Shown: in pieces, positions 1 to 64,000 of the stretch | Numbering within the stretch: the first letter of the stretch is position 1 | Layout: each line of letters begins with the position of its first letter | Assembly (NCBI GenBank): GCA_963825525.1 | Contig: CAWGTN010000002.1 | Location: 96,001-160,000, forward strand | Direction of reading: 5' to 3' | Source of the DNA: an uncultured Chloroflexia bacterium | Lineage (GTDB): Bacteria > Chloroflexota > Limnocylindria > QHBO01 | DNA length: 64,000 bases | Notes under the pieces: generated by a model | The model's input: only the letters and a program-made list of their open reading frames with translations | Databases searched by the model: none | Told to the model about the DNA's origin: nothing | Position numbers and translations under genes: made by a program

Positions 1-347
1 CAGCGCGTCTCGGCCCCGTGGGTCACCGGTGGGGTGAGGAACGTCGCTCCGCGCTGTCGCAGGATTTCGTAGGCGGCCGCGCAGTCGGGCACGCGGATCG
101 TGAACAGGTGGCTCACCGTGCTCGGGTCGGGGGACGGGGCGAGCGTCACGCCCGGCTTGTCGTCGGTGGGCTCGCCGCCCGACACGAGAAGGAGCCACGA
201 GCCGCTGAACGACAGCACTGTCGAATCCTCGCCGTACTCTCGATAGAGCGTTGCGCCGAGCACGTCCGTGTACCAGGTCCGGGAACGCTCGACGTCAGAG
301 ACGACCAGGATGTGGGTGATCGGCATGTCATCGGTGGGGAACGTCAT
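1..347 (-). CDS. VOC/glyoxalase family protein (3' end beyond window edge)
   Basis: Manual translation from ATG at 347 after a GAGGGAGAGG RBS: MTFPTDDMPITHILVVSDVERSRTWYTDVLGA...HLFTIRVPDCAAAYEILRQRGATFLTPP, a typical VOC pattern. Absent from the ORF track because it is truncated. Confidence 0.85.
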   Translation of the reverse strand, partial: MTFPTDDMPITHILVVSDVERSRTWYTDVLGATLYREYGEDSTVLSFSGSWLLLVSGGEPTDDKPGVTLAPSPDPSTVSHLFTIRVPDCAAAYEILRQRGATFLTPPVTHGAETR

Positions 348-383
348 CGCCTCTCCCTCGTGGCTTGCGTCGGATCGCGCACC

Positions 384-767
384 TTACGCCGGATCGAGGC
401 GCAGTGTCGTGTCGAGCGTCTCCGGCTCGAGCATGGATGCGGTGCTCCGCCGGCTCGTTTGACCATACTTGGCGCGAAAAAGGTCGCTCACCAGCTCGAC
501 CGTGGCGTCGTCGGTCGCGGGATATGCCTCGGCCGGGATGCGCTCGGCGCCGACGGTGATGAACGCCTCCGGTCGCTCTTGAAGGTCCTGGAACCAGCGA
601 CCGCGGCGACCATTGACCGATCGGACGTAGGCCTCGGCCCCGTCCGTCACGATCCAGATCACCGTCCGGCGCGGCTCGCCCGATGAGCGAATCGTCTCGA
701 TGACGATCTCGACGGTGGTGTCCATGAGCCTCATGAGCTCGGGATCGAACGTTCGAGAGCTCGACAT
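384..767 (-). CDS. DUF2255-like / PNPOx-like split-barrel protein
   Basis: Motifs RRTVIWIV, YVRSVNG..GRWF and LFRAKYG; start taken at MSSSRTFD (767). Confidence 0.7.
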   Translation of the reverse strand: MSSSRTFDPELMRLMDTTVEIVIETIRSSGEPRRTVIWIVTDGAEAYVRSVNGRRGRWFQDLQERPEAFITVGAERIPAEAYPATDDATVELVSDLFRAKYGQTSRRSTASMLEPETLDTTLRLDPA

Positions 768-813
768 CCAGGGAGTGTAGACCGCGCCCGCAGTGCGTCC
801 ACACGGAACCCTA

Positions 814-850
814 TTGACGAATGGGTATGATTCGGCGAACAATGTGTTCG
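814..850 (+). promoter_or_regulatory. sigma70-type promoter with overlapping palindromic operator (probable TetR autoregulation)
   Basis: TTGACG (814-819), 18 nt spacer, AACAAT (838-843); palindrome CGAACA-atg-TGTTCG (836-850) directly before ATG 851. Confidence 0.55.
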
Positions 851-1441
851 ATGAATAGGCCAAAGCGTGGGTACCGGCTCGGCAAGCGTGCCGAGCGGGT
901 CCAGCACACTCGGCGAACCATCCTGGAAGCCACGATTGCCGCCCACGACGAGCTCGGGATCACCGGAGCGTCTCTCCGGCACATCGCGGAGCGCGCCGGC
1001 GTCGCGCCGTCGACGATCCTGCAGCACTTCCCGGATCGCGATGAGCTGATCCGCGCCTGCGGCGAGCTGAGCGACGCGCTCCTGCCTATGCCGACCAGCG
1101 CCGCCTTTGCCGAACTCGAGGAGGAAGTGGAGCGCATCGCCCGAATGGCGTCGGCGCTCTTCGCGTGGTGGGACGCCCTCGGCCACGGATTCGATCGCCT
1201 CCGAACCGATCGCCGCGCGCTTCCCGCAGTCGACGCCTGGTTCGAGGAGGTCGATCGCCGGCATCGGGAGCTTGCCCAATCGGCGATGCCGGGAGCCGTC
1301 GCCAACCGGGTCGTGATGCTCGTTGCGCTCACCACCCCCGACGCATGGAATGCACTGCGCACATCCGGGTTGGACGCCGTCGCTGCCGGGCGCTCGGTTG
1401 CGCAGCTCATCGGGCATCAGGCCCGCACACGCCTTCAGTGA
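851..1441 (+). CDS. TetR/AcrR family transcriptional regulator
   Basis: N-terminal HTH TRRTILEAT...ASLRHIAERAGVAPSTILQHFPDRDEL. Confidence 0.9.
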   Translation: MNRPKRGYRLGKRAERVQHTRRTILEATIAAHDELGITGASLRHIAERAGVAPSTILQHFPDRDELIRACGELSDALLPMPTSAAFAELEEEVERIARMASALFAWWDALGHGFDRLRTDRRALPAVDAWFEEVDRRHRELAQSAMPGAVANRVVMLVALTTPDAWNALRTSGLDAVAAGRSVAQLIGHQARTRLQ

Positions 1442-1456
1442 GAGAGGAACACCAAG

Positions 1457-1927
1457 ATGGACCTTTTCGTAGCGTTCAAGTACCTGCACATCGCGTCGAT
1501 GTTCTTTGCCGTGGCACTCGCTGTCAGCGGTGAGCTGGTGTTGCGCGCCGTGGCCAACTCCGGCGAGGTCGTCGCAATCCGGACGGTCACCGCTCGGGTG
1601 CGGCCCCTCGCCAACATCTCGACAGGTCTCTTCCTGGCGGGCGTGGCGTTCGGGATCGTGGCGGCCCTGACCGGTCAGATCGACCTGCTGGCCACCTGGC
1701 TGATCCTCGCCTACGTCGCGTTCGTCGGGGCCATGGCCCTCGGCATCACCATCAGCGACCCGTGGGTCGGCCGGCTCGAGCGAGCGGCAGCTGACAGCCC
1801 GGACGACGCGCCGTCGGATGCCCTGCGCGAGGTCATCGCCGATCCGCTGGCACGCGCGGCCACATGGACGCTCATGGTCCTTGTCGCTGTTCTCGTGTTT
1901 GTGATGGTCGTGAAGCCCTTCGCCTAA
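1457..1927 (+). CDS. DUF2269-like integral membrane protein
   Basis: Four TM segments, N-terminal FKYLHI and C-terminal MVVKPF; GAGGA RBS. Confidence 0.75.
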   Translation: MDLFVAFKYLHIASMFFAVALAVSGELVLRAVANSGEVVAIRTVTARVRPLANISTGLFLAGVAFGIVAALTGQIDLLATWLILAYVAFVGAMALGITISDPWVGRLERAAADSPDDAPSDALREVIADPLARAATWTLMVLVAVLVFVMVVKPFA

Positions 1928-2349
1928 TCCCCGGATCGGCCGTGTCCCTTTTCCTGGACCAGCCATCCGTTGCCGTCAGGGTCGGAGAAGGACACGTAGG
2001 TGCCGAAGTCGATGCGCTCCGGATGGATCCCGGGCGCCTGCCCCTGGTCGCCGAAGTGGTATGGATCGCTGACGTCGACCCCGGCGGCTACGAGCTGCGC
2101 GTGGGCGGCTTCGACATCGGTGACACACAGGTGCAGGCCACCGTACTGGCCGGGCTGTGCCGGAATCTGCATCCCGATGCCGAACGTGATGGAGCACGCG
2201 GACCCCGGCGGGGTCGTCTGAACGACACGAAATGACTCGCTCGGATGATGGTCCACGTCCTCGTGAAATCCGAGCTTGTCGACGTAGAACTCCTTGGCGC
2301 GGTCGACATCCGACACCGGAATGACGATCGTCTCGAGTTTCCAGTCCAT
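1924..2349 (-). CDS. VOC/glyoxalase family protein
   Basis: IPVSDVDRAKEFY...QTTPPGSACSITFG...FSDPDGNGWLVQE. Confidence 0.92.
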   Translation of the reverse strand: MDWKLETIVIPVSDVDRAKEFYVDKLGFHEDVDHHPSESFRVVQTTPPGSACSITFGIGMQIPAQPGQYGGLHLCVTDVEAAHAQLVAAGVDVSDPYHFGDQGQAPGIHPERIDFGTYVSFSDPDGNGWLVQEKGHGRSGD

Positions 2350-2487
2350 CGGTTGCTCCTTCGGTTCAGATCGAGTCGGCTGGATGACTGCGTTGAGGCA
2401 GAAGGCGCATCATGATGTGTAACGCGCCGGCGCGGGGGAGCGGAAGCACCGCAGCTCGCTGCGCACGAGCAGACAGCGGAGGACGCC

Positions 2488-3912
2488 ATGGCGACACTGC
2501 AGATCGCGCGCCTGTCAGGGGGTGCGAGGGAGATCGAACAAGCATCGCTCGATGAGCTGGCCACCTCGCTCGACGGAAGCGTGCTGCTAGCCGACGACGA
2601 CGGCTATGCGGAGGCCATCGCCCTTTGGAACGGCATGATCAAGAAGCGACCGGCGCTCGTCATCCGTGCGGGGTCTACCCACGATGCCGTCACGGTGGTC
2701 AACTTCGCCCGGGACAACGACCTCGAACTCTCGATCAAGGGCGGCGGACACAACATCGCCGGGCTTGCGCTGTCGGACGGTGGCGTCACGCTCGACATGT
2801 CGGCGCTGAAGGATGTTGTCGTTGACGTCGAGGGTCGTACGGCGCGGGTTGCTCCCGGCTGCACACTCGGCGACGTCGATCGGGCAACGCAGGAGCACGG
2901 CCTGGTCACGACCCTCGGGTTCGTCTCCGCGACCGGCGCCGCCGGACTGACGCTCGGCGGCGGGTTCGGCTACCTGAGCCGGCAGTTCGGCTGGTCCGTG
3001 GACGACCTCATCGAGGTCGAGATCGTGACGGCCGATGGAACCACTCGGCGAGCCTCGCGAACGGAGAACGCCGAACTGTTCTGGGCACTGCGCGGCGGTG
3101 GCGGCAACTTCGGCGTGGTGACCGAGTTCATCTTCCAGCTGCACGAGATCGGTCCACAGGTGACCGGCGGAATCATCGCCTGGCCGGCAGCACGGGCCTC
3201 CGAGGTCCTCGAGGCCTACAGAACCGCGACGGCGACGGCACCGCGCGAGCTGACGCTCGTCGTCCTGCGGCGCAACGCGCCGCCCGCGCCGTGGCTGCCC
3301 GAATCGGCTCACGGCAAGCCGATGGTCGCCATCGTCGCCTGCCACGCGGGCACGCCGGAGCAGGCCGAATCCGATCTGGCACCGCTGCGCGCACTTGGCG
3401 ACCCCCTGGCGGACATCATCCAGGCCCGTGAATACGTCCAGCTGCAGTCGATGCTCGACGCCACCCAACCGAAGGGCATGCACTTCTACTGGAAGTCGGA
3501 GTTCGTCTCGGAGCTGACCGACGAGCTTCTCGCGACGTATCACGCCCAGTTCGAGGGGCTCGACGCGCCCGCGAACCAGATCGTGCTGTTCCATGTCGCC
3601 GGTGCGCTCAACGAGCGCCCCGAGAACGACGGAGCGATCGGAAACCGGGATGCCGCCTACGCCTGCGTGATCCAGGCCATGTGGGCCCCCGACTCGCCGG
3701 CGGGAGAGGCGAATCGCAACTGGGTGCGCTCCGCATGGCAGGCGCTCAAGTCCTACTCCACCGGTGGCAACTACGTGAACTTCCAGACCGATGACGAGCC
3801 GACCGAGCGGACGGCCGAGTCCTACCGCGGCAACCTCGATCGTCTGCGGGCCGTGAAGGCACGCTACGACCCGGACAACCTGTTCCGCGTGAACCGCAAC
3901 ATCCAGGCCTAG
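2488..3912 (+). CDS. FAD-binding oxidoreductase (FAD_binding_4 + BBE domain)
   Basis: IKGGGHN FAD-attachment motif, LRGGGGNFGVVT, C-terminal YVNF...YDPDNLFRVN. Confidence 0.95.
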   Translation: MATLQIARLSGGAREIEQASLDELATSLDGSVLLADDDGYAEAIALWNGMIKKRPALVIRAGSTHDAVTVVNFARDNDLELSIKGGGHNIAGLALSDGGVTLDMSALKDVVVDVEGRTARVAPGCTLGDVDRATQEHGLVTTLGFVSATGAAGLTLGGGFGYLSRQFGWSVDDLIEVEIVTADGTTRRASRTENAELFWALRGGGGNFGVVTEFIFQLHEIGPQVTGGIIAWPAARASEVLEAYRTATATAPRELTLVVLRRNAPPAPWLPESAHGKPMVAIVACHAGTPEQAESDLAPLRALGDPLADIIQAREYVQLQSMLDATQPKGMHFYWKSEFVSELTDELLATYHAQFEGLDAPANQIVLFHVAGALNERPENDGAIGNRDAAYACVIQAMWAPDSPAGEANRNWVRSAWQALKSYSTGGNYVNFQTDDEPTERTAESYRGNLDRLRAVKARYDPDNLFRVNRNIQA

Positions 3913-4022
3913 CGCACGCACGATGCGCCGATGAGAATCGGACCGCCGTGTCGTCAGATACGCGTGCCTGCCACGAGGATGAATTCCATCATCAATGGCA
4001 TCGGCCGCACTTGGGAGACAGC

Positions 4023-4376
4023 ATGAACCTCAACAGCATTCTCATCGGGTCGGAGGACCCGCAGCGCCTGGTCGAGTACTACACCCGGCTGTTCGGCGAT
4101 CCAGCCTGGGCCGATGGGGGCTACACCGGGTGGCAGATCGGCACTGGCTCAGTGACGGTTGGCGCGCACTCCGAGGTGAGCGGAAAGAACGCTACTCCCG
4201 GACGCGTGATCTGGAACATCGAGAGCGCCGATGTTCAGGGCGATTTCGATCGGCTGAAGGCCGCCGGTGCGATCATCGTTCGTGAGCCGTACGGGATGGG
4301 CGAGCAGCCCGAGGCGTCCATCGCGACACTCGCCGACCCGGACGACAACTACTTCCAGCTCCTCAGCCCGATGTAG
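4023..4376 (+). CDS. VOC/glyoxalase family protein
   Basis: MNLNSILIGSEDPQRLVEYY...ATLADPDDNYFQL; GGGAGA RBS. Confidence 0.9.
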   Translation: MNLNSILIGSEDPQRLVEYYTRLFGDPAWADGGYTGWQIGTGSVTVGAHSEVSGKNATPGRVIWNIESADVQGDFDRLKAAGAIIVREPYGMGEQPEASIATLADPDDNYFQLLSPM

Positions 4377-4402
4377 CCTGAACCAACTCAGCAGGAGGTG
4401 TG

Positions 4403-4750
4403 ATGGCCGGCCCCGATGACATCGATCCCAGCGTGCCGCCAAGCGGTACCGGGTGCGTGGAATGCCTGGCCAGCGGCGGATGGTGGTTCCACCTCCGGCG
4501 ATGCGCCCGCTGCGGGCATATCGGATGCTGTGATTCCTCCCCGTCGCAGCACGCGCGGCACCACGCGGCGGAGGAAGGCCACCCGATCGTCCAGAGCTTC
4601 GAGCCCGGTGAAGACTGGTTCTACGACTTCGTCGACGATGTCGACGCGCAGGGCCCGAAGCTGGCGCCCCCGCGCGAATATCCGCCCGATCAGCCCTCGC
4701 CCGGGCCAGCCGGGCTGGTTCCCGACGACTGGGAGAGCCTCCTGAACTGA
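4403..4750 (+). CDS. UBP-type zinc finger protein
   Basis: GCVECL...LRRCARCGHIGCCDSSPSQHARHH...SFEPGEDW; AGGAGG RBS. Confidence 0.92.
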   Translation: MAGPDDIDPSVPPSGTGCVECLASGGWWFHLRRCARCGHIGCCDSSPSQHARHHAAEEGHPIVQSFEPGEDWFYDFVDDVDAQGPKLAPPREYPPDQPSPGPAGLVPDDWESLLN

Positions 4751-4756
4751 CCCTCG

Positions 4757-5347
4757 TCAGCTGCGGAGGTCGAGCCGCATCAGGAGACGTGGAAGTCGGG
4801 CGCTGTGGGCGTCCGTGGTTGCAACGTGCCTGAATCCTGCGGCCTCGAACATCGAGGCGAATCCCACAAACCCCAGCGTCGCGTCCACGCGCTTCCCGGC
4901 CGGATCGATCGGATACGCCTCGACTCCGGGAGCTCCCGCCTTGCGAGCCGCGCCGACGACGCCCGCCAGGAGTGCTCTCGCGACACCCTGGCGCCGAAAT
5001 CCCGGCCGAATTCGGAAGCAGCCGATCGACCAGACAGGCAGGTCGTCGATCTTCGGAATGGTTCGCGAGTTCGCCAATCGCGGCATCTCACTACGGACGC
5101 CGATGCCGATCCAGCCGACCGGCTCGTCACCGAGATAGGCGAGGTAGCCGGGTGGTGGGGGACCACCTCGCATCTGATCGCGGAGCAGCTCGGGTCGCGA
5201 CTTCCCGCCGGAGAGCCGCTTCGCATCCAGACCGCGCCACGGCTGACACCAGCACCCGACTTCACCGCTTCCGTCGAGGACCGTGCGGACGTCCTCCCAT
5301 CGCGCCAGCGTTGCCGGCACCACCTTGGGCGCGTCTGTGGGGCTCAT
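4757..5347 (-). CDS. GNAT family N-acetyltransferase
   Basis: CWCQPWR, VWSIGCF, FRRQGVARALL (acetyl-CoA motif) and VEAYP; start MSPTD at 5347. Confidence 0.9.
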   Translation of the reverse strand: MSPTDAPKVVPATLARWEDVRTVLDGSGEVGCWCQPWRGLDAKRLSGGKSRPELLRDQMRGGPPPPGYLAYLGDEPVGWIGIGVRSEMPRLANSRTIPKIDDLPVWSIGCFRIRPGFRRQGVARALLAGVVGAARKAGAPGVEAYPIDPAGKRVDATLGFVGFASMFEAAGFRHVATTDAHSARLPRLLMRLDLRS

Positions 5348-5439
5348 GGTGTGACGATACGGCAGACGACATGCCGCGTACGCCACTTCTCTGGGGCTCG
5401 TCCCGCGACTCGCGCCGCGTGACCGTGCACAATCGGTGC

Positions 5440-5847
5440 ATGGAGCTCCTGGGCCTCGTCCTCGTCTTCGTCCCGTCAGTGGCACTCGGGACCGTCCTCA
5501 TCCGAGCCGGAATGAGCGCCACGGCGGTGGCCGCCGGCATCTGGCTGATCTCCGCGGCTCTCCTGGCCATCATCGGGGCCGCGGCCGCGTCGCTGGGCAT
5601 CCCGGCCTACGTGCTCCTCTGGCCCGCGGCCCTTGGATCGGCCGGGGTGGCGGGCTGGCTGATCGTGAGTCCCGATGACACCGCTGCCTGGGTCTCGCTC
5701 CTCGGCTCGATCGTGGTCCTGGCGCTGGCCGTCATCGGCGTGCTGACCTCGTCGCCCGAATTCCACCCGGGACTCTGGATCCTTGCCGGATTCGCCGGCG
5801 CGAGCCTCTACTTCTCCGATGCCCACCTGAGGGCGGTCGGTCGGTAG
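5440..5847 (+). CDS. hypothetical membrane protein
   Basis: About five hydrophobic segments from MELLGLVLVF. Confidence 0.65.
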   Translation: MELLGLVLVFVPSVALGTVLIRAGMSATAVAAGIWLISAALLAIIGAAAASLGIPAYVLLWPAALGSAGVAGWLIVSPDDTAAWVSLLGSIVVLALAVIGVLTSSPEFHPGLWILAGFAGASLYFSDAHLRAVGR

Positions 5848-5854
5848 GCGCAGC

Positions 5855-6697
5855 CTATCGGCGTACTGCCTCGCGAAGCCAGCCGAGTGCGTCAGGCGCG
5901 GACTCCAGCACGGAGATGTGGCCCGCGTCCGGCACGACGCGCAGCTCGGCGCCACTGATCCGATGCGAGAGCCACTCCGCGTGAGCCACCGGCGCGATCC
6001 GATCCGCCGATCCGTGGAGGAAGAGGCAGGGCGCGCTGATCGTCGCCGGATCGAATCCCCACGGCGTGACATACGCGAGGTCATCGTCGATGAGCCCGCC
6101 CGGCCCGTTCTCGAGCGCCGGCCGCACCACCTTCATGAACCACGACCATTCACCTTCCAGCGCCGTGATGTCGGCGGCGACGAATCCGGGATCTGACTCG
6201 GTGGCATTGGCCTCGTGGAGCTCCTTCGCCTCGCGCCCCTGGGCCGCGGCGCGCAGCGTGGCGACGCCGGCCGGACTCATGCCGTCGAACCAGTCGAGGT
6301 CCGCGGCATCGAATGGGGCGAGCGTTGCGACGGCGACCGCGGCCTGGACCCGCTCCGGAAGGAGGCCCGCGCAGGCAAGCGCGTGGACCGAACCGCCCGA
6401 GTGGCCCATCACGGCGAAGCGATCGATGCCCAGTGCGTCGGCAATGGCGGCAACGTCAGTGGCCGCGGAGCCGACGGTGCGTCCGGGATGCGGATCGGAG
6501 CCGCCATACCCCGGGCGGTCGTAGCCGATCCAGCGGATCCCGAGCCGCTCGGAGGTGGGGAACAGCGGTTCCGGTGGTAGGCCGATATTCGGGGTTCCGT
6601 GGTGCCAGATGACGACCGCCTCGTCCGTTCCGCGGGCTCCTGTGTCGTGGGCGCGGAGCGTCCTGCCGTCTGGCAGCTGAATGTCGAGGCTGTTCAT
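5855..6697 (-). CDS. alpha/beta fold hydrolase
   Basis: HHGTP, YDRPGYGGS, GHSGG nucleophile elbow, HGSADR and DAGH. Confidence 0.92.
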   Translation of the reverse strand: MNSLDIQLPDGRTLRAHDTGARGTDEAVVIWHHGTPNIGLPPEPLFPTSERLGIRWIGYDRPGYGGSDPHPGRTVGSAATDVAAIADALGIDRFAVMGHSGGSVHALACAGLLPERVQAAVAVATLAPFDAADLDWFDGMSPAGVATLRAAAQGREAKELHEANATESDPGFVAADITALEGEWSWFMKVVRPALENGPGGLIDDDLAYVTPWGFDPATISAPCLFLHGSADRIAPVAHAEWLSHRISGAELRVVPDAGHISVLESAPDALGWLREAVRR

Positions 6698-6741
6698 TGG
6701 ATTGCCTTTCAATGCGGGGAGTCATGGGTCGATTTCGGCCG

Positions 6742-7095
6742 TCAGCCCTTGTCGATCACGCAGAAGCGGTTGCCCTCGGGATCGGCGAGGATCACGAAGT
6801 CGGCGTCGTCCGGTCGTCGCGGCCAGTCGACCTCGGTCGCGCCGAGGCCCAGGAGCCGCTGCACCTCCGCTGCCTGGTCATCGGCGTAGAGGTCAAGGTG
6901 GATCTTCGGCGGTATCTGGACCGGCGTGGGCCAGTGATCCAGTGAGACGTTGGGACCGCTGCCCGTGCGGGGACGGAGGAGGGCAAACGTGTCGTCGTCG
7001 CCTTCACGAGGGATGTAGTCCAGCGCCGCCGTCCAGAAGGCTTTCTGCTTCTCCAGGTCCTCGACCCGGATCACGATAGAGCCGATGCTGATCAT
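6742..7095 (-). CDS. VOC (Glyoxalase_6-like) protein
   Basis: IVIRVEDLEKQKAFW...IHLDL...LADPEGNRFCVI. Confidence 0.9.
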   Translation of the reverse strand: MISIGSIVIRVEDLEKQKAFWTAALDYIPREGDDDTFALLRPRTGSGPNVSLDHWPTPVQIPPKIHLDLYADDQAAEVQRLLGLGATEVDWPRRPDDADFVILADPEGNRFCVIDKG

Positions 7096-7165
7096 GGATA
7101 TGACCCTAGCGTGATCGGTGCCACGGTGCACCCCGGCCAGGATCGGGAATCGGTGGTCGGGTGGA

Positions 7166-7283
7166 CAACTGCTCTCCTGGTTCGCATTAGCGGGCCGCAA
7201 GGGCCGATTCAGCTGGATGTCACGCTCAGAACACGGCCGGAGGCGCCCGCTGGGCCGGCTAACGCGAACCAGGCGAGCGGTTG
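7166..7283. repeat. 118-bp long-palindrome element (family C)
   Basis: 31-nt arms CAACTGCTCTCCTGGTTCGCATTAGCGGGCC and GGCCGGCTAACGCGAACCAGGCGAGCGGTTG are reverse-complementary at 27/31 positions; intergenic. Confidence 0.8.
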
Positions 7284-7348
7284 GCAGGACGGGAGTCGCC
7301 GCGTCTCGCAAGCCGGGAGTGCCGCTCGTCACCGGCGGCGGGAGGCCG

Positions 7349-7720
7349 CTACTCGGTCTGAATCAGCGAGAGGATGTTGCCGGCCGGGTCCTTGAACCAG
7401 GCGATGGGCGGGCCGTACTCGCGCGCAATGCCTCGCTCGTCCTGGCCGGCGCCGTCGTATTGCTCGAAGGTGACGCCGCGGCCGGCCAGGTCATCGACGG
7501 CCTCATCGATGTCCGGGACTTCGAAATTCAGGACGGTGAATGTTGCCGGCGCGTGGTCATCCTTCGGGTAGACGATGACTCGCTGGCCACCGGCGAGGTC
7601 GAGGTTGAGCATGCCCATCTCCTCGCTGACGGTGAGCCCGAGCGTCTCGGCATAGAAGGCCTTCGCCTTGGCGATGTCGTCCGCCGAGAATCCCGAAAAC
7701 GCCGTTCGCTGCTTCAACAT
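7349..7720 (-). CDS. VOC/glyoxalase family protein
   Basis: [17 protein letters not shown]...[14 protein letters not shown]...[14 protein letters not shown]; GAGGAG RBS. Confidence 0.92.
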
Positions 7721-7843
7721 GGATGGTCTCCTCTCGATGGTATGACCGATCGCGACCCCGATTCTGATCGGTCGAAGCTCACCGCGGGTTGCGGTTGAGA
7801 TCTCTGTGCGATGGAGGCCGACCCACGTGGCAGGCGAGTTCCT

Positions 7844-7975
7844 GCCAGATTCAGATGGGGTGCGCGCGGATCGGGCCAATCGGGCTGCTTTTCGCCAGGG
7901 TGCGGCTCCCAGCCTGCAGGTGACCGACATTGACTATCGGCAGCCGCATCCGTGCGTCTGTCGCATGAATGTGGC
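7844..7975. repeat. 132-bp long-palindrome element (family A), solo copy
   Basis: Ends GCCAGATTCA...TGAATGTGGC with central CCTGCAGG; motif spacing 59/45 nt versus 58/45 nt in the copies at 53406 and 53586. Confidence 0.75.
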
Positions 7976-7983
7976 GAAGAATG

Positions 7984-8829
7984 TCAGTAGCCAACCTCGA
8001 CCGCCGCACGGGCCTCCAGGAAGTCCAGGACCACGGCCGCGAACAGTGGCGAGACGAACGCGTTGTAGTGGGTCAACCCGGGCAGGACCGCCAGCGCGTG
8101 GCCCCCGGCCGGGCGTCCTTCTCCCATCCAGCCGCCGTCGCGGAGCCCGCCGTCGAGCAGCTTGAAGATCTCGACGTAGTGCGAGGGCGGCGCCATGTCG
8201 GCATCCGCGCACACGATCAGGGTCGGCATCGTGAGGGCGCGGACCTCGTCGGAATAGTCAAAGTCGCCCTTCATCATCGCGCCGACCTTGTCGAGCAGGC
8301 GACCGAAGTCCTCGGGACGCGGCGCGACCTGCTGGTAGAGCTGGTACATCGGCGTGTCCTTCATGAACTCAGCGGCGGCCGCGCTGACCTGGGCCTGCTG
8401 CTCGAGCATCTCGGCCGGGATGGCGTCCCGCGTGATGTTCGCCGATGCGGCGACCAGCCTGCGGACCTTGTCCGGGTGCCGGAAGGCGACCTGCATCGCC
8501 ACACCGCCGCCCATCGAGTAGCCCACGACATCGGGGGTGTCGAGGTCCAGGTGGTCAATGAGCGCGGCGACATCATCGGCCATGAGCCCGAGGTCCAACG
8601 GCCGATCGATATCCGCCGTGCGGCCGTGTCCCTGGAGGTCGACCGCGATCACCTGGTGGTGCTCGGTCAGCGCGGGGAGGATCGGGCCGAACATCTCGCC
8701 GGAACCGAGCCCGCCGTGCAGGAGGATCATGGGCCGGCCGCTGCCGTGGGTCTCGTAGTACAGGTTGATGCCGTTGACGTCGGCGTACGCGCCGATGCCC
8801 TTCGTCGCGGTCGTCCATTCGGTGGTCAT
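7984..8829 (-). CDS. alpha/beta fold hydrolase
   Basis: LLHGGLGS, DLQGHGRT, GYSMGG and LPGLTHY. Confidence 0.92.
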   Translation of the reverse strand: MTTEWTTATKGIGAYADVNGINLYYETHGSGRPMILLHGGLGSGEMFGPILPALTEHHQVIAVDLQGHGRTADIDRPLDLGLMADDVAALIDHLDLDTPDVVGYSMGGGVAMQVAFRHPDKVRRLVAASANITRDAIPAEMLEQQAQVSAAAAEFMKDTPMYQLYQQVAPRPEDFGRLLDKVGAMMKGDFDYSDEVRALTMPTLIVCADADMAPPSHYVEIFKLLDGGLRDGGWMGEGRPAGGHALAVLPGLTHYNAFVSPLFAAVVLDFLEARAAVEVGY

Positions 8830-8913
8830 GGCGGGGTTCCTCGCTTCGTGTGTTCAGGTCACGTCTCCCGTTCAGACGAGTCCGTTCCGTGAAACTCATC
8901 GGCAACGACGTCG

Positions 8914-9037
8914 TCACCCGTGCGTCCTGGCGACCCTAGGTGAGTCGATCGCCACATACGCGGCGCTGCGGCATAGGTTTACTAAGAATCGGACGACCGC
9001 ATCGGCGCCTAATGTCGTCAGGATGAGCAGGTGGTGA
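8914..9037. repeat. ~124-bp long-palindrome element (family B)
   Basis: Arms GTCCTGGCGACCCTAGG / CCTAATGTCGTCAGGAT with central AGGTTTAC; homologous to 12424-12549. Confidence 0.72.
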
Positions 9038-9112
9038 TTTCGCTAATGGACCGTCGCGACCGCAGCCGCCGATACTGGCGCCTGAGTTCTCGTAGCCTGT
9101 ACTGGTGGGACG

Positions 9113-9946
9113 ATGCCCAAGAACGAAGCGACTGACGCCGTGACCCGCGTCTGCGTGGCCGGCGCCACCGGATGGGTGGGCAGCGTTCTCGTCCCCGCCA
9201 TCGCCGCGGCCGACGATCTCGCCCTGGGCTCCGCCGTGGCGCGGTCGGTCGCGGGGCAGGACATCGGGACGGTGTTGGGCGGCGAGCCGTTGGGAGTCAT
9301 CGTGACCGCCTCCGTCGCCGATGCGATCGAGGGAGTCGACGTCCTCGTCGACTACACCGCGCACGATGCCGTCAAGGCCAATGCTCTCGCGGCTCTCGAG
9401 CAGGGCGTTGCCGTCGTGATTGGCTCATCGGGCTTAAGCGCCGACGACTTCGCCGAGATCGAAGCGGCGGCCCGCGATGCCGGAGTGGGCGTGATCGCTG
9501 CGGGTAACTTCTCGATCACGGCTGCCATGGCGCAGGCCGCCGCGCTGCTGGTCGCCCCTCACCTGCCCCACGCCGAGATCATCGACTACGCGAGCGCCGG
9601 AAAGGCCGATGCGCCGAGCGGCACGGCCCGAGAGCTTGCCGAGCGGCTGGCTGCCGTGCGCCCCACCCGGTATGACCTGCCTGTCGGCGAGACGAAGGGA
9701 GCGCTCGATGCCAGGGGCGCCGACGTGGCTGGGACGCAGGTCCACTCGCTCCGCCTGCCGAGCTTTTCGGTCTCGACGGAGATCGTCTTCGGTCTGCGCG
9801 ATGAGCGCCTGAGCATCCGCCACGATGCCGGCTCATCGGCTGAGCCGTACGTTGCCGGCACGTTGCTGGCGATTCGGCGTGTCGGGGATGTCGTGGGTCT
9901 CGTTCGGGGCCTTGACACGCTCCTCCTGCGGCCGGCCGGCGGCTAG
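9113..9946 (+). CDS. dapB: 4-hydroxy-tetrahydrodipicolinate reductase
   Basis: VCVAGATGWVG Rossmann motif, VDYT, VIGSSG, GNFS, KADAPSGTA, IRHD; start may be GTG 9140. Confidence 0.88.
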   Translation: MPKNEATDAVTRVCVAGATGWVGSVLVPAIAAADDLALGSAVARSVAGQDIGTVLGGEPLGVIVTASVADAIEGVDVLVDYTAHDAVKANALAALEQGVAVVIGSSGLSADDFAEIEAAARDAGVGVIAAGNFSITAAMAQAAALLVAPHLPHAEIIDYASAGKADAPSGTARELAERLAAVRPTRYDLPVGETKGALDARGADVAGTQVHSLRLPSFSVSTEIVFGLRDERLSIRHDAGSSAEPYVAGTLLAIRRVGDVVGLVRGLDTLLLRPAGG

Positions 9947-10452
9947 GAGCCCGCGGCCCTCTCAGCCCGCTCTCTGCCGGCGGCCCGCGCGTAGGCCCAG
10001 ACGTCGATATCGGGAGGCGTGACGCCGAGCGTCGTGAGGATCGTGCATACCTGGCTTCGGTGGTCGGTGCCGTGATGCGGCACCTGGGCCAGGCGAACGC
10101 CCACCGGCGAGCGCACGGTCCAGTCACCGTCCTGTTCGACGATCTCCTCGTCCGCATCGAGGTCACGTTCCAGCAACGCAAACCACGCCGATCCCATCGC
10201 CATGAATGCGGAACGCAGCTCCGTCACGCCCGTCTCCGCCTCTTCATCGATCGACGTGTGATCGACCGGGAAGAAGGACTGGTACCAGCCCTCGGAGGCC
10301 ACCAGGTGTCGAAGCGTCCCGATGATGGACCCGTGGGTCCCGGGGGCCGACGCTGCGAGCTGCTCGTCCGTGAGCGTGGCGCAGGTCTCGAGAAGCCGAT
10401 CGGTTGCCCAGATGTGATGGGCGAATGCGTCGTGAAGCAGGGAGTGGCTCAC
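9943..10452 (-). CDS. DinB family protein
   Basis: HHIWATDRLL...TLRHLV...QVPHHGTDHRSQV; GTG start overlaps the upstream stop. Confidence 0.88.
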   Translation of the reverse strand: MSHSLLHDAFAHHIWATDRLLETCATLTDEQLAASAPGTHGSIIGTLRHLVASEGWYQSFFPVDHTSIDEEAETGVTELRSAFMAMGSAWFALLERDLDADEEIVEQDGDWTVRSPVGVRLAQVPHHGTDHRSQVCTILTTLGVTPPDIDVWAYARAAGRERAERAAGS

Positions 10453-11165
10453 GACGAAGCGGCGTCCCTCGCAACGTTGCCGATGATCTCGGCCAGCTCG
10501 CGCGGCTTCGACCACATCGGCCAATGGCTGGTCGGCAGGTCGATCCAGGTCACGTTGCGCAGCTCGGGGATGCCGGCCAGGAAGGCCCAGTCGGGGTTCT
10601 CGCTGGCGTACGTCTGGTACTGCTCGGCGGTGAATCCGGTGCAGATCATCGTGCTGGGGATGTCCCGCCGCGCGTCGTTGGTGAGCTCGGCACCCTCGCG
10701 CATCATCGCGCCCGGCTCGGGGACTGCTCGCTCGCGGAACGTCGCTTTCTGCTCATCGCTGAGCCCATCGAGGTTCTCGCCCTCTTCGATCTCGGACCAG
10801 ACCATCGGCTTCTCCGCGTTGGCGAATTCGGGATCCAGCGCGCCCTTGCCTGGAGCGGTGTCCACGTAGACCATGGCCGCGATCCGCTCGGGGATGCGGT
10901 CGCTGGCCGCGTAGCCGCTGAACCCTGCCGCGCTGTGCAGAACGAGGACCGAGGGGGAGTCCTTGCTCTCGAGGGCGTCACAGATGGCGTCGACGTGGTC
11001 GGCAAACGTGACGCTCGAGCGATCCGCGTCGGCGGATTCGAGGCCGGGAAGCGTCAGCGCGGTGACGTCGTGGCCATCGCCGCGGAGCGCATCGGCGACT
11101 TCGTCCCATGCCCAGGCGCCGAGCCAGAATCCGGGAACCAGAATGATCGGTGCGGTCGTAGCCAT
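10449..11165 (-). CDS. alpha/beta hydrolase (Abhydrolase_6)
   Basis: LVPGFWLGAWAW, VLHSAAG and LPTSHWPMWSKP. Confidence 0.9.
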   Translation of the reverse strand: MATTAPIILVPGFWLGAWAWDEVADALRGDGHDVTALTLPGLESADADRSSVTFADHVDAICDALESKDSPSVLVLHSAAGFSGYAASDRIPERIAAMVYVDTAPGKGALDPEFANAEKPMVWSEIEEGENLDGLSDEQKATFRERAVPEPGAMMREGAELTNDARRDIPSTMICTGFTAEQYQTYASENPDWAFLAGIPELRNVTWIDLPTSHWPMWSKPRELAEIIGNVARDAASS

Positions 11166-11215
11166 GGAGTCTCCCGTTGGTGCTGTTGGGCAGTTTCAGC
11201 GAGTAGGGTAGCGGG

Positions 11216-11722
11216 ATGCATGCCACCCCCGTTCGGGCCGCGTTCGATATGTGGCCGCAGTACAACCGCCGGTTACGCGAGGTCATCGGCGGCATGTCGC
11301 CGGAGAGTCTCGCCATCCGACCGTCGCTCGATGGCTGGCCGATCTGGGCCATCGTGGGACACACCGCCGGCACCCGCGTCTACTGGCTGTGCGAGGTTGC
11401 CGGCGAGCCGGGTGCCCAGACGACGCCGTTCACGGACTTCGAGACCGGCTGGGAGGACGACCTCGAGCACCCCCGCAGCGCCGATGAGCTCGTCGCTGCC
11501 CTCGACTCGACGTTCGCCATCATCGAGGGCGTCCTCGACCGATGGACGATGGAGCAGCTCGCCGAGACGGTGGAGCGCACGTACGAGGCGAGCACGCAGG
11601 TCCATTCCCGAGGATCGATTCTTCAGCGACTGTTCAGCCACGAGGCGTACCACTGCGGAGAGCTGTCACAGACGCTGGGAATCCACGGGCTGGAACAGAT
11701 CGACCTTTGGCGGCCCGACTGA
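11216..11722 (+). CDS. DinB family protein
   Basis: WAIVGHTAG...SHEAYHCGEL metal-binding histidines. Confidence 0.88.
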   Translation: MHATPVRAAFDMWPQYNRRLREVIGGMSPESLAIRPSLDGWPIWAIVGHTAGTRVYWLCEVAGEPGAQTTPFTDFETGWEDDLEHPRSADELVAALDSTFAIIEGVLDRWTMEQLAETVERTYEASTQVHSRGSILQRLFSHEAYHCGELSQTLGIHGLEQIDLWRPD

Positions 11723-11733
11723 GGGATTGCGCC

Positions 11734-12354
11734 TCAGAAGTCGATGCGCATCACGGCGCGGCGCTTGCCCGGGCGGCTGACCTCGGTCATGCCCGCCGCC
11801 TCGAAGATGCTCTCGGCGCCGACGTGGATCTCGTCCCAGGTGATCTCGCCGGCGGACTTCAGCATCGGGTAGGCCTCCAGCGCGTGGGCACCGTGTGACC
11901 GGGCGTGCTCGACCGCCGCGCGTGCCAGTCCGTAGGCGATTCCCTGGCGTCGGTGGCCGGCGCGGACGAAGACGCAGGTCACGGCCCAGACGCTGTCATC
12001 GGCCTTATCCTCGTTCCGGCCCTCCCACGGGGTGCGGTAGACCCGGAGCAGGCCCTCGTACGCCGGGCGTGGCTCCACGGCGCACCACCCGACCGGGTCG
12101 TCCCCGATGTAGGCCACGAGACCCGTCGTTGTGGAGGCATTCGGATTGCCGGCGTTCGTCTGCTCCCGCAACCGGAGTGCGCGCTCCTCGGCGGGGAAGG
12201 AGCGGAACGACTCGCGGGGTGCGAGCTTGTATCGCTGGCACCAGCACATCGCGGCCGACCCGCGCGAGCCGAAGATAGCCTGGATGTCCTGCCAGGAGGC
12301 CTGGTTCGCCGGCCGGACGACGAGCTCGGCGCCCGGATCAGTCTCATTCGTCAC
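11734..12354 (-). CDS. GNAT family N-acetyltransferase
   Basis: CWCQRY, VWAVTCVFV, HRRQGIAYGL and LEAYP; same subfamily as 4757-5347. Confidence 0.9.
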   Translation of the reverse strand: MTNETDPGAELVVRPANQASWQDIQAIFGSRGSAAMCWCQRYKLAPRESFRSFPAEERALRLREQTNAGNPNASTTTGLVAYIGDDPVGWCAVEPRPAYEGLLRVYRTPWEGRNEDKADDSVWAVTCVFVRAGHRRQGIAYGLARAAVEHARSHGAHALEAYPMLKSAGEITWDEIHVGAESIFEAAGMTEVSRPGKRRAVMRIDF

Positions 12355-12423
12355 GCGGCGAGGGTACCGAACCTGGGGGCGAAACTCACGGGTCACCGCG
12401 CGGGTCCATCGCATTCCGTGGGA

Positions 12424-12597
12424 TTGTCAATTGCCCGTTCTGGCGACGCTAGCCGAGGTCACGTCCGCGCTCGCACGTGTGAGGCGCAGGTTTACGCAGG
12501 TTCGCCGGTGAAATCGGCGCCTTGCGTCGCCAGGATGGACACATGACAACTGCCCCGGACGATCCGAGCTGAATCCGCACCTAATGTCGTCAGGGCA
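12424..12597. repeat. 126-bp long-palindrome element (family B) followed by a shortened hairpin copy
   Basis: Arms TTGTCA..TGCCCGTTCTGGCGACGC / GCGTCGCCAGGATGGACACATGACAA with central AGGTTTAC 48 nt after CTGGCGAC, as at 8927. 12580-12594 CCTAATGTCGTCAGG is identical to 9008-9022. Confidence 0.72.
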
Positions 12598-12664
12598 GGC
12601 ATCTGACGACCGCCGCTCGCAACCGGGCGACGCGTATGCTCGTGCCTCGCACTGGAGCCTGTAG

Positions 12665-13477
12665 GTGGCCAACGAGTCGCTCCTTCCCCTGCGCGACGTG
12701 AAGCGGCATCTCCGAGTACTCGGCGAGCGTTTCGTGGGGATGCGCGAGATCCCGACCGACGCGATCGTGGGTTCGGTCGACCGCTCCGTGGACTTCGACC
12801 GGTTCTTCCGAACCCGCCGCCGCGACCTGAAGAAGCGCATCGATGGACTGCGCGAGGCGTTCGGCGACCGGCCGATGCCGCCGATCACCGTCTACGAGGC
12901 CGGAGGGCTGTACTTCGTGGTCGACGGCCACCACCGCGTGGCGCTCGCGCGGCAACAGGGCGCCACACTCATGGATGCCGAGGTCACGCAGATCGAGACA
13001 TCGCATCGGCTGCACCCCGACGTGGACATCCTGGAGCTGATTCACACCGAGCAGCATCGGCGCTTCAAGGATCGGACGGGCCTGCACGACGTGGCGCCCG
13101 ATGCGGTCGTGGAGTTCTCGCGGCCGCTCGGCTACGGCGAGCTGCTGCAGGTCATCGAGGCGCACGCGTACGAGCTCAGCCAGGGGCGGGGGAGCCTGGT
13201 GCCGATCGGAGAGGCGACGCGTGACTGGTACGACACCAGCTGGCTGCCAGCTCTCGAGGCCATCGAATCGAGCGGACTCCGCACCGCGTACGACTTCAAG
13301 ACCGATGGGGACCGATACCTGTGGACATACCGCAAGCTCCAGGAGCTGCGTGCTGCCGACCCGGTCGCCACCTGGGAGACTGCTGCCGCTGCCCTCGCGC
13401 GCCTACCGGTGGCGCGCGGCCACCGTCGCGAGACCCTCGCGATGCGGCGCGAGCCGCTTCCGACGCGCCGCTCCTAG
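12665..13477 (+). CDS. ParB/Srx-like N-terminal domain protein with DUF4032-like C-terminus
   Basis: IVGSVDR..DFDR.F and PPITVYEAGGLYFVVDGHHRVALAR; helical C-terminus with WYDTSWLP...DRYLW. Confidence 0.8.
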   Translation: MANESLLPLRDVKRHLRVLGERFVGMREIPTDAIVGSVDRSVDFDRFFRTRRRDLKKRIDGLREAFGDRPMPPITVYEAGGLYFVVDGHHRVALARQQGATLMDAEVTQIETSHRLHPDVDILELIHTEQHRRFKDRTGLHDVAPDAVVEFSRPLGYGELLQVIEAHAYELSQGRGSLVPIGEATRDWYDTSWLPALEAIESSGLRTAYDFKTDGDRYLWTYRKLQELRAADPVATWETAAAALARLPVARGHRRETLAMRREPLPTRRS

Positions 13478-13492
13478 GGCGAAGGCCATCGA

Positions 13493-14299
13493 TCAGCTCG
13501 GAAGCAGCTCCTTCATCTGGTTCGCGATGAACCCAGCCGCGCGGCGAGGGCTCAAGCGGTAGATGCGGTCCATGAACGTGGCGTCGCTGCCGACCATCAC
13601 GCGGTAGGCGTCCTTCTCCATTCCGTCCAGGATGATCCGGGCGGCTTTGTCGGCGGGCAGCGCCCGGCTGGCCATCTTCTCCGCATCGGCTCCGGTGATG
13701 GGAACGTCGACCCCGGAGTTGGCGGTGATGTTCGTGGCGACCGCGCCCGGGAAGACGACAGTGACGTGGACACCCGTCCCGCGGCACTCCGAGTGCAGGC
13801 CCTCGGTCAGCAGCTTCACCGCGGCCTTCGACGCGCCGTAGACCGTCTGCCCTGGGACCGGCAGAAAGCCACCCATGCTCGACACGTTCACGATGTGGCC
13901 CTCTGGTCGCGCAAGCAGGACCGGCAGGAACGTCTTCGTGAAGTAGAGCGTGCCAAGCCAATTGATCGTGAAGACACGGTCGATGGCGTCGTAGTCGAGA
14001 TCCTTGAGCCGGACGAAGGGCTGGATGATCCCGGCGCAATGGATAAGTCCGTCGACGGCACCGTGGTGAGCGATCACCGCGTCGGGGAGTGCCTCGACTG
14101 CCGGCCGGTCGGCAACGTTGATCTCATGCGTCGACAAGCGCTCGCCGGCCGCCGCGAGCTGTGCCGTTTCGACCAGCGTGACGGGGTTGATGTCGCAGGC
14201 AGCGACGCGCGCGCCTCGGCGCAGCGCTTCCAGCGCAACTTCGCGCCCGATGCCGCTCCCGGCGCCCGTCACGACAAGGACCCTGTTTGCGATCTTCAT
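13493..14299 (-). CDS. SDR family oxidoreductase
   Basis: TGAGSGIG, NVSS and YGASK; GGAGG RBS. Confidence 0.95.
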   Translation of the reverse strand: MKIANRVLVVTGAGSGIGREVALEALRRGARVAACDINPVTLVETAQLAAAGERLSTHEINVADRPAVEALPDAVIAHHGAVDGLIHCAGIIQPFVRLKDLDYDAIDRVFTINWLGTLYFTKTFLPVLLARPEGHIVNVSSMGGFLPVPGQTVYGASKAAVKLLTEGLHSECRGTGVHVTVVFPGAVATNITANSGVDVPITGADAEKMASRALPADKAARIILDGMEKDAYRVMVGSDATFMDRIYRLSPRRAAGFIANQMKELLPS

Positions 14300-14439
14300 C
14301 GGAACCTCCTGCACCCAACCTACGACCATGGGCTGTCCGGGGGATGGGCCGTTCGGCCCGTTCGCTCGGGCTGCCACGACGGCGGAGCCAACGGCGATCT
14401 ACAGGGCCTGCGCCGTTGTCAGTTGAGGCACGGGGAAGG

Positions 14440-15318
14440 CTAGCCGAGCACCTCGCGCAGCGTCGCGGCGAATTCGTCCGGCTTCCCGACCTGGCCGTAC
14501 TCGCCGCCCATGAACGCACCGTGATCGCCAGGGAACGTCACCGGCTCGGTGCCCAGACGCTCGGCGACCGCCCGGCCGCCGCGAGCCGCCAGCTGCTCGC
14601 CTGACTCCGCGCCGACGCCGATGACGATCCGCGTCGAAGCCGACAGGATTGCCTCGAAGTCGGGCTCGTAGCGCGGCAGCGTCATCATGTTCTGGCCCAG
14701 CAGCGGATCTGAGCGATCCCCGTTGTCATCGGCCGGCATCCCGAACATGGCCGGGTCAGGGCCGGGCTGCGCTGCCGATTCAGCGGTGAATTCGCCGGGA
14801 TGGCTGGTCACGGCGATGAAGTGCGCCATGCCTGCGCCCCAGCCGCTGCGCTGGTAGGTCTCGTGGACCGCGCGCATCACGCTCATCACGTGCTCGCGGT
14901 CGGGCAGCACAGAGGCAAGAGGCGGTTCGTGAGCGACGAGCGTCCGCACATCCCCAGGATGCTTCGCCACCAGGGCCAGCGCATTCACGGCACCGCCGCT
15001 GCTCGCGAACAGGTCGACCGGCCCGCCGCCGATCTCCTGGATGATGCGATGCACGTCGTCGGCGTGGATCTCAGGCGGTGACGAATCCATCGGGTCCGCC
15101 TTTACGCTCCGCTCGGACCCCCGCGGGTCATACGTGATCACGGTGCGGTCGGTGAAGTGGCCGGCCAGCGTCGGGAATCCCGACGCGCCCATGGGCGAGC
15201 CGATGATGAAGAGCGGCGGTTCGGTCGAATCCTCGACGCGCCGCACGTCGTAGGCGAGCGTTGCGCCGGCGACCTCGAGCGTCGTCGCCTCCGGTTCGAT
15301 GACGGTTGGGGCGGACAT
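14440..15318 (-). CDS. alpha/beta hydrolase
   Basis: TYDPRG, FASSGGA, HEPP and FPGDHG. Confidence 0.9.
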   Translation of the reverse strand: MSAPTVIEPEATTLEVAGATLAYDVRRVEDSTEPPLFIIGSPMGASGFPTLAGHFTDRTVITYDPRGSERSVKADPMDSSPPEIHADDVHRIIQEIGGGPVDLFASSGGAVNALALVAKHPGDVRTLVAHEPPLASVLPDREHVMSVMRAVHETYQRSGWGAGMAHFIAVTSHPGEFTAESAAQPGPDPAMFGMPADDNGDRSDPLLGQNMMTLPRYEPDFEAILSASTRIVIGVGAESGEQLAARGGRAVAERLGTEPVTFPGDHGAFMGGEYGQVGKPDEFAATLREVLG

Positions 15319-15395
15319 GGTCGTCTCCATTCGTGGACTGGGAGTGCTTGAATTGGACGAGATCGGGCCACCAGGCCCACCATTCGCGGCGCAGA

Positions 15396-15902
15396 TCAGT
15401 GCGGGGCGACGACGTCCTCCGCCAGGATGGCGTCGATCTGGCCAACGGCCTGGGTGAGCCCATCCTCCATGCCCATGGCCAGGATCTGCTCCATGGCCTC
15501 GGCGCTCGGGAAGATGCTCTCGATCGACATCCGGGTGCGACCGTCGCCGATATCCTCGATCGTGACCCGGCCTTCGTTCCGGGGGAGGGAATCGTTCGGC
15601 GTGCCGTCGTCGTTGGCAAAGCCATCGCGGAAGGTCAGCAGGCGCGGGGGATTCGTGTCGAGGACCTCCCAGTAGCCGTGCACTTCGTCGCCCTCGGGTC
15701 CGGTCATGTGGTACGCCACGTGACTTCCCGGCGCGAGATCGTGCTCGGTGAAGGTGGCGGGGTAAGTGGGTGGTCCCCACCAGCGCTCGAGCTGGCGCGG
15801 ATCGGCCCAAAGCTGCCAGACGCGGTCGGCGGTGGCGTCGAACTCGGCCTCCAGGGTCATGGTCAGCGTCTGCGGGTCCTTGCGGACGGCGGTCACGGTC
15901 AT
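15396..15902 (-). CDS. SRPBCC (AHSA1/START-like) domain protein
   Basis: RVWQLWADPRQLERWWGPP...MGMEDG. Confidence 0.92.
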   Translation of the reverse strand: MTVTAVRKDPQTLTMTLEAEFDATADRVWQLWADPRQLERWWGPPTYPATFTEHDLAPGSHVAYHMTGPEGDEVHGYWEVLDTNPPRLLTFRDGFANDDGTPNDSLPRNEGRVTIEDIGDGRTRMSIESIFPSAEAMEQILAMGMEDGLTQAVGQIDAILAEDVVAPH

Positions 15903-16237
15903 GGGTGGGTCTCCTTCCCCTCTGCGACGAGCTCAGTCATACGGTCGACCCGACCGCGCCATAGCTCCTCGTACCGGTCGAGCAGGCGGCGCGCGACGCG
16001 CAGCCCGTCGAGATTGGTGCGGACGACCTTCCGTCGCCCGATGCGGACCTTGGTGACGAGCCCCGCCCGCTCCAGGATCGCGACGTGCTTCTGCACAGCC
16101 GCGAAGCTCATGGGGTAGTGGCCGGCCAGCTCGGCGATGCCTTCCTCGGCGTCGATCGCGCGGCGCACGATGTCCCGGCGGGTATGGTCCGCCAGGGCAC
16201 CGAACATGCGGTCGAAGTCGGGAGGTGCGATCTGCAT
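15899..16237 (-). CDS. ArsR/SmtB family regulator
   Basis: FGALADHTRRDIV...MSFAAVQKHVAILERAGLV; classic ArsR-SRPBCC pair. Confidence 0.92.
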   Translation of the reverse strand: MQIAPPDFDRMFGALADHTRRDIVRRAIDAEEGIAELAGHYPMSFAAVQKHVAILERAGLVTKVRIGRRKVVRTNLDGLRVARRLLDRYEELWRGRVDRMTELVAEGKETHP

Positions 16238-16240
16238 GAA

Positions 16241-16256
16241 ACAACCATACGGTTGT
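16241..16256. promoter_or_regulatory. probable ArsR operator
   Basis: Perfect inverted repeat ACAACC-atac-GGTTGT directly upstream of the ArsR start codon. Confidence 0.7.
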
Positions 16257-16345
16257 ATCACGGGGGTGTCAAGTGGCGGGGCATTGCACGGGGCGGCGGA
16301 TATGACCCCCAAGTCTTAGCGTTGACGCGATCACGATTCCCCTAG

Positions 16346-16468
16346 TTGCGCGAAGCCATCGTTGCGCGCCCGGAGTGGCTGATATGGTCGTGCTGAGAAA
16401 TGGATATTCGGTCGAACCCCTATCAGCTGTCGCTCACCGTGCCGCATCTCGCCGCGCTTTCGGCGCAA
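16346..16468. repeat. ~123-bp degenerate long hairpin
   Basis: Nested arms TTGCGC..GAAG / CTTTCGGCGCAA and GCTGATA.GG / CC.TATCAGC. Confidence 0.45.
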
Positions 16469-16485
16469 GCGACGGACGGTGGCGC

Positions 16486-17481
16486 ATGAAGGCAGCCCTC
16501 AAATTCCGATACGGCCCGCCCGACGTGGTCGAGATCAATGAGATCGACGTCCCGGTGCCGTCCGAGGGCCAGGTCCTCATCCGCGTTCGCGCCGCATCGG
16601 TCAACCGCGCCGACCTGGACGTCATGAAGCCCAAGCCCAGCTTCACCCGGCTGTTCATGGGTCTTCGCGCGCCTCGCGACCACGGAGTCGGGCTGGATGC
16701 CGCGGGCGTGGTCGAATCCGTCGGCGCGGGCGTCACCCGCATCAGGCCCGGCGACAACGTCTTCACGGACATGTTCGCGTCAGGTCGCAGCGGCGGGGCA
16801 CTCGCGGAGTACGTCTGCGCTCGCGAGAAGGCCGTGCAGGTGATCCCGCCCGGCATGTCGTTCGAGGAGGCCGCGACGCTGCCGCATTCGGCGATTCTCG
16901 CCATTCAGGGCCTCCGACTCAGCAATGGTCGGACAATCCAGCCGGGCGACAAGGTGTTGATCGACGGCGCGTCGGGCAACGTTGGACCGTTCGCCGTCCA
17001 GATCGCGAAGGCGATGGGCGCTGAGGTCACCGGCGTCGCCAGCGGCGACAAGCTGGACTTCGTCCGTTCCATCGGCGCCGATCACGTGCTCGACTACACC
17101 AAGGTCGACTACACGAAGGCCGATGCGCGCTACGACTGGATCGCGGCCGTCGACTCGCATCACTCGATCCGCGCCGTACGGCGCGCGCTGCGGCCGAATG
17201 GCGTGTACGTCACGATGGGCGGCGAGACGGGAAGCATCCTGGCTGCGATGGTAGGCGGGCTGCTCGTCTCGAGGTTCAGCGACCGCTGGAGCGGCTTGCT
17301 GCTGTGGTGGAAGCCGATGCACGGGCCGGACGTCGAAACCTTGAAGGAGCTCATCGCGGCCGGAACGCTCAAGCCCTTCATCGACCGCCGCATGCCGCTG
17401 TCCGAGATCGTCGCCGCGCTGCGCTACGTCGAAGAGGGCCGAGCCACGGGCAAGGTCGTGATCACCTTCGATCGGCCCTAG
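16486..17481 (+). CDS. NAD(P)-dependent alcohol dehydrogenase / quinone reductase (MDR family)
   Basis: VRAASVNRAD, LIDGASGNVG and ATGKVVI. Confidence 0.93.
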   Translation: MKAALKFRYGPPDVVEINEIDVPVPSEGQVLIRVRAASVNRADLDVMKPKPSFTRLFMGLRAPRDHGVGLDAAGVVESVGAGVTRIRPGDNVFTDMFASGRSGGALAEYVCAREKAVQVIPPGMSFEEAATLPHSAILAIQGLRLSNGRTIQPGDKVLIDGASGNVGPFAVQIAKAMGAEVTGVASGDKLDFVRSIGADHVLDYTKVDYTKADARYDWIAAVDSHHSIRAVRRALRPNGVYVTMGGETGSILAAMVGGLLVSRFSDRWSGLLLWWKPMHGPDVETLKELIAAGTLKPFIDRRMPLSEIVAALRYVEEGRATGKVVITFDRP

Positions 17482-17488
17482 CGCCGCC

Positions 17489-18498
17489 ATGCGCCTCACG
17501 CGAGAGCAGATCCTTGCGTTCCGGCGGCGCGCCCAGGCGCTCGATCGGCGACTGCCGGCCGGCGGTGATCCATCCGACGTGCGGCCCGCGCCGGACTGCA
17601 GGACAGCATGCCGAGGGCTGCGCTGCTGTCGCTGCATGCCCGAGTTGCGCGTGTTGAGGCAACCAGCTGGGAGGATCCCGCGCTCGTTCAGGTCTGGGGT
17701 CCGCGGTACAGCGCCTACGCCGTCGCGCGAGAGGACATCGGCGTCTTCACGCTCGGAAGGCTCCCCGCCGATGCGCGCGGGCAGCAGCGCGCCACGGAGT
17801 TAGCGGATCGCGTCGACGCATTCCTGGACGGCAGGAGGCTCCCCGCTACGGAAATCGGGCGGGGGCTCAAGATCCATCCGAGCGCGCAGCGCTACGCGGC
17901 GCCCACGGGCCGCATCCTCATCCGATGGGACGGCGCCCGCCAGCCGACGGTATGGACCGTGCCGGCACCCGAGATGGAGCCAGAAATGGCCCGTCTCGAG
18001 CTCGCGCGTCGCCACCTCAGCTTCTTCGGCCCTTCGACGCCGTCGAGCTTCGCGACGTGGGCCGGTATCAAGCCACCCGTCGGTCGGGCTGCCTTCGAAG
18101 GGTTGGCTGGAGAACTCGCGGCCGTTCGCACGCCGCTCGGGGACGCATGGATGCTTGCCGCTGACGAGCCATCCATGCACGCCCGTTCGGGGCCCGAGGC
18201 TCCGGCGCGCCTGCTGCCGAGCGGCGATGTGTACTACCTGCTTCAGGGGACGGATCGTGAGCTGCTCATCCCCGAGGCGGATCGGCGCGCGCGGCTCTGG
18301 ACGTCTCGGGTCTGGCCAGGGGCGGTGCTCGTCGGTGGCGAGATCATCGGGACGTGGCGGCGAGCGGAGGCGACCGTCACGGTCGATGCCTGGCGCCGTC
18401 TCTCAAACGCCGAGCGAGAGGCTGTGGAGTCCGAGGCAGCGGGGCTGCCGCTGCCCGGCCTGAAGAGCGCGATCCAGGTGCGCTGGGTCGGCGGCTGA
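17489..18498 (+). CDS. AlkZ/YcaQ-like winged-helix (HTH_42) DNA glycosylase family protein, one apparent frameshift near 17575
   Basis: N-terminus MRLTREQILAFR continues in another frame as LQDSMPRAALLSLHAR...FATWAG...RLLPSGD...LVGGEIIGTWRR. Confidence 0.78.
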
Positions 18499-18590
18499 GT
18501 CGCTGGGCCGCGTCGGCCGCCCGACGATTCGGACCGACCGCTGTCTGGTTCGGTAGCATTCCCGGATCACAAACCCGCAGGGGGATCCAC

Positions 18591-19082
18591 ATGCACGCCG
18601 ACAACGTCCGCTGGCTGTTCGACTACGACCGTTGGGCCACCCGCGGGATACTGACCGCACTCGACGGGGTCGACGCCGCCCTGTGGGAGCAGCCGAACGC
18701 CGTTGGCGAACGCGGACTGGGAGGTATCCTCGTGCACCACCTGGGTGCATCGCAGCGCTGGCGTGTCGGCCTACAGAGCCGCGGCGCGGACGAGGGGCCC
18801 GCGCCGGAAAACGAACCGTTGCCGGCGGTGCGCGAGCTGATCGATCGCTGGGAGGCGGAGTGGAGCGAGGTCGATGCCTGGCTGCCGACCCTCACCGACG
18901 AGTTCGTCGCGTTCGTGTTCGACGGGGTTCCCGTGTGGCAGATGCTCGTACATGTCGTCAATCACGGCACGCAGCATCGGGCCGAAGCCGCCGCCCTGCT
19001 CACCGCAGACGGTCGATCGCCGGGTGAGCTGGACATGATCAACTACGCGGAGGATCTGGCCGGTCGAGAGGTCCCCGGATGA
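18591..19082 (+). CDS. DinB family protein
   Basis: FDYDRWAT...ILVHHL...HVVNHGTQHRAE. Confidence 0.92.
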   Translation: MHADNVRWLFDYDRWATRGILTALDGVDAALWEQPNAVGERGLGGILVHHLGASQRWRVGLQSRGADEGPAPENEPLPAVRELIDRWEAEWSEVDAWLPTLTDEFVAFVFDGVPVWQMLVHVVNHGTQHRAEAAALLTADGRSPGELDMINYAEDLAGREVPG

Positions 19083-20020
19083 ACGTCATGGAGTGGCTGC
19101 TGGACTCCGATCCATCAATTCGCTGGCAGGTGATGCAGGCCCTGGAGGACGCCCCCTCAGACGTGGTTGATACCGAGCGGGCAAAGGTCGCGACGACCGG
19201 CTGGGGACAGGAGCTGCTGGCCCGCCAGGCGCCCGACGGTCATTGGGGAGGCCAGGCCGATGCCACCTCCTGGACCACGAGCCGCGAGTGGCATTGCCTC
19301 GAGTCTCTCGCGTGGCTGCGATCGATGGGTCTCGACCCGCACAGTCCCCAGGCGCGCAGGGCAACCGACCTGGTCCGCGACAACGTGACGTGGAAATGGT
19401 GGGACGACCATCCGTTCTTCGTCGGGGAAGTCGAGCCGTGCATCAACGGGCGCGTGGTCGCGACCGGCGCCTACTTCGGCCAGGACGTTGGGGGCCTCGT
19501 CGATCGGCTGCTGGGCGAGCAGATGGCTGATGGCGGCTGGAACTGCGAACAGGAGAACGGAGCGACGGTTGGCTCGTTCGGCACCACGATCAACGTGCTG
19601 GAGGGCCTGCTCGAGCACGATCGGGCGACCGGTGGCACCCCCGAGCTGGCGGTCGCCCAGGAGCGCGGACGCGAGTACCTGCTCGAGCGAGGCCTGATGC
19701 GTCGCCGCACCACCGGGGAGATCATCGATCCTGCGTTCACCCGATTCTCGTTCCCGAACGGATGGCACTACGACGTCCTTCGGGCCCTCGACTACCTCCG
19801 TGCCGCCGATGTCGAGCCGGACGATCGGCTCCACGAGGCCATCGAGCTTGTCGAGTCGAAACGGGACGCCGACGGACGTTGGCCGCTCGAGAATCCCCAC
19901 CCAGAGCAGCTCGAGATCGAGATGGGGGAACGCGAAGGTCAGCCAAGCCGATGGAACACGCTGCGCGCGATGCGTGTCCTGCGCTGGTATCGGCAGCTGT
20001 CGAGCGGCGCCGAGCACTGA
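19079..20020 (+). CDS. prenyltransferase/squalene-cyclase repeat (alpha/alpha barrel) protein
   Basis: QW-type repeats QAPDGHW, QMADGGWNC and KRDADGRW; C-terminal SRWNTLRA. Confidence 0.8.
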   Translation: MNVMEWLLDSDPSIRWQVMQALEDAPSDVVDTERAKVATTGWGQELLARQAPDGHWGGQADATSWTTSREWHCLESLAWLRSMGLDPHSPQARRATDLVRDNVTWKWWDDHPFFVGEVEPCINGRVVATGAYFGQDVGGLVDRLLGEQMADGGWNCEQENGATVGSFGTTINVLEGLLEHDRATGGTPELAVAQERGREYLLERGLMRRRTTGEIIDPAFTRFSFPNGWHYDVLRALDYLRAADVEPDDRLHEAIELVESKRDADGRWPLENPHPEQLEIEMGEREGQPSRWNTLRAMRVLRWYRQLSSGAEH

Positions 20021-20027
20021 GGCGGGC

Positions 20028-20990
20028 TCAGGGTCCGTTGTGCTGCCCGAACTCCGCGACGGTGGCCTCCACTGTCGACACGAAGCGGTGCACGAGGGGG
20101 TCAGCGTCGGCCGGCCACGCCAGCAGGACCTCGCCAGGCTCGACGTCGACGATGGGAACCATGACGATCTCCGACGGCAGATATTCGGCGGCCAGCGTCG
20201 GCAGGGTGTAGCCGATTGCGCGGCCCGCGCGAACCACGGGCACCCACTCGACCCCGGAGCGGACCTCGGGACCGGTCGACGGCTCACCAAGCGGATGCTG
20301 GAACCAGAATCGGGTCCATGCGCTGTCCGCGATTGGCACGCGCAGCCACGGGATGCCGGCAAGGTCCTGCGCAACCAACTGCCTGCGACGCGCCAGCGGG
20401 TGGTCGGCCGGCAACAGCACGTGACGCGGTTCCCGCAGAATCGTGAGTGATTCGAGCCCCGCGATGGTCAACGGCCCGAGGACGATGCCAACCTGGCTCG
20501 TCGAGCTCGCGACGCCTGCTGTCGGGTCCGCGTGGTCATACCCGACGACATGGACGTCCACGCCCGGCGACGTCTCGGTGAAACGGTTGATCGCTTCGCG
20601 GACGACCGGGGCGTTGTGAACCGCCATCGCCACGCCGATGACCAGGCGACCTTCCATGCCCGCCGCCGCCTGCCGTACCGCGTCGAGGGCATCGGCGACG
20701 TCACCCAGGATCTGCTGCGCCGCTGGAACGAACACTTCGCCGGCCCCGGTGAGCGCCACGTGCCGCGTGCTTCGCGAGAAGAGGCGGACGTCGAGCGCGA
20801 GCTCCAGGTCGCGGATGCCCGCACTGAGCGCCTGTTGCGCCACGTGGAGCCGTGCTGCCGCCCGGGTGAAGTTCAGCTCCTCGGCTGTCGCGAGGAAGTA
20901 CCGGAGATGCCTGAGGTCGAACGCAGGCTCGACCTCGACCGCCACGCGGCGTCCGGGAGGCGTGTTCCGCGCGTCAGAATCGGACTGCAA
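20028..20990 (-). CDS. LysR family regulator
   Basis: LRHLRYF...LNFTRAAARLHVAQQALS...LFSRSTRHVALTGAG; true start probably downstream of 20990. Confidence 0.93.
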   Translation of the reverse strand: MQSDSDARNTPPGRRVAVEVEPAFDLRHLRYFLATAEELNFTRAAARLHVAQQALSAGIRDLELALDVRLFSRSTRHVALTGAGEVFVPAAQQILGDVADALDAVRQAAAGMEGRLVIGVAMAVHNAPVVREAINRFTETSPGVDVHVVGYDHADPTAGVASSTSQVGIVLGPLTIAGLESLTILREPRHVLLPADHPLARRRQLVAQDLAGIPWLRVPIADSAWTRFWFQHPLGEPSTGPEVRSGVEWVPVVRAGRAIGYTLPTLAAEYLPSEIVMVPIVDVEPGEVLLAWPADADPLVHRFVSTVEATVAEFGQHNGP

Positions 20991-21169
20991 GGTTCCCTCG
21001 CCTTCGGTGGCCTCGGCGCGCTGTGATTGTGACGGTCCGTCTCTCCGTCCACAACCGGGGATTGTGACCTCAGCCTGACTCGATGTTTCCGCGCGGCCGC
21101 GGTGCGAGGGACACTTCGCGACAACCCCGGACGCCTCCGGTCACAAATCGCCAAGTGGGACTCACGATC

Positions 21170-21562
21170 ATGAAACGACCCATCCGCGCCGTCGTCTACG
21201 GCTTTGCCATCTGGTGGCTGTGGTTCGGCTTTGTCGGGCTGTCGCAGCTGCTGCCCGATACCACCAGGGCACTGCCAGCCTTCGCGCTCCTGCGCCTCCT
21301 CGTCCTGGTGCTGCTCGTCGTCGCGTTCGCCGTCGACTACCTCCGCCGAGTCGAGCGCAGCGGATTCGCGGAAGGCCTCGTGGTCGGGGTGCTGTGGATG
21401 GCGCTGATGGTCGCCAACGACATCGGCCATTTCCTCGTCATGGGCGCCGTCTTCGACGTCGGCGTCTACTTCTCGCAGGCGGCCCCGTTGTACGCCTTCA
21501 TCCCGCTGATGACGATCACGATGTTCACCCGTCTCATGACATCGGAGCCGAGCGCCGTCTGA
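21170..21562 (+). CDS. hypothetical membrane protein (probable LysR target)
   Basis: Four TM segments; divergent from the LysR gene. Confidence 0.7.
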   Translation: MKRPIRAVVYGFAIWWLWFGFVGLSQLLPDTTRALPAFALLRLLVLVLLVVAFAVDYLRRVERSGFAEGLVVGVLWMALMVANDIGHFLVMGAVFDVGVYFSQAAPLYAFIPLMTITMFTRLMTSEPSAV

Positions 21563-21577
21563 GCATCGGCCGACTCG

Positions 21578-21988
21578 TCAACGTGGTGTCTGGATGACAC
21601 GGATCATGTTGCCGGCCGGGTCGCGAAATGCGCAGTCACGGCCGTACGACTGGTCCATCGGCTCCTGGATGACCTCGGCGCCCGTCGCCTGCACGCGGTC
21701 GAAGGTGGCGTCGAGATCGGGCGTCGAGAAGTTCAGACCCCGCAGGAGTCCCTTCGCGAGCAGATCGCCCATCAGCTCGCGATCCGCCGCCGAGATACCC
21801 GGATCGGCCGCTGGCGGCTCGAGAACGATGTTGATGTCGGGCTGTGAGCGTGGTCCGACGGTGACCCAGCGCATGCCGTAGGCGGAAACGTCGTTGCGCA
21901 CCTCGAAGCCCAGGGCATCGCGGTAGAAGGCGATCGCCTTGTCATGGTCGTCAACTGCCAGGAAGCAGTCCTGCACTTTCAAATCCAT
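21578..21988 (-). CDS. VOC/glyoxalase family protein
   Basis: VDDHDKAIAFYRDALGF...RDCAFRDPAGNMIR. Confidence 0.93.
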   Translation of the reverse strand: MDLKVQDCFLAVDDHDKAIAFYRDALGFEVRNDVSAYGMRWVTVGPRSQPDINIVLEPPAADPGISAADRELMGDLLAKGLLRGLNFSTPDLDATFDRVQATGAEVIQEPMDQSYGRDCAFRDPAGNMIRVIQTPR

Positions 21989-21997
21989 GGACTGAGC

Positions 21998-22417
<420 letters not shown>

Positions 22418-22485
22418 GGCAGCAACGATACCGGGCTTCGGCAGCGCGGGCCGCGGAGCTCGCGGCGGGCAATCGAGCCGGGATG

Positions 22486-23184
22486 CTATTCGGGGGTGAC
22501 CAGGCTGCGCTCGTCGAGCTTCGCGCCGAAGTAGCGTGCCTCGGGATCGACCACGACGGTCCTCGTCCCGTCGCCGGCGCGTGCCAGGGCATCCCGCGCC
22601 ATCTGCTCGAAGGTGATCTTCCGAGGCCCACCGATGTCCACCGTGCCATTGATCGGGGCGGCGGACGCGGCCCGTGCCACGGCGGCCGCGACCTCGGCCG
22701 CGGGAATGGGTTGGATCAGCGCATCCGGGACGCGCACCTCGTCGCCGACGGTCAGCGAATCGGTGATCCCGCCGGTGAACTCGTCGAACTGCGTTGCTCG
22801 AACGATCGTGTACGGGAGGCCGGACGTGGTGATGACGCGTTCCTGGGCAACCTTTGCCCGCATGTACGGGCTATCCGGCATCCCGTCGACGCCGACGATC
22901 GACAACGCGACGTAGTGGCCGACGCCGGCGGCCTTGGCCGCGGTCGCGATGTTCGTCGCCGATGTCGAGAAGAATGCCATGACCGCATCGGGCTCGAAGG
23001 AGGGCGAGTTCGTGACGTCGACGAGCGCATCGGCACCGGCAAGCGCGGCAGCGAGGCCCTCACCGCTCAGGACATCGACACCGGACGATCGCGAGGACGC
23101 GATGACGTCGTGTCCTTCGCCACGGAGGAGCTCCACGACCGTGGTGCCGATGAGGCCGCTGGCTCCGACGACGGTGATCTTCAT
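22486..23184 (-). CDS. NAD(P)H-binding atypical SDR (NmrA-like)
   Basis: MKITVVGASGLIG, YMRAK and IVRATQF. Confidence 0.9.
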   Translation of the reverse strand: MKITVVGASGLIGTTVVELLRGEGHDVIASSRSSGVDVLSGEGLAAALAGADALVDVTNSPSFEPDAVMAFFSTSATNIATAAKAAGVGHYVALSIVGVDGMPDSPYMRAKVAQERVITTSGLPYTIVRATQFDEFTGGITDSLTVGDEVRVPDALIQPIPAAEVAAAVARAASAAPINGTVDIGGPRKITFEQMARDALARAGDGTRTVVVDPEARYFGAKLDERSLVTPE

Positions 23185-23189
23185 GTGCG

Positions 23190-23873
23190 TCAGATTGCCA
23201 TGAAGCGAGGACGTGAGCCAGGACTTGATCCGGACCGATACGACTCCAGCAGCTCGGCGAGTTCCCGCGGCCGGCTCAGCGCGGGGGTATGTGCGCTCGG
23301 CAGCTCGTCGGGCTCGATCCCCAGCCGATCGCGCACGACGCCCCGCAACCAGTCCGGGCGGAAGAACCGGTCGTCGAGGCCGATGATCACATGGGTCGGG
23401 ACGTCCGGCCACGCGTCCAGCGGCCATGGTTCCCGCGAGGTGGTCTCCGACTGCGTCCGCTCCTTCGAGCTCGCCTCGGCCGCGAGGGCGGGCTCGACGT
23501 CGTGATAGAAGGCGTCGGGCTCGTCCGCCGGAAATGTCCAGCCGGTGGCCGTCCACATCTCGTTGGCGCTCTCGCCGGGGCGAGGGATCATGGGGCAGAC
23601 CAGCACGAGACGGTCGGCCTTCGCCAGATGGGCCACGATCGGCGCGATGTAGCCGCCCCACGACTGACCGACCACGATGAGCTCGCCGTCACCGCGGTCG
23701 CGCGCGATGGCGTCGGTCACCGATCGGGCATTGTCAGTCAGCGTCGCGTCATCGTTCCCGATCGGCAGGTCGGGCGCAACGGTGCGGTGTCCTCGCGCCC
23801 GGAGCTCCCGCTCGACGAGGTGCCAGTACCAGCCCACGTCGAAGGCCCCGTGGATCAGGGCATAGGTCGCCAT
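23190..23873 (-). CDS. alpha/beta hydrolase
   Basis: LIHGA, GQSWGG and SAHTPALSRP. Confidence 0.9.
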   Translation of the reverse strand: MATYALIHGAFDVGWYWHLVERELRARGHRTVAPDLPIGNDDATLTDNARSVTDAIARDRGDGELIVVGQSWGGYIAPIVAHLAKADRLVLVCPMIPRPGESANEMWTATGWTFPADEPDAFYHDVEPALAAEASSKERTQSETTSREPWPLDAWPDVPTHVIIGLDDRFFRPDWLRGVVRDRLGIEPDELPSAHTPALSRPRELAELLESYRSGSSPGSRPRFMAI

Positions 23874-24041
23874 CGGTTGCAGTCTCCAGCATGCGGTTCA
23901 AGAGTTGGACGCCGTCAGAGCCTGGTACTCATCGGCGCGTCTACACTGCCCGCCTGCACACCCGAGCCCGGATGAGGCTGGCAGAATCCGGAGGGAACAT
24001 CATCAGCATCGGCGGACTGTAGGCAAAGGAGGGACGCCACG

Positions 24042-24242
24042 ATGACCTGGGAGCAGGCGGAAGAGACCGCACGGCCGGTCCTGAAGTGCCCGCTATGCGG
24101 CGGCACCGAGTTCGACCAGGAGCAGGGTCGGATGGACAGCCGATGGGGCATCACCAGCCACAAGCTCGTCCTTCAGATCTGCCGGACGTGCGGCCTGGTC
24201 CTCCAGTTCTCGGCCGGCCGCGGGATCTTCGACTTCGACTGA
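24042..24242 (+). CDS. small zinc-ribbon protein
   Basis: CPLCGG...CRTCG pair; AGGAGG RBS. Confidence 0.75.
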   Translation: MTWEQAEETARPVLKCPLCGGTEFDQEQGRMDSRWGITSHKLVLQICRTCGLVLQFSAGRGIFDFD

Positions 24243-24244
24243 GC

Positions 24245-24841
24245 GTGTTCGATCGGCTTCCGGGACCGATGCGCCGATGGCTGTACGCCGGTGGCACCCG
24301 CCAGGATCGGTTGCGTGATCCCGATGCGGTCGTTGCCGCCCTCCGGCTGCGTCCCGGGATGGTGGTTGCCGACCTCGGCCCGGGCTACGGCCACTTCACG
24401 CTCCGGATGAGCCGCGCCGTGGCGCCCGACGGGGTCGTCTACGCGCTCGACGCGAGCCGGACCACCCTCGACGAGCTTCGGCAGGCGGCCGAAGAACGAG
24501 ATGTCACCACGATGAAGTTCGTCGAGATTCCGCGTGACCGCCTGGTCGTGCCTGAGCCGGTCGACCTGCTCTTCGTCTCAGCCACGTACCACCACCTGCC
24601 CGACCCGGCAAGGTACTTCACCGAAGCGCGAGCGCTCCTGAAGCCCCGCGGGCGCCTCGTCATCCTTGAAGCGCGGCGCGAGGGCGTGCTCGCCCAGTGG
24701 CGTGGGCGGCATGCGACATCGCCCCGCCGCGTCGAGCGTGAGATGCGCGAGGCGGGGTACCGGCTCGTCGACACCCACGCTCTCGTGCCGGGCCACCTGT
24801 TCGCGGAGTTCACCGCCTCGCCGCCCGGGGATCGCAGCTAG
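24245..24841 (+). CDS. class I SAM-dependent methyltransferase
   Basis: VADLGPGYG, VYALD, YHHL and LKPRGRLVILE. Confidence 0.88.
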   Translation: MFDRLPGPMRRWLYAGGTRQDRLRDPDAVVAALRLRPGMVVADLGPGYGHFTLRMSRAVAPDGVVYALDASRTTLDELRQAAEERDVTTMKFVEIPRDRLVVPEPVDLLFVSATYHHLPDPARYFTEARALLKPRGRLVILEARREGVLAQWRGRHATSPRRVEREMREAGYRLVDTHALVPGHLFAEFTASPPGDRS

Positions 24842-27165
24842 GGGGACGGCGTCGGGCTGGGGGAGGGGCTCGGGGTGGGGCTGCTCGTCGGCGTCGAGGT
24901 CGGCCGGCTGGTCGGCGTCGCGGTGGACGCCGCTGAACCCGACGGCGACGGCGACGACGAGGAGGATGGTGTCGGCTGCGTCGTCGGGCTCGACGTTCCG
25001 GCCGGCGTCCCGCTCGGGCTCGGCGTCAGCGTCGGCCCCGGCGTTCCCGACGCACCGACGGACGACGACGCGGAGGGTGACGGCGTGACCTGCGGCGTGA
25101 CCCCCAGGATGGCGATGATCTCCGCCTTGTAGTCCTCGAACTGTGCGATGACATCGGCGAGGGGCAGCGTGGGGATGGTCTCGGCGAAGGCCGCGATCTC
25201 CTCCCACAGATCGGCGAGCGATAGCTGCTGCTCCTGATCGGGCAGGGAGTCGATCGTCACCACCAGCTGGCTCGCGACGGCTGCCGTGATGCACTCGAAG
25301 CACTCGTAGTTCACCGCCGCGCTCAGGTTCTGCGGGACGATGACGTCGGCGTGCCCGACGATGACCACGACCTGGAAGGCCACCGCGACGGTGACGCAGT
25401 CGCTGCAGCTCGCGAACGCGTACGCCTCGTTCGTGTTGAGCACCGGGTCCTCGCCGGTGACCCAGACCATTGCCACGGCCACGTCGTACTGGGCCGTGCC
25501 GTCGCTCGTGTTGACGGAGATCGCCTGGTTGTCTCCCGGGTCGGGCGGCAGCGGCTCGTTGAACGGGAAGACCCATGCGGGCTCGGCGGTACCACCGGGA
25601 TCGGCTCCGTCGCCTGCGCCATCCGACTCGCGCGGAACGAGGACCAGCGCCATCTGTGGCTCGTCCTCGGTCGGCCGCGGGCCGCCGTCCGACATGAGCG
25701 TCAGCACCTCGCCACCTCGGGCGGTGGTCGTTGGCGGCCGATCGAAGCCTGCTGCGCCCAGGGGAACATTGGCGACGCTGAAGATCGTCCCATCCTCGAA
25801 CGGGCTCACCGGGCGATAGCGCTCGGCGCCTGGCCACCACGCGAACGCGAGGGCCACGACGGCGGCGAGTACGAGCGCTCCGGCACCCGTGCGACGCACG
25901 GGCCGGCCCTCGGTCCGGCGCCACAGGCTGCGCACGATGCCGTAGACCACCCGGCCCAGGACGAATCCGATCGCCAGGATCGGGAGCGTCACGACCGCCA
26001 TCGCGAGAACGGCGCCGGCGGCATCGATGAAGGCTCCAGCCGCCAGATGCGCGCCCGCCCGCCCCCATTCGCGGCCGATGCTGTCGAGGGCAGTGCCGAT
26101 GATGCGCGGCGCCGCCAACACCATGGCGAACAGTGAGAACGCGAGCAGGGGCACCACGACCAGCACCCACAGGGTGACGATGATCCGAACCCACCACTTG
26201 AGTTGCGCGACGCGCGGATCGTTCCAGCGGCCCGGCCAGAAGGAGGTCAGGATCGGCCATATCCGCGAGAAGAGGTCGGGCACGCCGGTGACGTCGGCGA
26301 GGACGTGGTACCCGTCGAACCGCACGAGCGGGGCAAGCTGGCGGATCATCTGAAGGATCTGGGCGGCGATGATCAGGAGCAGCGCATCCCAGCCGGTGAC
26401 CCACCAGGCCGCGGCGATGGCGACGGTGACGATCGCGTTGAAGTACAGGCCACCGAGGTCGGTGCGCAGGCGGGCTGCCCGACCCAGGCGATAGGTATCG
26501 GTCACATCGGTGTAGAAGGCTGGCCAGAGCAGGAACCAGCCGGCTCCCATCGCGCCCGGTTGGGCTCCGCCACGTCGGGCCGCGGCCGCATGGCCGAACT
26601 CGTGGAAGCCCGCCGAGAGGATCGTGATGACGAGGACGAGTGCCAGAAGGTCCGGCTTGGCGAACGCCTGGTACGTCGCTGACGCCAGGCCCTGCTCGGC
26701 AAGGAGCCACCAGGCGATCCATCCAAACAGGGCGATCAGCGGGATCCAGGCCAGGGGATGGAACAGGACCGTGAACGGGGCGGTGATCCGACGCGTGAGG
26801 GCTGGATCGGTCACCGCGAACCGCAGCTTGAGCCCGGTCAGCGGATTGGACCGCTTCAGCTCCGGGATCGATCCATCTGCGCCGAGCAGCAAGCCGCGCG
26901 GCCGCAGCTGCTTCTCGGCGAGCGTCGCGACATCGGAGGCCGAGATCCGGCGGCCAGTGCGCTCGGACACGAGCTCCGCGATCTCCTCGTGGCCCCGCTG
27001 GCCGTCAACCGCATCGAGGACGGCGTACAGCAGGGGCGTCAGCTGGAGGGTCTGGCCGTCCTGCCGGCGGACCAGGGCGGGCGGTACGCGGTACCCCGAC
27101 CCCTCCATCTCGCCGATGAGCTCGAGGCCGTCCGGGCGCACCGGGACGTCAGCGACCATCGCCAT
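24838..27165 (-). CDS. PqqD/RRE-like + M50 (site-2) metalloprotease + extracellular CxxC beta-repeat fusion protein
   Basis: N-terminal strands plus LTPLLYAVLDAVDGQRGHEEIAELV (PqqD-like wHTH); FHEFGH, AFYTDVT and QLAPLVRFDGY M50 motifs; multiple TMs; repeats NEAYAFASCSDCVTVAVAFQ / NLSAAVNYECFECITAAVASQ; Pro/Ser/Thr tail. Confidence 0.85.
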   Translation of the reverse strand: MAMVADVPVRPDGLELIGEMEGSGYRVPPALVRRQDGQTLQLTPLLYAVLDAVDGQRGHEEIAELVSERTGRRISASDVATLAEKQLRPRGLLLGADGSIPELKRSNPLTGLKLRFAVTDPALTRRITAPFTVLFHPLAWIPLIALFGWIAWWLLAEQGLASATYQAFAKPDLLALVLVITILSAGFHEFGHAAAARRGGAQPGAMGAGWFLLWPAFYTDVTDTYRLGRAARLRTDLGGLYFNAIVTVAIAAAWWVTGWDALLLIIAAQILQMIRQLAPLVRFDGYHVLADVTGVPDLFSRIWPILTSFWPGRWNDPRVAQLKWWVRIIVTLWVLVVVPLLAFSLFAMVLAAPRIIGTALDSIGREWGRAGAHLAAGAFIDAAGAVLAMAVVTLPILAIGFVLGRVVYGIVRSLWRRTEGRPVRRTGAGALVLAAVVALAFAWWPGAERYRPVSPFEDGTIFSVANVPLGAAGFDRPPTTTARGGEVLTLMSDGGPRPTEDEPQMALVLVPRESDGAGDGADPGGTAEPAWVFPFNEPLPPDPGDNQAISVNTSDGTAQYDVAVAMVWVTGEDPVLNTNEAYAFASCSDCVTVAVAFQVVVIVGHADVIVPQNLSAAVNYECFECITAAVASQLVVTIDSLPDQEQQLSLADLWEEIAAFAETIPTLPLADVIAQFEDYKAEIIAILGVTPQVTPSPSASSSVGASGTPGPTLTPSPSGTPAGTSSPTTQPTPSSSSSPSPSGSAASTATPTSRPTSTPTSSPTPSPSPSPTPSP

Positions 27166-27237
27166 GCGGCTCCTTCACGAGGCACGAATGCGTGCCGCGC
27201 AGGGTCACCCGAACCCCACGCGGCGCCGTTGTCCGAG

Positions 27238-27963
27238 CTACTGGCTGATCTCGGAGTCCTGGTCCACGACTGCCGAGCTGTCGCCGTCGATCGACTGGTC
27301 GATGATCGCGTCCTGCACCGAGACGGCGGTCGCGCTCGACCCGATCGACCCGACGTTGGCGGCCACGGCTGCATCGATCGGGGCGGCCACGTTGGCGTTG
27401 GCCGCCACCGCACCCGCGATCGGCGCGGTCAGGTCCGCATCGGCCGCCAGGTTGACGTCGATGTTGAGCAGGTCGCCGCTCAGCATGTCGCCGGCGTCGA
27501 CACCGGTGACCGAGTCTCCGGCAACTGCGCCCGCAGCACCGGCCGCGTCGTCGACCGCGCCGCTGCCATCGGCGAGATCGGCGGTTCCGGCATCCGCATC
27601 GGCGCCGGCGTCGACACTGTCGGACGCCTGGTCAATGTCGCTGGCCTGTGTCGCGGCCGCCGAGGCATCGCCCACGATGCCCTGCGTGATCATCACGCCC
27701 TGGTCGCTCAGCGCCTGGGCGGTGGAGCCGGCGGAGAGGACATTCGCGCCCACTGCGGCATCGATCGGGGCGGCGACATTGGCGTTCGCGGCGACCGCCA
27801 GGTCGACCGGTGCCGCGAGATCGAGCGCAATGTCTGCGTCGACCTGCAGGTCGAGGATCGAGACGACTTCCTTGTCCGGAAGCGCGGTGACCTCTTCGGC
27901 GGCCAGCTCGTCCGCGGTCAGGCCCTTGGTCGGGTCGGTATCGTGAGAAGCGTTCGTGCTCAT
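27238..27963 (-). CDS. 241-aa leader-bearing protein with two 77-aa beta-rich repeats (candidate M50 substrate / fibre subunit)
   Basis: AAGGGGA RBS before ATG 27963; acidic leader LTADELAAEEVTALPDKEVVS; repeats at aa 36-112 and 165-241 share AVAANANVAAPIDAAV. Confidence 0.85.
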   Translation of the reverse strand: MSTNASHDTDPTKGLTADELAAEEVTALPDKEVVSILDLQVDADIALDLAAPVDLAVAANANVAAPIDAAVGANVLSAGSTAQALSDQGVMITQGIVGDASAAATQASDIDQASDSVDAGADADAGTADLADGSGAVDDAAGAAGAVAGDSVTGVDAGDMLSGDLLNIDVNLAADADLTAPIAGAVAANANVAAPIDAAVAANVGSIGSSATAVSVQDAIIDQSIDGDSSAVVDQDSEISQ

Positions 27964-28206
27964 TGTTTCCCCTTGTCTGCTCACCCCGAGTGCGGGGTCG
28001 GCATCGCTGGAAGCACGATGCGTGCCGAAATGCCGGGCCGGTGCACGGCGCGTGCCCGAGTGGGCGCTTCGTGGTGCGCCCGGTCGACAGAGACGGACCG
28101 GCACCGGAGTTGCGGGCGCTTCGGACATTGCCGCGGTAGGAGTCGCAGATATCCCACCCCTCTCGGTGCGCCGAAACAGTTGGTTTCGCTGGCGCATCTG
28201 TGACAC

Positions 28207-28752
28207 ATGAACCCATCGACCGATGTCGTTCGACGGGACCGCCCAGCGTCGGGTGCTGACCTGATCCGACGAGCGGGGTCCGGTGACCGCGATGCATTGG
28301 CAGCGCTGGTGGATGCGCACCACGCCGACATGCTGCGCGTCAGCTTCGTCGTCTGCGGGGACCGCGACATCGCCCGTGACGCTGTGCAATCCGCCTGGCT
28401 GCGAGCTGCGACGCGGTTGGGCTCTGTCCGAGATCACACCCGCGTGCGCGCTTGGCTGTGCTCGGTGGCCGCCAATGAGGCCCGGATGGCCGTCCGTCGG
28501 CGGCGACCGACTGTCCCGGTTTCGGCTCTGGACGACCACGTCGCGGAGCGCGGTATGCCCACGGCAGCCGCGTTGGACCTCGTCGCGACGCTGGAGAGCC
28601 TCGACATTCAGGATCGTCAGCTTCTCGCGCTCCGATACATCGCCGGCTTCAGCTCGACGGAGCTGGCGGACCACTTCGCCATCACCCCGGCTGGCGTTCG
28701 CAGCCGCCTGAAGCGCCTGCTCGATCGGCTACGGAAGGAGCTCGACCGATGA
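28207..28752 (+). CDS. ECF sigma-70 factor
   Basis: Region 2 ARDAVQSAWLRA...RAWLCSVAANEAR; region 4 LLALRY..GFSSTELA..GVRSRLKR. Confidence 0.9.
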   Translation: MNPSTDVVRRDRPASGADLIRRAGSGDRDALAALVDAHHADMLRVSFVVCGDRDIARDAVQSAWLRAATRLGSVRDHTRVRAWLCSVAANEARMAVRRRRPTVPVSALDDHVAERGMPTAAALDLVATLESLDIQDRQLLALRYIAGFSSTELADHFAITPAGVRSRLKRLLDRLRKELDR

Positions 28753-29888
28753 CCGACCGATCACAACACCCCGACCCGTTTGAGGAGGCACTGGCCGCCT
28801 CGCTGGAGCGATACACCGCCGATGTCGACGTCACCGGTGACGCGTATGCAATGGCAGATGCGATGCTCGGGGTGCGCCGACAGCACCGCTTCCGCATCGG
28901 CCTGGGTGCGGTCGCGGGCGGGCTCGCCACGGCGGTACTGGCCGTGATCGCAATCGGTGCGCTTGCGGAGCCGCAACCCCAGGTGGGACCCGCTTCGACG
29001 GAGTCGCCCCGAGCGACCGAGTCGCTGCAGCCGACGGAGGGTTTGATTCCGTCGCCGGAGCCGAGCGCCGAGACGCTCCCTGGTGTCGAGGCACCCGAAG
29101 CCTGCGGGTTCCCGGAGGGCACTGGGCTCTCGTACGCGGGCCGCTCGACGACGGCCAGACGCGGCGTCCAGGAGGTCGTGGGGGACAAGTGGAGCTTCGA
29201 GCCCGCCGACATCTACATCACCAGCGAGAAACAGGAACAGGCCAATGGGATCCGCGGGCGGCTGGTCTGCGCAATCTTCGTCAATGCGGACTTCGTCGAG
29301 GTCACCATGCATCCCGAAGATGGCGGGCGGTTCTCCCCCGCCCCCGAGTCGTCTGTCTTCGAGGCGACATGCTCACCGTCCCCGACTCCCGCACCACGGT
29401 CCGGCGACGAGCCGTACGTCGTCACTGCGACGGAACTCTGGGAGGCGGGCCAGTGCGGAGACGCGCTCGCCAGGTACGGCGGAGCCGATCTGACCCTCGT
29501 GGCTTACCCGTCGGGCCTGAACGGGGTCGTGGATCCGTGCCCGTCCCTGGAGCCGCCCTGGTTCCAAGACTGTTCGGTTGATGCGGTGGTCTTCCTTCGT
29601 GCGCCGGACGCACCTCGAGACGAACTTGGTCTGGGACCCACGGCCGCGGCTGTCATCCATCCGGACCTTGGCGCCCTGCCGGACATCCGGGACGACCTTG
29701 GCCTGGAGCCCGGAGCGACGACGCTCATGCGGTTCACCGCCCACTTCGACGACCCGGCCGCGTCCGAGTGCCGGTACGAGGAATGGAACGGGGGTCTAGG
29801 ACCGTCACCGACTCCCGGTGAGGTCGTTGAGGAGTGTCGCAGTACGCTCGTCATCACGGCGTTCGAACCTGTCGAGCCGTGCCGATGA
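28749..29888 (+). CDS. putative anti-sigma factor: single TM with Cys-containing extracytoplasmic domains
   Basis: Start overlaps the ECF stop (ATGA); short cytoplasmic N-terminus, TM, P/S/T linker, C-terminal AHFDDPAASEC...ECRSTLVIT. Confidence 0.7.
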   Translation: MTDRSQHPDPFEEALAASLERYTADVDVTGDAYAMADAMLGVRRQHRFRIGLGAVAGGLATAVLAVIAIGALAEPQPQVGPASTESPRATESLQPTEGLIPSPEPSAETLPGVEAPEACGFPEGTGLSYAGRSTTARRGVQEVVGDKWSFEPADIYITSEKQEQANGIRGRLVCAIFVNADFVEVTMHPEDGGRFSPAPESSVFEATCSPSPTPAPRSGDEPYVVTATELWEAGQCGDALARYGGADLTLVAYPSGLNGVVDPCPSLEPPWFQDCSVDAVVFLRAPDAPRDELGLGPTAAAVIHPDLGALPDIRDDLGLEPGATTLMRFTAHFDDPAASECRYEEWNGGLGPSPTPGEVVEECRSTLVITAFEPVEPCR

Positions 29889-29917
29889 GTTTATCTGTGG
29901 CGGCGGTCCAAACGGAC

Positions 29918-30559
29918 ATGAGCAAGGACACGCGCATACATCTCAGTTTCACTGGACGGCTACGTTGCGGGTCCCAACGAGACCATGGAGAATCCGCTCG
30001 GCGAGAACGGTGAGCGGCTGCACGACTGGGTGACCGAGCTGCGGTCCTGGCGCGAGCTCCAGGGCATGGAGGGCGGCGTAGAGAACGTCAGCAACGCCGT
30101 GGTGACCGAGGACAACGCCGACATCGGCGCCGAGATCATGGGTCGCGGCAAGTTCGGTCCGCCGAGCCGCGGCGCGTGGGGGCCGGACCCGTGGCAGGGA
30201 TGGTGGGGTGACGATCCGCCGTTCCACAAGCCGGTCTTCGTCCTCACGCACCACGAGCGGGAGCCGCTCACACTCTCGGACACGACCTACACCTTCGTGA
30301 CCGATGGCATCGAGGCGGCCCTCGACCGAGCGCGAGCCGCGGCGGGGGAGAAGGACGTCCTGATCGGCGGGGGTGCGAAGACGATCAACCAGTTCCTGGC
30401 CGCCGGTCTCGTGGACCAGCTGGGCCTCCACGTCGTGCCGATCATCCTCGGTGGCGGTGCCCGCCTCTTCGACGGTGTCGGGCCGGAGGTCGGGCTCAGC
30501 TCGTCCGGGTCATCGATGCCCCAGGCGTGACACACCTCACATACCGCCTTAAGAAGTAG
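29918..30559 (+). CDS. dihydrofolate reductase-like (RibD C-terminal) protein, apparent frameshifts near 29930 and 30497
   Basis: AYISVSLDGYVAGPN upstream of the ORF, IMGRG, PVFVLTH, IGGGA; C-terminal LVRVIDAPGVTHLTYRL lies in another frame. Confidence 0.85.
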
Positions 30560-30716
30560 GGCGATGCCGCGCACCATTGAGAGCAATCGCACCCCGACCA
30601 CGATCGGACGGCATAAGGGAGTTGCCGAGCGGGCATCCTTTCGTACATCTCGCATCGAGCTCGGGAAATGCAATAGCCTTGGTACTCGATTACGGCCTAA
30701 AGAGAGGGGAATTGCC

Positions 30717-31602
30717 ATGACCCGGATCCGCTCTGTGATGCCCGCGGTAGTTGTGGGGTTGATCCTCGTCGGTTGCGGACGAGTTGCCTCGTCAGCCGCA
30801 CCGTCGACGGTGCCATCGGTGGTCGACGGATCGTCCGGTCCCACCTCCTCGCCGACCCTGGCGCCGATGACCGAGGCGCCCCGCCCGACTGAGACGCCGA
30901 TGCCCAAGGTTCAGCTCGGCTATGGCGCACGCGTCGAGATCGACGACGACGCCGATCTGCACATGAGACCCGCCACGGCGTCAAGCGTCATCGGCTCCGT
31001 GCATGCCGGCCCGGTCGAAATCGAGATCATGGACGACGACACGGTGAGTCCGATGCTCGGACCGGTCGAGGCCGATGGCCTGATCTGGTATCCGGTTCGA
31101 TCGAGCGAGGGCCCCTTCGGCTGGCTGGGGCTCGACGAATCGACGTGGGAACCGATGGCGCCCGACTGCCCGACCTCCACTAGCCCGAGCGTCGAGGAGT
31201 TCCTGAGCATGGCGCCGGCGGAGCGTGTCGCCTGCTTCGGCGACCAACCAATGTCATTCACGGCTGCCGTCGCGCTGTCCGGCCTCGGCGGCTTGAGCCT
31301 GGCCAGCTTCGAGCCGGACTGGTTGGCCTCGCGGCTCACCACGAACATGCGGGTGTCGTCGGCATCGGGAGTCACGCTGAGCGCGCCGCTACACCTGGCA
31401 CCCGGCCTGTCGCTGGCCCGATCTCCCTCCGGGATCGGCGAACCCTTACGCGCTCCTGGACCTCGTGGTCCACGTCGCTGACCCTGCGGCGGAAGATTGC
31501 TTGATCACCGCGCCAGGTGCTTCGGGCCCGGAGGATCACGGAGCAACCGTTGCCTACTGCCGCGCGCAGATCGTCGCGACCGAGTTCGCATTCGCGGAGT
31601 AG
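30717..31602 (+). CDS. lipoprotein with SH3-like domain and C-terminal HxxDPAAxxC domain, apparent frameshift near 31430-31445
   Basis: Lipobox LILVGC; LHMRPATASSVIG...GPVEADGLIWYPVR; continuation HVADPAAEDC...YCRAQIVATEFAFAE* in a shifted frame. Confidence 0.72.
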
Positions 31603-31644
31603 GGCTCCGGGGACCAGCAGCGAGAAATAGGGAGGACCAAGCCG

Positions 31645-32163
31645 ATGCAGCCACCAACCGACAGCAAGAATCTCGACATCTACGGCTCGCCGCCGCTCGA
31701 GTGGGATCGGGTCGTGCACGCGCTCGATGAAGTCGACGAACTCCCCGTGGAGGATTCCGCCAGCCACTACTGGATCGCGACGACGCGACCGGACGGCCGC
31801 CCGCACGTGATGGGAGTCGGCCTCGTCTGGGACGACGGGAGGTTCTACATGTCCACGGGAGCAGGGACGCAGAAGGCGAAGAACCTCGCCCACGATCCAC
31901 GATGCATGGTGAGCATCGCGGCGCTGGGCCTCGACATCGCCATCGAGGGCGAGGCGCGGATCGTGCGCGACGAGGACGAGCTCCAGCGGATCGCCGTTCT
32001 GTACGCCGGCTGGGGCCCCGAGGTCCGGGACGGAGCGTTCTGGCACGAGTTCAGCGCCCCGAGCGCGGGTCCGCCGCCGTGGGACGTCTACGAGATCACC
32101 CCGACCACGTTCTATGCGGTGGCCACCCGAGAGCCGCACGGCGCGACGCGGTGGCGGGTGTGA
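31645..32163 (+). CDS. pyridoxamine 5'-phosphate oxidase-like (FMN/F420 split-barrel) protein
   Basis: WIATTRPDGRPH...KAKNLAHDPRC. Confidence 0.9.
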   Translation: MQPPTDSKNLDIYGSPPLEWDRVVHALDEVDELPVEDSASHYWIATTRPDGRPHVMGVGLVWDDGRFYMSTGAGTQKAKNLAHDPRCMVSIAALGLDIAIEGEARIVRDEDELQRIAVLYAGWGPEVRDGAFWHEFSAPSAGPPPWDVYEITPTTFYAVATREPHGATRWRV

Positions 32164-32615
32164 CGGCCGAATCGAAGACTGGGCTGCGCCTGGACAACGT
32201 CCTCGTCGTGGTCGAGGACCTCGACGCGGCCATTGCCTTCTTCATCGAGCTCGGGATGGAGCTCGAGGGACGTGCGCAGCTGGAAGGAGACTTCGTCGAC
32301 CGAGTGATCGGGATCGACGGCGCTCGTGACGAGATCGCCATGATGCGCACCCCCGATGGCCTCGGGAAGCTGGAGCTCACGCAGTTCGAGACGCCGGCGG
32401 CCGTTGGACCCAGCCCGAAGGACCTGCCGGTGAACGCACTCGGCTACCGCCGGGTCATGTTCTCGGTCGACGACCTCGACGCGGTGCTGGCTCGAGTTCT
32501 CGCCGCCGGCGCCGAGCTCGTGCGCGACGTGGTGCAGTACGAGGATGTCTATCGGCTCTGCTTCATCCGCGGGCCGGAGGGCCTCATCATCGGGCTGGCC
32601 CAGCCGCTGAGCTGA
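32160..32615 (+). CDS. VOC/glyoxalase family protein
   Basis: LDNVLVVVEDLDAAIAFF...YRLCFIRGPEGLIIGLAQ; GTG start overlaps the previous stop. Confidence 0.92.
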   Translation: MTAESKTGLRLDNVLVVVEDLDAAIAFFIELGMELEGRAQLEGDFVDRVIGIDGARDEIAMMRTPDGLGKLELTQFETPAAVGPSPKDLPVNALGYRRVMFSVDDLDAVLARVLAAGAELVRDVVQYEDVYRLCFIRGPEGLIIGLAQPLS

Positions 32616-32619
32616 CCAA

Positions 32620-32695
32620 CGGGGTTCGGCGGCGATGCTTCGAGACGTTCAAGGACAGCGAGGGCAACACGTACGAGCTGACCCAGACTGGCTGA
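32620..32695 (+). pseudogene. orphan 3' fragment of a VOC gene
   Basis: 32642-32695 reads ETFKDSEGNTYELTQTG*, matching the VOC C-terminal FxDxEGNxxEL motif; no start or N-terminus. Confidence 0.55.
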
Positions 32696-32738
32696 CGTCG
32701 CTGCGCGACTGGGAGCAGCATGAGCGCAACGAGCTGCT

Positions 32739-33251
32739 CTACTCCGGGATGGTGTTCGGCTCGGGCTCGGCCGGGATTGGCCCGTTCTCCAGGCGCGCCG
32801 CCTCACGAACGGTGTTGTAGAAGATCTGCACCGGGCCGATCAGGGCCGCCAGCATCAGGAACTCGAGATATCCGAGGCTGGCGACGATGAGATTCCCGAG
32901 CGTGACGACTGTCAGAACGGTCAGGCCGGCGATGATGGTCCAGCGCTCGCGCTCGCGCGGCCAGGCCGGCCCCGGTCGCGCCTGAAGGTATCCTCGGATA
33001 TACGGAATCACGAGAAGAATGGTTCCGACGCGCACCGTCAACGCCAGGTTCTCGCCCGTGATCGTGTATGCCGCCACGGTGCCAAAGCCTGCGAGGGTGA
33101 GGGCGAATCCCAGGAAGACGATGCTGGTGATCCGGTAGGCCGCAATCGGAGAATGTGCCAGCGGGCGACGGTCGAGCGCCGAGATCAGGCCCGCGAAGCC
33201 TGCCAGGGAGACGCCGAGGCCACCCATTGCCATGAAGAACGATTCATGCAC
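32739..33251 (-). CDS. hypothetical membrane protein
   Basis: About five TM segments, N-terminal GVSLAGFAGL. Confidence 0.7.
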   Translation of the reverse strand: MHESFFMAMGGLGVSLAGFAGLISALDRRPLAHSPIAAYRITSIVFLGFALTLAGFGTVAAYTITGENLALTVRVGTILLVIPYIRGYLQARPGPAWPRERERWTIIAGLTVLTVVTLGNLIVASLGYLEFLMLAALIGPVQIFYNTVREAARLENGPIPAEPEPNTIPE

Positions 33252-33330
33252 GCCGCCACGATACGTCGTGATCAGTCGGGAGTCACGAGTTTCGCCATCG
33301 TCAGGCGTGACAAGCGAACTGGAGTGACCG

Positions 33331-33846
33331 ATGCCATCCAACGATCCGAAGACGACCCTCGACCCTCGCTTCAGCAGCGAGGACGCGACGCCAACCCCGT
33401 GGTCGACCGCTCGCGATCAGCTGCGAGAGGCGATGAGCTATCAGCTGACGACGATCCGGGCGGACGGCCGCCCGCATCAGACGACCATCGCGGGCATCTG
33501 GCTCGATGACGCCTTCTCGTTCTCGACCAGCAGTGGCGAGCAGAAGGCGCGCAACCTGGCGGCCGGCAACCACCATGTCATCGTCACCGCGGGCAACTCC
33601 GGCTGGGATGGCCTGGACGTGATTCTCGAGGGTGAGGCGGTGGAGGTGACCGATGCGGACCGGCTCGGCCGCCTGGTCGATGCCTACCGCACGAAGTACG
33701 ACGACTTCTTCGAGTTCCGCCTTGAAGACGGCCGGCTGGTTGCCCCCGGCGCGATCGGGGACAACCTCGTGTTCGACGTCCGTCCGCGGAAGGCCTTCGG
33801 CTTCGCGAAGGGCGATGTGTTCAGCCAGACCCGCTGGCAGTTCTGA
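33331..33846 (+). CDS. pyridoxamine 5'-phosphate oxidase-like protein
   Basis: LTTIRADGRPH...QKARNL...FSQTRWQF. Confidence 0.9.
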   Translation: MPSNDPKTTLDPRFSSEDATPTPWSTARDQLREAMSYQLTTIRADGRPHQTTIAGIWLDDAFSFSTSSGEQKARNLAAGNHHVIVTAGNSGWDGLDVILEGEAVEVTDADRLGRLVDAYRTKYDDFFEFRLEDGRLVAPGAIGDNLVFDVRPRKAFGFAKGDVFSQTRWQF

Positions 33847-33880
33847 GGAGCGACCGACCCAGAGGCTGGTTTGCGGTGCG

Positions 33881-34357
33881 TCAGATGCTTCCGAGCCAGG
33901 CTCCGATGAGGTAGAGCAGCCCCAGGAGCGCACCGATCGCGAAGACCACGGCCGGCCGATCCCCGAAGGACGGCTCGACTGGGTCCGGTCGCGAGGGGCG
34001 GCGTTGTCGTGGCTGCGCGGCGACGCGGGACTCCGGCCAGGTCGTCCACGTTGCGTTCCGGGAGCGCGGCCCGTAGGTCGAGCCGTGCCACGGGGCGGTG
34101 CCTGCACCTGCCATATAGGGCGTCCCCGGCCAGGTCGTCGGTCGACGCTGCGCGTCGTACTGCGCCCGGCGCGCCGGGTTGGACACGATGCGCCATGCGT
34201 CGTTGATGCGCCGCATTCGCTCGGCAGCGGCCGCTCCCGGGTTGACGTCCGGGTGGAACGTCTTCGCCAGGCGTCGATGGGCGCGTGCCGCCTCGTCGCG
34301 GCTGGCCCCGGCCGGGATTCCCAAGGTGGCGTACGGATCGACGGTGGTGGTTGCCAT
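33881..34357 (-). CDS. J-domain (DnaJ class C) protein with C-terminal TM
   Basis: DPYATLG...FHPDVN...RINDAWRIVSNPARRAQYD. Confidence 0.9.
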   Translation of the reverse strand: MATTTVDPYATLGIPAGASRDEAARAHRRLAKTFHPDVNPGAAAAERMRRINDAWRIVSNPARRAQYDAQRRPTTWPGTPYMAGAGTAPWHGSTYGPRSRNATWTTWPESRVAAQPRQRRPSRPDPVEPSFGDRPAVVFAIGALLGLLYLIGAWLGSI

Positions 34358-34358
34358 G

Positions 34359-34766
34359 TCAGGCGCTCCTTGGTGGCAGCCGCGTGGCGCGGCCGGTATC
34401 GGTCCAGATGAGCAGGTCGGCGATCACGAGCAGGACGATCGCGAGCTCGATGCCCTTCGTCACCCAGCCCAAGGTGAAGTAGGGACCCATCGCCAGGTAG
34501 GCGACGATCGTGACCGATGCGAACGTCGCCAATCCCACCCGCGGCAGCCAGCCGAGCCGGCGGATCACCGGCATCGGGAGGCAGGCAGCCGCCAGGTAGG
34601 CGGCACCCAACGCCACGTAGCCCGCGGCGTTGAGCAGGAACAGCATGCCGCCCAATGTGAAGTGGATGTACGCCGTCGCGAGGGTGAGCTCGAGGATCAC
34701 CCCGGTGAGGAGGACTCTCGGTGTCGTGTTCAAGGTTCCGATCTCCAATTGATGGTCCGTCGTCAC
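34359..34766 (-). CDS. hypothetical membrane protein
   Basis: Four TMs with TAYIH, FLLNAAGY and TKGIE motifs. Confidence 0.75.
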   Translation of the reverse strand: MTTDHQLEIGTLNTTPRVLLTGVILELTLATAYIHFTLGGMLFLLNAAGYVALGAAYLAAACLPMPVIRRLGWLPRVGLATFASVTIVAYLAMGPYFTLGWVTKGIELAIVLLVIADLLIWTDTGRATRLPPRSA

Positions 34767-34772
34767 ACTGAG

Positions 34773-34848
34773 CACGAACCGACCGCGCCCGATGTGACCG
34801 ATCGAGCCACATCGGCGACCATGTCACACTCGCAGTGACGCATCCGTG
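34773..34848. promoter_or_regulatory. back-to-back ECF41-type promoters
   Basis: Plus strand TGTCACA(34822)-N16-CGTG before the sigma ATG; minus strand GGTCACA(34799)-N16-CGTG before GTG 34766. The ECF41 consensus is TGTCACA-N16-CGTC. Confidence 0.6.
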
Positions 34849-34856
34849 TTCGTTCC

Positions 34857-35759
34857 ATGACCCCACCACAATCCGACGACGACACGACCCGACGCGACTG
34901 GTTGGCCGGCGAGTTCGAGCGACACCGAGGTCACTTGCGCTCGGTCGCCTACCGGATGCTGGGCTCTGTCACCGAGGCGGATGATGCGGTCCAGGAGGCG
35001 TGGCTGCGCCTCGACCGCAGCGACCCCGGCGGCACCGACGACATGCGAGGTTGGTTGACCGTGGTCGTGGGCCGCATCTGCCTCGATGCCCTGCGGCGGC
35101 GCAAGTCACGGAACGAGCAGCTGGCCGGCTCGTGGCTGCCGGAACCGATCATCCGCATGGCCAACGACGCAGGACCGGAGCGCGACGCGGTCATGGCCGA
35201 CTCAGTCGGTCTGGCGCTACTGGTGGTGCTCGAGTCATTGAGCCCGGCGGAGCGCCTGGCGTTCGTGCTGCACGACGTGTTCGGCGTCCCGTTCGAGGAG
35301 ATCGCACCCGTCGTGGAGCGCACCCCGGCCGCGGCGCGCCAGCTCGCCAGTCGTGCCCGCCGCCGTGTGCGCTCCGAGGCTCCCGAGCCGGATGCGGACA
35401 TCGCCGTTCAGCGGCGAGCGGTCGACGCGTTCCTGGCGGCGGCGCGAGACGGTGACTTCGAGGGGCTGCTGCGCGTGCTCGACCCCGACGTGGTGCTCCG
35501 CGTCGATGGCGGACCGAACGCGCCTCGCGCCTTCTCCGGGCCGCCGCTCATCGGCGCCGAGGCCGTGGCGCGTGGAGCGGGCAATTTCCGTGGGGCTGCC
35601 CCGCGGGCAGAGCCGGTGCTCGTCAACGGCGCTGCCGGGCTGCTGGTGCGCTTCCCGGCTCGCTCACTCGTCGCGGCCTTCACCGTCGCCAATGGGCGCA
35701 TCGTGGAGATCGACATCATCGCCGACCCCGCGAAGCTCCGCGGGCTCGACCCGGCGTAG
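34857..35759 (+). CDS. ECF41/SigJ-type sigma factor with SnoaL-like C-terminal extension
   Basis: VAYRMLGSVTEADDAVQEAWLR, WLPEP, ERLAFVLHDVFG, DGG and VNG. Confidence 0.93.
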   Translation: MTPPQSDDDTTRRDWLAGEFERHRGHLRSVAYRMLGSVTEADDAVQEAWLRLDRSDPGGTDDMRGWLTVVVGRICLDALRRRKSRNEQLAGSWLPEPIIRMANDAGPERDAVMADSVGLALLVVLESLSPAERLAFVLHDVFGVPFEEIAPVVERTPAAARQLASRARRRVRSEAPEPDADIAVQRRAVDAFLAAARDGDFEGLLRVLDPDVVLRVDGGPNAPRAFSGPPLIGAEAVARGAGNFRGAAPRAEPVLVNGAAGLLVRFPARSLVAAFTVANGRIVEIDIIADPAKLRGLDPA

Positions 35760-35771
35760 CCGGAGGAAGCT

Positions 35772-35886
35772 CTCGATCCCTGCGACGCGCATGACGGAGC
35801 GCTGGAGCGGATGGAAGGCCTCGTACGGGACGCGTCGCGGCGATGTGACCGATCGGGCGGCGATCTGTTGCGCGCCGCGGGATGAG
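35772..35886. repeat. ~115-bp imperfect palindrome between convergent genes
   Basis: CTCGATCCCTGCGACGCGCA pairs imperfectly with TGCGCGCCGCGGGATGAG. Confidence 0.45.
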
Positions 35887-35900
35887 CGTGGTGGGCGGTG

Positions 35901-36173
35901 TCAGCGCCTGGTCAGTTTCGGGTTCAGCTTCACGAGCAGGACGATCCAGACCAGGAACGCGGCGATCCCGGCGCCGATCAGCGTCGGCCAGCCTCCACAC
36001 GGCACCGTCCAGGCGCTGAACATGCCGAAGCAGGTCGGCGGATCGGGATCGATGCCGCCGCCCCACGGGAACTGGAGCACGAACACGACGAGGCCTGCCA
36101 GGAGCGCGGCAACGCCCAGGCGCCTCGGCGACGGCGGCCGGGGATCAGCGGATGCCATTGGCGCTTCCGGCAA
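35901..36173 (-). CDS. small membrane protein
   Basis: Two TMs flanking a Cys-containing loop. Confidence 0.55.
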   Translation of the reverse strand: MPEAPMASADPRPPSPRRLGVAALLAGLVVFVLQFPWGGGIDPDPPTCFGMFSAWTVPCGGWPTLIGAGIAAFLVWIVLLVKLNPKLTRR

Positions 36174-36462
36174 GCATGAGCATCGCGAGCGGCACGAAGA
36201 TCAGGACCCCCAGGACCACGCCACCGGCCGTGACGAGCCTGGAGCGCATGCCAGAGGTCCGCATGTCGGACGGCACGCTCGATCGATCGCCGATGAAGGT
36301 CACCGCCAGCAGGCTCGAGAACACCACGATGAGCCACCACCCGGCGACCGCTGATTCGTCACCCACGGCGACACCGGCGATCCCGGACAGAATCAGCAGC
36401 ACGCACATCGCTCGGAGCAGCAGCATGCCGCTCACAATGCTCCGAAGCGTGCCCGTGGGCAA
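36145..36462 (-). CDS. small membrane protein
   Basis: Three hydrophobic segments. Confidence 0.55.
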   Translation of the reverse strand: MPTGTLRSIVSGMLLLRAMCVLLILSGIAGVAVGDESAVAGWWLIVVFSSLLAVTFIGDRSSVPSDMRTSGMRSRLVTAGGVVLGVLIFVPLAMLMLAGSANGIR

Positions 36463-36516
36463 GATCTGCAGCTCAATGTCGCTCTACCGATCGCGGTTCA
36501 GCGGGCGACGCGATCG

Positions 36517-36852
36517 CTACGCATCGGACTCTTGGGCCAGCTCCATGCGCAGCTCATCGGCTCGGCTGAGCTCGTCCGCGAGGCTGGCGCGGTCGGTCGA
36601 ATCGAGGGAGACCTGCTCGACCTGGTCGAGCAGTGCGGCGGCGCGGTCATCGTCGTCGAGGGCGTGGGCGGCATCGGCGCGAAGGATCCACGCCTGGACC
36701 CGAAGCCGATCGGAGGCGTCGGGGGTGGCGGCCAGGGCGTCATCGATCACCTTGGCCGTCGTCGCCGGATCGACCTTCGAGTAGAGGAGCAGGTTCGCCG
36801 CCGCCAGCGCACGCTCGAGGCGGGGGAGCGGCTCATCGGAGGCGGACCGCAT
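36517..36852 (-). CDS. hypothetical helical (TPR-like) protein
   Basis: Amphipathic helices; overlaps the upstream VOC stop. Confidence 0.6.
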   Translation of the reverse strand: MRSASDEPLPRLERALAAANLLLYSKVDPATTAKVIDDALAATPDASDRLRVQAWILRADAAHALDDDDRAAALLDQVEQVSLDSTDRASLADELSRADELRMELAQESDA

Positions 36853-37255
36853 CGGCGGCGACCAGGGGCTGGCCGATCCGGATGATGTTGCCGCCGGGAT
36901 CGGTCAGGAGGAACTGGCGCACGCCGTACGACATGTCACCGATTGCGCCGATGCGCGGGATGCCTCGCGTCGGGATCCGGCCGAGCGACGCCTTGAGCCC
37001 AGCCCGGAAGTCCGCGTACAGCCGATCGACGTCCGAGACCATCACGTAGCACGTGCTGTAGGAGTCGGCCGGCTCGTAGCCCTTCATCGTGAAGAACTGG
37101 AGCTCGATCGCGCCGCGCCGGATCGCGGCGAAGACGTTGGGCGACTTCTGCCGATACGTGACCTCGAACCCGAGCGACTCGTAGAACGCGATCTGGTCGT
37201 CGATCGATCGGGACGGGAGGATCGGGATCATCCGATCCGGCGGCAGCTCACTCAC
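36833..37255 (-). CDS. VOC/bleomycin-resistance family protein
   Basis: IPILPSRSIDDQIAFYESLGF...YGVRQFLLTDPGGNIIRIGQ. Confidence 0.9.
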   Translation of the reverse strand: MSELPPDRMIPILPSRSIDDQIAFYESLGFEVTYRQKSPNVFAAIRRGAIELQFFTMKGYEPADSYSTCYVMVSDVDRLYADFRAGLKASLGRIPTRGIPRIGAIGDMSYGVRQFLLTDPGGNIIRIGQPLVAADAVRLR

Positions 37256-37416
37256 CGTGCCGATGGTAGCGAGGGTCAGGGCCTCTCGGACCGTATGGCA
37301 GCACGCTGCCCGATTTCACCGATGCCCGCGATCCCCTTCGATCGGCACGAGGGGCAGTAGCGCCGGCCACCAAGTCGCGACATCGTGGGCATGATCCGCG
37401 ACCTCTAGCGGCGAGA

Positions 37417-38574
37417 TCAGAAGAACCCGCCCGACCCGTCCTTCCACATGCGATAGCCCTCCAGCTCATCGGATGAGCACATGGCGAGGCGCTCGTACGC
37501 CGGCTCCATCTTCGCGAAAGCCGGTCTCGACAGCGGCATGTGACCGATGCTGAACGTCGGGGCGTCGTGCCGGTCCAGGTGCAGCGACCAGGGATTGAGT
37601 TTGTCTGGCGGGATGTCGTACCGATCGGCGTACAGGCGGATGTGAACGCCTCGTCGCTCGACGCGCAGGATCTTTGCGATGCCGTACCCGTTCTCGTCCT
37701 TGACCGACACCAACGGAACGATCGTCGCGTCCAGGTCGCGCCCGAGTAGCGGTCCGCCGGCTTCCCGCCATCCGGCGATCTCCTCCGCCTCATCCGGGAA
37801 CACCGAGGCGGTGCCGCCGGGCTCGGGAAGCGCATCCGTGAAGGCCCCCGTCGTCAAAGCTAGGTGTGGCACCCCGACGCCGCCGTCGAGCGCGAGCAGC
37901 GGCTGACCGGCGATCGAGATTGAGGCGGTGCGCCGCAACGACGGTTCGAGCGGGCGCAGCGCGAGGGGATCGTCGAGCCGGGACTCGGTGTCCAGGATCT
38001 CGATGATGTCCTCCGGCCGCTGCTTCACGACGCCGGGCAGCAGGGCCAGATGCACGGCGTCCCGATCGACGGCGGTGACCTTGACGACGCGGAACCCGGC
38101 GAAGGCGTCGACCGTGTAGAGGGAGCCCTCGTTCGGGATGACGAGCGGGCGTTCGGCCAACCGGGCGAACGCATCGAGCTCTCGGCGTCCGGTCTTCGTG
38201 GTGGTCCCGCGCGTCACGCGCTCCATGACGCCGCTGAGCGGACCGAGCTCAACCGCAAGGTCGTACGTCACCGAGACTCGTGTGCCGCCGCCGATCGGCG
38301 CGAATGCAGCCTCCGTGCGATTGCGCGACCGCATGCCGTCTTCCTCGACGACATACGAGCGCCCAGGATGAGCTTCCGCCACACGAGTCGTGCGCTTCAT
38401 GCCCGGACCGAAGTCGAGGCGCAGCACCGTTCCCACCTCGGTCGCCGGCCCGGAAGCCTCGGCGACGCGGAGAAGCCCCATCTGCCACTGCGGCCACCGG
38501 CCGGCATCGGTCCAGAGCCGGTACGCATCGTCAGGCGGGAGCGCGACATCGACCGAGAGCTCGTAGCGTCCCAT
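37417..38574 (-). CDS. SRPBCC domain fused to two tandem copies of an uncharacterised domain
   Basis: N-terminal [13 protein letters not shown]; repeats [17 protein letters not shown]...VPHLALT..AF and [17 protein letters not shown]...IGHMPLS..AF. Confidence 0.75.
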
Positions 38575-38645
38575 GGTGTCGAATCCTAGTGGCCTCGATC
38601 GGTCCCTGGTTCGGTGTTGGCGAAAGCCGGGCCTACACTCGACGC

Positions 38646-39034
38646 ATGGCAACCGATACCACGCTCCCCCTCGGCAACTTCTCCGTGAGCCTCGCCGTGA
38701 AGGACATCGCGGCGTCGCGCGACTTCTACGAGAAGCTCGGCTTCTCGGTGATGGGCGGCGACCAGGCGGAGAACTGGCTCATCCTGCGGAACGGCGCCGC
38801 GATCATCGGCCTGTTCCAGGGGATGTTCGAGCGCAACACGCTCACCTTCAATCCCGGCTGGGACGCCGATGGCGCCACGCTGCCCGATTTCACCGATGTC
38901 CGCGAGATCCAGCGTCGCCTGAAGGCGGCCGGCATCCAGCCCTCCCTGGAGGCCGATGAGTCCGGGTCAGGCCCGGCCAGCCTCATGGTCACCGACCCCG
39001 ACGGCAACCCGATCCTGCTCGACCAGCACGTTGA
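38646..39034 (+). CDS. VOC family protein (stop uncertain; reads through to 39344 as sequenced)
   Basis: [25 protein letters not shown]...[18 protein letters not shown]...[13 protein letters not shown]. An out-of-frame TGA at 39032-39034 sits where the protein would be expected to end. Confidence 0.85.
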
Positions 39035-39410
39035 GCTCCGGCCAGATGAACAGCGAGGGAGGCTCGGACTCGTCCACGCTCGGGAACTCGGCAAGCGTGC
39101 CTTCCGCGTAGTGGACGATCTCCAGACACCGGAGCTCCCCATCGTCACTCGCGAACAGCAGCAGCTCAAACATGCCCGTTCGATGTCGCGACTCGATGAG
39201 TGGTGCGCCCTCACAACGGCCGTCGGTGGAAGGAGCGAACGTCACGCTTGGGCAGCACTCCCACCTCTCAGCCACGCGAGCGGTGTCGGCTCGGATGCGC
39301 AGCGCCTGGATGATGCCCTCGTCGCGGCCGCTCACCTCGATTGACAGCAGGAAATCGAGCACGCGACGCTCCGCGGCGTCTAAGCGGCTTCCACTTACCT
39401 CGGCTGGCAT
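38967..39410 (-). CDS. hypothetical protein
   Basis: Globular-looking ECCPSVTF...[20 protein letters not shown]...EFP; the 3' end overlaps the VOC gene and is uncertain. Confidence 0.6.
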
Positions 39411-39466
39411 CGTCCCGACATGTTACGCACGTAGCGCGTGGGCTGACCTGCGTAACGTGCTGGATG

Positions 39467-39692
39467 ATCGGCCTGTTCCAGGGGATGTTCGAGCGCAACA
39501 CGCTCACCACCAATCCCGGCTAGGACGCCGATGGCGCCACGCTGCCCGAGTTCACCGATGTCCGCGATATCCAGCGTCGCCTGAGGGCCGCGGGCATCCA
39601 GCCATCCATGGAGGCCGATGAATCCGGGTCAGGCCCGGCCAGCCACATGCTCACCAACCCCGACGGCAACCTGATCCTGCTCGATCAGCACG
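39467..39692 (+). pseudogene. degenerate 226-bp duplicate of the 3' part of the VOC gene at 38805-39030
   Basis: Colinear, ungapped copy with scattered substitutions and a TGG>TAG stop at 39521. Confidence 0.9.
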
Positions 39693-39741
39693 CTAGGTTG
39701 ATACCCCGATTTCGCTGCGGGTCCGCCGGCCCGCCTGAACC

Positions 39742-40871
39742 TCAACGGTATAGGCCTTCGAATGCAGCGAAGATCGCGAACATCGTCCTCTCGACAATCT
39801 GCGAGAAGTCGGACATCAAACCGGCGGGACGCAGCAAGCCGTGCGCAGCCTTGTTTCTAACTGCGTAAACGACAGCCAAGTCCATTTCGCGGGGAGACAG
39901 AATCCTAGATGACCCCGGAAACGATCCTGTGGCCAACAGCGTGCCCATGGATGCATCTGAAGTTGTCAGCTGAAACGCCTTTGACATCTGCTCGATATCC
40001 AAGCTAGAGATTCGGACGCCGTGGCCCTTTGGGTAGGACTTAAGCATCTCGGCCAGAGTCTTGGCCGGTGCAGTCGCCCGCCGTCTTAGCAGGTCTTCCA
40101 CGACAAGACACAATTCGAGCTCTGCTTGACTGAACAACAGCTGCGCGAACTCGCTCCGGGTCACGCCCTCGATCCGTGGGTCAGACAAGTGGGCGACGCG
40201 GGCAACGCTGTGTGTGATTGCCGCGATCGTGGGAAGCAGAGTCGGATTTCTTTGGTAGCGGCCACTGAAGCTTTGCCAGTTGAGCTTTCCACGCCGGGCA
40301 CGTCGGTACGCGCGGAGGTGCCTATCGAGGGCTTCTTCGTAGCCCTTCACCTTCCCGTAGAACGCCTGGTTTGGATCTGACGCGTCTGCGGTCACGAACC
40401 ACACAGCGGGTCGGGCGGAAGGAAGCCGCCGACCGACATACGGTCCTCTTCGGCGGCTTGATGCATGTAGAGAAAGCCCCGGTCAAGATTTCCGAGGGCG
40501 ATATCCCGCACTCCGGCGAAGTAGTAGCCAGTGCCTTTGTGCAGGCGGCGGCCTGGGTTCGTTGCTTCCCATGAGTGGGCAATTCCGAGGGCCCACTCCC
40601 ACATGCCGACTCCCGAGCGGCATGTGCTGGCGAGGCAGCGCCAAGTTCCCGACGTTGTCGAAGAAGGGATCGATGTTGCCATCGGCAGAAGCTCGAGTGT
40701 CAAAGTACGAATGCGCGGCGGCTACGAAGCCGGCTTCGTCGAATGGTGTCCCGAGCAAATCAGCTCATGGAGTGCGATGAATCGGGAGGTCAGTTCATGC
40801 CCGAGCCATTTGACGGCCGTACCCTCGACACCCGGTACTGGAACGAGATCACCATCGTTCGAAAGTGTCAC
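39742..40871 (-). CDS. hypothetical protein with C-terminal HEPN-like RxxxxH motif, about three apparent frameshifts, lower GC
   Basis: ORF pieces join to ...WEWALGIAHSWE...LHKGTGYYFAG..DIALGNLDRGFLYMHQAAEED...AVVYAVRNKAAHG; A/T-ending codons are visibly more frequent than in neighbours. Confidence 0.6.
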
Positions 40872-40923
40872 TGGGTGACGGTACCCCAGCGAATGGCTTC
40901 AAGAACGCCGCTAGTCCGGTGAT

Positions 40924-40967
40924 CGGCTTGACCCGGGTGTTGGCTCCGATCACCTCGGGGTAAGCCG
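40924..40967. other. stem-loop between the lower-GC gene and dnaE
   Basis: CGGCTTGACCCGGGTG...CACCTCGGGGTAAGCCG imperfect hairpin. Confidence 0.4.
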
Positions 40968-41003
40968 CCTAGCTCACTCACGGCGCGCGGCTAGGATGGC
41001 CGG

Positions 41004-44000
41004 GTGACCCAGCGAGCCCCTGATCCGAGCCCGGACGGCGACTTCGTCCACCTCCACGTCCACTCCGAGTTCAGCCTGCTCGACGGGCTGAGCCGCATCG
41101 GCGAGATGACGCAGCGCGTGGCCGACCAGGGGATGCCGGCGCTGGCGCTCACCGACCACGGCAGCATGTACGGCGTCATCCCGTTCTACGCCGCGGCGAA
41201 GAAGGCGGGGATCAAGCCGATCATCGGGCTCGAGGCGTACGTCGGCTCCGCGCGGCATGACCGACAAGGAGGGCAAGCAGGACGCCGACTACCACCACAT
41301 GATCCTGCTGGCCAAGAACGACGTCGGGTACAAGAACCTGCTGGCCCTGACGACCGCCTCGCACCTCGAGGGCTACTACTACAAGCCGCGGATCGACAAG
41401 GAGCTGCTGGCGAAGCACAGCGCGGGGCTCATCGGCACATCGGCCTGCCTGGGTGGGGAGGTGCTGAAGCGCCTGGGCCAGGGTGATGAGCCGGCCGCCG
41501 CGAAGGCGGCCATGGAGTACCGCGACATCCTGGGCGACGGGAACTTCTTCATCGAGGTCCAGGAGCACGGGATCGACGACCAGCGACGGCTCCACCCGCA
41601 GCTCGTCGAGCTGGCGCGCAAGAACAACCTGCCGCTCGTGGCGACGAACGACACCCACTACACATCGCCGGACCAGTACGAGGCGCACGACCTCCTGGTC
41701 TGCATCCAGACCGCGTCGAACCTCGACACGCCGGGGCGGATGCGCTTCGAGAACAACGAGTTCTACCTGAAGTCCGCCGTCCGAGATGCGCCGCCTCTTC
41801 AACGGCGAGCTGCCCGACGCCATGGACAACACCGTGCGCATCGCCGAGCAGTGCGAGGTCAACCTCGACTACGAGGGGCTGCGCCTGCCGCACTTCGAGG
41901 TGCCGGCAGGGGAGACCGAGGCGTCGTGGCTGCGCAAGGAGTGCGAGCGCGGCTTACCGCCGCGTTACGGGACGATTACCAGCGAGGTCCAGCATCGGCT
42001 CGACTACGAGCTCGGGATCATCGACCGGATGGGGTACTCGGCCTACTTCCTGATCGTGGCCGACTTCACGCGGTTCGCCCGGGAGCAGGGGATCATGATC
42101 ACCTGCCGCGGATCGGCGCCGGGAAGCATCGTCACCTACTCGCTGGGCATCACCCCGGTCGACCCGCTCGAGTACGGCCTGCCGTTCGAGCGCTTCCTCA
42201 ACCCCGACCGGGTGACGATGCCGGACATCGACATCGATTTCCAGGACAGCCGCCGGGACGAGGTCATCGAGTACGTCACGCGCAAGTACGGCGACGACCG
42301 GGTGGCGCAGATCATCACCTTCGGGACGCTCGGCGCCAAGGCGGCCATCCGGGACGTGGGGCGCGCCATGGGCCTGACCTACGCGGAGGCCGATCGGGTC
42401 GCCAAGGCGGTCCCCAACGAGCTCAACATCTCGCTCGAACGCGCCGTGGAGACCTCCCCGCCGCTGCGCGAGCTGATGGCCGGGGACGATCGGGTCGACA
42501 AGCTCATCGGCATCGCGAAGCAGCTCGAGGGCGTCTCGCGCCATGCCTCGACGCACGCTGCGGGGATCGTGATCAGCCGCGATCCGCTGACCGAGATCAT
42601 GCCGCTCCAGCGCGCGACCGACGGCAAGACCACCATGACCCAGTTCGAGATGCACGCCTGCGAGACGCTCGGCCTGCTGAAGTTCGACTTCCTGGGCCTC
42701 ATCAACCTCACCATCCTGGCCGATGCGGTCGACCTCGTGGAGAAGCACCGCGGCGTGCGCCTGGACGTCGACAAGCTCCCGCTCGACGACGCGAAGACCT
42801 TCGAGCTCCTCGGCCGCGGCGAGACGATGGGCGTCTTCCAGCTGGAAGGCTCGGGCATGCGCCGATACGTCAAGGAGCTCAAGCCGACCGAGGTGCGCGA
42901 CCTCGCCGCCATGGTCGCCCTCTTCCGCCCCGGGCCGATGGCGAACATCCCCGCGTACATCCGCCGCAAGCACGGCGAGGAGCCGGTCTCGTACCTGCAT
43001 CCGGCCCTCGAGCCGGCCCTGAAGGACACGTACGGCATCTTCGTGTACCAGGAAGACATCATGACCGCCTCGATCGCGATGGCGGACTACACCGGTCCCG
43101 AGGCCGACAACCTCTGCTACGCCATCCGCAAGAAGAAGGAGGACGTCCTCCGCCAGCACGAGCAGAAGTTCAAGGCCGGGGCGAAGAAGAAGGGCATTCC
43201 GCCGCAGATCGTCGACAAGGTCTTCGCCGAGTTCGAGCCATTCGCCCGCTACGGCTTCAACAAGGCCCACGCCACCTGCTACGGCCTGATCGCGTACCAG
43301 ACGGCGTACCTCAAGGCGAACTACCCGATCGAGTTCATGACCGCCGTCATGAACGGCTTCCGCGAGCGCGCCGAGAAGGTCGCCGCGGTGATCGCCGAGT
43401 GCAAGCGGCTGGGAATCGAGGTCCGCCCGCCGGACGTCCAGAAGTCGCACGCCCTCTTCGCCGTCGAGACCGATGCGAACGACGTCCCCGAGGCGATCCG
43501 CTTCGGCCTCGCCGCCATCAAGAACGTGGGCGAGGGCGCGATCGACGCCATCGTGGCGGTGCGCGACGGCGGCGAGGAGCCGGGACCGTTCGTCTCGCTC
43601 GACGACCTGTGCCGCCGCGTCGACCTGCGCACCGTGAACAAGCGGGTCATGGAGTCGCTCATCAAGGCCAGCGCCGTCTCGTCGCTCGGCACCGCCGGTG
43701 CCCTGCTCGACGCGCTGGACACCGCGCTCGAGAACGGCCAGCGCCACCAGCGTGACGTCGCCGCCGGCCAGTCCACGCTCTTCGACCTGTTCGCCGTGGC
43801 GGCGGATGCCGGACCCTCGTTCCTCGACGGGGGCGACGAGATCCCGCGCCGCGAGCGGCTGCGCTGGGAGAAGGAGCTCATCGGCCTCTACCTGTCGGAG
43901 CATCCGCTCGGCGACATCACCGAGGACCTGCCCGACTACGTCACCGCCTACACCGGCGACCTGGCCGAGGAGACCGACCAGTCGAAGGTCACGCTGGGCG

Positions 44001-44764
44001 GGATCCTCATCTCGTCGCGCAGGATCGTGACCCGGGCCGGCTCGACGATGCTGGTGGCCACCCTCGAGGACCTCCAGGGCTCGGTCGAGGTCGTCGTCTT
44101 CCCGAAGGTCTTCGAGCAGACCGCGAACTCGTGGGCCGATGACTCCGTCGTCCTCGTGACCGGGCGAATCGACCGCCGCGATGACGCGCCCCAGATCCTG
44201 TGCGAGGCGGTCCACCAGTGGGACGACGCGGTGCGGATGGGTCCGGTTGCCTTCGCCGCGGAGCGGGATCGGCTGCTCGCCGCACGTGGGGGCGGCCGGC
44301 GCTGGGAGAAGCAGCCCGAACGCGCCCAGGGCGTGTGGGGCGGGGGATCGGAGTCGTCCCGACAGGCCGTCGCCGTGGCGGCGCCTCCCCCGGTGGCCGT
44401 GACCATCGAGGAGCCGATGCGTGCCCCGGAACCTGCCGAGGAGCCACCGGCGCCGGTCGATGCCGTGCCGATCCAGTCCTCGCCGGAAGGCTCGACGGCC
44501 ACGGTCAGCGTCGCGATCGGCGAGGACGTGGCAACGGATCGCCTGCTCGTGGCCATCGAGTCGGTCAAGACCGCCCTGGCCGGGCGTCCGGGGCCGCTCC
44601 CGGTCGTGCTGACCATCTCGGTGGCCGGTGCGACGCGCCAGGTTCGACTCCCGGACCGCGTGGCCTGGGACGAGCGACTGGGCGATGCGTTGCGCCGCGC
44701 GGCCGACGTTCCGCTGTCCGTTGAGCTCCGCTCGGGCACGTCGGTGGAATCCCGCCTCGCCTGA
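41004..44764 (+). CDS. dnaE: DNA polymerase III subunit alpha, two apparent frameshifts (~41245, ~41780)
   Basis: [38 protein letters not shown]; [48 protein letters not shown]; OB fold. Confidence 0.97.
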
Positions 44765-44784
44765 ACGACGCCGCCGGGCGGACC

Positions 44785-45664
44785 TCAGCCGCTGAACTCG
44801 ACCGTCCGGAGCATCTCCTCGATCTCGCCGAGCATCCTGTTCTGCTCGAGCGGCGCGCCGTTGATCTCGGCGTTGACCTCGATCCAACGATCGGGGAAGC
44901 CCGGCGGACTGAGCTGCCACCACGCGACGATACCGTTGTTCGTGCGGGTGCTGCGGAATGCCGCCGGCTGACCCCCGATGATCCGCCCCGCATCCAGCCC
45001 GTACGGCCGTCGCGTCACCGGATCGAAGATCGGTGGATCACCATCCGCCCACGCGGTGATGATGATCGAGGCCTCGCCGGGCGGCACTCGTGAGATCGAG
45101 ATCGAGCACGGGTCGCCGAAGGCGGTGCACAGGTCGTCAACATCGGCGTCGAAGGTGACGATGTGCGCGATCACGTGATGCGCGTCCGCGCGGTCGGTGC
45201 CGGGCGCCACCAGCCAGCCATCGGGATGGGTGAAGTTGATCTCCTCCGCTGCGAACGGCGTCCCGGCCACGTCCGCGGACTGCGGGCTGAGCGCGACGAC
45301 GACCACCATCAGCGCCGCGACCCCCACGGCGGCCGCCGCCACGACCGCGAAGGCGAGCCAGCCCGAGTCGCGCGCCGTCGGCGGCCCGGCGTCGTGCGCC
45401 ACCGGACGCCGGGCGACCTGGACCGGACCCGACGGCCAGCGTTGGGGCGGAACGACCAGCTGGTGGGCGCCATCCCAGGCCGACCGCCGCGCAGGGTCGG
45501 AGAGGACGTGCCACGCCTCGTTGATGCGGGCCATGATCGGGGTGGGCTGCGCCGTCACGTCGGGGTGGTGCTGCTTCGCCAGCCGCCGATATGCGCGCGC
45601 AATCTCCTCGCGCGTGGCGGTGCGCGCCACGCCGAGGATGGCGTACGGATCGGGATCGAGTCAC
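44785..45664 (-). CDS. J-domain protein with TM and extracytoplasmic domain (start uncertain or frameshifted)
   Basis: DPYAILGVARTATREEIARAYRRLAKQHHPDV...INEAWHVLSDPARR. Confidence 0.85.
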
Positions 45665-45720
45665 GACATCGGAGTGTACGTCCGCACGGGGCCGATCCCA
45701 TGCTTGCTATCCTGTCGCCC

Positions 45721-46189
45721 GTGATCATCAAGCGCAGCACCAAGCCGGTCGAGGCCGGCGATCCGGACGCAACCGTCCAGCCCGAGGCCGAACAGGCCGC
45801 GGCGGTCGCCACCGTGCCGTCGGCGGCGGATGCCCCGATCGACGGCGCGCAGCTCGATGCGGCGATCCTCCGCTTCATTCGCCGGTTCCCGAACCAGACC
45901 GTCGATCTCACGCCATTGGCCGATGAGCTCCAGGTCGACGCGGCGCGCATCCAGCTTGCGGTGGAGGACCTCGGCCGCCGGCGAATGGTGGTGGTGCCGT
46001 TCATCGAGCCCGGGGCGCGCCGGTGGGGCCACCCTGACCGCGATCGGCCTGCGCTGGCTCATCGAGCGCGAGGGCGGATCCCCGGCGGACACGCCGACCG
46101 CCTTCAAGCCTGCCGACGAGCACGTCCGCGCCGGGGACGAGGCGGCTCGCCTCCCGCGCGCCCAGGTGTACGGCGTCAAACGCGGTTGA
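45721..46189 (+). CDS. hypothetical winged-helix-like protein, apparent frameshift near 46015
   Basis: AILRFIRR...LTPLADELQV...LGRRRMV continues in a shifted frame as AGGATLTAIGLRWL...GVKRG*. Confidence 0.65.
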
Positions 46190-47394
46190 TCGGCCGCATC
46201 CTCTCGTTCCTGGGACGGATCCCCGGCGTCCTGTGGCGTCAGACCGCCGGACGCCTCATGTCATCGGCGGAGGACGGCGCCCGACGCACGGAGCCGATGA
46301 TCCAGCCCCAGGAGCCGCGCAGCGTGGCGGGCATTGCGCTTCGAGCCAGCCTGGTGGTCCTGGGCGTGGCCTTCGCCGCCTACCTCGTCTACGAGCTTCG
46401 ACTGCTCCTCATCCTCGTCTTCCTTGCCATCCTGTTGGCGTCGGGACTCTACGGCGTGGTGCGCTTCTTCGAGCGGATGCTGCCGAGGATCGCGGCGGTA
46501 CTGGTCTCGTACCTGCTCCTCATCGGCGCCATCGGCCTGGTGATGTTCCTGATCTTTCCGCCGCTCATTCGACAGGCGGTGGACCTGGTCGATGACTTCC
46601 CGCGAATCGTCGATAAGCTGCGCGACGACGCGATCCAGCTGCTCGACAACGTCGCCGGGACGGGGAGCGGCCGCGAGATCGTCGATACGCTGACCGGCGG
46701 GGCGGGCGATTCGCTGCCCGAGCTCGGGTCACTGCTCAGCGTCCCGCTCACGCTCGTCGGCATCCTGGCCAACCTCATCATCGTGGTGTTCCTGTCGGCG
46801 CTCATGCTCATCGAGCGGGATCGGTCGCGCGAGTACCTCCTGAAGTTCGTTTCGCCATCCGATCACGATGCCGTCATGGAGTCGAGCCGTCGCGCCCTTC
46901 TCAAGCTCGGGGCCTACGTGCGCGGACAGCTCATGGTCATGACGATCATCGGCGGTGGATCCGTGCTCGGGCTGGTGGTGGTCGGGTTCATCGTCCAGGG
47001 GTCGCCGCTGCCGTTCTCGGTGCCGCTGGGTGCGCTGTCGTTCATCACCGCCGCCATCCCGCTGGCCGGCGCGTTCCTGGCCGGTGGCCTGATCGTGCTC
47101 GTGTCGCTCACCGTCTCGCCCCTCGCCGCCCTCCTGATGCTGGCGTGGGTCGTCGTTCTCCAGCAGCTCGAGGGATCGGTGATCACACCGTACATCCAGG
47201 GCAAGGTGGTCAACCTCTCGGCCGTGGTCGTCCTGCTGGCGGTCGTGGCCGGCACATCGTTGGCGGGCATCGTCGGCGGGATCATCGCCATCCCGGTGGT
47301 GGCGGTGGTCGACGTCGTGATCCGCGACATCATCTTCCCGCTGCGGGAGCGTGCGGAGCATCTTCGGAGCACGTCCGACGCACGAGCCGGGTAG
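46186..47394 (+). CDS. AI-2E (PerM) family transporter
   Basis: YVRGQL, IPLAGA, QQLEGSVITP, GGIIAIP; multiple TMs. Confidence 0.92.
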   Translation: MIGRILSFLGRIPGVLWRQTAGRLMSSAEDGARRTEPMIQPQEPRSVAGIALRASLVVLGVAFAAYLVYELRLLLILVFLAILLASGLYGVVRFFERMLPRIAAVLVSYLLLIGAIGLVMFLIFPPLIRQAVDLVDDFPRIVDKLRDDAIQLLDNVAGTGSGREIVDTLTGGAGDSLPELGSLLSVPLTLVGILANLIIVVFLSALMLIERDRSREYLLKFVSPSDHDAVMESSRRALLKLGAYVRGQLMVMTIIGGGSVLGLVVVGFIVQGSPLPFSVPLGALSFITAAIPLAGAFLAGGLIVLVSLTVSPLAALLMLAWVVVLQQLEGSVITPYIQGKVVNLSAVVVLLAVVAGTSLAGIVGGIIAIPVVAVVDVVIRDIIFPLRERAEHLRSTSDARAG

Positions 47395-47397
47395 CGC

Positions 47398-49410
47398 TCA
47401 GGCGGCGATCACCTGGTTGCGACCCGCGCGCTTGGCCATCGAGAGTGCCACGTCGGCCGTGGCGACGAGCCCATTCATCGAGTCCTCGCCGGTCGGGACG
47501 GTGGAGACGCCGGCACTGACCGTGCAGCGGATCGGCGCACCGTCGTCTCCCAGGAACGTCGACTCCGCGAAGGCCGTGCGGATGTCCTCCGCGACCTGGA
47601 CTGCCCCCTCGCGATTCGTGCCCACCAGGACGGCGACGAACTCCTCGCCTCCATAGCGTGCAACGATGTCGGCGCGACGAAGCCGAGCGGCCATGATCGA
47701 TCCGAAGCCAGCCAGCACTCGGTCACCCGTCCCGTGCCCGCGCTCCTTGTTCACCGCCCCGAAGTGATCGAGGTCGAAGATGATCGCCGACACCTCGAGT
47801 CGCTTGTCCGCGGGCTGACGAGTCCGCTGCGCGGCGAGCTGTTCGAACGTCAGGTTGAAGTACCGCCGATTCGGCAGCCCCGTGAGGGCGTCCCGGATCG
47901 AGCTCTCCTGCACCCGCCCGAACTCGTGCGAGTTGGTCAACGCCAGCCCGGCGAGGTCGCACATCATCTCGAGGGCTCGCAGCTCGTCCGGTTCGAACGG
48001 GGTTGCGAGGTCCAGACGAGCGAGACCGAGGGTCGCGACCACGGTTCCGCCGCTCCTGATCGGGGCGCAGGCCAGCGAGACCTCGACGGTCGGCAGGACA
48101 TCGCGCATGGCGAGCGCGCGCACATTGACGTCGGCCCTGGCGACGGACACCGGAACGCCGTCCCTGATGACCGCACCCGTCACCCCGTCGCCAGGTTCGA
48201 TCACGCGCCCGATGACCTCTGGTGCGCCGACCGCGGCGGCGACCGTGTGGGCATCGCCATCGAGCGACTTCACCGTGAGCTGGATGATGTCGGCCGGCAC
48301 GACGTCCCCCGCGGCCTGCACCACGTGGTGGAAGAGGAGATTCTCCTCGAGCGACTGCGCGATCTGACGGGCAAAGGCGGCGATCCGCTCCCGTCGGGCG
48401 GCACGGTCGGCCTCGATCGTCATCTGCATGGCGAGGGCCTCGATCGCCGCCTGCCGCTCGGCCATTGCCGCGGCCGTGATCATCGAGGACAGGAAGATGA
48501 CGGCCACCAGGATCTGCGCCTGGCCGGTCTGGATGGCAAGCCCGGGGTTGAGCAGCGCAATCGGGCCATGGCCTCCGAGGGTCCCGATCATGACAAGGGA
48601 GCCGATGGTGACCGTCGCGAGGGCGGCGCCGGCCGCTCCGAACCGGACGCCGACAACCACCAGCAGAAGGAAGACCGGATAGGCAGCGAGCTGCAGATCG
48701 GTCTCAACCGGGAAGAACGCCAGGATGGTGATCCCGAGCATCATGGCGGCGATGGCCACGGCCTCGACCACCCGCCATCTGCTCATGGCCGGACGCAGGC
48801 CGTTCGCGGCCGCCACGATCAGGATCGGGGCAACCGTCAGCACGCCTCCCGCGTCACCGATCAACCAGGTGAGCCATGTCTGCAGGAACGGCGCACCCGA
48901 TCCGATCGCAGCCGCCGCGGCCCCGATCAATCCGCCGATCGCAGGACCGCCCAGGACGCCACAGGCCACGAACAGGCCGACACCGCGGACGGATCCGAAT
49001 GACGTGAACCCGGTGCGCCGGAGGGCGACTGCCGCCGCGAGGGGCGCGACGGTGTTCGCTACCGTGAAGCCGACGGTCATGCCGGGCGATACCCCGGCGT
49101 CGAGATTGGCGGCCACCACGGCGATGGCGACACCGCCGAGCACGAGCGGCCACCGATTGACCGGTGCCAGGATCAGGGCTCCGAGGGCGAGGCCGGCGGG
49201 CGGCCAGATTCCGGCGATGTTCTGCGGTTGGAGCATGAAGACGAGGCTGATCCGGGCCGCAAAGGCATAGCCGACGGCCACGAGCAGGAGCATCGCGATG
49301 CCGCGCGGCGTGGTGACGGGGCGGATTCCACGCCAGAGACGCGCCCCGAGACCGCCGGAGGCGTCGGGCGCGATGGGCTGAACCCCCGCCGTCGGAGCGG
49401 TCGACTGCAT
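47398..49410 (-). CDS. MASE1-GAF-GGDEF diguanylate cyclase
   Basis: MASE1 IWPPAG/WLIGDAGG, GAF domain, DALTGLPNRR, DLDHF, ARYGGEEF, AKRAGRN. Confidence 0.93.
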   Translation of the reverse strand: MQSTAPTAGVQPIAPDASGGLGARLWRGIRPVTTPRGIAMLLLVAVGYAFAARISLVFMLQPQNIAGIWPPAGLALGALILAPVNRWPLVLGGVAIAVVAANLDAGVSPGMTVGFTVANTVAPLAAAVALRRTGFTSFGSVRGVGLFVACGVLGGPAIGGLIGAAAAAIGSGAPFLQTWLTWLIGDAGGVLTVAPILIVAAANGLRPAMSRWRVVEAVAIAAMMLGITILAFFPVETDLQLAAYPVFLLLVVVGVRFGAAGAALATVTIGSLVMIGTLGGHGPIALLNPGLAIQTGQAQILVAVIFLSSMITAAAMAERQAAIEALAMQMTIEADRAARRERIAAFARQIAQSLEENLLFHHVVQAAGDVVPADIIQLTVKSLDGDAHTVAAAVGAPEVIGRVIEPGDGVTGAVIRDGVPVSVARADVNVRALAMRDVLPTVEVSLACAPIRSGGTVVATLGLARLDLATPFEPDELRALEMMCDLAGLALTNSHEFGRVQESSIRDALTGLPNRRYFNLTFEQLAAQRTRQPADKRLEVSAIIFDLDHFGAVNKERGHGTGDRVLAGFGSIMAARLRRADIVARYGGEEFVAVLVGTNREGAVQVAEDIRTAFAESTFLGDDGAPIRCTVSAGVSTVPTGEDSMNGLVATADVALSMAKRAGRNQVIAA

Positions 49411-49469
49411 GCCGATATGGTGCGTGGCCGCACCGACCGGCGCACCGGTACCTTCGTCCGGGCCCTGCC

Positions 49470-50324
49470 CTAGCGGTCGAGGAAGCGGCGCAGGAAGTGG
49501 GTTGTCGCCTCGTGGCGCGGGTCGTTGAGCACCTGCTCGGGCGGTCCCTGCTCGATCACCGCGCCATCCTCCATGAACACCACCCGGTCGGCCGCCTCCT
49601 GCGCGAAGTGCATCTCGTGCGTGACCACGATCATCGTCGTGCCGCTGTGCGCCAGGTCCTCCATGACGCCCAGCACCTCGCCGATGAGCTCCGGGTCGAG
49701 CGCCGAGGTGGGCTCGTCGAACAGCAGCACCTTGGGTTCCATGCACAGTGCGCGGGCGATCGCGACGCGCTGCTTCTGGCCACCGGACAGGCGCGACGGG
49801 TACTCATCGCGCTTCTCCGCGAGGCCGACGACCTCGAGGTAGTACTCGGCCCGCGTGACGGCGTGGTCCTGCGAGTGTCCAAGCACACGCGTTGGCGCCT
49901 CGATGCAGTTGCCGAGCACGCTCAGGTGCGGGAAGAGGTTGAACTCCTGGAACAGCATTCCTGCGCGCAGCCGAATCTGCCGAATCTGCTCTCGATGCTG
50001 CCGATCCCGCGCGCGCAGCGGATCGGCTTCGACGCGAACCCCGTCGACCTCGATCGATCCGATCGTCGGCTCCTCGAGGAAGTTGATGCAGCGCAGGAGC
50101 GTCGTCTTGCCCGAGCCTGAGCGGCCGATGACCATCACCGCCTCGCGCTGCCGCACCTCGAGGTCGACGCCGCGAAGGACGTGGTTGTCGCCGAAGTACT
50201 TGTGAATGCCCTCGACCTTCACGATCGGCTCGCCGATGTGTGAGGGAAGCTTCGAATCGACCTCGTACCCACTGGTCGCGGTCGCCGAGCGCGGGCCGAG
50301 GTCAGGGAGAGGTGAGTCGGTCAT
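49470..50324 (-). CDS. polar amino-acid ABC transporter ATP-binding protein (GlnQ-like)
   Basis: GRSGSGKT, LSGGQKQRVAIARAL, FDEPTSALDPEL, VTHEM. Confidence 0.95.
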   Translation of the reverse strand: MTDSPLPDLGPRSATATSGYEVDSKLPSHIGEPIVKVEGIHKYFGDNHVLRGVDLEVRQREAVMVIGRSGSGKTTLLRCINFLEEPTIGSIEVDGVRVEADPLRARDRQHREQIRQIRLRAGMLFQEFNLFPHLSVLGNCIEAPTRVLGHSQDHAVTRAEYYLEVVGLAEKRDEYPSRLSGGQKQRVAIARALCMEPKVLLFDEPTSALDPELIGEVLGVMEDLAHSGTTMIVVTHEMHFAQEAADRVVFMEDGAVIEQGPPEQVLNDPRHEATTHFLRRFLDR

Positions 50325-51155
50325 CGGTCTCCACGCGCCATCCGGCGCTCGAGGCGATCCTGGAAGAAGCTGAAGATGATCGTCAGGCCCCAGTACATGA
50401 CTGCGGCGATCAGCAATGCCTGCAGGGTCTTGAAGTCCTGCGTGCCGACCGTGCGGGCACGCCACAGCAGCTCCTGCACGGCGATGGTGGAGACAAGAGC
50501 GCGAGTCCTTGATCATGGCGATGAAGTCATTTCCCACGGCCGGGATCACGATCCGGAATGCCTGTGGCAGCACGATCCGTCGGAACACGAGCCGTTCCGG
50601 CATGCCGAGCGCCTCAGCCGCCTCTCGTTGGCCGGGCGGCACCGCCTGGATGCCGGCGCGGAAGATCTCGGTCATGTACGCGCCGTAGTTCAGGCTCAGC
50701 GCGAGGATGCCGGCGGGGATGGAGGGAATCGTGACGCCGACCTGGGGCAGGGCGAAGTAGATGAAGAAGATCTGGACCAGGAGCGGCGTGCCGCGAAACA
50801 GCGAGACGTACAGCGATGCCACGCCGTTCGGGATTGGGTTGCTGGAGAGCCGGGAGAGCGCTCCGAGCACGGCCAGGATCGACGCGAAGATGATCGAGGA
50901 CAGGCAGACCACGAGGGTGATCCAGGTCCCGCCCAGGATGTAGGGACCCCATTGGGTCCACCAGGAAGTGTCGATGTTGTCGGTCACCCACAGCGCGTAG
51001 ACGAAGGCGCCGACGATGACGACCCAGGTGGCGATGAAGAGCAGCCTGAACGACAGCCGCTGCTTTCGATGCGCGGCATCGATCTGGTCCAGGATCTGCG
51101 CGCGGTCCTGGGTCCGCGCCTTGGTGGCCATGTGCGTCGTGGACGCCTCCGTCAA
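50321..51155 (-). CDS. polar amino-acid ABC transporter permease, apparent frameshift near 50500 fusing it to the ATPase ORF
   Basis: FRGTPLLVQ, EIFRAGI, GQREAAEALG, LPQA; the corrected tail ALVSTIAVQELL...RLERRMARGDR* ends at 50321. Confidence 0.9.
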
Positions 51156-51209
51156 CGTTGAGCGGGGATGCTCGGTGCATCCCCGCTCATTCGCCGACCG
51201 GTGGATCGG

Positions 51210-52112
51210 CTACTCGGCCGGCTCCTGGGTCAGGTCCTCGTCAAACCACTGCTCGCTCAGGTCGGTGAGCGTTCCGTCTTCGTGCATCTCGCCGATGATC
51301 CTGTCGATCTCGTACAGCAACGCGCCGTGCTCCGGCCCGCTCTTGTCGATCGCGACGGCGAGATTCTCGGTGAAGATCGAGTCGGTCACGAGATGAACCG
51401 GCGCGCCCGAGTCGACGGCACCCTGCACCGTGGTGGCCGAGGTGATCCAGAGGTCGAACTCGCTTCGTCCGGCCTGGATCGCCTCCGCGCAGTTCGCGTC
51501 AGTCGGAAGCGTGGTCGCCTCGGCTCCATCCGGAAGCTCGAAGGGCAGCTGATCCACGCTGTCGACGCCCGAGCTGTCGCTCGCGGCGAGGGCAGCCGGT
51601 GCGTAGTAGTACGGCTGGGTGAAGCTCAGCGCTTCCTTGCGAGGGACGGTCACCGTCATCGATCCGACGCTGATGTCCCACCGACCCGACCAGCTGCCGG
51701 CCGTAATGGCATCCCACTCAGGGGTCTCGAAGCGGACGTCCACGCCGAGCCGGTCGGCGATCTCCCTCGCCACGTCGACGTCGAACCCGATGAGTTCGCC
51801 GTCGGCATCAAGGAATGACTGCGGCTCGTAGTTCGGGTCGCTCGACACGACGATCTCGCCGCGCTCCCGGATCGTCTCGAGCAGATCGCCGGCCTCATCG
51901 GCCTCCTCGATCGGGTCGGGATCGTCCGGCTGGAAGTCGCCGTTCAGCCAGTCGAGGTAGGTCGTCGCTTCGCCGACGCACACGACGTTCGTGATATCGG
52001 CGGTTCCGCCACCCTCGCTGGGGGATGCGCTGCTGCCGGAGCCGTTCGACTGGCAGGCCGCGAGGACGAGCACCGCGATGGGCAAGATCGCCATGCGTCG
52101 AAGATCGGTCAT
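51210..52112 (-). CDS. polar amino-acid ABC substrate-binding lipoprotein (SBP_bac_3) with unusual segment order
   Basis: Lipobox LVLAAC; DPNYEPQSF, GFDVDVAREIA, GSMTVT..R, FTQPYY, MHEDGTL..LSEQWF. Confidence 0.9.
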   Translation of the reverse strand: MTDLRRMAILPIAVLVLAACQSNGSGSSASPSEGGGTADITNVVCVGEATTYLDWLNGDFQPDDPDPIEEADEAGDLLETIRERGEIVVSSDPNYEPQSFLDADGELIGFDVDVAREIADRLGVDVRFETPEWDAITAGSWSGRWDISVGSMTVTVPRKEALSFTQPYYYAPAALAASDSSGVDSVDQLPFELPDGAEATTLPTDANCAEAIQAGRSEFDLWITSATTVQGAVDSGAPVHLVTDSIFTENLAVAIDKSGPEHGALLYEIDRIIGEMHEDGTLTDLSEQWFDEDLTQEPAE

Positions 52113-52258
52113 CAAATTCCTCCACTCGGGCGCGCGTTCGCTGCGCCCATGCTCCCTATCGGTCCGGGCTTTGTAGCACTTCGGGACGGTGCGCGCCAGT
52201 TGTGAGTGCACTCGCGACCCGATGCGCGCCAGGGCCCGGGCTCGGTACACTCTCGGCT

Positions 52259-53365
52259 ATGACCACCATCCAGCGGCCGAGCGCGCCTCCGTTGAGCCGG
52301 GCAGCGACGCTTCCGTCGCGCTATTACCTCGACGCCGACATCCTCGAGCGCGAGAAGGAGCTGGTGTTCGGCCGGACGTGGCAGCTGGTCGGGCGGGCGG
52401 ACCAGCTTCAGCGCATCGGCGACTTCATCCCGGTCACGGTGCTCGATGAACCGATCGTCATCACCCACGGGTTGGACGGAGAGCTCAAGGCCTTCTACAA
52501 CGTGTGCCGGCATCGGGCGGGTCAGGTGGCGCTCACCAAGGGCAATCGGAAGTCGCTCCAGTGCCGATATCACGGCTGGACGTACGGTTTGGATGGATGT
52601 CTGCGCGCCGCCCCGGAGATGGAGGCCACCGAGGGCTTCGCCAAGGAGGACTTCGGGCTCATCCCGGTCCGATGTGAGCGCTGGGGTCCCTTCGTGTTCG
52701 TGAATCTGAGCGATGACGCCCCGCCGCTGAGCGAGATGATGGGGAACATTCCGGGCGAGGTGGCCAGCGCCGGCTATGACGTGGACTCGATGCGACTGGT
52801 CGAGCGTCGCGACTACGTCATCGAGTGCAACTGGAAGGTCTACGTCGACAACTACCTCGAGGGCTATCACCTGCCGATCGCGCACCCGCAGCTCTTCAAG
52901 GAGCTCGACTACGACTCCTACCGCGTCGAGGAGTTCCGCTACTACAGCAAGCAGCACGCGCCGATCCGGGAGCTCAAGCCGGGGGAGGAGCTGGGCGTCG
53001 ACCGTCGCTATCTGCGGCAGCCGGGGGCCGAGGACAACGCGCTGTACTACTGGCTCTTCCCGAACACGATGTTCAACATCTACCAGGACAACATGTCGTC
53101 CAACGTGATCCTGCCGCTCGGGCCAGACCGAACGCTCACGATCTTCGAGTGGTTCTTCGCCGATCCGGGCTCGGGTCCCGGCTGGGAGTCGATGCAGCAG
53201 ACCATCGCCTTCAGTGACGAGATCCAGCAGGAGGACATCGTCATCTGCGAGCAGGTCCAGCGCGGCCTCCGCTCCCGCGCCTACGACACCGGTCGCTTCT
53301 CCGCCAAGCGCGAGAACGGCGTGTACCACTTCCAGAACCTCGTCCGCGAGTTCCTCGGGGAGTAG
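52259..53365 (+). CDS. Rieske non-heme iron oxygenase alpha subunit (choline monooxygenase-like)
   Basis: NVCRHRA...CRYHGWTY Rieske motif; NWKVYVDNYLEGYHLPIAHP; EDIVICEQVQRG. Confidence 0.93.
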   Translation: MTTIQRPSAPPLSRAATLPSRYYLDADILEREKELVFGRTWQLVGRADQLQRIGDFIPVTVLDEPIVITHGLDGELKAFYNVCRHRAGQVALTKGNRKSLQCRYHGWTYGLDGCLRAAPEMEATEGFAKEDFGLIPVRCERWGPFVFVNLSDDAPPLSEMMGNIPGEVASAGYDVDSMRLVERRDYVIECNWKVYVDNYLEGYHLPIAHPQLFKELDYDSYRVEEFRYYSKQHAPIRELKPGEELGVDRRYLRQPGAEDNALYYWLFPNTMFNIYQDNMSSNVILPLGPDRTLTIFEWFFADPGSGPGWESMQQTIAFSDEIQQEDIVICEQVQRGLRSRAYDTGRFSAKRENGVYHFQNLVREFLGE

Positions 53366-53383
53366 TCGGCCCTCGCGCGGCGT

Positions 53384-53750
53384 CCGGCCATCGGCCCTGA
53401 TCTTCGCCAGATTCATGCGGCATGCGCACCCGCGGCCGAATCGCGCCCAGTTTCGGCCACCTGCGGCGCTCAACCTGCAGGACGGCGATGAATCGCGTCA
53501 GTCGGCCGTTTCGTGCGCACCTGACGTGAATCTGGCAACGATTGGAACCACAACAGTCGTGGTGCCGGCCGTCGGCCCTGTCTTCGCCAGATTCATGCGG
53601 CATGCGCACCCGCGGCCGAATCGCGCCCAGTTTCGGCCACCTGCGGCGCTCAACCTGCAGGACGGCGATGAATCGCGTCGGTTGGCCGTTTCGTGCGCAC
53701 CTGACGTGAATCTGGCAACGATTGGAACCACAACAGTCGTGGTGCCGGCC
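53384..53750. repeat. two tandem ~180-bp units, each containing a 131-bp family A palindrome
   Basis: 53401-53570 and 53581-53750 are identical except for 2 substitutions; each contains GCCAGATTCA..TGCGCAC...CCTGCAGG...GTGCGCA..TGAATCTGGC. Confidence 0.95.
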
Positions 53751-54372
53751 CATTCGGTGCCCGCAGCCACCGCCGTGCCGAGGCTCCGCGCAACGCGTAC
53801 CCGTCGAAGAGCGCGGCGTGCCCCGCCACGTGGCGGCGCGTCGTCCTGTGCTCTGCGAACACGAGCGCGCGGCCCACGATTCGAGGAATCGGCCAGCCAA
53901 GCTGCTCTGCCAACATCGGCCCGAGCCGCGCTTTCGTATCCAGTCGCCGCAGGGTGTCCTGCACGTCCCCGAGCCGGCTCTTGACCTCAACCACGAGCAG
54001 GGCCTGTGCATCGGGGCGCCAGGCTAGAAGGTCGCAGCTCCCTCGATCGCCGAAGTGATTGAAGCTCACCTCGGGCTGCACGAGCCACCCAAACTTTGCC
54101 AGCCTGGCTGCCGTCTGATCCTGGACGGCGGCATGGAGCCGATCGACCAGCCGATCGAGATCCGCTCCGCGCCACCGCACCTCGACCAGCAGTTGGGCGT
54201 CGAGTGCAGCCACCAGTCGGTCCAGCGTTGCAAGCGTCACCGTGTCGAGCACTCCGCGCTCCACCCGGGATACGGCATCACGCGACAGGCCGGCTCGCGT
54301 GCCCAGGTCAACCTGGCGCCATCCCAGGCGAGCGCGCAGCCCCCGCATCGCGCGCGGCACGTTCGTTCGCAT
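53650..54372 (-). CDS. XRE-type HTH + PD-(D/E)XK (restriction-endonuclease-like) domain protein
   Basis: LRARLGWRQVDLGTRAGLSRDAVSRVERG (HTH); PEVSFNHFGDRGSCDLLAW...LVVEVKS (E..D..ExK). Confidence 0.85.
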   Translation of the reverse strand: MRTNVPRAMRGLRARLGWRQVDLGTRAGLSRDAVSRVERGVLDTVTLATLDRLVAALDAQLLVEVRWRGADLDRLVDRLHAAVQDQTAARLAKFGWLVQPEVSFNHFGDRGSCDLLAWRPDAQALLVVEVKSRLGDVQDTLRRLDTKARLGPMLAEQLGWPIPRIVGRALVFAEHRTTRRHVAGHAALFDGYALRGASARRWLRAPNGPAPRLLWFQSLPDSRQVRTKRPTDAIHRRPAG

Positions 54373-54422
54373 GGCGACGCCGATGATGCGCATAGGGCGA
54401 TTACCCAGCCATTACGACGGCC

Positions 54423-55076
54423 TTATCGGGCGCGACCGTCCAGGTAGGCGATGACCGCCAGGACGCGGCGGTTGTCATCGGGATGCTCTTCCAGGCCGAG
54501 CTTCGAGAAGATCGTCGCCACCTGGCCCTCGACCGTCTTGACCGAGATGGACAGCCGATCCGCGACCGAGCGGTTGGAGCGGCCCTCGGCGACGAGCGCC
54601 ATGACGTCGCGCTCCCGGGGCGTGAGGACGGAGAGCCGTTCCTGGGTCGCACGGCCCCGCACGATCTCGTCCACCACCGACGGGTCGATCGCCGATCCGC
54701 CGCTCGCCACTCGCTCGGCCGATGCCAGGAGCTCGGCCGCATCCGCCACGCGGTCCTTGAGCAGGTAGCCGACCCCGCCAGCCCCTCCCTGCAGCAGCAT
54801 GAGCGCGTACTCCGGCTCGAGAAACTGCGAGAGCACGAGGACCCCGACGGCTCCGCCATGCTCCTTGCGAATCCGGACCGCTGCGTTGAGCCCGGCCGTG
54901 TCGGATGGCGGCATCCGGATGTCGATAACGGCGAGGTCCGGCCGCAGCTCATCGACGAGCGCCAGGAGCTCGTCGCCGGTGCGGGCCTGCCCGACGATGG
55001 TCGCGCCGCCGGCGGTGAGGATGCGGACGACCCCTTCGCGGATGACCGCCGAGTCATCGGCCACGATCACTCGCAT
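54423..55076 (-). CDS. NarL/LuxR family response regulator
   Basis: VIVADD, DIRMPP, YLLKD, LTPRERDVMALVAEGRSN. Confidence 0.95.
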   Translation of the reverse strand: MRVIVADDSAVIREGVVRILTAGGATIVGQARTGDELLALVDELRPDLAVIDIRMPPSDTAGLNAAVRIRKEHGGAVGVLVLSQFLEPEYALMLLQGGAGGVGYLLKDRVADAAELLASAERVASGGSAIDPSVVDEIVRGRATQERLSVLTPRERDVMALVAEGRSNRSVADRLSISVKTVEGQVATIFSKLGLEEHPDDNRRVLAVIAYLDGRAR

Positions 55077-56632
55077 GGCAGCCACGCTTCGAGCCTTGTC
55101 CCGCCGCCAGGCGGACTGTCAAGCGTGAACCGGCCGCTGAGGGCTCGCACCCGGTCGCGCAGTCCCTCGATGCCCGAGCCGCCCAGGGAATCGGCACCAC
55201 CGACACCGTCATCGGCGACACCGATGAGAAGGCCGCCATCGGCGCGTTCGACCGAAACCTCGGCTCGCGACGCTCGAGCGCTGCGCGCGATGTTGGTCAG
55301 GGCCTCGGCGACGACGTAATACGCGGTCACCTCCACCGGCAGCGGCATCCGACCGTCGAGCGTGACCCGCAGCTCCACCGGGACCGTCGAGCGGCGCGCC
55401 AGCGTTCCGAGCGCCGGCCCGAGGCCAGCCTCGGTGAGGATCGCGGGATGGATTCCGCGGGCAAGCTCGCGCATCTCGTGCATCGCGTCGCGGAGCTCGG
55501 TGGCGATCTCATCGAGGCGTGGGCCGACGTCCGCCGGTTCGGATTCAATCATTCGACGCGCCTCGTCCAGGCGCATCGCCACCGCGGTGAGGTGTTGCTG
55601 CGCTCCGTCGTGCAACGCTCGCTCGATCCGGCGCCGCTCGGCGTCGCCGGCCGCAACAATCCGCGCGCGGGATGCGCGAAGCTCCGCCAGCTGGCTTCGG
55701 AGGAGCGTGGCCAATTCGTCGTTCTCGATGTAGGCGGCCAGGGCGTCGTCCACCGCGTCGGGTTCCTCGTCTCGTCCCAGTCGCGCCGCCATGGTCGACA
55801 GCGGACCGCCCGCGGACCGAAGGCGGAGGGTGCCGACCAGGAAGCTGATCGGCACAATGGCGCGCGCGCCCGGAACCAGCCAGTCCACGAAACCGGCGAG
55901 GCTTTCAGGAACGCTCAACAGCGGCGCTCCGGTCGCGGTGAGCGAGACCGTCTCGGCGGCGCTGTACGCCGCGAAGACCATGGCCACCACCGCTCCGATG
56001 ACCACCGGGCCGATCACCGATCTCGTCATCGACGGGCTCCCGAGCAGGCGTCGGGTGGCGACCAGGGCGACCACGAGGGCGAGGATGGCGATCCCGGCGC
56101 TGGCCAGGACCTCGACGGTCTCGAAGGCGACTCGGTCCTCGAGGACGGCAAACGGGTTGACCATGCTGCCCGGCGGGAATGCCTCGGGATGCGTTCGCGG
56201 CGGATCCTGGAGGAGCATGCGTCCGACGCTTCGCACGGCGAACGCTGCGCCCATGCCCCAGACGGCAATTCGGCCCGCGCGTGACAGGGCCTCTGCCGGG
56301 AACGTGAGTGCGAGCAGCGCAAATGCGACGTCGTAGTAGCCCTCGAAGGCGAAGCCGATGACCCACAGCGGCACGATGCCGGTCGGCCCGTAGCTGCCCA
56401 GCGACCACAGCGCGCCGCTGAGGACGAGGAGCGGCCCGGTGCGGGAGCTCGGTCGCCGACGCCAGGCGATCGTTCCCGCACCCACGAAGAGCAGGCCGAT
56501 GCCGGTGTCGAGGATGAGGAAGGTGAGTGGTGCCCCGGCCGCGATGCCGACGTAGTGGGTCACCACCACGAACGCCGTCGCGATGGCTACCGCGGGCCAC
56601 GGATCGCGTCGGACCAGCTCCGTGGGCGTCAT
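55067..56632 (-). CDS. membrane sensor histidine kinase (HisKA_3)
   Basis: ERRRIERALHDGAQQ, EALTN, DDGVGG, GSGIEG; multi-TM input region. Confidence 0.93.
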   Translation of the reverse strand: MTPTELVRRDPWPAVAIATAFVVVTHYVGIAAGAPLTFLILDTGIGLLFVGAGTIAWRRRPSSRTGPLLVLSGALWSLGSYGPTGIVPLWVIGFAFEGYYDVAFALLALTFPAEALSRAGRIAVWGMGAAFAVRSVGRMLLQDPPRTHPEAFPPGSMVNPFAVLEDRVAFETVEVLASAGIAILALVVALVATRRLLGSPSMTRSVIGPVVIGAVVAMVFAAYSAAETVSLTATGAPLLSVPESLAGFVDWLVPGARAIVPISFLVGTLRLRSAGGPLSTMAARLGRDEEPDAVDDALAAYIENDELATLLRSQLAELRASRARIVAAGDAERRRIERALHDGAQQHLTAVAMRLDEARRMIESEPADVGPRLDEIATELRDAMHEMRELARGIHPAILTEAGLGPALGTLARRSTVPVELRVTLDGRMPLPVEVTAYYVVAEALTNIARSARASRAEVSVERADGGLLIGVADDGVGGADSLGGSGIEGLRDRVRALSGRFTLDSPPGGGTRLEAWLPCE

Positions 56633-56668
56633 GTGCCGGATCGTGGCACAGCGGCAGCGCGCCGCATA

Positions 56669-56706
56669 CAGGGAAAACCCTCGGACGCTGTGGGGCTGTC
56701 ACCGAT
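56669..56706. promoter_or_regulatory. possible NarL-type regulator binding boxes
   Basis: AGGGAAAACCCT palindrome plus GGGGCTGTCACC between the divergent two-component system and lipoprotein genes. Confidence 0.4.
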
Positions 56707-56764
56707 GCGCACGTGACGGCTGCCAGCGACGATGCGGCGGCAACCTAGCCTGCCGGAGGACCCC

Positions 56765-57853
56765 ATGTGGAACTGGACATCCGCGCGTTTCCTGATCGGA
56801 CTGCTGCTGGGAGCCATCATGCTTTCGGCGTGCGGGATGCAGTCACCGGAAGGAGCAGCGACGCCTTCTCCCTCGATCGCGGCGAGCATCCCACCGGAGC
56901 CACCGGTCAGCTCGGAGCCATCGCCATCGGCCGAGGTCGACCCTCTCGCCGCACGAACCATCGCAACGATTGACCTCGGCGGCGGACCCGACTTTCCGAC
57001 GGAGGCCTTCGGCTCGATGTGGGTGATCGCGGTCGATGGGCCGATCATGAATGACGGCACCTCACCGGCCGTCCATCGGATCGATCCCGAATCCAACACG
57101 GTGATCGCATCGATTCCGGTGCCGGGGCGCCTGTGCTCGGGGATCGGGGTGAGCCCGGAAGCCGTGTGGGTCTGCGGGCCGGATGGTCTGGTGCGCATCG
57201 ACCCCGCCACGAACGAGGTTGTGGCGACCGTCGAGCTTCGTCCGGCCCTGGTGACCAGCCGAATTCCGTATGGCGCCGGTTCCGTCTGGGCCTTTGCCAC
57301 CACGACGGTCGGCCCGGACCAGGTGGTCCGCATCGACCCGGCCACGGACGCGGTCACCGCCACCATCGACCTCGGCCACGTCGCGGGCACCATGGCGTTC
57401 GGCCTTGACGCCCTGTGGGTCACCGGTCCAGCCGACGATGTCCTGCTCAGGATTGACCCCGCCACCAATGCCGTCGAGGAATGGAGCACCGGGATCGACG
57501 GCGCCGGGTCGATCGCCGTCGGCGACGACGCGCTGTGGGTCTCCCTGATCTTCGAGCACGGCGTCCAGGGCCATGCCGATGACATGACGGTCGTGCGCAT
57601 CGACCCGCAGACCGGCGATGTGTCGCAGTCCTTTGCCACCGGCGGCCCGCTGGGAGACGAGGGCGAGATCGCCGCGAATTCCCACGGGGTGTGGGTTCGG
57701 GCACCGGAACCGTGGCTCGTCCGAATCGATCCGGCAACGAACGAGATCGTCGACCGCATCGATACCCGGAGCGGTCCGGGAGCCGTGACCGTCGCCTTCG
57801 GATCGCTCTGGGTCACCACCGAACGCGGTGAGGTCCTCCGTATCGAGCCGTGA
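56765..57853 (+). CDS. beta-propeller lipoprotein (YVTN/Vgb-like repeats)
   Basis: Lipobox MLSAC; about seven repeats of GS(L/V)WV...VRIDPATN. Confidence 0.88.
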   Translation: MWNWTSARFLIGLLLGAIMLSACGMQSPEGAATPSPSIAASIPPEPPVSSEPSPSAEVDPLAARTIATIDLGGGPDFPTEAFGSMWVIAVDGPIMNDGTSPAVHRIDPESNTVIASIPVPGRLCSGIGVSPEAVWVCGPDGLVRIDPATNEVVATVELRPALVTSRIPYGAGSVWAFATTTVGPDQVVRIDPATDAVTATIDLGHVAGTMAFGLDALWVTGPADDVLLRIDPATNAVEEWSTGIDGAGSIAVGDDALWVSLIFEHGVQGHADDMTVVRIDPQTGDVSQSFATGGPLGDEGEIAANSHGVWVRAPEPWLVRIDPATNEIVDRIDTRSGPGAVTVAFGSLWVTTERGEVLRIEP

Positions 57854-57883
57854 GCGGTTGGGTGAGCCGCTAGGATCTCCCAC

Positions 57884-58180
57884 GTGAACCCAGCAGCGCT
57901 CACGCACGACGACCTGGTTGAGCTCGTGCGCCGCTTCGAGGGACGGGAGGTGGAGACGGTGACGGGCCGGAAGTTCACCGCAGGCATTGCCCGCACGGGC
58001 GAGATCTTCTTCACGCCATCGTCGAGCGGCTACGGCCAGAGCGACGGGCGGAAGGCCGCGGAGCGATTCGTCGAGCGCTACAACCAGACCCGCAGCGTCC
58101 GGCCCGGTGACTACGCCGACGTCACGAGGAACGCCTCGTACTTCATCGGTCTCATCCTGGCCGCAGAGGAGCCCGAATGA
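57884..58180 (+). CDS. hypothetical protein
   Basis: Coding-like codon usage; stop overlaps the next start. Confidence 0.7.
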   Translation: MNPAALTHDDLVELVRRFEGREVETVTGRKFTAGIARTGEIFFTPSSSGYGQSDGRKAAERFVERYNQTRSVRPGDYADVTRNASYFIGLILAAEEPE

Positions 58181-59016
58181 CTCAGCGCGCGGACGGCAAG
58201 CTGGCCGTCGCCCTCATCTCCGAAGTCTTCTGGGAGGCCGATGGCCCGATACGGCTCCGCCAGCGCCTGGCCGAAGCCGCCGACCGCGGTGTCGATCTCG
58301 CCGTCCTGCCGGAGCTGCCGCTGAACCCCTGGAGCCCGGCGACGAAACAGGTCCGCGAGGAGGATGCCGAGCCGATGGACGGCGAGCGCGTCCGGGCGCA
58401 GTCCGAGGCTGCCGCAGAAGCGGGGATCGGGCTCATCGGCGGGATCATTCATCGGGCCGAAGACGGACGGCGAACGAGCCGCGCTCTTGCCTTCGACAAC
58501 ACCGGCGAAATCGTCGCCAGCTACGAGAAGCTCCACCTTCCGGACGAGGAGGGATTCTGGGAGCCGAGCCATTACGACGTCGGCGACGCCCCGCCGCGGC
58601 GGATCGATGCATTCGGGCTGCCCATCGGCATTCAGCTGTGCTCCGACAACAATCGGCCGGAGGGCACCCACCTGCTCGGCGCCCAGGGCGTCGTCGCGAT
58701 GATCAACCCGCGATCCACGGAAGAGGCGACGTATCAGCGCTGGAAGACCGTCTGGATCGCGAACGCCCTGACGAGCTGCTGCTACGTGCTGAGCGTCAAC
58801 CGGCCGGAGCCGGAACAGGGCGTGCTGATCGGCGGACCCAGCGTGGCGATCGGGCCGCGCGGCGAGGTCCTGGTGGAGACCACGGATCGCATGGCGGTCG
58901 TCACGCTGGATGCGAGCGTGGTCCATGCCGCGCGGCGTGGATATCCGGGCTATCTGCCGGTGCGTGCCGGGCTGTATGCCGCTGCCTGGGACGAGATCGC
59001 GCGCTCGGACGGGTGA
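58177..59016 (+). CDS. carbon-nitrogen hydrolase (nitrilase superfamily)
   Basis: Catalytic E (LPEL), K (YEKLHL) and C (LCSD). Confidence 0.92.
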   Translation: MTQRADGKLAVALISEVFWEADGPIRLRQRLAEAADRGVDLAVLPELPLNPWSPATKQVREEDAEPMDGERVRAQSEAAAEAGIGLIGGIIHRAEDGRRTSRALAFDNTGEIVASYEKLHLPDEEGFWEPSHYDVGDAPPRRIDAFGLPIGIQLCSDNNRPEGTHLLGAQGVVAMINPRSTEEATYQRWKTVWIANALTSCCYVLSVNRPEPEQGVLIGGPSVAIGPRGEVLVETTDRMAVVTLDASVVHAARRGYPGYLPVRAGLYAAAWDEIARSDG

Positions 59017-59022
59017 GCCCGA

Positions 59023-59732
59023 TCAGCCCTCGGCGAGCCGGAACTGACCGCGCGCGATGACGGTGTCGCCGACCAGGATCCGCATCTCGTAGACGCCGGG
59101 GCCCCAGTCACGCACGAACCCGGCGGCGTCACCGGCCACGAAGCCGGCGCGTGCTGGCGGCGGGATCCACGCCGAGCTGGTTGCCGGCCGCGGCCACGAT
59201 CTCCTCGCCATCGGTGCCGTCGTCGTTGAGGCGCACGACCTGCTCGCCGATCGTCGCCGCCCCGAACGGCTCCGTCGATGAGATGGAGTGCGCGAAGACC
59301 ATGCCCGGCGTGAAGGTGTCGACCGGTTCGATGACCTGGCGGTTGCCATCGAGCTCGGTGCCGAAGACCACGGTACCGGGCAGCTCGGGCGTCGGCTCGG
59401 GCGTCGGCTCGAGTGATTCGGACGGCGAGGGCTCAAGGGTCGGGGTCGCCGTCGGCGTGGCGGTCGCGCTCGGCGTAGGGGAGACATCGGCTCCGACGGT
59501 CGGGTCGGTCGGATTCAGGCTCGAGATGAAGAGGCCGATGAGCAACGCGCCCGAGGATGCTGCCGATGACCGCGCCCATCGACAGGAGCGAGTCACGGTC
59601 GGTGGGGTATCGACCGGTCGGAACGACGCGCGCTTCGCCATGTCGAAGCGAGACTCCACATGACCGACAGACCTGGGCCCATTCGGGGTTCGTGCGGCCG
59701 CAGTTGAAGCAGTCGACGGTCTCCTGGGTCAT
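59023..59732 (-). CDS. zinc-ribbon + TM + extracytoplasmic domain protein, two apparent frameshifts
   Basis: CFNCG...CRSCG, TM, PT-rich linker and C-terminal GVYEMRILVGDTVIARGQF split over three frames. Confidence 0.75.
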
Positions 59733-59921
59733 GGAGCGGGCGGTCCTCCTGGGGGCATCTGCCGGTGGCGGCGAGAAGCCTAGCATGCAGGTGGCCGCCG
59801 GCGGTGAGAACGCCGACGGCCGGTCGGCCATCCCCGCAACGGGAGGACCGGGAATGAGTTTAGCGGCGATCGCCAGCCCCTACACTGGCGCCCGAACTCC
59901 CCCGAAGACGAGGATCCTCGC

Positions 59922-60227
59922 GTGCTGCACATGATCGTCAACACCCATCACGCCGAGAGCTGCCCCTTTCGCGGCAAGGACCACGCCGATGCGCTGGCAT
60001 CCGGCCTGGAGTCGCTCGAGGGTGCGGCCGAGGATCGCGGCGCCCGGGTGGCCGGAGCGTGGGTCAACGGCGCGGGTCACACGGCCTTCTTCCTGGTCGA
60101 CGCGCCGCACGCGCACGTCATCGACGAGATCATCCAGGCGGCCGGACTCACTGGTCGAACGCACTCCCAGGTCTTTGCCGTCGTCGAGCTGCCGGTGATC
60201 CTCGAGCGGATCAACACCGCGCGCTGA
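59922..60227 (+). CDS. small GYD/DUF3303-like protein
   Basis: THHAESCP...GHTAFFLVDA. Confidence 0.7.
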   Translation: MLHMIVNTHHAESCPFRGKDHADALASGLESLEGAAEDRGARVAGAWVNGAGHTAFFLVDAPHAHVIDEIIQAAGLTGRTHSQVFAVVELPVILERINTAR

Positions 60228-60253
60228 ACCTGCCGAGCACCGCGCTGCGCGGG

Positions 60254-60484
60254 CTACTCAGCAGCGGTGAGCAGCCGCGGCGCTGGTTCGCCCGATTGGA
60301 CCCCCAGGATCCACGCCGCGTCGCTTTCGACGAGGCGCTGCTGGATGCGGGCCCAGTAGACGTCACGCTCGCCGGGCTCGCGAATGGCACGCCGATCAAA
60401 CAGCGCGAGGCTGCGGAGCCACGACGAGAATCGGGGAGCTCGGCGGGTGCGGAGGGCCGCCAGCTCGATGTCGAGTTGGGTCAT
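60254..60484 (-). CDS. small hypothetical protein
   Basis: Fills the gap between genes; no motif recognised. Confidence 0.45.
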   Translation of the reverse strand: MTQLDIELAALRTRRAPRFSSWLRSLALFDRRAIREPGERDVYWARIQQRLVESDAAWILGVQSGEPAPRLLTAAE

Positions 60485-60576
60485 GTGCGCCGCAGTCTGA
60501 ACCGGCCGCCTTCACATGGGAACGTCCCACTCGGCCTATTCCCACCCGTACCATTCGCTTGTCGACGCCCGATGCG

Positions 60577-61359
60577 TCAGCGAGGATCGAGCTTCAGCAG
60601 ACCGAACATCGCCCCGTGCGGATCGGTGATGATCGCGAACCGTCCACCCGGCATGTCGCTCGGCGACACCACCTCGGATGCGCCGCCATCGACCGCGCGC
60701 CGGAACGCGTCGTCGACATCGGCGACGTTGAAGTAGACCATCCAGTAGCTCGGCACCTCGGCGGGGACCATCGGCATCATCTCGAGCCCTCCGACGATCG
60801 GCTGGCCACCGGCGCTGAACGTCGTGTAGTCGGGCTGGCCTTCGCCCATCGGGCTCGTCTCGGCGGTCCATCCGAAGACATCGGCGTAGAACTTCGTCGC
60901 CTTGTCGATGCCGCGTGCGTTCAGCTCGGCCCAGCCGAACGCGCCCTCTCCCTCGGTGCGGAAGCTGCGCATGCCGGCCGCCTGCCAGGCCGATATGAAC
61001 GCGCCGCTCGCATCCTGGAAGACCGCCATGCGTCCCATGTCGCCGACGTCGAATGCCGGGGCGACGACGGTGCCGCCAGCCGCCTGGACCGCGTCGCCCA
61101 GGGCAGCGGCGTCGTCTGTCGCGAGGTAGAGCGTCCATGTGGTGGGTGCTTCGGGGTTCATCTTGCCGCCGATGCCGGCCACGTCGCCCTCGCCGTCCGC
61201 GAGCCGCGCCATGCCGTAGCCGCCGTACTGCGGATCGGGGGAGACCTCGATATTCCAGCCGAAGAGCTTGCCGTAGAACGCGCGCGACGCCTCCGGGTCA
61301 GGGCTCGAGAGCTCTACCCACGCCGGGCGCCCCGTCGCGATCGCCGTCTGGTCTGCCAT
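60577..61359 (-). CDS. two-domain VOC protein (Cfp32-like)
   Basis: GRPAWVEL..DPEASRAFYGKLFGW...FGWAEL...FYADVFGW...DPHGA; GAGGAG RBS. Confidence 0.93.
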   Translation of the reverse strand: MADQTAIATGRPAWVELSSPDPEASRAFYGKLFGWNIEVSPDPQYGGYGMARLADGEGDVAGIGGKMNPEAPTTWTLYLATDDAAALGDAVQAAGGTVVAPAFDVGDMGRMAVFQDASGAFISAWQAAGMRSFRTEGEGAFGWAELNARGIDKATKFYADVFGWTAETSPMGEGQPDYTTFSAGGQPIVGGLEMMPMVPAEVPSYWMVYFNVADVDDAFRRAVDGGASEVVSPSDMPGGRFAIITDPHGAMFGLLKLDPR

Positions 61360-61629
61360 GAGATCTCCTCTTCGCTCGTCGCTGATCGCGCCAAACCGCG
61401 GGTCGAGCGCGGGTGTGGCAGGAATTGACGATGGTGCCGCATTCTGTGCGGGCTAGGTGGGCGAAATAGCGAGGCCCGGGAGCCGGCTTGGCTCTCGGGC
61501 ACTTCGTTCACTGCCGAATAGGTGGCTCTTCGCAGGTACTGTACGCCATCGATCCGGGCGACGTGACCTGCCCTCCAGCCCAAGTGGGCTGTACCCTCAA
61601 CTGATCGGACTTATCAGGAGGGTGGATCG

Positions 61630-62691
61630 ATGCCCATGCGCTTCCGGCGCAGCATCAAGATCAGCAAGGGCGTGCGCCTCAATGTCAGCAAGAGCGGCTT
61701 CGGCGTGTCGGCTGGCGGTCGCGGTGCGCGCTACAGCGTGCACAGCTCTGGCCGGCGCACGACCTCGGTTGGCATCCCCGGTTCCGGCGTCGGCTTCGTG
61801 TCGACCTCGACGAGCGGCAGCCGGAGATCGTCCAGCGGAGGCCCTCGCTCCCGCAGCCAGCAGGTCGTGCTGCCGCCGCAGAATTACGCCGCAGTGCTGC
61901 CCAAGCCCGGGATGTTCAGCGGCAAGACCGAGAAGCGCTACCACGAGGGCGTCCATGCCTACCTGCGCGGGGAGCACCAGCAGGCGCTTACGGCGCTCGA
62001 AGATGTCCTGGCTGCCGATCCGTCTGCGCTCAGCGCGCACTTGATCGCCGCGATCTGCGTCGGCAAGGTCGATGGTCCCGATGCGGATCAGATCCGTCAC
62101 TTCGAAGCGCTGATCAGCTCCGACGCCGCGATGCCCGACAAGTTGCAGATGAAGTACCTGCCGCCGGGCATCGTCAGCCTAACGCTGATGGGCAAGATCA
62201 CCGACAACATCAATGCTGAGGTGCCCTTCGACTCCGCCGGCGCCACCCTGCTCCTGGCGGAGCACTACCAGGAGGCCGATCGGCTCGAGGACGCTATCGG
62301 TCTGGTCCAGCAGCTCTACGAGGCCAACCCGAGCGATCCGGTCATCAAGCTCTCTTTGGCCGATCTGCTGATGGCCGATGGCGACCATGACGGCGTGGTG
62401 GAAGTGGCGGCCGGCGTGACCAACGACAGCGACCTCGGGGCGGCCATGCTGCACCTGCGCGGCGCGGCGCTGTTTGCACTCGGCCATCAGACCGGCGCCC
62501 TCGACTCGTTCAAAGAGGCGCTGGCCAAGCCGAGCAGAGATGCCGAGCTGCTGAAGGTCATCCGCTATGACCGAGCACTGGCGTACGAGGTGGCAGGCCA
62601 GAAGGGCCGGGCGAAGCAGGATCTCGAGCGCATCTTCGCCCAGGATCCCAGCTACCTCGACGTTCGCGAGCGACTCGCGGGAATGGGATAG
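61630..62691 (+). CDS. DUF4236 + TPR domain protein
   Basis: MRFRRSIKISKGVRLNVSKSGFGVSAG...SVGIPGSG; TPR helices; AGGAGG RBS. Confidence 0.88.
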   Translation: MPMRFRRSIKISKGVRLNVSKSGFGVSAGGRGARYSVHSSGRRTTSVGIPGSGVGFVSTSTSGSRRSSSGGPRSRSQQVVLPPQNYAAVLPKPGMFSGKTEKRYHEGVHAYLRGEHQQALTALEDVLAADPSALSAHLIAAICVGKVDGPDADQIRHFEALISSDAAMPDKLQMKYLPPGIVSLTLMGKITDNINAEVPFDSAGATLLLAEHYQEADRLEDAIGLVQQLYEANPSDPVIKLSLADLLMADGDHDGVVEVAAGVTNDSDLGAAMLHLRGAALFALGHQTGALDSFKEALAKPSRDAELLKVIRYDRALAYEVAGQKGRAKQDLERIFAQDPSYLDVRERLAGMG

Positions 62692-62709
62692 CCGCTCGCG
62701 GTGACGGCT

Positions 62710-63168
62710 CTACCGGCGGCGTGCTGACTTCTCTGCGAAGTGAGCGAGCTCCCGCGGCTCGCCGCGAGTTCCCAGCAGGAAGTAGCGAGGCCGCTTCGCC
62801 TCGTAGCGGCTCTCCAGCCATGGCATCCACCGAGCGAGCAGTGCAAAGCGGTCCTTCATTGACATCCCCTTGGCCCGCGGGAGTCGGATGAAGACTGCGC
62901 TGACCTTCAGCTTCTCCACCAGCGGCTTGTAGGCGGCCCGCTTCCTGGCATCGATGTCCTGGGTGATCCAGACTGCGCCCCAGTGGCCGCAGAATTTGAT
63001 GACGTCGGGATCGTCGGACGATCCCAACCCGACTTCGTCGTTGGATCGTGCGTTGAACGCGACATGCGCGAACGCGCGGGCCACGCCCGGCGCGAGGTTC
63101 TCATCGATGAGAAAGCGGACGCCGTCAGGGTCGAAGGGATCGGCTACGCGACTAGCTGGCGTTCCCAC
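62710..63168 (-). CDS. PIN-like toxin (VapC45/DUF5615-type)
   Basis: FLIDENL...SDDPDVI...WITQD; start uncertain. Confidence 0.8.
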   Translation of the reverse strand: MGTPASRVADPFDPDGVRFLIDENLAPGVARAFAHVAFNARSNDEVGLGSSDDPDVIKFCGHWGAVWITQDIDARKRAAYKPLVEKLKVSAVFIRLPRAKGMSMKDRFALLARWMPWLESRYEAKRPRYFLLGTRGEPRELAHFAEKSARRR

Positions 63169-63830
63169 TCAGCCGCTCGTTCGATCTTGTCCTGGTCAAC
63201 TCCGTAGAGCCGTGCCAGTTGGGCGGGACTGTCGCCGGCGGAGATTGCTTGGAAGATCGAGCGCGTCGGGATGCGAGTCCCCTCGATACACGTGAGTCCG
63301 AACTGGGTCGCCGGGCGCGCCTCGACATCCTCGGCGGGGCGCCAGGCCGCCACGCGTTCGCCTTCGTACGTCAGTTGATGCTTGATGTCGCTGACTAGTT
63401 CCGGCACCTGCACCTGCTTGAGCTGAATGATCGTCAGCGCGACCTGACCGCCGCGGTTTGCGGCAATGACCGCGTCAGCTCCTCGATGCTGCTCGGCCGG
63501 CACCTTGATGAGGACGTCCCCACCGGCGGTCCAGAGACCCTGATGAACGAATGGATGGCCCCAGCCGAAGCGCTGCCGTAGGTCAGCTTCGGCCTTCATC
63601 ACTTCGCGCAGTTTCACGCCGTGGCGACGGAACTCGTGCACGAACAACAGGGAGACCAGGTCGTCGAAGCTGACGAGATCGTCACGCCAGGTCCTCCCCC
63701 TGCCTTCTCGCTCAAGCCATCGGCGCGCTGTACTGGACGGGATCCGCGCGTAGCGCGATGCGTCGGCAATCGAGTACAGGCCAAGATGCGTCACTTCAGC
63801 GGTCATTGCTGTCATCGTACTTGCTGTCAC
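63144..63830 (-). CDS. HTH + DUF433 antitoxin (VapB45-type)
   Basis: GLYSIADASRYARIPSSTARRW, VSFDDL, HPF, QFGLTCIEGTRIPT...LARLYGV. Confidence 0.85.
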   Translation of the reverse strand: MTASTMTAMTAEVTHLGLYSIADASRYARIPSSTARRWLEREGRGRTWRDDLVSFDDLVSLLFVHEFRRHGVKLREVMKAEADLRQRFGWGHPFVHQGLWTAGGDVLIKVPAEQHRGADAVIAANRGGQVALTIIQLKQVQVPELVSDIKHQLTYEGERVAAWRPAEDVEARPATQFGLTCIEGTRIPTRSIFQAISAGDSPAQLARLYGVDQDKIERAAEWERQLVA

Positions 63831-63833
63831 GCT

Positions 63834-64000
63834 TCAGAAGTCCTCGCCCGCTGGTACGAGATCGGCCGGGACGGGTGCCGTTGGCGGCGGCGTTTCCTTC
63901 TTTCGCTTCGGGCTCCCGGTCCCCTTCGTCCGCCCCGGCTTCTTGGTCTTCCGGCGCTTCGCCTGGTCGTGGCACTCCTTGCAGTTGTTCAGCTGCTTGG
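63834..64000 (-). CDS. 3' end of a gene with CxxCH motif and basic tail (5' part beyond window)
   Basis: Reads KQLNNCKECHDQAKRRKTKKPG...AGEDF*. Confidence 0.55.
   Translation of the reverse strand, partial: KQLNNCKECHDQAKRRKTKKPGRTKGTGSPKRKKETPPPTAPVPADLVPAGEDF

Follow-up and report, generated by a model that had tools for sequence, protein, structure and literature searches.

Two adjacent genes on the reverse strand of a 64,000-nucleotide stretch of DNA from an uncultured Chloroflexia bacterium (hereafter the window) raise the question of what becomes of a repeat-bearing protein that has no Sec-type signal and is encoded next to a membrane protease. The genes encode the precursor or cargo protein P0001 (241 aa; 27238..27963, minus strand), identified as an ORF with its translation, and the RRE-M50 protease P0002 (775 aa; 24838..27165, minus strand), identified by ORF, translation, NCBIfam and an AlphaFold2 (AF2) model. 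The answer that we favour, with modest confidence, is that they form part of a three-part leader-guided processing cassette, kin to the RRE-site-2 proteases of RiPP pathways and free of tailoring enzymes, whose cargo would self-assemble into an amphipathic β-sheet at the surface.

Reading of the sequence upstream of P0001 located a Shine-Dalgarno-like AAGGGGA 5 nt ahead of its ATG. The original prediction had described the product as a protein with an acidic, RiPP-like leader in place of a Sec-type signal; in agreement with this, residues 1–35 contain no hydrophobic stretch, and the leader sequence LTADELAAEEVTALPDKEVVS is present in the translation. The leader (aa 1–29; 27877..27963, minus strand), which ends in ..TALP and was delimited by columns invariant among 48 homologues, is the most conserved portion of P0001, whereas the linker described below is hypervariable. 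Invariance covers L28, P29, D30 and K31 and extends into V33, S35, L37, D38 and L39. In the daptide precursor MpaA, position −1 is taken by the Pro of ELExMEAP; by analogy, P0001 would be cleaved after P29. Beyond Pro29 the protein carries 35 D+E versus 1 K+R, and the cargo contains neither Cys nor aromatic residues. No Pfam family matched P0001 at E ≤ 0.01, and more than 3600 of 8000 scored candidates were homologous to it at E ≤ 1e-3. The homologues are 214–460 aa long and keep both cores while the linker varies in length and sequence; core identity of this long form between Chloroflexota and Actinomycetota is 51–87%.

The remainder of P0001 is made up of two core repeats, aa 36–112 (27628..27858, minus strand) and aa 165–241 (27241..27471, minus strand); ungapped comparison of the protein with itself gave its best match at an offset of 129 residues. 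The 77-residue repeats claimed by the original prediction are thus present, with 43/77 residues and 141/231 nt identical, but they are not contiguous: a Gly/Ala/Asp-rich linker of 52 aa (aa 113–164; 27472..27627, minus strand), recognised by its variation among homologues, lies between them. Since 22 of the 43 conserved codons differ synonymously, the duplication is old and under selection. The identical core previously noted in both repeats was recovered as the 16-mer AVAANANVAAPIDAAV at aa 56–71 and 185–200 (7/48 nt differences), as were the paired Q-x5-Q motifs 18 residues apart, read at Q88/Q94/Q106/Q112 and Q217/Q223/Q235/Q241; six of these eight Gln are invariant in the 48 homologues, with conservation of at least 90% for the other two, Q112 and Q241. 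When repeat 2 was aligned with the leader and repeat 1, the linker end, ..GDMLSGD, proved to be a degenerate copy of the leader end. Because the Leu-Pro of the leader is absent before repeat 2, either one or two released products are possible.

Each repeat contains a 41-residue stretch of strictly alternating hydrophobic and polar residues (aa 37–77 and 166–206), followed in repeat 1 by the Q-x5-Q hairpin region; repeat 2 ends with the C-terminal Gln. In these stretches, one face has 20/21 and 19/21 A/V/I/L residues and the opposite face all 10 and all 9 D/N/Q, and the polar face of repeat 1 includes six Asp. The period-2 hydrophobicity signal exceeded that of 1000/1000 shuffles, and no significant signal was found at period 3.6. 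The sequence therefore argues for β structure; the pattern supports β strands only, and is as compatible with a pore-forming hairpin as with a fibre. The AF2 monomer built with the 48 homologues was poor (mean pLDDT 50.9), giving for each repeat a β hairpin and, over the amphipathic stretch, a helix of low confidence. The β-solenoid, amyloid or fibre nature that the original prediction proposed is putative.

For P0002, AF2 placed RRE and M50 folds in one chain (mean pLDDT 76.4, pTM 0.65). The N-terminal RRE, a PqqD-like winged-helix domain (aa 1–105; 26851..27165, minus strand), shows the three-stranded sheet (15–19, 30–33, 39–42) and three-helix winged helix (44–52, 59–70, 76–87) that define this fold, with pLDDT of about 90 over aa 40–100. 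VIA-align matched it to leader-bound lasso-peptide B1 structures with Z 8.3–8.7 and rmsd 2.9–3.0 over 81–84 of 84–88 residues, the best being 6jx3_B (Z 8.7, rmsd 2.9, 82 aligned), with TbiB1 (5v1u and 5v1v) at Z 8.3–8.4, which bears out the suggestion of a PqqD-like N-terminus. The RRE parts of LynD, TruD, ThcOx and MibB scored Z 6.7–7.6, and TglI was also among the matches; proteins of the same fold outside RiPP pathways score alike (8hkr_B, Z 9.0). Pfam PqqD matched only 4 of 52 P0002 homologues (best E 0.12). The homology of P0002 to the daptide RRE-site-2-protease (NF041824, below), together with the conservation of the leader, suggests that the RRE of P0002 may bind the leader of P0001.

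The site-2 protease (M50) core (aa 111–294; 26284..26835, minus strand) was assigned by NCBIfam, structural matches and invariant residues. It has an HExxH in a membrane helix, a downstream Asp in ..DG and the S2P core fold. The predicted HEFGH and P..RFDG motifs were found at aa 188–192 (26590–26604, minus strand) and, for RFDG, aa 282–285 (26311–26322, minus strand), and H188, E189, H192, D284 and G285 are invariant in the 52 homologues. Structural comparison matched the core to SpoIVFB (Z 7.8), M. jannaschii S2P (3b4r, Z 7.5–8.1) and RseP orthologues (Z 6.6–7.6). Pfam Peptidase_M50 matched 31 of the 52 homologues (best E 0.007) and did not match P0002 itself. NF041824, the NCBIfam model of the daptide RRE-site-2-protease, matched aa 30–298 with E 9e-31 and 107.3 bits, and NF058609 matched with E 3e-7 and 30 bits; because these scores are far below the respective curated cut-offs of 300 and 225 bits, P0002 is related to the characterised families but does not belong to them.

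Downstream of the protease core, hydropathy, charge count and AF2 indicated additional long membrane helices (aa 317–448; 25822..26217, minus strand), modelled at 324–375, 379–417 and 422–442, with an Arg-rich loop (aa 395–425, 7 K/R) that is probably cytoplasmic. They are followed by a β-rich domain predicted to be extracytoplasmic (aa 530–690; 25096..25578, minus strand), which has two CxxC hairpin turns and two helices and was modelled with pLDDT 84–95. Its four cysteines, C587, C590, C622 and C625, are all invariant in homologues, and 1831 cluster representatives are related to it at E ≤ 1e-3. The chain ends in a Pro/Thr/Ser-rich tail (aa 697–775; 24841..25077, minus strand; pLDDT about 33).

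Comparison of 19 loci from Chloroflexota and Actinomycetota showed that the P0002 gene lies directly downstream of the P0001 gene in 17, the other two being cut by contig ends; the proposed synteny of the pair thus holds across two phyla. The 16 loci longer than 9 kb all share these two genes, with their shadow ORFs, and nothing else, and neither a tailoring enzyme nor an ABC exporter is conserved beside the cassette in the 16 long-form and eight small-form loci. Likewise, and as the original prediction had stated, no radical SAM, YcaO, LanM or ABC gene was found among the Pfam-scanned ORFs between 19 and 33 kb of the window. The ORFs matched there encode LysR, two glyoxalases, AraC, an NmrA-like protein, an alpha/beta hydrolase, a SAM methyltransferase, an ECF sigma factor, RibD_C and PNPOx, and five further scanned ORFs had no Pfam match. 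The methyltransferase gene (24086–24841) is convergent with the P0002 gene and is kept beside the cassette only in the closest relative, L012. On the strand opposite to the cassette, 243 bp away, lie the ECF sigma gene (28207–28752) and a gene for a single-pass membrane protein (28749–29888). An ECF sigma gene also adjoins the cassette in L060 and on plasmid L066 and a sigma factor is encoded about 6 kb off in L062; when the sigma factors from the window and from L060 served as tblastn queries, loci L011–L029 gave no match.

The search also revealed a family of small precursors homologous to P0001 (67–106 aa; 7127 proteins at E ≤ 1e-3), which occur in tandem sets of two to four upstream of homologous proteases that match NF041824 as well (E 4e-30 to 5e-29). 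Conservation of L28 and P29 reaches at least 90% in these as well, and P0001 is an enlarged and duplicated form of this very large family with cores of about 40 residues. On two Streptomyces plasmids the leader word ..ELP(D/E/G)R(E/A).. precedes quite different cores. In seven of eight small-precursor loci the Cys domain is encoded as a separate protein directly downstream of the protease (blastp against the C-terminal domain of P0002, E 5e-10 to 4e-16; also found by tblastn), and in the three loci read, L060, L062 and L063, this protein has a signal-peptide-like N-terminus. The system is thus considered to have three parts, because what forms the C-terminal domain of P0002 occurs in these clusters as a protein of its own that is apparently secreted. 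That the Cys domain accompanies very different cores in Streptomyces argues against its being a core-specific nucleator.

Among known systems, daptide MpaP/DapP (NF041824) shares with P0002 the domain order, RRE then M50, and sequence homology across both domains (E 9e-31). In both precursors, MpaA and P0001, the leader is acidic and includes an E-L...-(A/L)-P word, after whose Pro daptide cleavage occurs, and several precursors per cluster are found in the small-form relatives as in daptide clusters. However, daptides are made with a DapB/C decarboxylase, an aminotransferase, a methyltransferase and ABC transporters, none of which is conserved in the 16 long-form and eight small-form loci. 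The daptide core is a hydrophobic helix with cationic ends and a C-terminal Thr that is invariant, whereas that of P0001 is anionic, has a β-type pattern and ends in ..EISQ. The two-repeat cargo of 241 aa and the additional Cys domain or partner protein on the extracytoplasmic side also set the present system apart. A daptide system proper was ruled out by the sub-cut-off NF041824 score, which makes P0002 a homologue and not an equivalog, by the C-terminal Gln and by the missing co-located enzymes and transporters. The epipeptide proteases YydH/EpeP/LiaK (NF058609) are, like P0002, membrane M50 proteins, and remove a RiPP leader; they match P0002 weakly, and the epipeptide radical-SAM epimerase is absent beside P0002. 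According to a review (PMC10885120), EpeP is presumed to cleave as well as export, and a dual role of the kind described there would be needed in the P0002 system. RseP, SpoIVFB and M. jannaschii S2P have the catalytic core fold and the HExxH and ..DG motifs in common with P0002, but those enzymes cleave regulators within transmembrane segments and rely on PDZ or CBS domains, whereas P0002 has a cytoplasmic RRE and a Cys-knuckle β domain outside.

P0001 resembles curli CsgA/CsgB, Fap and chaplins in its imperfect repeats rich in A/V/N/Q/S/G, its conserved Gln spacing, its strongly amphipathic β pattern and a possible dedicated extracellular helper. The likeness to curli and Fap is one of composition only. 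P0001 lacks a Sec signal and any Pfam match, hence any chaplin or curlin match, and the outer-membrane channel of curli and Fap is not needed in these monoderm-type lineages. Export of the curli/Fap type, by Sec and a dedicated outer-membrane channel, was rejected since there is no hydrophobic N-terminus and the sole conserved neighbour is the protease gene. A chaplin was rejected on the lack of a chaplin domain and signal sequence, and a Foldseek match to FapC (prob 0.15, rmsd 14.1) was discounted as evidence.

In the proposed mechanism, the cytoplasmic RRE domain of P0002 would bind the acidic leader of P0001 (..EL..E..TALPDKEVVS..), and the M50 active site (HEFGH and the Asp of RFDG) would cut the leader off, probably just after Pro29. 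The unmodified product would then be moved to the cell exterior, where the four-Cys domain, or the separate secreted protein of the sister clusters, may act on or with it. Each repeat would present a β segment, one face of which is Ala/Val/Leu/Ile and the other Asp/Asn, with a Gln-laddered hairpin after it, and the most likely use of the product would be self-assembly as an amphipathic β-sheet at the cell surface, as a coat or fibre. Processing of P0001 by P0002 via the leader is judged probable. Export and extracellular assembly are predicted steps: secretion of a 212-residue acidic protein is without a known route here because the cassette has no exporter, and we consider the chances that the product works outside the cell to be evenly balanced. 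That it is a structural sheet or fibre and not a membrane-active or antimicrobial agent is considered less likely than not.

The latter alternative is a live rival, although we rate it as rather unlikely. Here the products would be antimicrobial or membrane-active peptides, freed of their leader but otherwise unmodified, that resemble class II bacteriocins or β-hairpin pore formers; the 41-residue stretch would be a transmembrane β hairpin oligomerising to a pore, and the form in the window would be two-headed. The strictly alternating stretch has the length, about 40 residues, of stem loops in β-pore-forming toxins. Tandem sets of similar small precursors beside a leader peptidase are typical of bacteriocin/RiPP loci, the closest named relative is the daptide protease and daptides are membrane-active hemolysins acting in combination, the leader word is retained in subfamilies whose cores are very different, and occurrence among genomes is patchy (12/401 in a phylum sample; 18/201 in one actinobacterial order). 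However, the cores are anionic and without Lys/Arg, so that the six Asp of repeat 1 would make a dense negative pore lining; the conserved genes include none for an immunity-like membrane protein or an ABC exporter; and the core identity of the long form across two phyla is above that usual for arms-race peptides. An ordinary RiPP, with a core chemically modified before cleavage by tailoring enzymes encoded elsewhere in the genome, would suit the homology of the RRE-protease to RiPP pathways and the convergent methyltransferase gene shared with L012, but is improbable: beyond that relative no enzyme gene is kept in the 16 long-form or eight small-form loci, the core lacks Cys and has a terminal Gln where daptides have invariant Thr, and, to our knowledge, known RiPP cores are all far smaller than this two-domain core of 212 residues.

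The neighbouring sigma gene invites two further explanations. M50 proteases process peptide pheromones in Firmicutes, and the products might be secreted signals freed by an Eep-like M50 protease and sensed by the extracytoplasmic Cys domain or by an ECF sigma system such as those adjoining the cassette in the window, L060 and plasmid L066. The absence of tblastn matches in L011–L029, and two conserved 77-residue cores with a 41-residue amphipathic segment, far in excess of a signal's needs, make this quite improbable. Site-2 proteases classically cleave anti-sigma factors, and the sigma gene with its single-pass membrane protein lies close by on the other strand, so P0002 might serve that pair while P0001 is unrelated. 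We regard this as extremely improbable, since protease and precursor are linked in all loci that offer enough DNA, the sigma factor was detected by these queries only in the window, L060 and plasmid L066 and about 6 kb off in L062, and P0002 bears a peptide-leader-binding fold and no PDZ domain.

The leader-guided processing cassette favoured here adds to the original prediction the small-precursor family and the three-part make-up, both of which it had missed, and the 41-residue alternating stretch, which is also new. In its fullest form, which we regard as unlikely, it would be a Sec-independent surface-assembly system built from RiPP parts in soil Chloroflexota and Actinomycetota, in which the RRE-protease would recognise a RiPP-type leader on unmodified peptides or proteins, cleave it, translocate the cargo through its own extra helices and pass it to the Cys-knuckle domain, and stacking of the 41-residue segments would yield a sheet or fibre, both acidic and hydrophobic, coating the cell. 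The P0001–P0002 pair is an undescribed and widespread cassette carried by a soil bacterium, with a function that is predicted only; if the surface-assembly reading is true, it would be a functional analogue of chaplins and curli with an unrelated secretion logic.

The gene for the 241-aa precursor P0001 lies at 27238–27963 on the minus strand, within a cassette region of about 70% G+C, and by reading a Shine–Dalgarno-like AAGGGGA stands ahead of its ATG. After a gap of 72 nt it is followed by the gene for P0002, the 775-aa RRE-M50 protease (24838–27165, minus strand). The original prediction had raised the question of whether the precursor gene is generally found beside an M50 gene. Comparison of 19 loci from species-representative genomes showed that the protease gene is directly 3′ of the precursor gene in 17 of them, and the remaining two stop at a contig edge. 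All-against-all clustering of 16 loci longer than 9 kb, the window included, showed that just these two genes and shadow ORFs are common to all 16, and that the other genes are common to at most five closely related loci. A scan of 24500–28400 for promoters and terminators found nothing, and Rfam gave no match at E ≤ 1 over 24000–30000 of the window.

Database searching yielded more than 3600 homologues of P0001 (E ≤ 1e-3, among 8000 scored candidates) and more than 3300 of P0002 (E ≤ 1e-5), most of them from soil-type metagenomes; neither P0001 nor its homologue P0003 is present in the ESM Atlas. The named carriers belong to Chloroflexota (Limnocylindria) and Actinomycetota (Nocardioides, Terrabacter, Arthrobacter, Intrasporangium, Marmoricola and Microthrixaceae). 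The source genome has a single copy of each gene. Matches to P0001 occur in seven of 151 genomes of the class, four strong (including G120, a genome flagged as unpublished) and three weak, and a core profile matches 12 of 401 genomes in the phylum and, in the order to which Terrabacter lapilli belongs, 18 of 201. The distribution of the cassette is thus patchy. As some carriers are in culture (Terrabacter lapilli, several Nocardioides, Arthrobacter sp. Leaf69 and Intrasporangium flavum), the question that the cassette poses is directly testable.

P0001 consists of 25% Ala and 15% Asp, has two Lys and is devoid of Arg, Cys and aromatic residues; after Pro29 there are 35 acidic residues against one basic. 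Its N-terminus is acidic and lacks a hydrophobic signal, as had been predicted. The two predicted repeats exist, with an ungapped offset of 129 residues, the same 16-mer core in both and Q-x5-Q pairs spaced 18 residues apart, although they are not contiguous, being separated by a 52-aa low-complexity linker. Repeat 1 (aa 36–112) and repeat 2 (aa 165–241) are identical at 43 of 77 residues but at just 141 of 231 nucleotides, with synonymous differences in 22 of the 43 conserved codons; the internal duplication is therefore old and under selection.

The AF2 monomer of P0001, built with 48 homologues, was poor (mean pLDDT 50.9, pTM 0.19), with a low-confidence helix on the Ala/Asn-rich stretch of each repeat and a somewhat better hairpin on the Gln-rich part (pLDDT to ~69). 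Here the sequence tells more than the model. Alternate positions are A, V, I or L at 20 of 21 sites in aa 37–77 and at 19 of 21 in aa 166–206, and all D, N and Q (10 and 9, respectively) occupy the opposite alternate positions, on which both Pro of each 41-residue stretch also sit. Over the alignment, the period-2 power of these amphipathic parts exceeded that of 1000 of 1000 shuffles, and no significant signal was seen at 3.6 (p about 0.5). Towards the C-terminus of each repeat the period is about 6 (p 0.001–0.004), owing to the Gln spacing. An unbroken amphipathic beta pattern of 41 residues fits an interface sheet or a membrane-spanning hairpin, not a helix.

The AF2 model of P0002, built with 52 homologues, was good (mean pLDDT 76.4, pTM 0.65), and it bears out the predicted fusion of a PqqD/RRE-like N-terminus to an M50 protease. 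The region aa 4–98 forms three strands followed by three helices. VIA-align matched it to the leader-bound lasso-peptide B1 protein 6jx3_B (Z 8.7, rmsd 2.9, 82 of 85 residues), to TbiB1 (Z 8.3–8.4) and to the RRE parts of LynD, TruD, ThcOx, MibB, TigE and TglI (Z 5.6–8.1). The non-RiPP winged-helix domain 8hkr_B scored similarly (Z 9.0), so that the RRE fold is evident but we infer leader binding. The site-2 protease core (aa 111–294) aligned with SpoIVFB (Z 7.8), M. jannaschii S2P (Z 7.5–8.1) and RseP orthologues (Z 6.6–7.6), and the catalytic residues H188, E189, H192, D284 and G285 are invariant in the homologue alignment. Long membrane helices follow the core. The last hydrophobic helix (about aa 426–448) is preceded by an Arg-rich loop with seven K/R in aa 395–425, which by the positive-inside rule puts the C-terminal 300 residues outside the cell. 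P0002 had no match in a Pfam scan, and PDB sequence searches with it and with the precursor profile found nothing. A Foldseek search with the whole 775-aa model had no row at E ≤ 0.001; its weak matches to SufBD, FapC and ice-binding proteins (prob 0.02–0.15, rmsd 14–17) were dropped, being absent from the 50 VIA-align rows listed.

Beyond the membrane helices, P0002 contains a beta-rich extracytoplasmic domain (aa 530–690, pLDDT 84–95) of two hairpins with CxxC turns (C587/C590 and C622/C625) and two helices, and it ends in a disordered Pro/Thr/Ser-rich tail. In six small-precursor loci of 12–20 kb and in one plasmid, the ORF directly 3′ of the protease gene encodes a protein of about 200–260 aa. 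Its N-terminus is signal-peptide-like in L060, L062 and L063, the three small-precursor loci read, and a Pro/Thr/Ser-rich C-terminal tail was seen by reading in L060 and L063. This downstream protein and the C-terminal domain of P0002 are homologous, both Cys-bearing hairpins included (blastp E 5e-10 to 4e-16, tblastn and alignment). The P0002 gene thus unites two genes found apart in other loci. A Cys-domain homologue lies downstream of the protease in seven of eight small-form loci, and the family comprises 1831 representatives of 50%-identity clusters at E ≤ 1e-3, fused and free forms together. The domain had no Pfam or NCBIfam match, and its profile found no relative among PDB sequences, just two designed coiled-coil chains (E 0.26 and 2.2). 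That it is always there, with any core, suggests a part of the machinery rather than a core-specific template.

The small-precursor loci were reached through the weak P0001 matches in the class, which are themselves small precursors. In these loci two or three tandem ORFs of 71–102 aa precede a protease homologue (37–44% identical). The small precursors have an acidic leader ending in AAELPDREAMSL and a core of the form NANIAxPVNAAVAANVLSDGSxAxAxAxQxxPIxQ, and they align with both P0001 repeats. Small and long forms share the invariant columns S35, N62, A64, P66, A70, N74, S77, A84, Q88, I92 and Q94, with L28 and P29 conserved at 90% or more. One small precursor used as query retrieved 7127 proteins of 43–139 aa at E ≤ 1e-3; among the 120 matches listed, the source names, where given, were ‘hypothetical protein’ save for one evidently unrelated enzyme name. 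No informative name and no Pfam domain occurs among the small and long cargo matches listed, and Pfam and NCBIfam scans of the members scanned gave no significant match; a Pfam Strep_pep match to one small precursor (E 0.075) was treated as noise, and the source name ‘peptidoglycan-binding protein’ on two P0001 homologues lacks Pfam or NCBIfam support. P0001 is an oversized representative of this very large family of small precursors. In the long form an additional amphipathic unit stands between leader and core, the hairpin has a second strand, a variable-length linker is present, and a second core copy follows a degenerate leader end that lacks Leu-Pro.

Several variants were observed. Some small precursors (L006/L010, 1038–1674; L007, 1306–1617) are extended at the N-terminus, before the acidic leader, by a segment containing a CxxC...CxxC-like zinc-ribbon word (..RSVCADCGKEL..), which gave only weak zinc-ribbon family matches (E 0.05–0.1). 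A 460-aa Nocardioides cargo homologue (L029, 3720–5099) has a linker of about 25 imperfect GTVVGTLD.ATGNVL-type repeats. Four of eight small-form loci share a further short ORF directly 5′ of the first small precursor (L062, 8316–8546; L063, 8546–8797; L064, 11350–11538; L065, 7816–8043), perhaps one more precursor, perhaps a shadow frame. Two Streptomyces plasmids carry cassettes, L066 (NZ_CP107797.1, 5271–8486, with a downstream Cys-domain protein) and L067 (NZ_CP102333.1, 3515–7593), whose proteins are all annotated as hypothetical. The small ORFs that precede their protease homologues (36–43% identity) combine the leader words ELLPGREAL and ELLPERAVL with unrelated cores, of which one contains Cys as well as a Gly-rich segment. 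Systems in which a leader guides processing characteristically keep the leader constant while the cargo varies.

Pfam scans of the window at 19–33 kb and of 43 proteins around six small-precursor loci revealed no radical SAM, YcaO, lanthipeptide, ATP-grasp-type peptide ligase, aminotransferase or ABC transporter gene recurring with the cassette, in line with the predicted absence of an adjacent radical SAM, YcaO or ABC exporter gene. A SAM-dependent methyltransferase gene (24086–24841, plus strand) converges on the P0002 gene, with an overlap of 4 nt at the stop codon of the latter; it was rejected as a tailoring enzyme because it is kept solely in the closest relative, L012. Divergent from and upstream of the P0001 gene are genes for an ECF sigma factor (28207–28752, plus strand) and a 379-aa single-pass membrane protein without a family match (28749–29888, plus strand). 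An ECF sigma gene also adjoins the cassette in L060, together with a zf-HC2 anti-sigma gene, and in plasmid L066; none was found in the long-form loci L011–L029. ORFs of 313, 305 and 200 aa near the cassette (19079–20020, plus; 30564–31481, plus; 32739–33341, minus) had no Pfam match.

To our knowledge, RRE-fused site-2 proteases have so far been known from daptide pathways, in which they trim a chemically tailored short peptide. Two NCBIfam models matched P0002, that of the daptide intramembrane metalloprotease at aa 30–298 (E 9e-31) and that of the YydH/LiaK epipeptide protease (E 3e-7), both far below the curated cut-off. The cassette resembles the leader-removal step of both pathways but is a member of neither family: unlike daptides, its cargo has no C-terminal Thr and there is neither a tailoring set nor an ABC transporter, and unlike epipeptides it has no epimerase. 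Nor does it fit curli, Fap or chaplin systems by any testable criterion. The word SILDLQ in P0001 resembles ILELQ, a class III lanthipeptide motif; this was considered a coincidence, as there is no Ser/Cys core, and in the homologue alignment the Q occurs solely in Limnocylindria-like sequences, most others having N. As far as the literature was accessible, the precursor family, the Cys domain and an RRE-protease cassette without tailoring enzymes are undescribed, and supplements of daptide papers might list related RRE-peptidase groups.

We consider it likely that the leader of P0001 guides its cleavage by P0002. By analogy with daptide MpaA, in which the motif Pro is at position −1, the cut would fall directly after Pro29. 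The obligatory outside domain or partner protein suggests an extracellular destination of the product, although the cassette contains no exporter gene. That product may be a structural sheet or fibre, as strong conservation across phyla, the anionic cargo and the absence of immunity genes would favour. Alternatively, it may be a membrane-active or antimicrobial agent, such as a bacteriocin or pore, a reading favoured by the tandem, multi-copy precursors, the cores that vary in the wider superfamily, the patchy occurrence among genomes and the fact that daptides are membrane-active. A tailoring pathway encoded away from the cassette and a signalling role are less likely, as is regulated proteolysis of an adjacent anti-sigma factor, which was rejected because the sigma association is not conserved.

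Here the recognition-and-cleavage module persists although tailoring enzymes are absent, is always accompanied by an extracytoplasmic Cys domain, and has a very large family of cargo proteins, whose homologues in the protein collection exceed 7000 for the small form and 3600 for the long one. If processing is confirmed, RiPP-type leader recognition would reach unmodified, protein-sized substrates, and abundant soil peptides now named ‘hypothetical’ would gain an explanation. Such work would also lead either to surface sheets or fibres of a new kind or to membrane-active peptides of an anionic beta type that form a new family.

Follow-up and report, generated by a model that had tools for sequence, protein, structure and literature searches.

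What does a nuclease gene have to do with the long palindrome in which it ends? The question arises from a 64,000-nt stretch of DNA (the window) of an uncultured member of the Limnocylindria (Chloroflexota), where the 3′ end of a gene for a protein with a helix-turn-helix (HTH) domain and a predicted PD-(D/E)XK nuclease domain runs into a 131-nt palindrome that is present twice in tandem. An earlier note on this DNA proposed an arrangement like that of RAYT transposases and their REP repeats, with a dispersed palindrome family that would be the nuclease's substrate, guide RNA or antitoxin. We examined the gene, its palindromes and the corresponding loci of related genomes (Table 1).

Table 1. 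Positions of the nuclease gene, its palindromes and associated features, counted from the first nucleotide of the window.
Feature	Position	Strand	Remarks
Nuclease gene (ORF)	53650..54393	minus	ORF at its longest begins at 54393; the gene probably starts at the ATG at 54372
Protein domains			XRE-type HTH, residues ~12-67; predicted PD-(D/E)XK nuclease, ~78-224; basic tail, predicted disordered, 225-247
Palindrome B	53586..53716	unstranded	131 nt; gene-side arm is the last 22 codons; other arm non-coding
Palindrome A (tandem duplicate)	53406..53536	unstranded	131 nt; in the spacer ahead of the Rieske oxygenase gene
Tandem duplication	53384..53750	unstranded	Two units, 181 and 180 nt, as assembled
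Three direct repeats (probable promoter/operator)	54398..54427	minus	GATAAGG, GTAATGG, GGTAATCG; TAA cores 11 nt apart
Solo palindrome of the gene's type	7840..7979 (7844-7975 in the earlier note)	unstranded	Covariance model R1: 64.9 bits on plus, 58 on minus; not a seed
Solo palindrome of a second type	7160..7289	unstranded	R1 unfiltered: 20.9 bits, E = 0.0024; R2: 33.3 bits, E = 3.4e-4

Both 131-nt palindromes are imperfect, with outer 30-nt arms that are 73% complementary. The nuclease stop codon (53652-53650, minus strand) coincides with the exact centre of palindrome B, at 53651. The overlap of gene and palindrome described earlier is therefore real, but it involves the last 22 codons and not about 30. 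Within the palindrome, GCCAGATTCA encodes (L)PDS, and CCTGCAGG followed by TGA encodes P-A-G-stop. Folded as RNA, the palindrome has a predicted free energy of −74.1 kcal/mol (z = −4.8) for the plus strand and −76.4 kcal/mol (z = −4.9) for the minus strand, which none of 200 shuffles matched. Palindrome B scored 124.7 bits with covariance model R1, of which it was a seed. Rfam gave no match at gathering thresholds in the whole window, and all sub-threshold matches in 53300-53800 had E ≥ 2.5.

TRF detected the duplication as 2.0 copies of period 180 with 97% matches (53384-53750). Each unit consists of a 49-nt stretch (codons for ..GPAPRLLWFQSL and spacer) plus the 131-nt palindrome, and the junction lies at a short GGCCGG microhomology. 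The claim that the units differ by two substitutions holds for the palindromes, which are distinguished by exactly these (53500/53680 and 53503/53683); the whole units, however, differ by three substitutions and one 1-nt indel. The duplication is known from assembled sequence, long palindromes and repeats are error-prone in assembly, and in one related locus (L001) the contig ends exactly where the hairpin would begin. Nevertheless, it is very improbable that the duplication, or the feature as a whole, is an assembly artefact or a chance palindrome, as copies A and B differ by substitutions, no shuffle folds as well, and this architecture is found again in dozens of independently assembled metagenome-derived genomes (MAGs), with tandem copies of their own in other loci. 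An integron attC site was also considered and rejected; reading of the sequence showed no GTTRRRY-type core, and the arm belongs to a conserved coding sequence whose synteny is fixed.

The N-terminal domain of the encoded protein is an XRE-family HTH, which exceeds the Pfam gathering scores at residues 16-67 (HTH_31, 33.5 bits with a cut-off of 27; HTH_3, 30.4 bits with a cut-off of 23). The assignment of the second domain to the PD-(D/E)XK nucleases rests on three lines of prediction. First, Pfam gives weak matches to UPF0102 and VRR_NUC, the HTH families alone being above cut-off. Second, D121, E136 and K138, which form the catalytic D..(D/E)-x-K pattern, are invariant across 115 aligned homologues. 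Third, in a Foldseek search the AF2 model (pLDDT 88.3; tail <50) matched restriction-type nucleases, namely SduA (E = 1.7e-4), the R2 endonuclease domain (3e-4) and PfoI (9e-4), then Upx, AF1548 and EndoMS; TM-scores were low (0.2-0.35), since one domain alone matches. Because the catalytic residues are invariant, the nuclease is probably active. With an HTH, weak nuclease models and restriction-type structural matches, the enzyme is not of the HUH type, in agreement with the earlier note. A start at 54372 gives a protein of 240 aa, the length typical of most homologues, and the aligned homologues begin with MRTNVP. The family comprises 689 clusters at 50% identity (E ≤ 1e-30). Its nuclease domain has no Pfam model, and its ESM Atlas neighbours are all named “hypothetical protein.” Pfam shows no extra domain in the longer homologues (319-499 aa), and thus fusions give no functional hint.

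The gene had been described as lying between convergent genes. In fact only the downstream Rieske oxygenase gene, with its stop at 53365, converges on it, and the upstream gene, which encodes a LuxR-type response regulator, is co-directional. The stop codon of the latter is held by the first of the three direct repeats, which are located 25-55 nt upstream of the likely start of the nuclease gene. In 64 of 70 loci, a motif with the same 11-nt spacing precedes the gene, with a density of 1.86 per 90 nt compared with a background of 0.034. Judging from this recurrence, the repeats are probably the promoter/operator of the nuclease gene. We infer that the HTH binds them, and it would probably repress its own gene via these three GGTAAGCG-like repeats. 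The C repressor of P2 is an HTH repressor that binds direct repeats (PMC2995052). The layouts are alike in having two to three direct repeats one helical turn (11 nt) apart at the gene's own promoter, whereas the HTH here is fused to a nuclease domain and its binding is predicted. Recognition by the HTH of one motif in both promoter and hairpin was rejected, as TAAYGC occurs in the hairpins of many loci but the hairpin of the window has no TAA.

For comparison, we fetched loci of the gene from Limnocylindria MAGs (labelled L001 and so on), and the gene's stop could be placed in 68 of them. In 26 of these, and in the window, covariance model R2 detected a hairpin that spans the stop codon; the covariance models are tuned to one repeat type, and such counts and absences are model-dependent. 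Among the 23 loci that share the Rieske synteny of the window, 20 have the hairpin at the stop. The proposed pairing of nuclease gene and palindrome is thus conserved, and the palindrome co-occurs with homologues of the nuclease. The stop codon lies inside the hairpin in all 26 cases and no more than 8 nt from its centre in 16. In a MAFFT alignment of the 26 elements, 79.9% of cells pair, compared with 31-39% when the partners are slid. The covariation score of this alignment is 0.303, versus 0.152 in shuffles (none of 500 reached 0.303), and 16 of 25 pairs have double-sided (compensatory) arm changes. A separate analysis of the arm pairing led to much the same outcome. Minimum-energy folds had a median of 27 stop-spanning pairs in 67 family genes versus 19 in 147 control ORFs (Mann-Whitney p = 0.0098), a measure that barely discriminates in such GC-rich DNA.

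The conserved ends of the hairpin are GCCAGATTCA-like and TGAATCTGGC-like, and no conserved GTAG or CGTC is found there (alignment A7). Motifs at the base, middle and apex are kept in non-coding copies as well, and the encoded tail is disordered in the structural model. These two observations indicate that the constraint is at least partly on the nucleic acid. G-U and A-C mismatches in the arms are about equally frequent (7% and 5%), and they thus give no indication of function in one transcribed strand rather than the other.

Conservation of this kind could also arise if the hairpin were a cis-acting expression element, a bidirectional terminator or 3′-end stabiliser between convergent genes, with the nuclease uninvolved. 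On this view the element is possibly coupled to translation, with the ribosome melting one arm and stopping at the apex, and extra copies would arise passively through replication slippage. The hairpin is always at the 3′ end and fills the convergent spacer in 23 loci and the window, the stop codon falls at the apex or close to it, and the microhomology at the duplication junction is of the kind used by slippage. Remote copies, too, are in spacers between co-directional genes, and REPs in E. coli are described as 3′UTR regulators in a preprint (bioRxiv 10.64898/2026.03.23.713779). On the other hand, no terminator-like site (GC-rich stem and T run) on either strand and no sigma-70-like promoter was detected in 53250-54550, and a plain terminator would not need the conserved base, middle and apex motifs. 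In nine loci a copy is found upstream of the promoter-proximal repeats, where it is unable to terminate or stabilise the gene's own mRNA. Selection on RNA from one strand should give an excess of G-U, in contrast to the near-equal mismatches. Slippage also leaves unexplained an insertion of 470 nt, described below, that lies 8 kb away in a spacer measuring 6-12 nt in relatives. We consider a cis-acting element with an uninvolved nuclease a somewhat unlikely explanation.

The convergent Rieske oxygenase gene adjoins the nuclease gene in 23 loci and the window, and each MAG has one to three nuclease loci. Collections of 72,556 plasmid and 50,697 phage records gave no match. By its gene order, the nuclease gene is passed on vertically at a fixed position and does not hop. 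In this respect it is analogous to RAYT genes, and behaves like a resident of the chromosome as they do.

Repeats cluster around the gene, and 43 of the 49 repeat units found by nhmmer are within ~1 kb of a nuclease gene. The second hairpin in the nine loci mentioned above immediately precedes the gene and is oriented like the 3′ hairpin. Upstream and downstream hairpins share 66-78% identity within a locus, and the background between lineages is 58-71%. We rejected homogenisation within loci, as the signal is weak and the hairpins of L003/L036 and of L008/L009 match position to position at least as well as they do within a locus. By this comparison, the upstream and downstream hairpins are old orthologous copies and not recently converted ones. 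Paralogous nuclease subfamilies each have their own repeat type. Arrays with a period of ~50 nt abut the nuclease genes of other subfamilies (in L054, a 50-nt unit is present 6.8 times), and L022 and L054, which belong to one MAG, have different repeats. Among arrays whose period is 20 nt or more, 28 were counted in 58,650 nt near stops and 100 in 952,457 nt elsewhere.

Direct tandem arrays abutting a nuclease gene would also be expected of a toxin-antitoxin or defence module, in which transcripts of the hairpin or the ~50-nt repeats neutralise or guide the nuclease and the HTH is a built-in autorepressor. The HTH is closest to the HigA2 and HipB antitoxins and to restriction-modification controller proteins, and the nuclease fold is nearest to the defence nucleases SduA (of Shedu) and Upx. 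The protein also evolves fast, with 50-66% identity among relatives versus 80-93% for the adjacent oxygenase. We nonetheless regard such a module as improbable. PADLOC and Pfam match no known system beyond the domain level, and neither gave a match to type III toxin-antitoxin models. In the type III (ToxIN-like) layout, a repeat array is upstream of a gene for a ToxN-type endoribonuclease. The short tandem repeats beside a nuclease gene are a likeness, whereas here the repeats follow and overlap the gene, the enzyme fold differs, and there are inverted doublets and remote solo copies, the last of which would have no role in such a module. Strict synteny across the class and the lack of homologues in the plasmid and phage records are unusual for defence islands or addiction modules, and the mismatches have no strand asymmetry.

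The search for remote copies covered the 64-kb window and flanks of up to 10 kb per side of the other loci, 1,011,107 nt in all. Only 5 of 42 model-detected elements are remote from nuclease genes (the window has two of the five), and “dispersed family” is thus an overstatement for the ~1 Mb searched. The solo copy reported earlier is genuine, with E = 5e-12 by a covariance model built without it. It lies 45 kb away from the nuclease gene, in the 263 nt that separate an alpha/beta-hydrolase gene from a glyoxalase-family gene. This copy is degenerate, with 71% identity to palindrome B and no long exact word in common, and its fold is no better than those of shuffles (z = −0.5). It is an old and decayed copy and not, as the idea of a spreading family would have it, a member of a near-identical population. 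The second solo palindrome occupies the adjoining spacer, which is flanked by two glyoxalase-family genes. Its DNA fold has z = −3.1, and 36 of 41 nt in its arm are identical to the tail arm of L027. The arm thus matches the tail hairpin of a paralogous subfamily (L027, L060 and L023) whose gene is absent from the window.

One remote copy is in the spacer between polA and fpg. This spacer is 6, 12, 12 and ~35 nt long in L012, L017, L009 and L016, but in L022 it is ~470 nt long and filled by two hairpin units. Comparison with the four empty sites indicates that at least one remote copy is an insertion, and in this sense the proposed spread of copies stands, although few were found. Set against the four empty sites, the L022 insertion has no visible target-site duplication. 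The element has the inverted ends of a MITE; a transposase-bearing parent element was not seen. Self-BLAST of the gene-proximal region against the rest of its own locus gave six matches in five loci, one of which is a paralogous gene. Generic scans for long imperfect palindromes gave 0 hits versus 5 in the mirror control without gaps and 3 versus 10 with gaps; both missed the window's own hairpins and are therefore uninformative on abundance.

The extra hairpins might instead be relics of nuclease-gene tails, left by partial or whole duplication followed by deletion and without dedicated mobility. The tandem unit of the window carries the last 31 codons besides the hairpin, the solo palindrome at 7840-7979 resembles homologue tails when read on the plus strand, and the upstream copies in L004 and L015 retain tail-like reading frames. 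Moreover, L015, L036 and L057 have a second homologue within 10 kb. However, any sequence similar to the coding arm will have tail-like frames as a matter of course, and tblastn found no HTH or nuclease-domain remnant beside the window solos or the L022 insertion. Since the spacer filled in L022 is 6-12 nt long in relatives, a whole gene would need to have entered it and disappeared again. An origin of the extra hairpins as tail relics is therefore quite improbable, in our view a little more so than a toxin-antitoxin module.

The RAYT/REP-like arrangement of the earlier note fits the conserved pairing in a fixed chromosomal position, the compensatory changes, the upstream copies, the paralogue-specific repeats and the one remote insertion. 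We tentatively favour a RAYT/REPIN-like partnership of nuclease and palindrome, with a non-HUH enzyme and a low copy number, as a possible explanation of the locus. The module is a vertically inherited Limnocylindria gene together with a cognate imperfect palindrome of ~135 nt that forms the 3′ end of the gene. The architecture of the palindrome is REPIN-like, with two ~45-nt units inverted around a conserved apex. We infer that the enzyme acts on the palindrome, and that it does so on DNA. It would recognise its own palindrome type, probably as a folded single strand or an extruded cruciform, and cleavage with repair or copying would occasionally multiply the palindrome. Multiplication would give tandem copies beside the gene, the second copy upstream and rare insertions in other intergenic spacers. 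A domesticated, single-copy restriction-type nuclease with satellite hairpins would then stand in place of an HUH tyrosine transposase.

A broader form of the partnership is more doubtful. It would be a second, independent symbiosis of enzyme and satellite hairpin, in which a site- or structure-specific PD-(D/E)XK nuclease propagates and polices REPIN-like palindromes via cleavage of folded or cruciform DNA. With the stop codon in the apex of the hairpin, translation of the gene and folding of the element would be physically coupled, and throughout the bacterial class the paralogues would each evolve in step with a repeat type of their own.

Several observations weigh against the favoured partnership. 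The link between enzyme and hairpin is one of co-location, and copy number looks low, with the five remote elements spread over 1,011,107 nt. Active REPINs typically form near-identical populations, unlike the window solo with its 71% identity to the gene's copy. Gene conversion from arm to arm could keep both palindromy and “covariation” without any protein. We also know of no PD-(D/E)XK enzyme that transposes DNA by itself.

REP/REPIN elements are the textbook example of short mobile hairpins maintained by a domesticated enzyme, and to our knowledge every known case uses an HUH transposase. RAYT genes are present in one or a few copies, vertically inherited and flanked by cognate palindromic repeats, and REPINs are two inverted units that form a long hairpin, with paralogues having their own repeat type and copies in other extragenic spacers (PMC5581495, PMC3116915, PMC3337134). 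The Limnocylindria module is similar in all these respects, from the single- or few-copy resident gene with flanking cognate repeats to the inverted units, the paralogue-specific types and the occurrence of some repeats in other extragenic spacers. It differs in its enzyme, an HTH and predicted PD-(D/E)XK nuclease and not an HUH/Y1 transposase, and in that one repeat unit is coding sequence with the stop codon at the hairpin apex. REPs carry a conserved GTAG or CGTC tag at one end (PMC3733652), and the Limnocylindria hairpins have no such tag. Finally, the remote copies here number 5 in ~1 Mb and are diverged, whereas RAYT-flanking 16-mers have a mean of 41 copies per replicon (PMC5581495).

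Our search of full-text literature found no paper that ties REP-like repeats to a PD-(D/E)XK or HTH nuclease, and no description of palindromic repeats in the Limnocylindria, the uncultured and poorly studied lineage that carries this module. If the favoured partnership is true, enzyme-palindrome partnerships evolved more than once, and one small protein with one 135-nt DNA would be a tractable system for asking what such repeats do. Whichever mechanism applies, the module merits study for its coding sequence, which is at once a hairpin arm, for its stop codon at the apex and for its probable three-repeat promoter.

Two other groups of elements have features in common with the module. Correia/NEMIS elements are MITE-like palindromic elements without a known transposase. 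They resemble the hairpins described here in being intergenic and ~100-150 nt long, with inverted ends and long hairpins, and in that they can insert between genes. In contrast, the Limnocylindria hairpins are tied physically and evolutionarily to one protein family, lack a target-site duplication at the one insertion examined, and are few in the ~1 Mb searched. In IS200/IS605 elements, folded DNA is relevant to recognition (PMC6006769), and these elements share with the module a gene that has similar hairpins on both sides, oriented alike on one strand. Nonetheless, the hairpins here are ~135 nt long and not ~20-25 nt, no TnpA or TnpB is present, and the nuclease gene holds one syntenic position across many genomes, with the upstream copy confined to nine loci.

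The nuclease gene ends inside one of its own palindromes. The gene-side arm of palindrome B is formed by the last 22 codons (an earlier note had correctly placed the gene tail in a 131-nt palindrome but counted about 30 codons), and the stop codon lies at its exact centre. The tandem duplication of ~180-nt units described in that note, which carries both palindromes, was confirmed in the assembled sequence; the palindromes differ by two substitutions and the whole units by three substitutions and one indel. On either strand the fold is far more stable than that of shuffled sequences (z = -4.8 and -4.9; as stable in 0 of 200 shuffles). No Rfam family matched the palindromes, and no terminator-like or sigma-70-like sites were detected near the gene. 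Both differences between palindromes (53500/53680 and 53503/53683) fall on third codon positions and leave the amino acids of the tail frame unchanged (CCA/CCG Pro and ACC/ACT Thr), which may be chance, as there are two events only.

Coordinates of the nuclease gene and of repeat features in the window and in homologous loci
Feature	Locus	Position	Strand	Detail
Nuclease ORF	window	53650-54393	minus	247 aa
Palindrome A	window	53406-53536		131 nt, imperfect
Palindrome B	window	53586-53716		131 nt, imperfect
Tandem duplication	window	53384-53750		period 180, 2.0 copies, 97% matches
Direct repeats	window	54398-54427	minus	GGTAAGCG-like heptamer, upstream of nuclease gene
polA-fpg insertion	L022	1955-2434		~470 nt, two tandem hairpin units of ~205 nt
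Tandem array	L054	10737-11075		~50-nt period
Tandem array	L053	9664-9849		~50-nt period
Tandem array	L058	10733-10841		~50-nt period
Tandem arrays	L021, L024, L018, L019			~50-nt period

The label "HTH + PD-(D/E)XK" given to the protein proved correct. Pfam identified an XRE-type helix-turn-helix above cut-offs (HTH_31, 33.5 bits; HTH_3, 30.4 bits) and weak matches to the PD-(D/E)XK families UPF0102/YraN and VRR_NUC. Foldseek neighbours of the C-terminal domain are restriction-type nucleases: SduA of Shedu, the R2-element endonuclease domain, PfoI, Upx, AF1548 and EndoMS. Residues D121, E136 and K138 are invariant in 115 aligned homologues. In the AlphaFold2 model (115 homologues, mean pLDDT 88.3), the LLWF strand (residues 219-224) is the last folded element and is followed by a disordered tail (residues 225-247). 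A word-indexed collection contained 388 relatives at E <= 0.001, the few named ones being Limnocylindria or Chloroflexi, and 689 clusters of a 50%-clustered protein library matched at E <= 1e-30. Homologues are mostly ~240 aa long, and those aligned start at MRTNVP, which corresponds to the second ATG of the window ORF (54372). Their alignment shows a conserved C-terminal tail, LLWF..LPDS...R.....RVR..R.AG-stop; therefore, (L)PDS corresponds to the end motif GCCAGATTCA and P-A-G-stop to CCTGCAGG+TGA.

A genome scan with the nuclease protein provided 71 homologous loci (numbered with the prefix L), nearly all on MAGs labelled Limnocylindria, Chloroflexota or Chloroflexia, several of which contributed two or three; a stop-codon position could be assigned for 68. 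In many loci the sequence around the stop folds in the same way, with one coding and one non-coding arm and the stop codon close to the apex, and the arm sequences vary among loci with complementarity retained. Covariance model R1, seeded with ten tail hairpins, recovered non-seed elements directly upstream of the gene in seven loci, two in L022 at 8 kb from the gene and one in L030. The diverged solo palindrome reported at 7844-7975 is real, as R1, which was not trained on it, scored 7840-7979 at 64.9 bits (E = 5e-12).

For the broader model R2, 26 elements were aligned with MAFFT and the structure was specified by hand. A search of 1,011,107 nt with R2 (E <= 0.05) yielded 71 matches, representing 42 distinct elements, of which 26 are seeds that match by construction and 16 are new. 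They comprise a stop-codon hairpin in 26 loci, both copies at the window's gene, nine upstream copies (L002, L003, L004, L006, L008, L009, L017, L026 and L036) and five remote elements, namely the window solos at 7840-7979 and 7160-7289, a pair in L022 and a single one in L030. The stop codon falls within the hairpin in 26 of 26 such loci and within 8 nt of its centre in 16 (8 of 18 when stop-centred seeds are excluded). This position also suits a rival explanation, that the hairpin is a cis-regulatory 3' element. The 931-kb contig of L001 ends at nuclease residue 225 (10657-10660), precisely where the hairpin would start, and the contigs of L055 and L064 also terminate within the gene, which suggests that hairpin repeats break assemblies.

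Pairing between the arms is maintained. Standard pairs occupy 79.9% of cells in the MAFFT alignment, versus 30.7-39.3% when partners are shifted by 1-3 columns. Covariation scores 0.303 versus 0.152 in shuffles (0 of 500 reach 0.303), and 16 of 25 base pairs have two-sided changes. The model-fitted alignment gave the same picture. Arm-to-arm gene conversion could alternatively keep the palindromy. Another rival is a toxin-antitoxin or defence-like module that uses the repeat RNA. However, G-T/T-G pairs (7%) are about as frequent as A-C/C-A (5%) in the 26 hairpin elements, with no sign of a single functional transcribed strand, so we lean towards a DNA-level palindrome. The motifs at the base, in the middle and at the apex (the last with its TGA) recur in the upstream and solo copies, which are non-coding. 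Thus, some of what looks like protein conservation in the disordered tail is conservation of the element.

The nuclease gene does not move. In 23 loci and the window its 3' neighbour is the same convergent gene for a Rieske-type oxygenase (80-93% identical in amino acids), usually followed by the same solute-binding-protein gene, and upstream translations indicate a divergent neighbour apparently common to many loci; nuclease identity to these syntenic relatives is only 50-66%. The window's upstream response regulator and histidine kinase were found in no other locus. The protein had no match among 72,556 plasmid or 50,697 phage records.

The hairpins multiply, but rarely. Local examples are the tandem duplicate in the window and the upstream copies of nine other loci. 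These extra hairpins could instead be relics of duplicated gene tails; tblastn detected no nuclease remnant beside either window solo. As to the dispersed palindrome family proposed in the earlier note, remote copies exist, but only 5 of the 42 R2 elements are remote. Self-BLAST of gene-proximal regions against the rest of their own loci gave only six matches in five loci, one being a paralogous gene, so the flanks sampled hold few remote copies. Movement shows most clearly in an empty-site comparison at polA-fpg: the spacer measures 6 nt (L012), 12 nt (L017 and L009) and ~35 nt (L016) in four relatives, versus the ~470-nt insertion of L022, at which no target-site duplication is evident.

Other tandem arrays also concentrate near the genes. 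Those with a period of at least 20 nt number 28 in 58,650 nt near stops versus 100 in 952,457 nt elsewhere, and arrays of ~50-nt period adjoin genes in L012, L018, L019, L021, L024, L044, L054 (6.8 copies) and L058. This period is strikingly constant across different paralogues; the array sequences differ, and they lie at or near the stop or upstream. A profile of the hairpin's ~45-nt unit found 49 units, 43 within ~1 kb of a family gene and six remote (L022 and L030).

Repeat types follow nuclease paralogues. L022 and L054, from the same MAG, have unrelated repeats. The window element at 7160-7289, detected by R1 with filters off and by R2 (E = 3.4e-4), folds well as DNA (z = -3.1), and its arm matches the L027 tail arm at 36 of 41 positions. 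L027, L060 and L023 form one subfamily with the tail ..LPNARVVRISGQ.., to which this type-2 solo is cognate; the window has no gene of that subfamily. L001, which holds the window's closest orthologue (79% identity), shares its MAG with L060, and the window's genome probably carries such a paralogue elsewhere. Both window solos occupy spacers of a co-directional trio (alpha/beta hydrolase and two glyoxalase-family genes); the two repeat types, one spacer apart, flank one small glyoxalase-family gene (7349-7720). In L001, two 244-nt units, 85% alike, lie in tandem ~9 kb upstream of the gene (770-1247); each contains a long hairpin with a GGCAGATTCG / CGAATTCGCC core in its arms that is similar to the end motif of the family. 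Neither R1 nor R2 detected these hairpins, so related repeat types may be under-counted.

As described in PMC5581495, RAYT genes and REPINs combine a few-copy resident gene, cognate flanking inverted doublets, paralogue-private types and occasional extragenic spread. Similarly, the nuclease gene is resident in one or a few copies and flanked by cognate inverted-doublet repeats, each paralogue has its own repeat type, and repeats occasionally spread into extragenic spacers. By these analogies the nuclease-palindrome module might work like a RAYT/REPIN system, a reading we hold tentatively and at somewhat less than even chances. It does not belong to that family, from which it differs substantially: the enzyme class differs, the coding sequence overlaps one repeat unit, the repeats lack a GTAG or CGTC tag, and a high-copy, near-identical population is not in evidence in the window and the flanks of relatives' loci. 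The RAYT/REP-like arrangement suggested earlier holds for the shared features, but not for enzyme class or tag. No description of such a system was found in the limited set of full-text papers searched.

Upstream of the start codon (90 nt scanned), 64 of 70 loci have one to three G(G/A)TAAGC(G/C)-like repeats at exact 11-nt spacing. The motif had 130 matches there; its density of 1.86 per 90 nt is ~55 times the background (0.034). Binding of direct repeats by an HTH repressor is known from phage P2 (PMC2995052), and by analogy the repeats represent a putative promoter/operator for autoregulation by the HTH. In the window, the LuxR-type response-regulator gene that lies upstream ends within the first repeat, which includes its TAA stop codon. 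Between the repeats and the start, just before the latter, a GATCATCGG-like stretch is conserved; this hints that the leader may be very short or absent. Elsewhere in the window, a single 561-aa ORF (49470-51155, minus strand) appears to link an ABC-transporter permease-like N-terminal part via a low-complexity stretch to an ATP-binding C-terminal part, and could be a fusion, a frameshift or a wrong-frame read-through.
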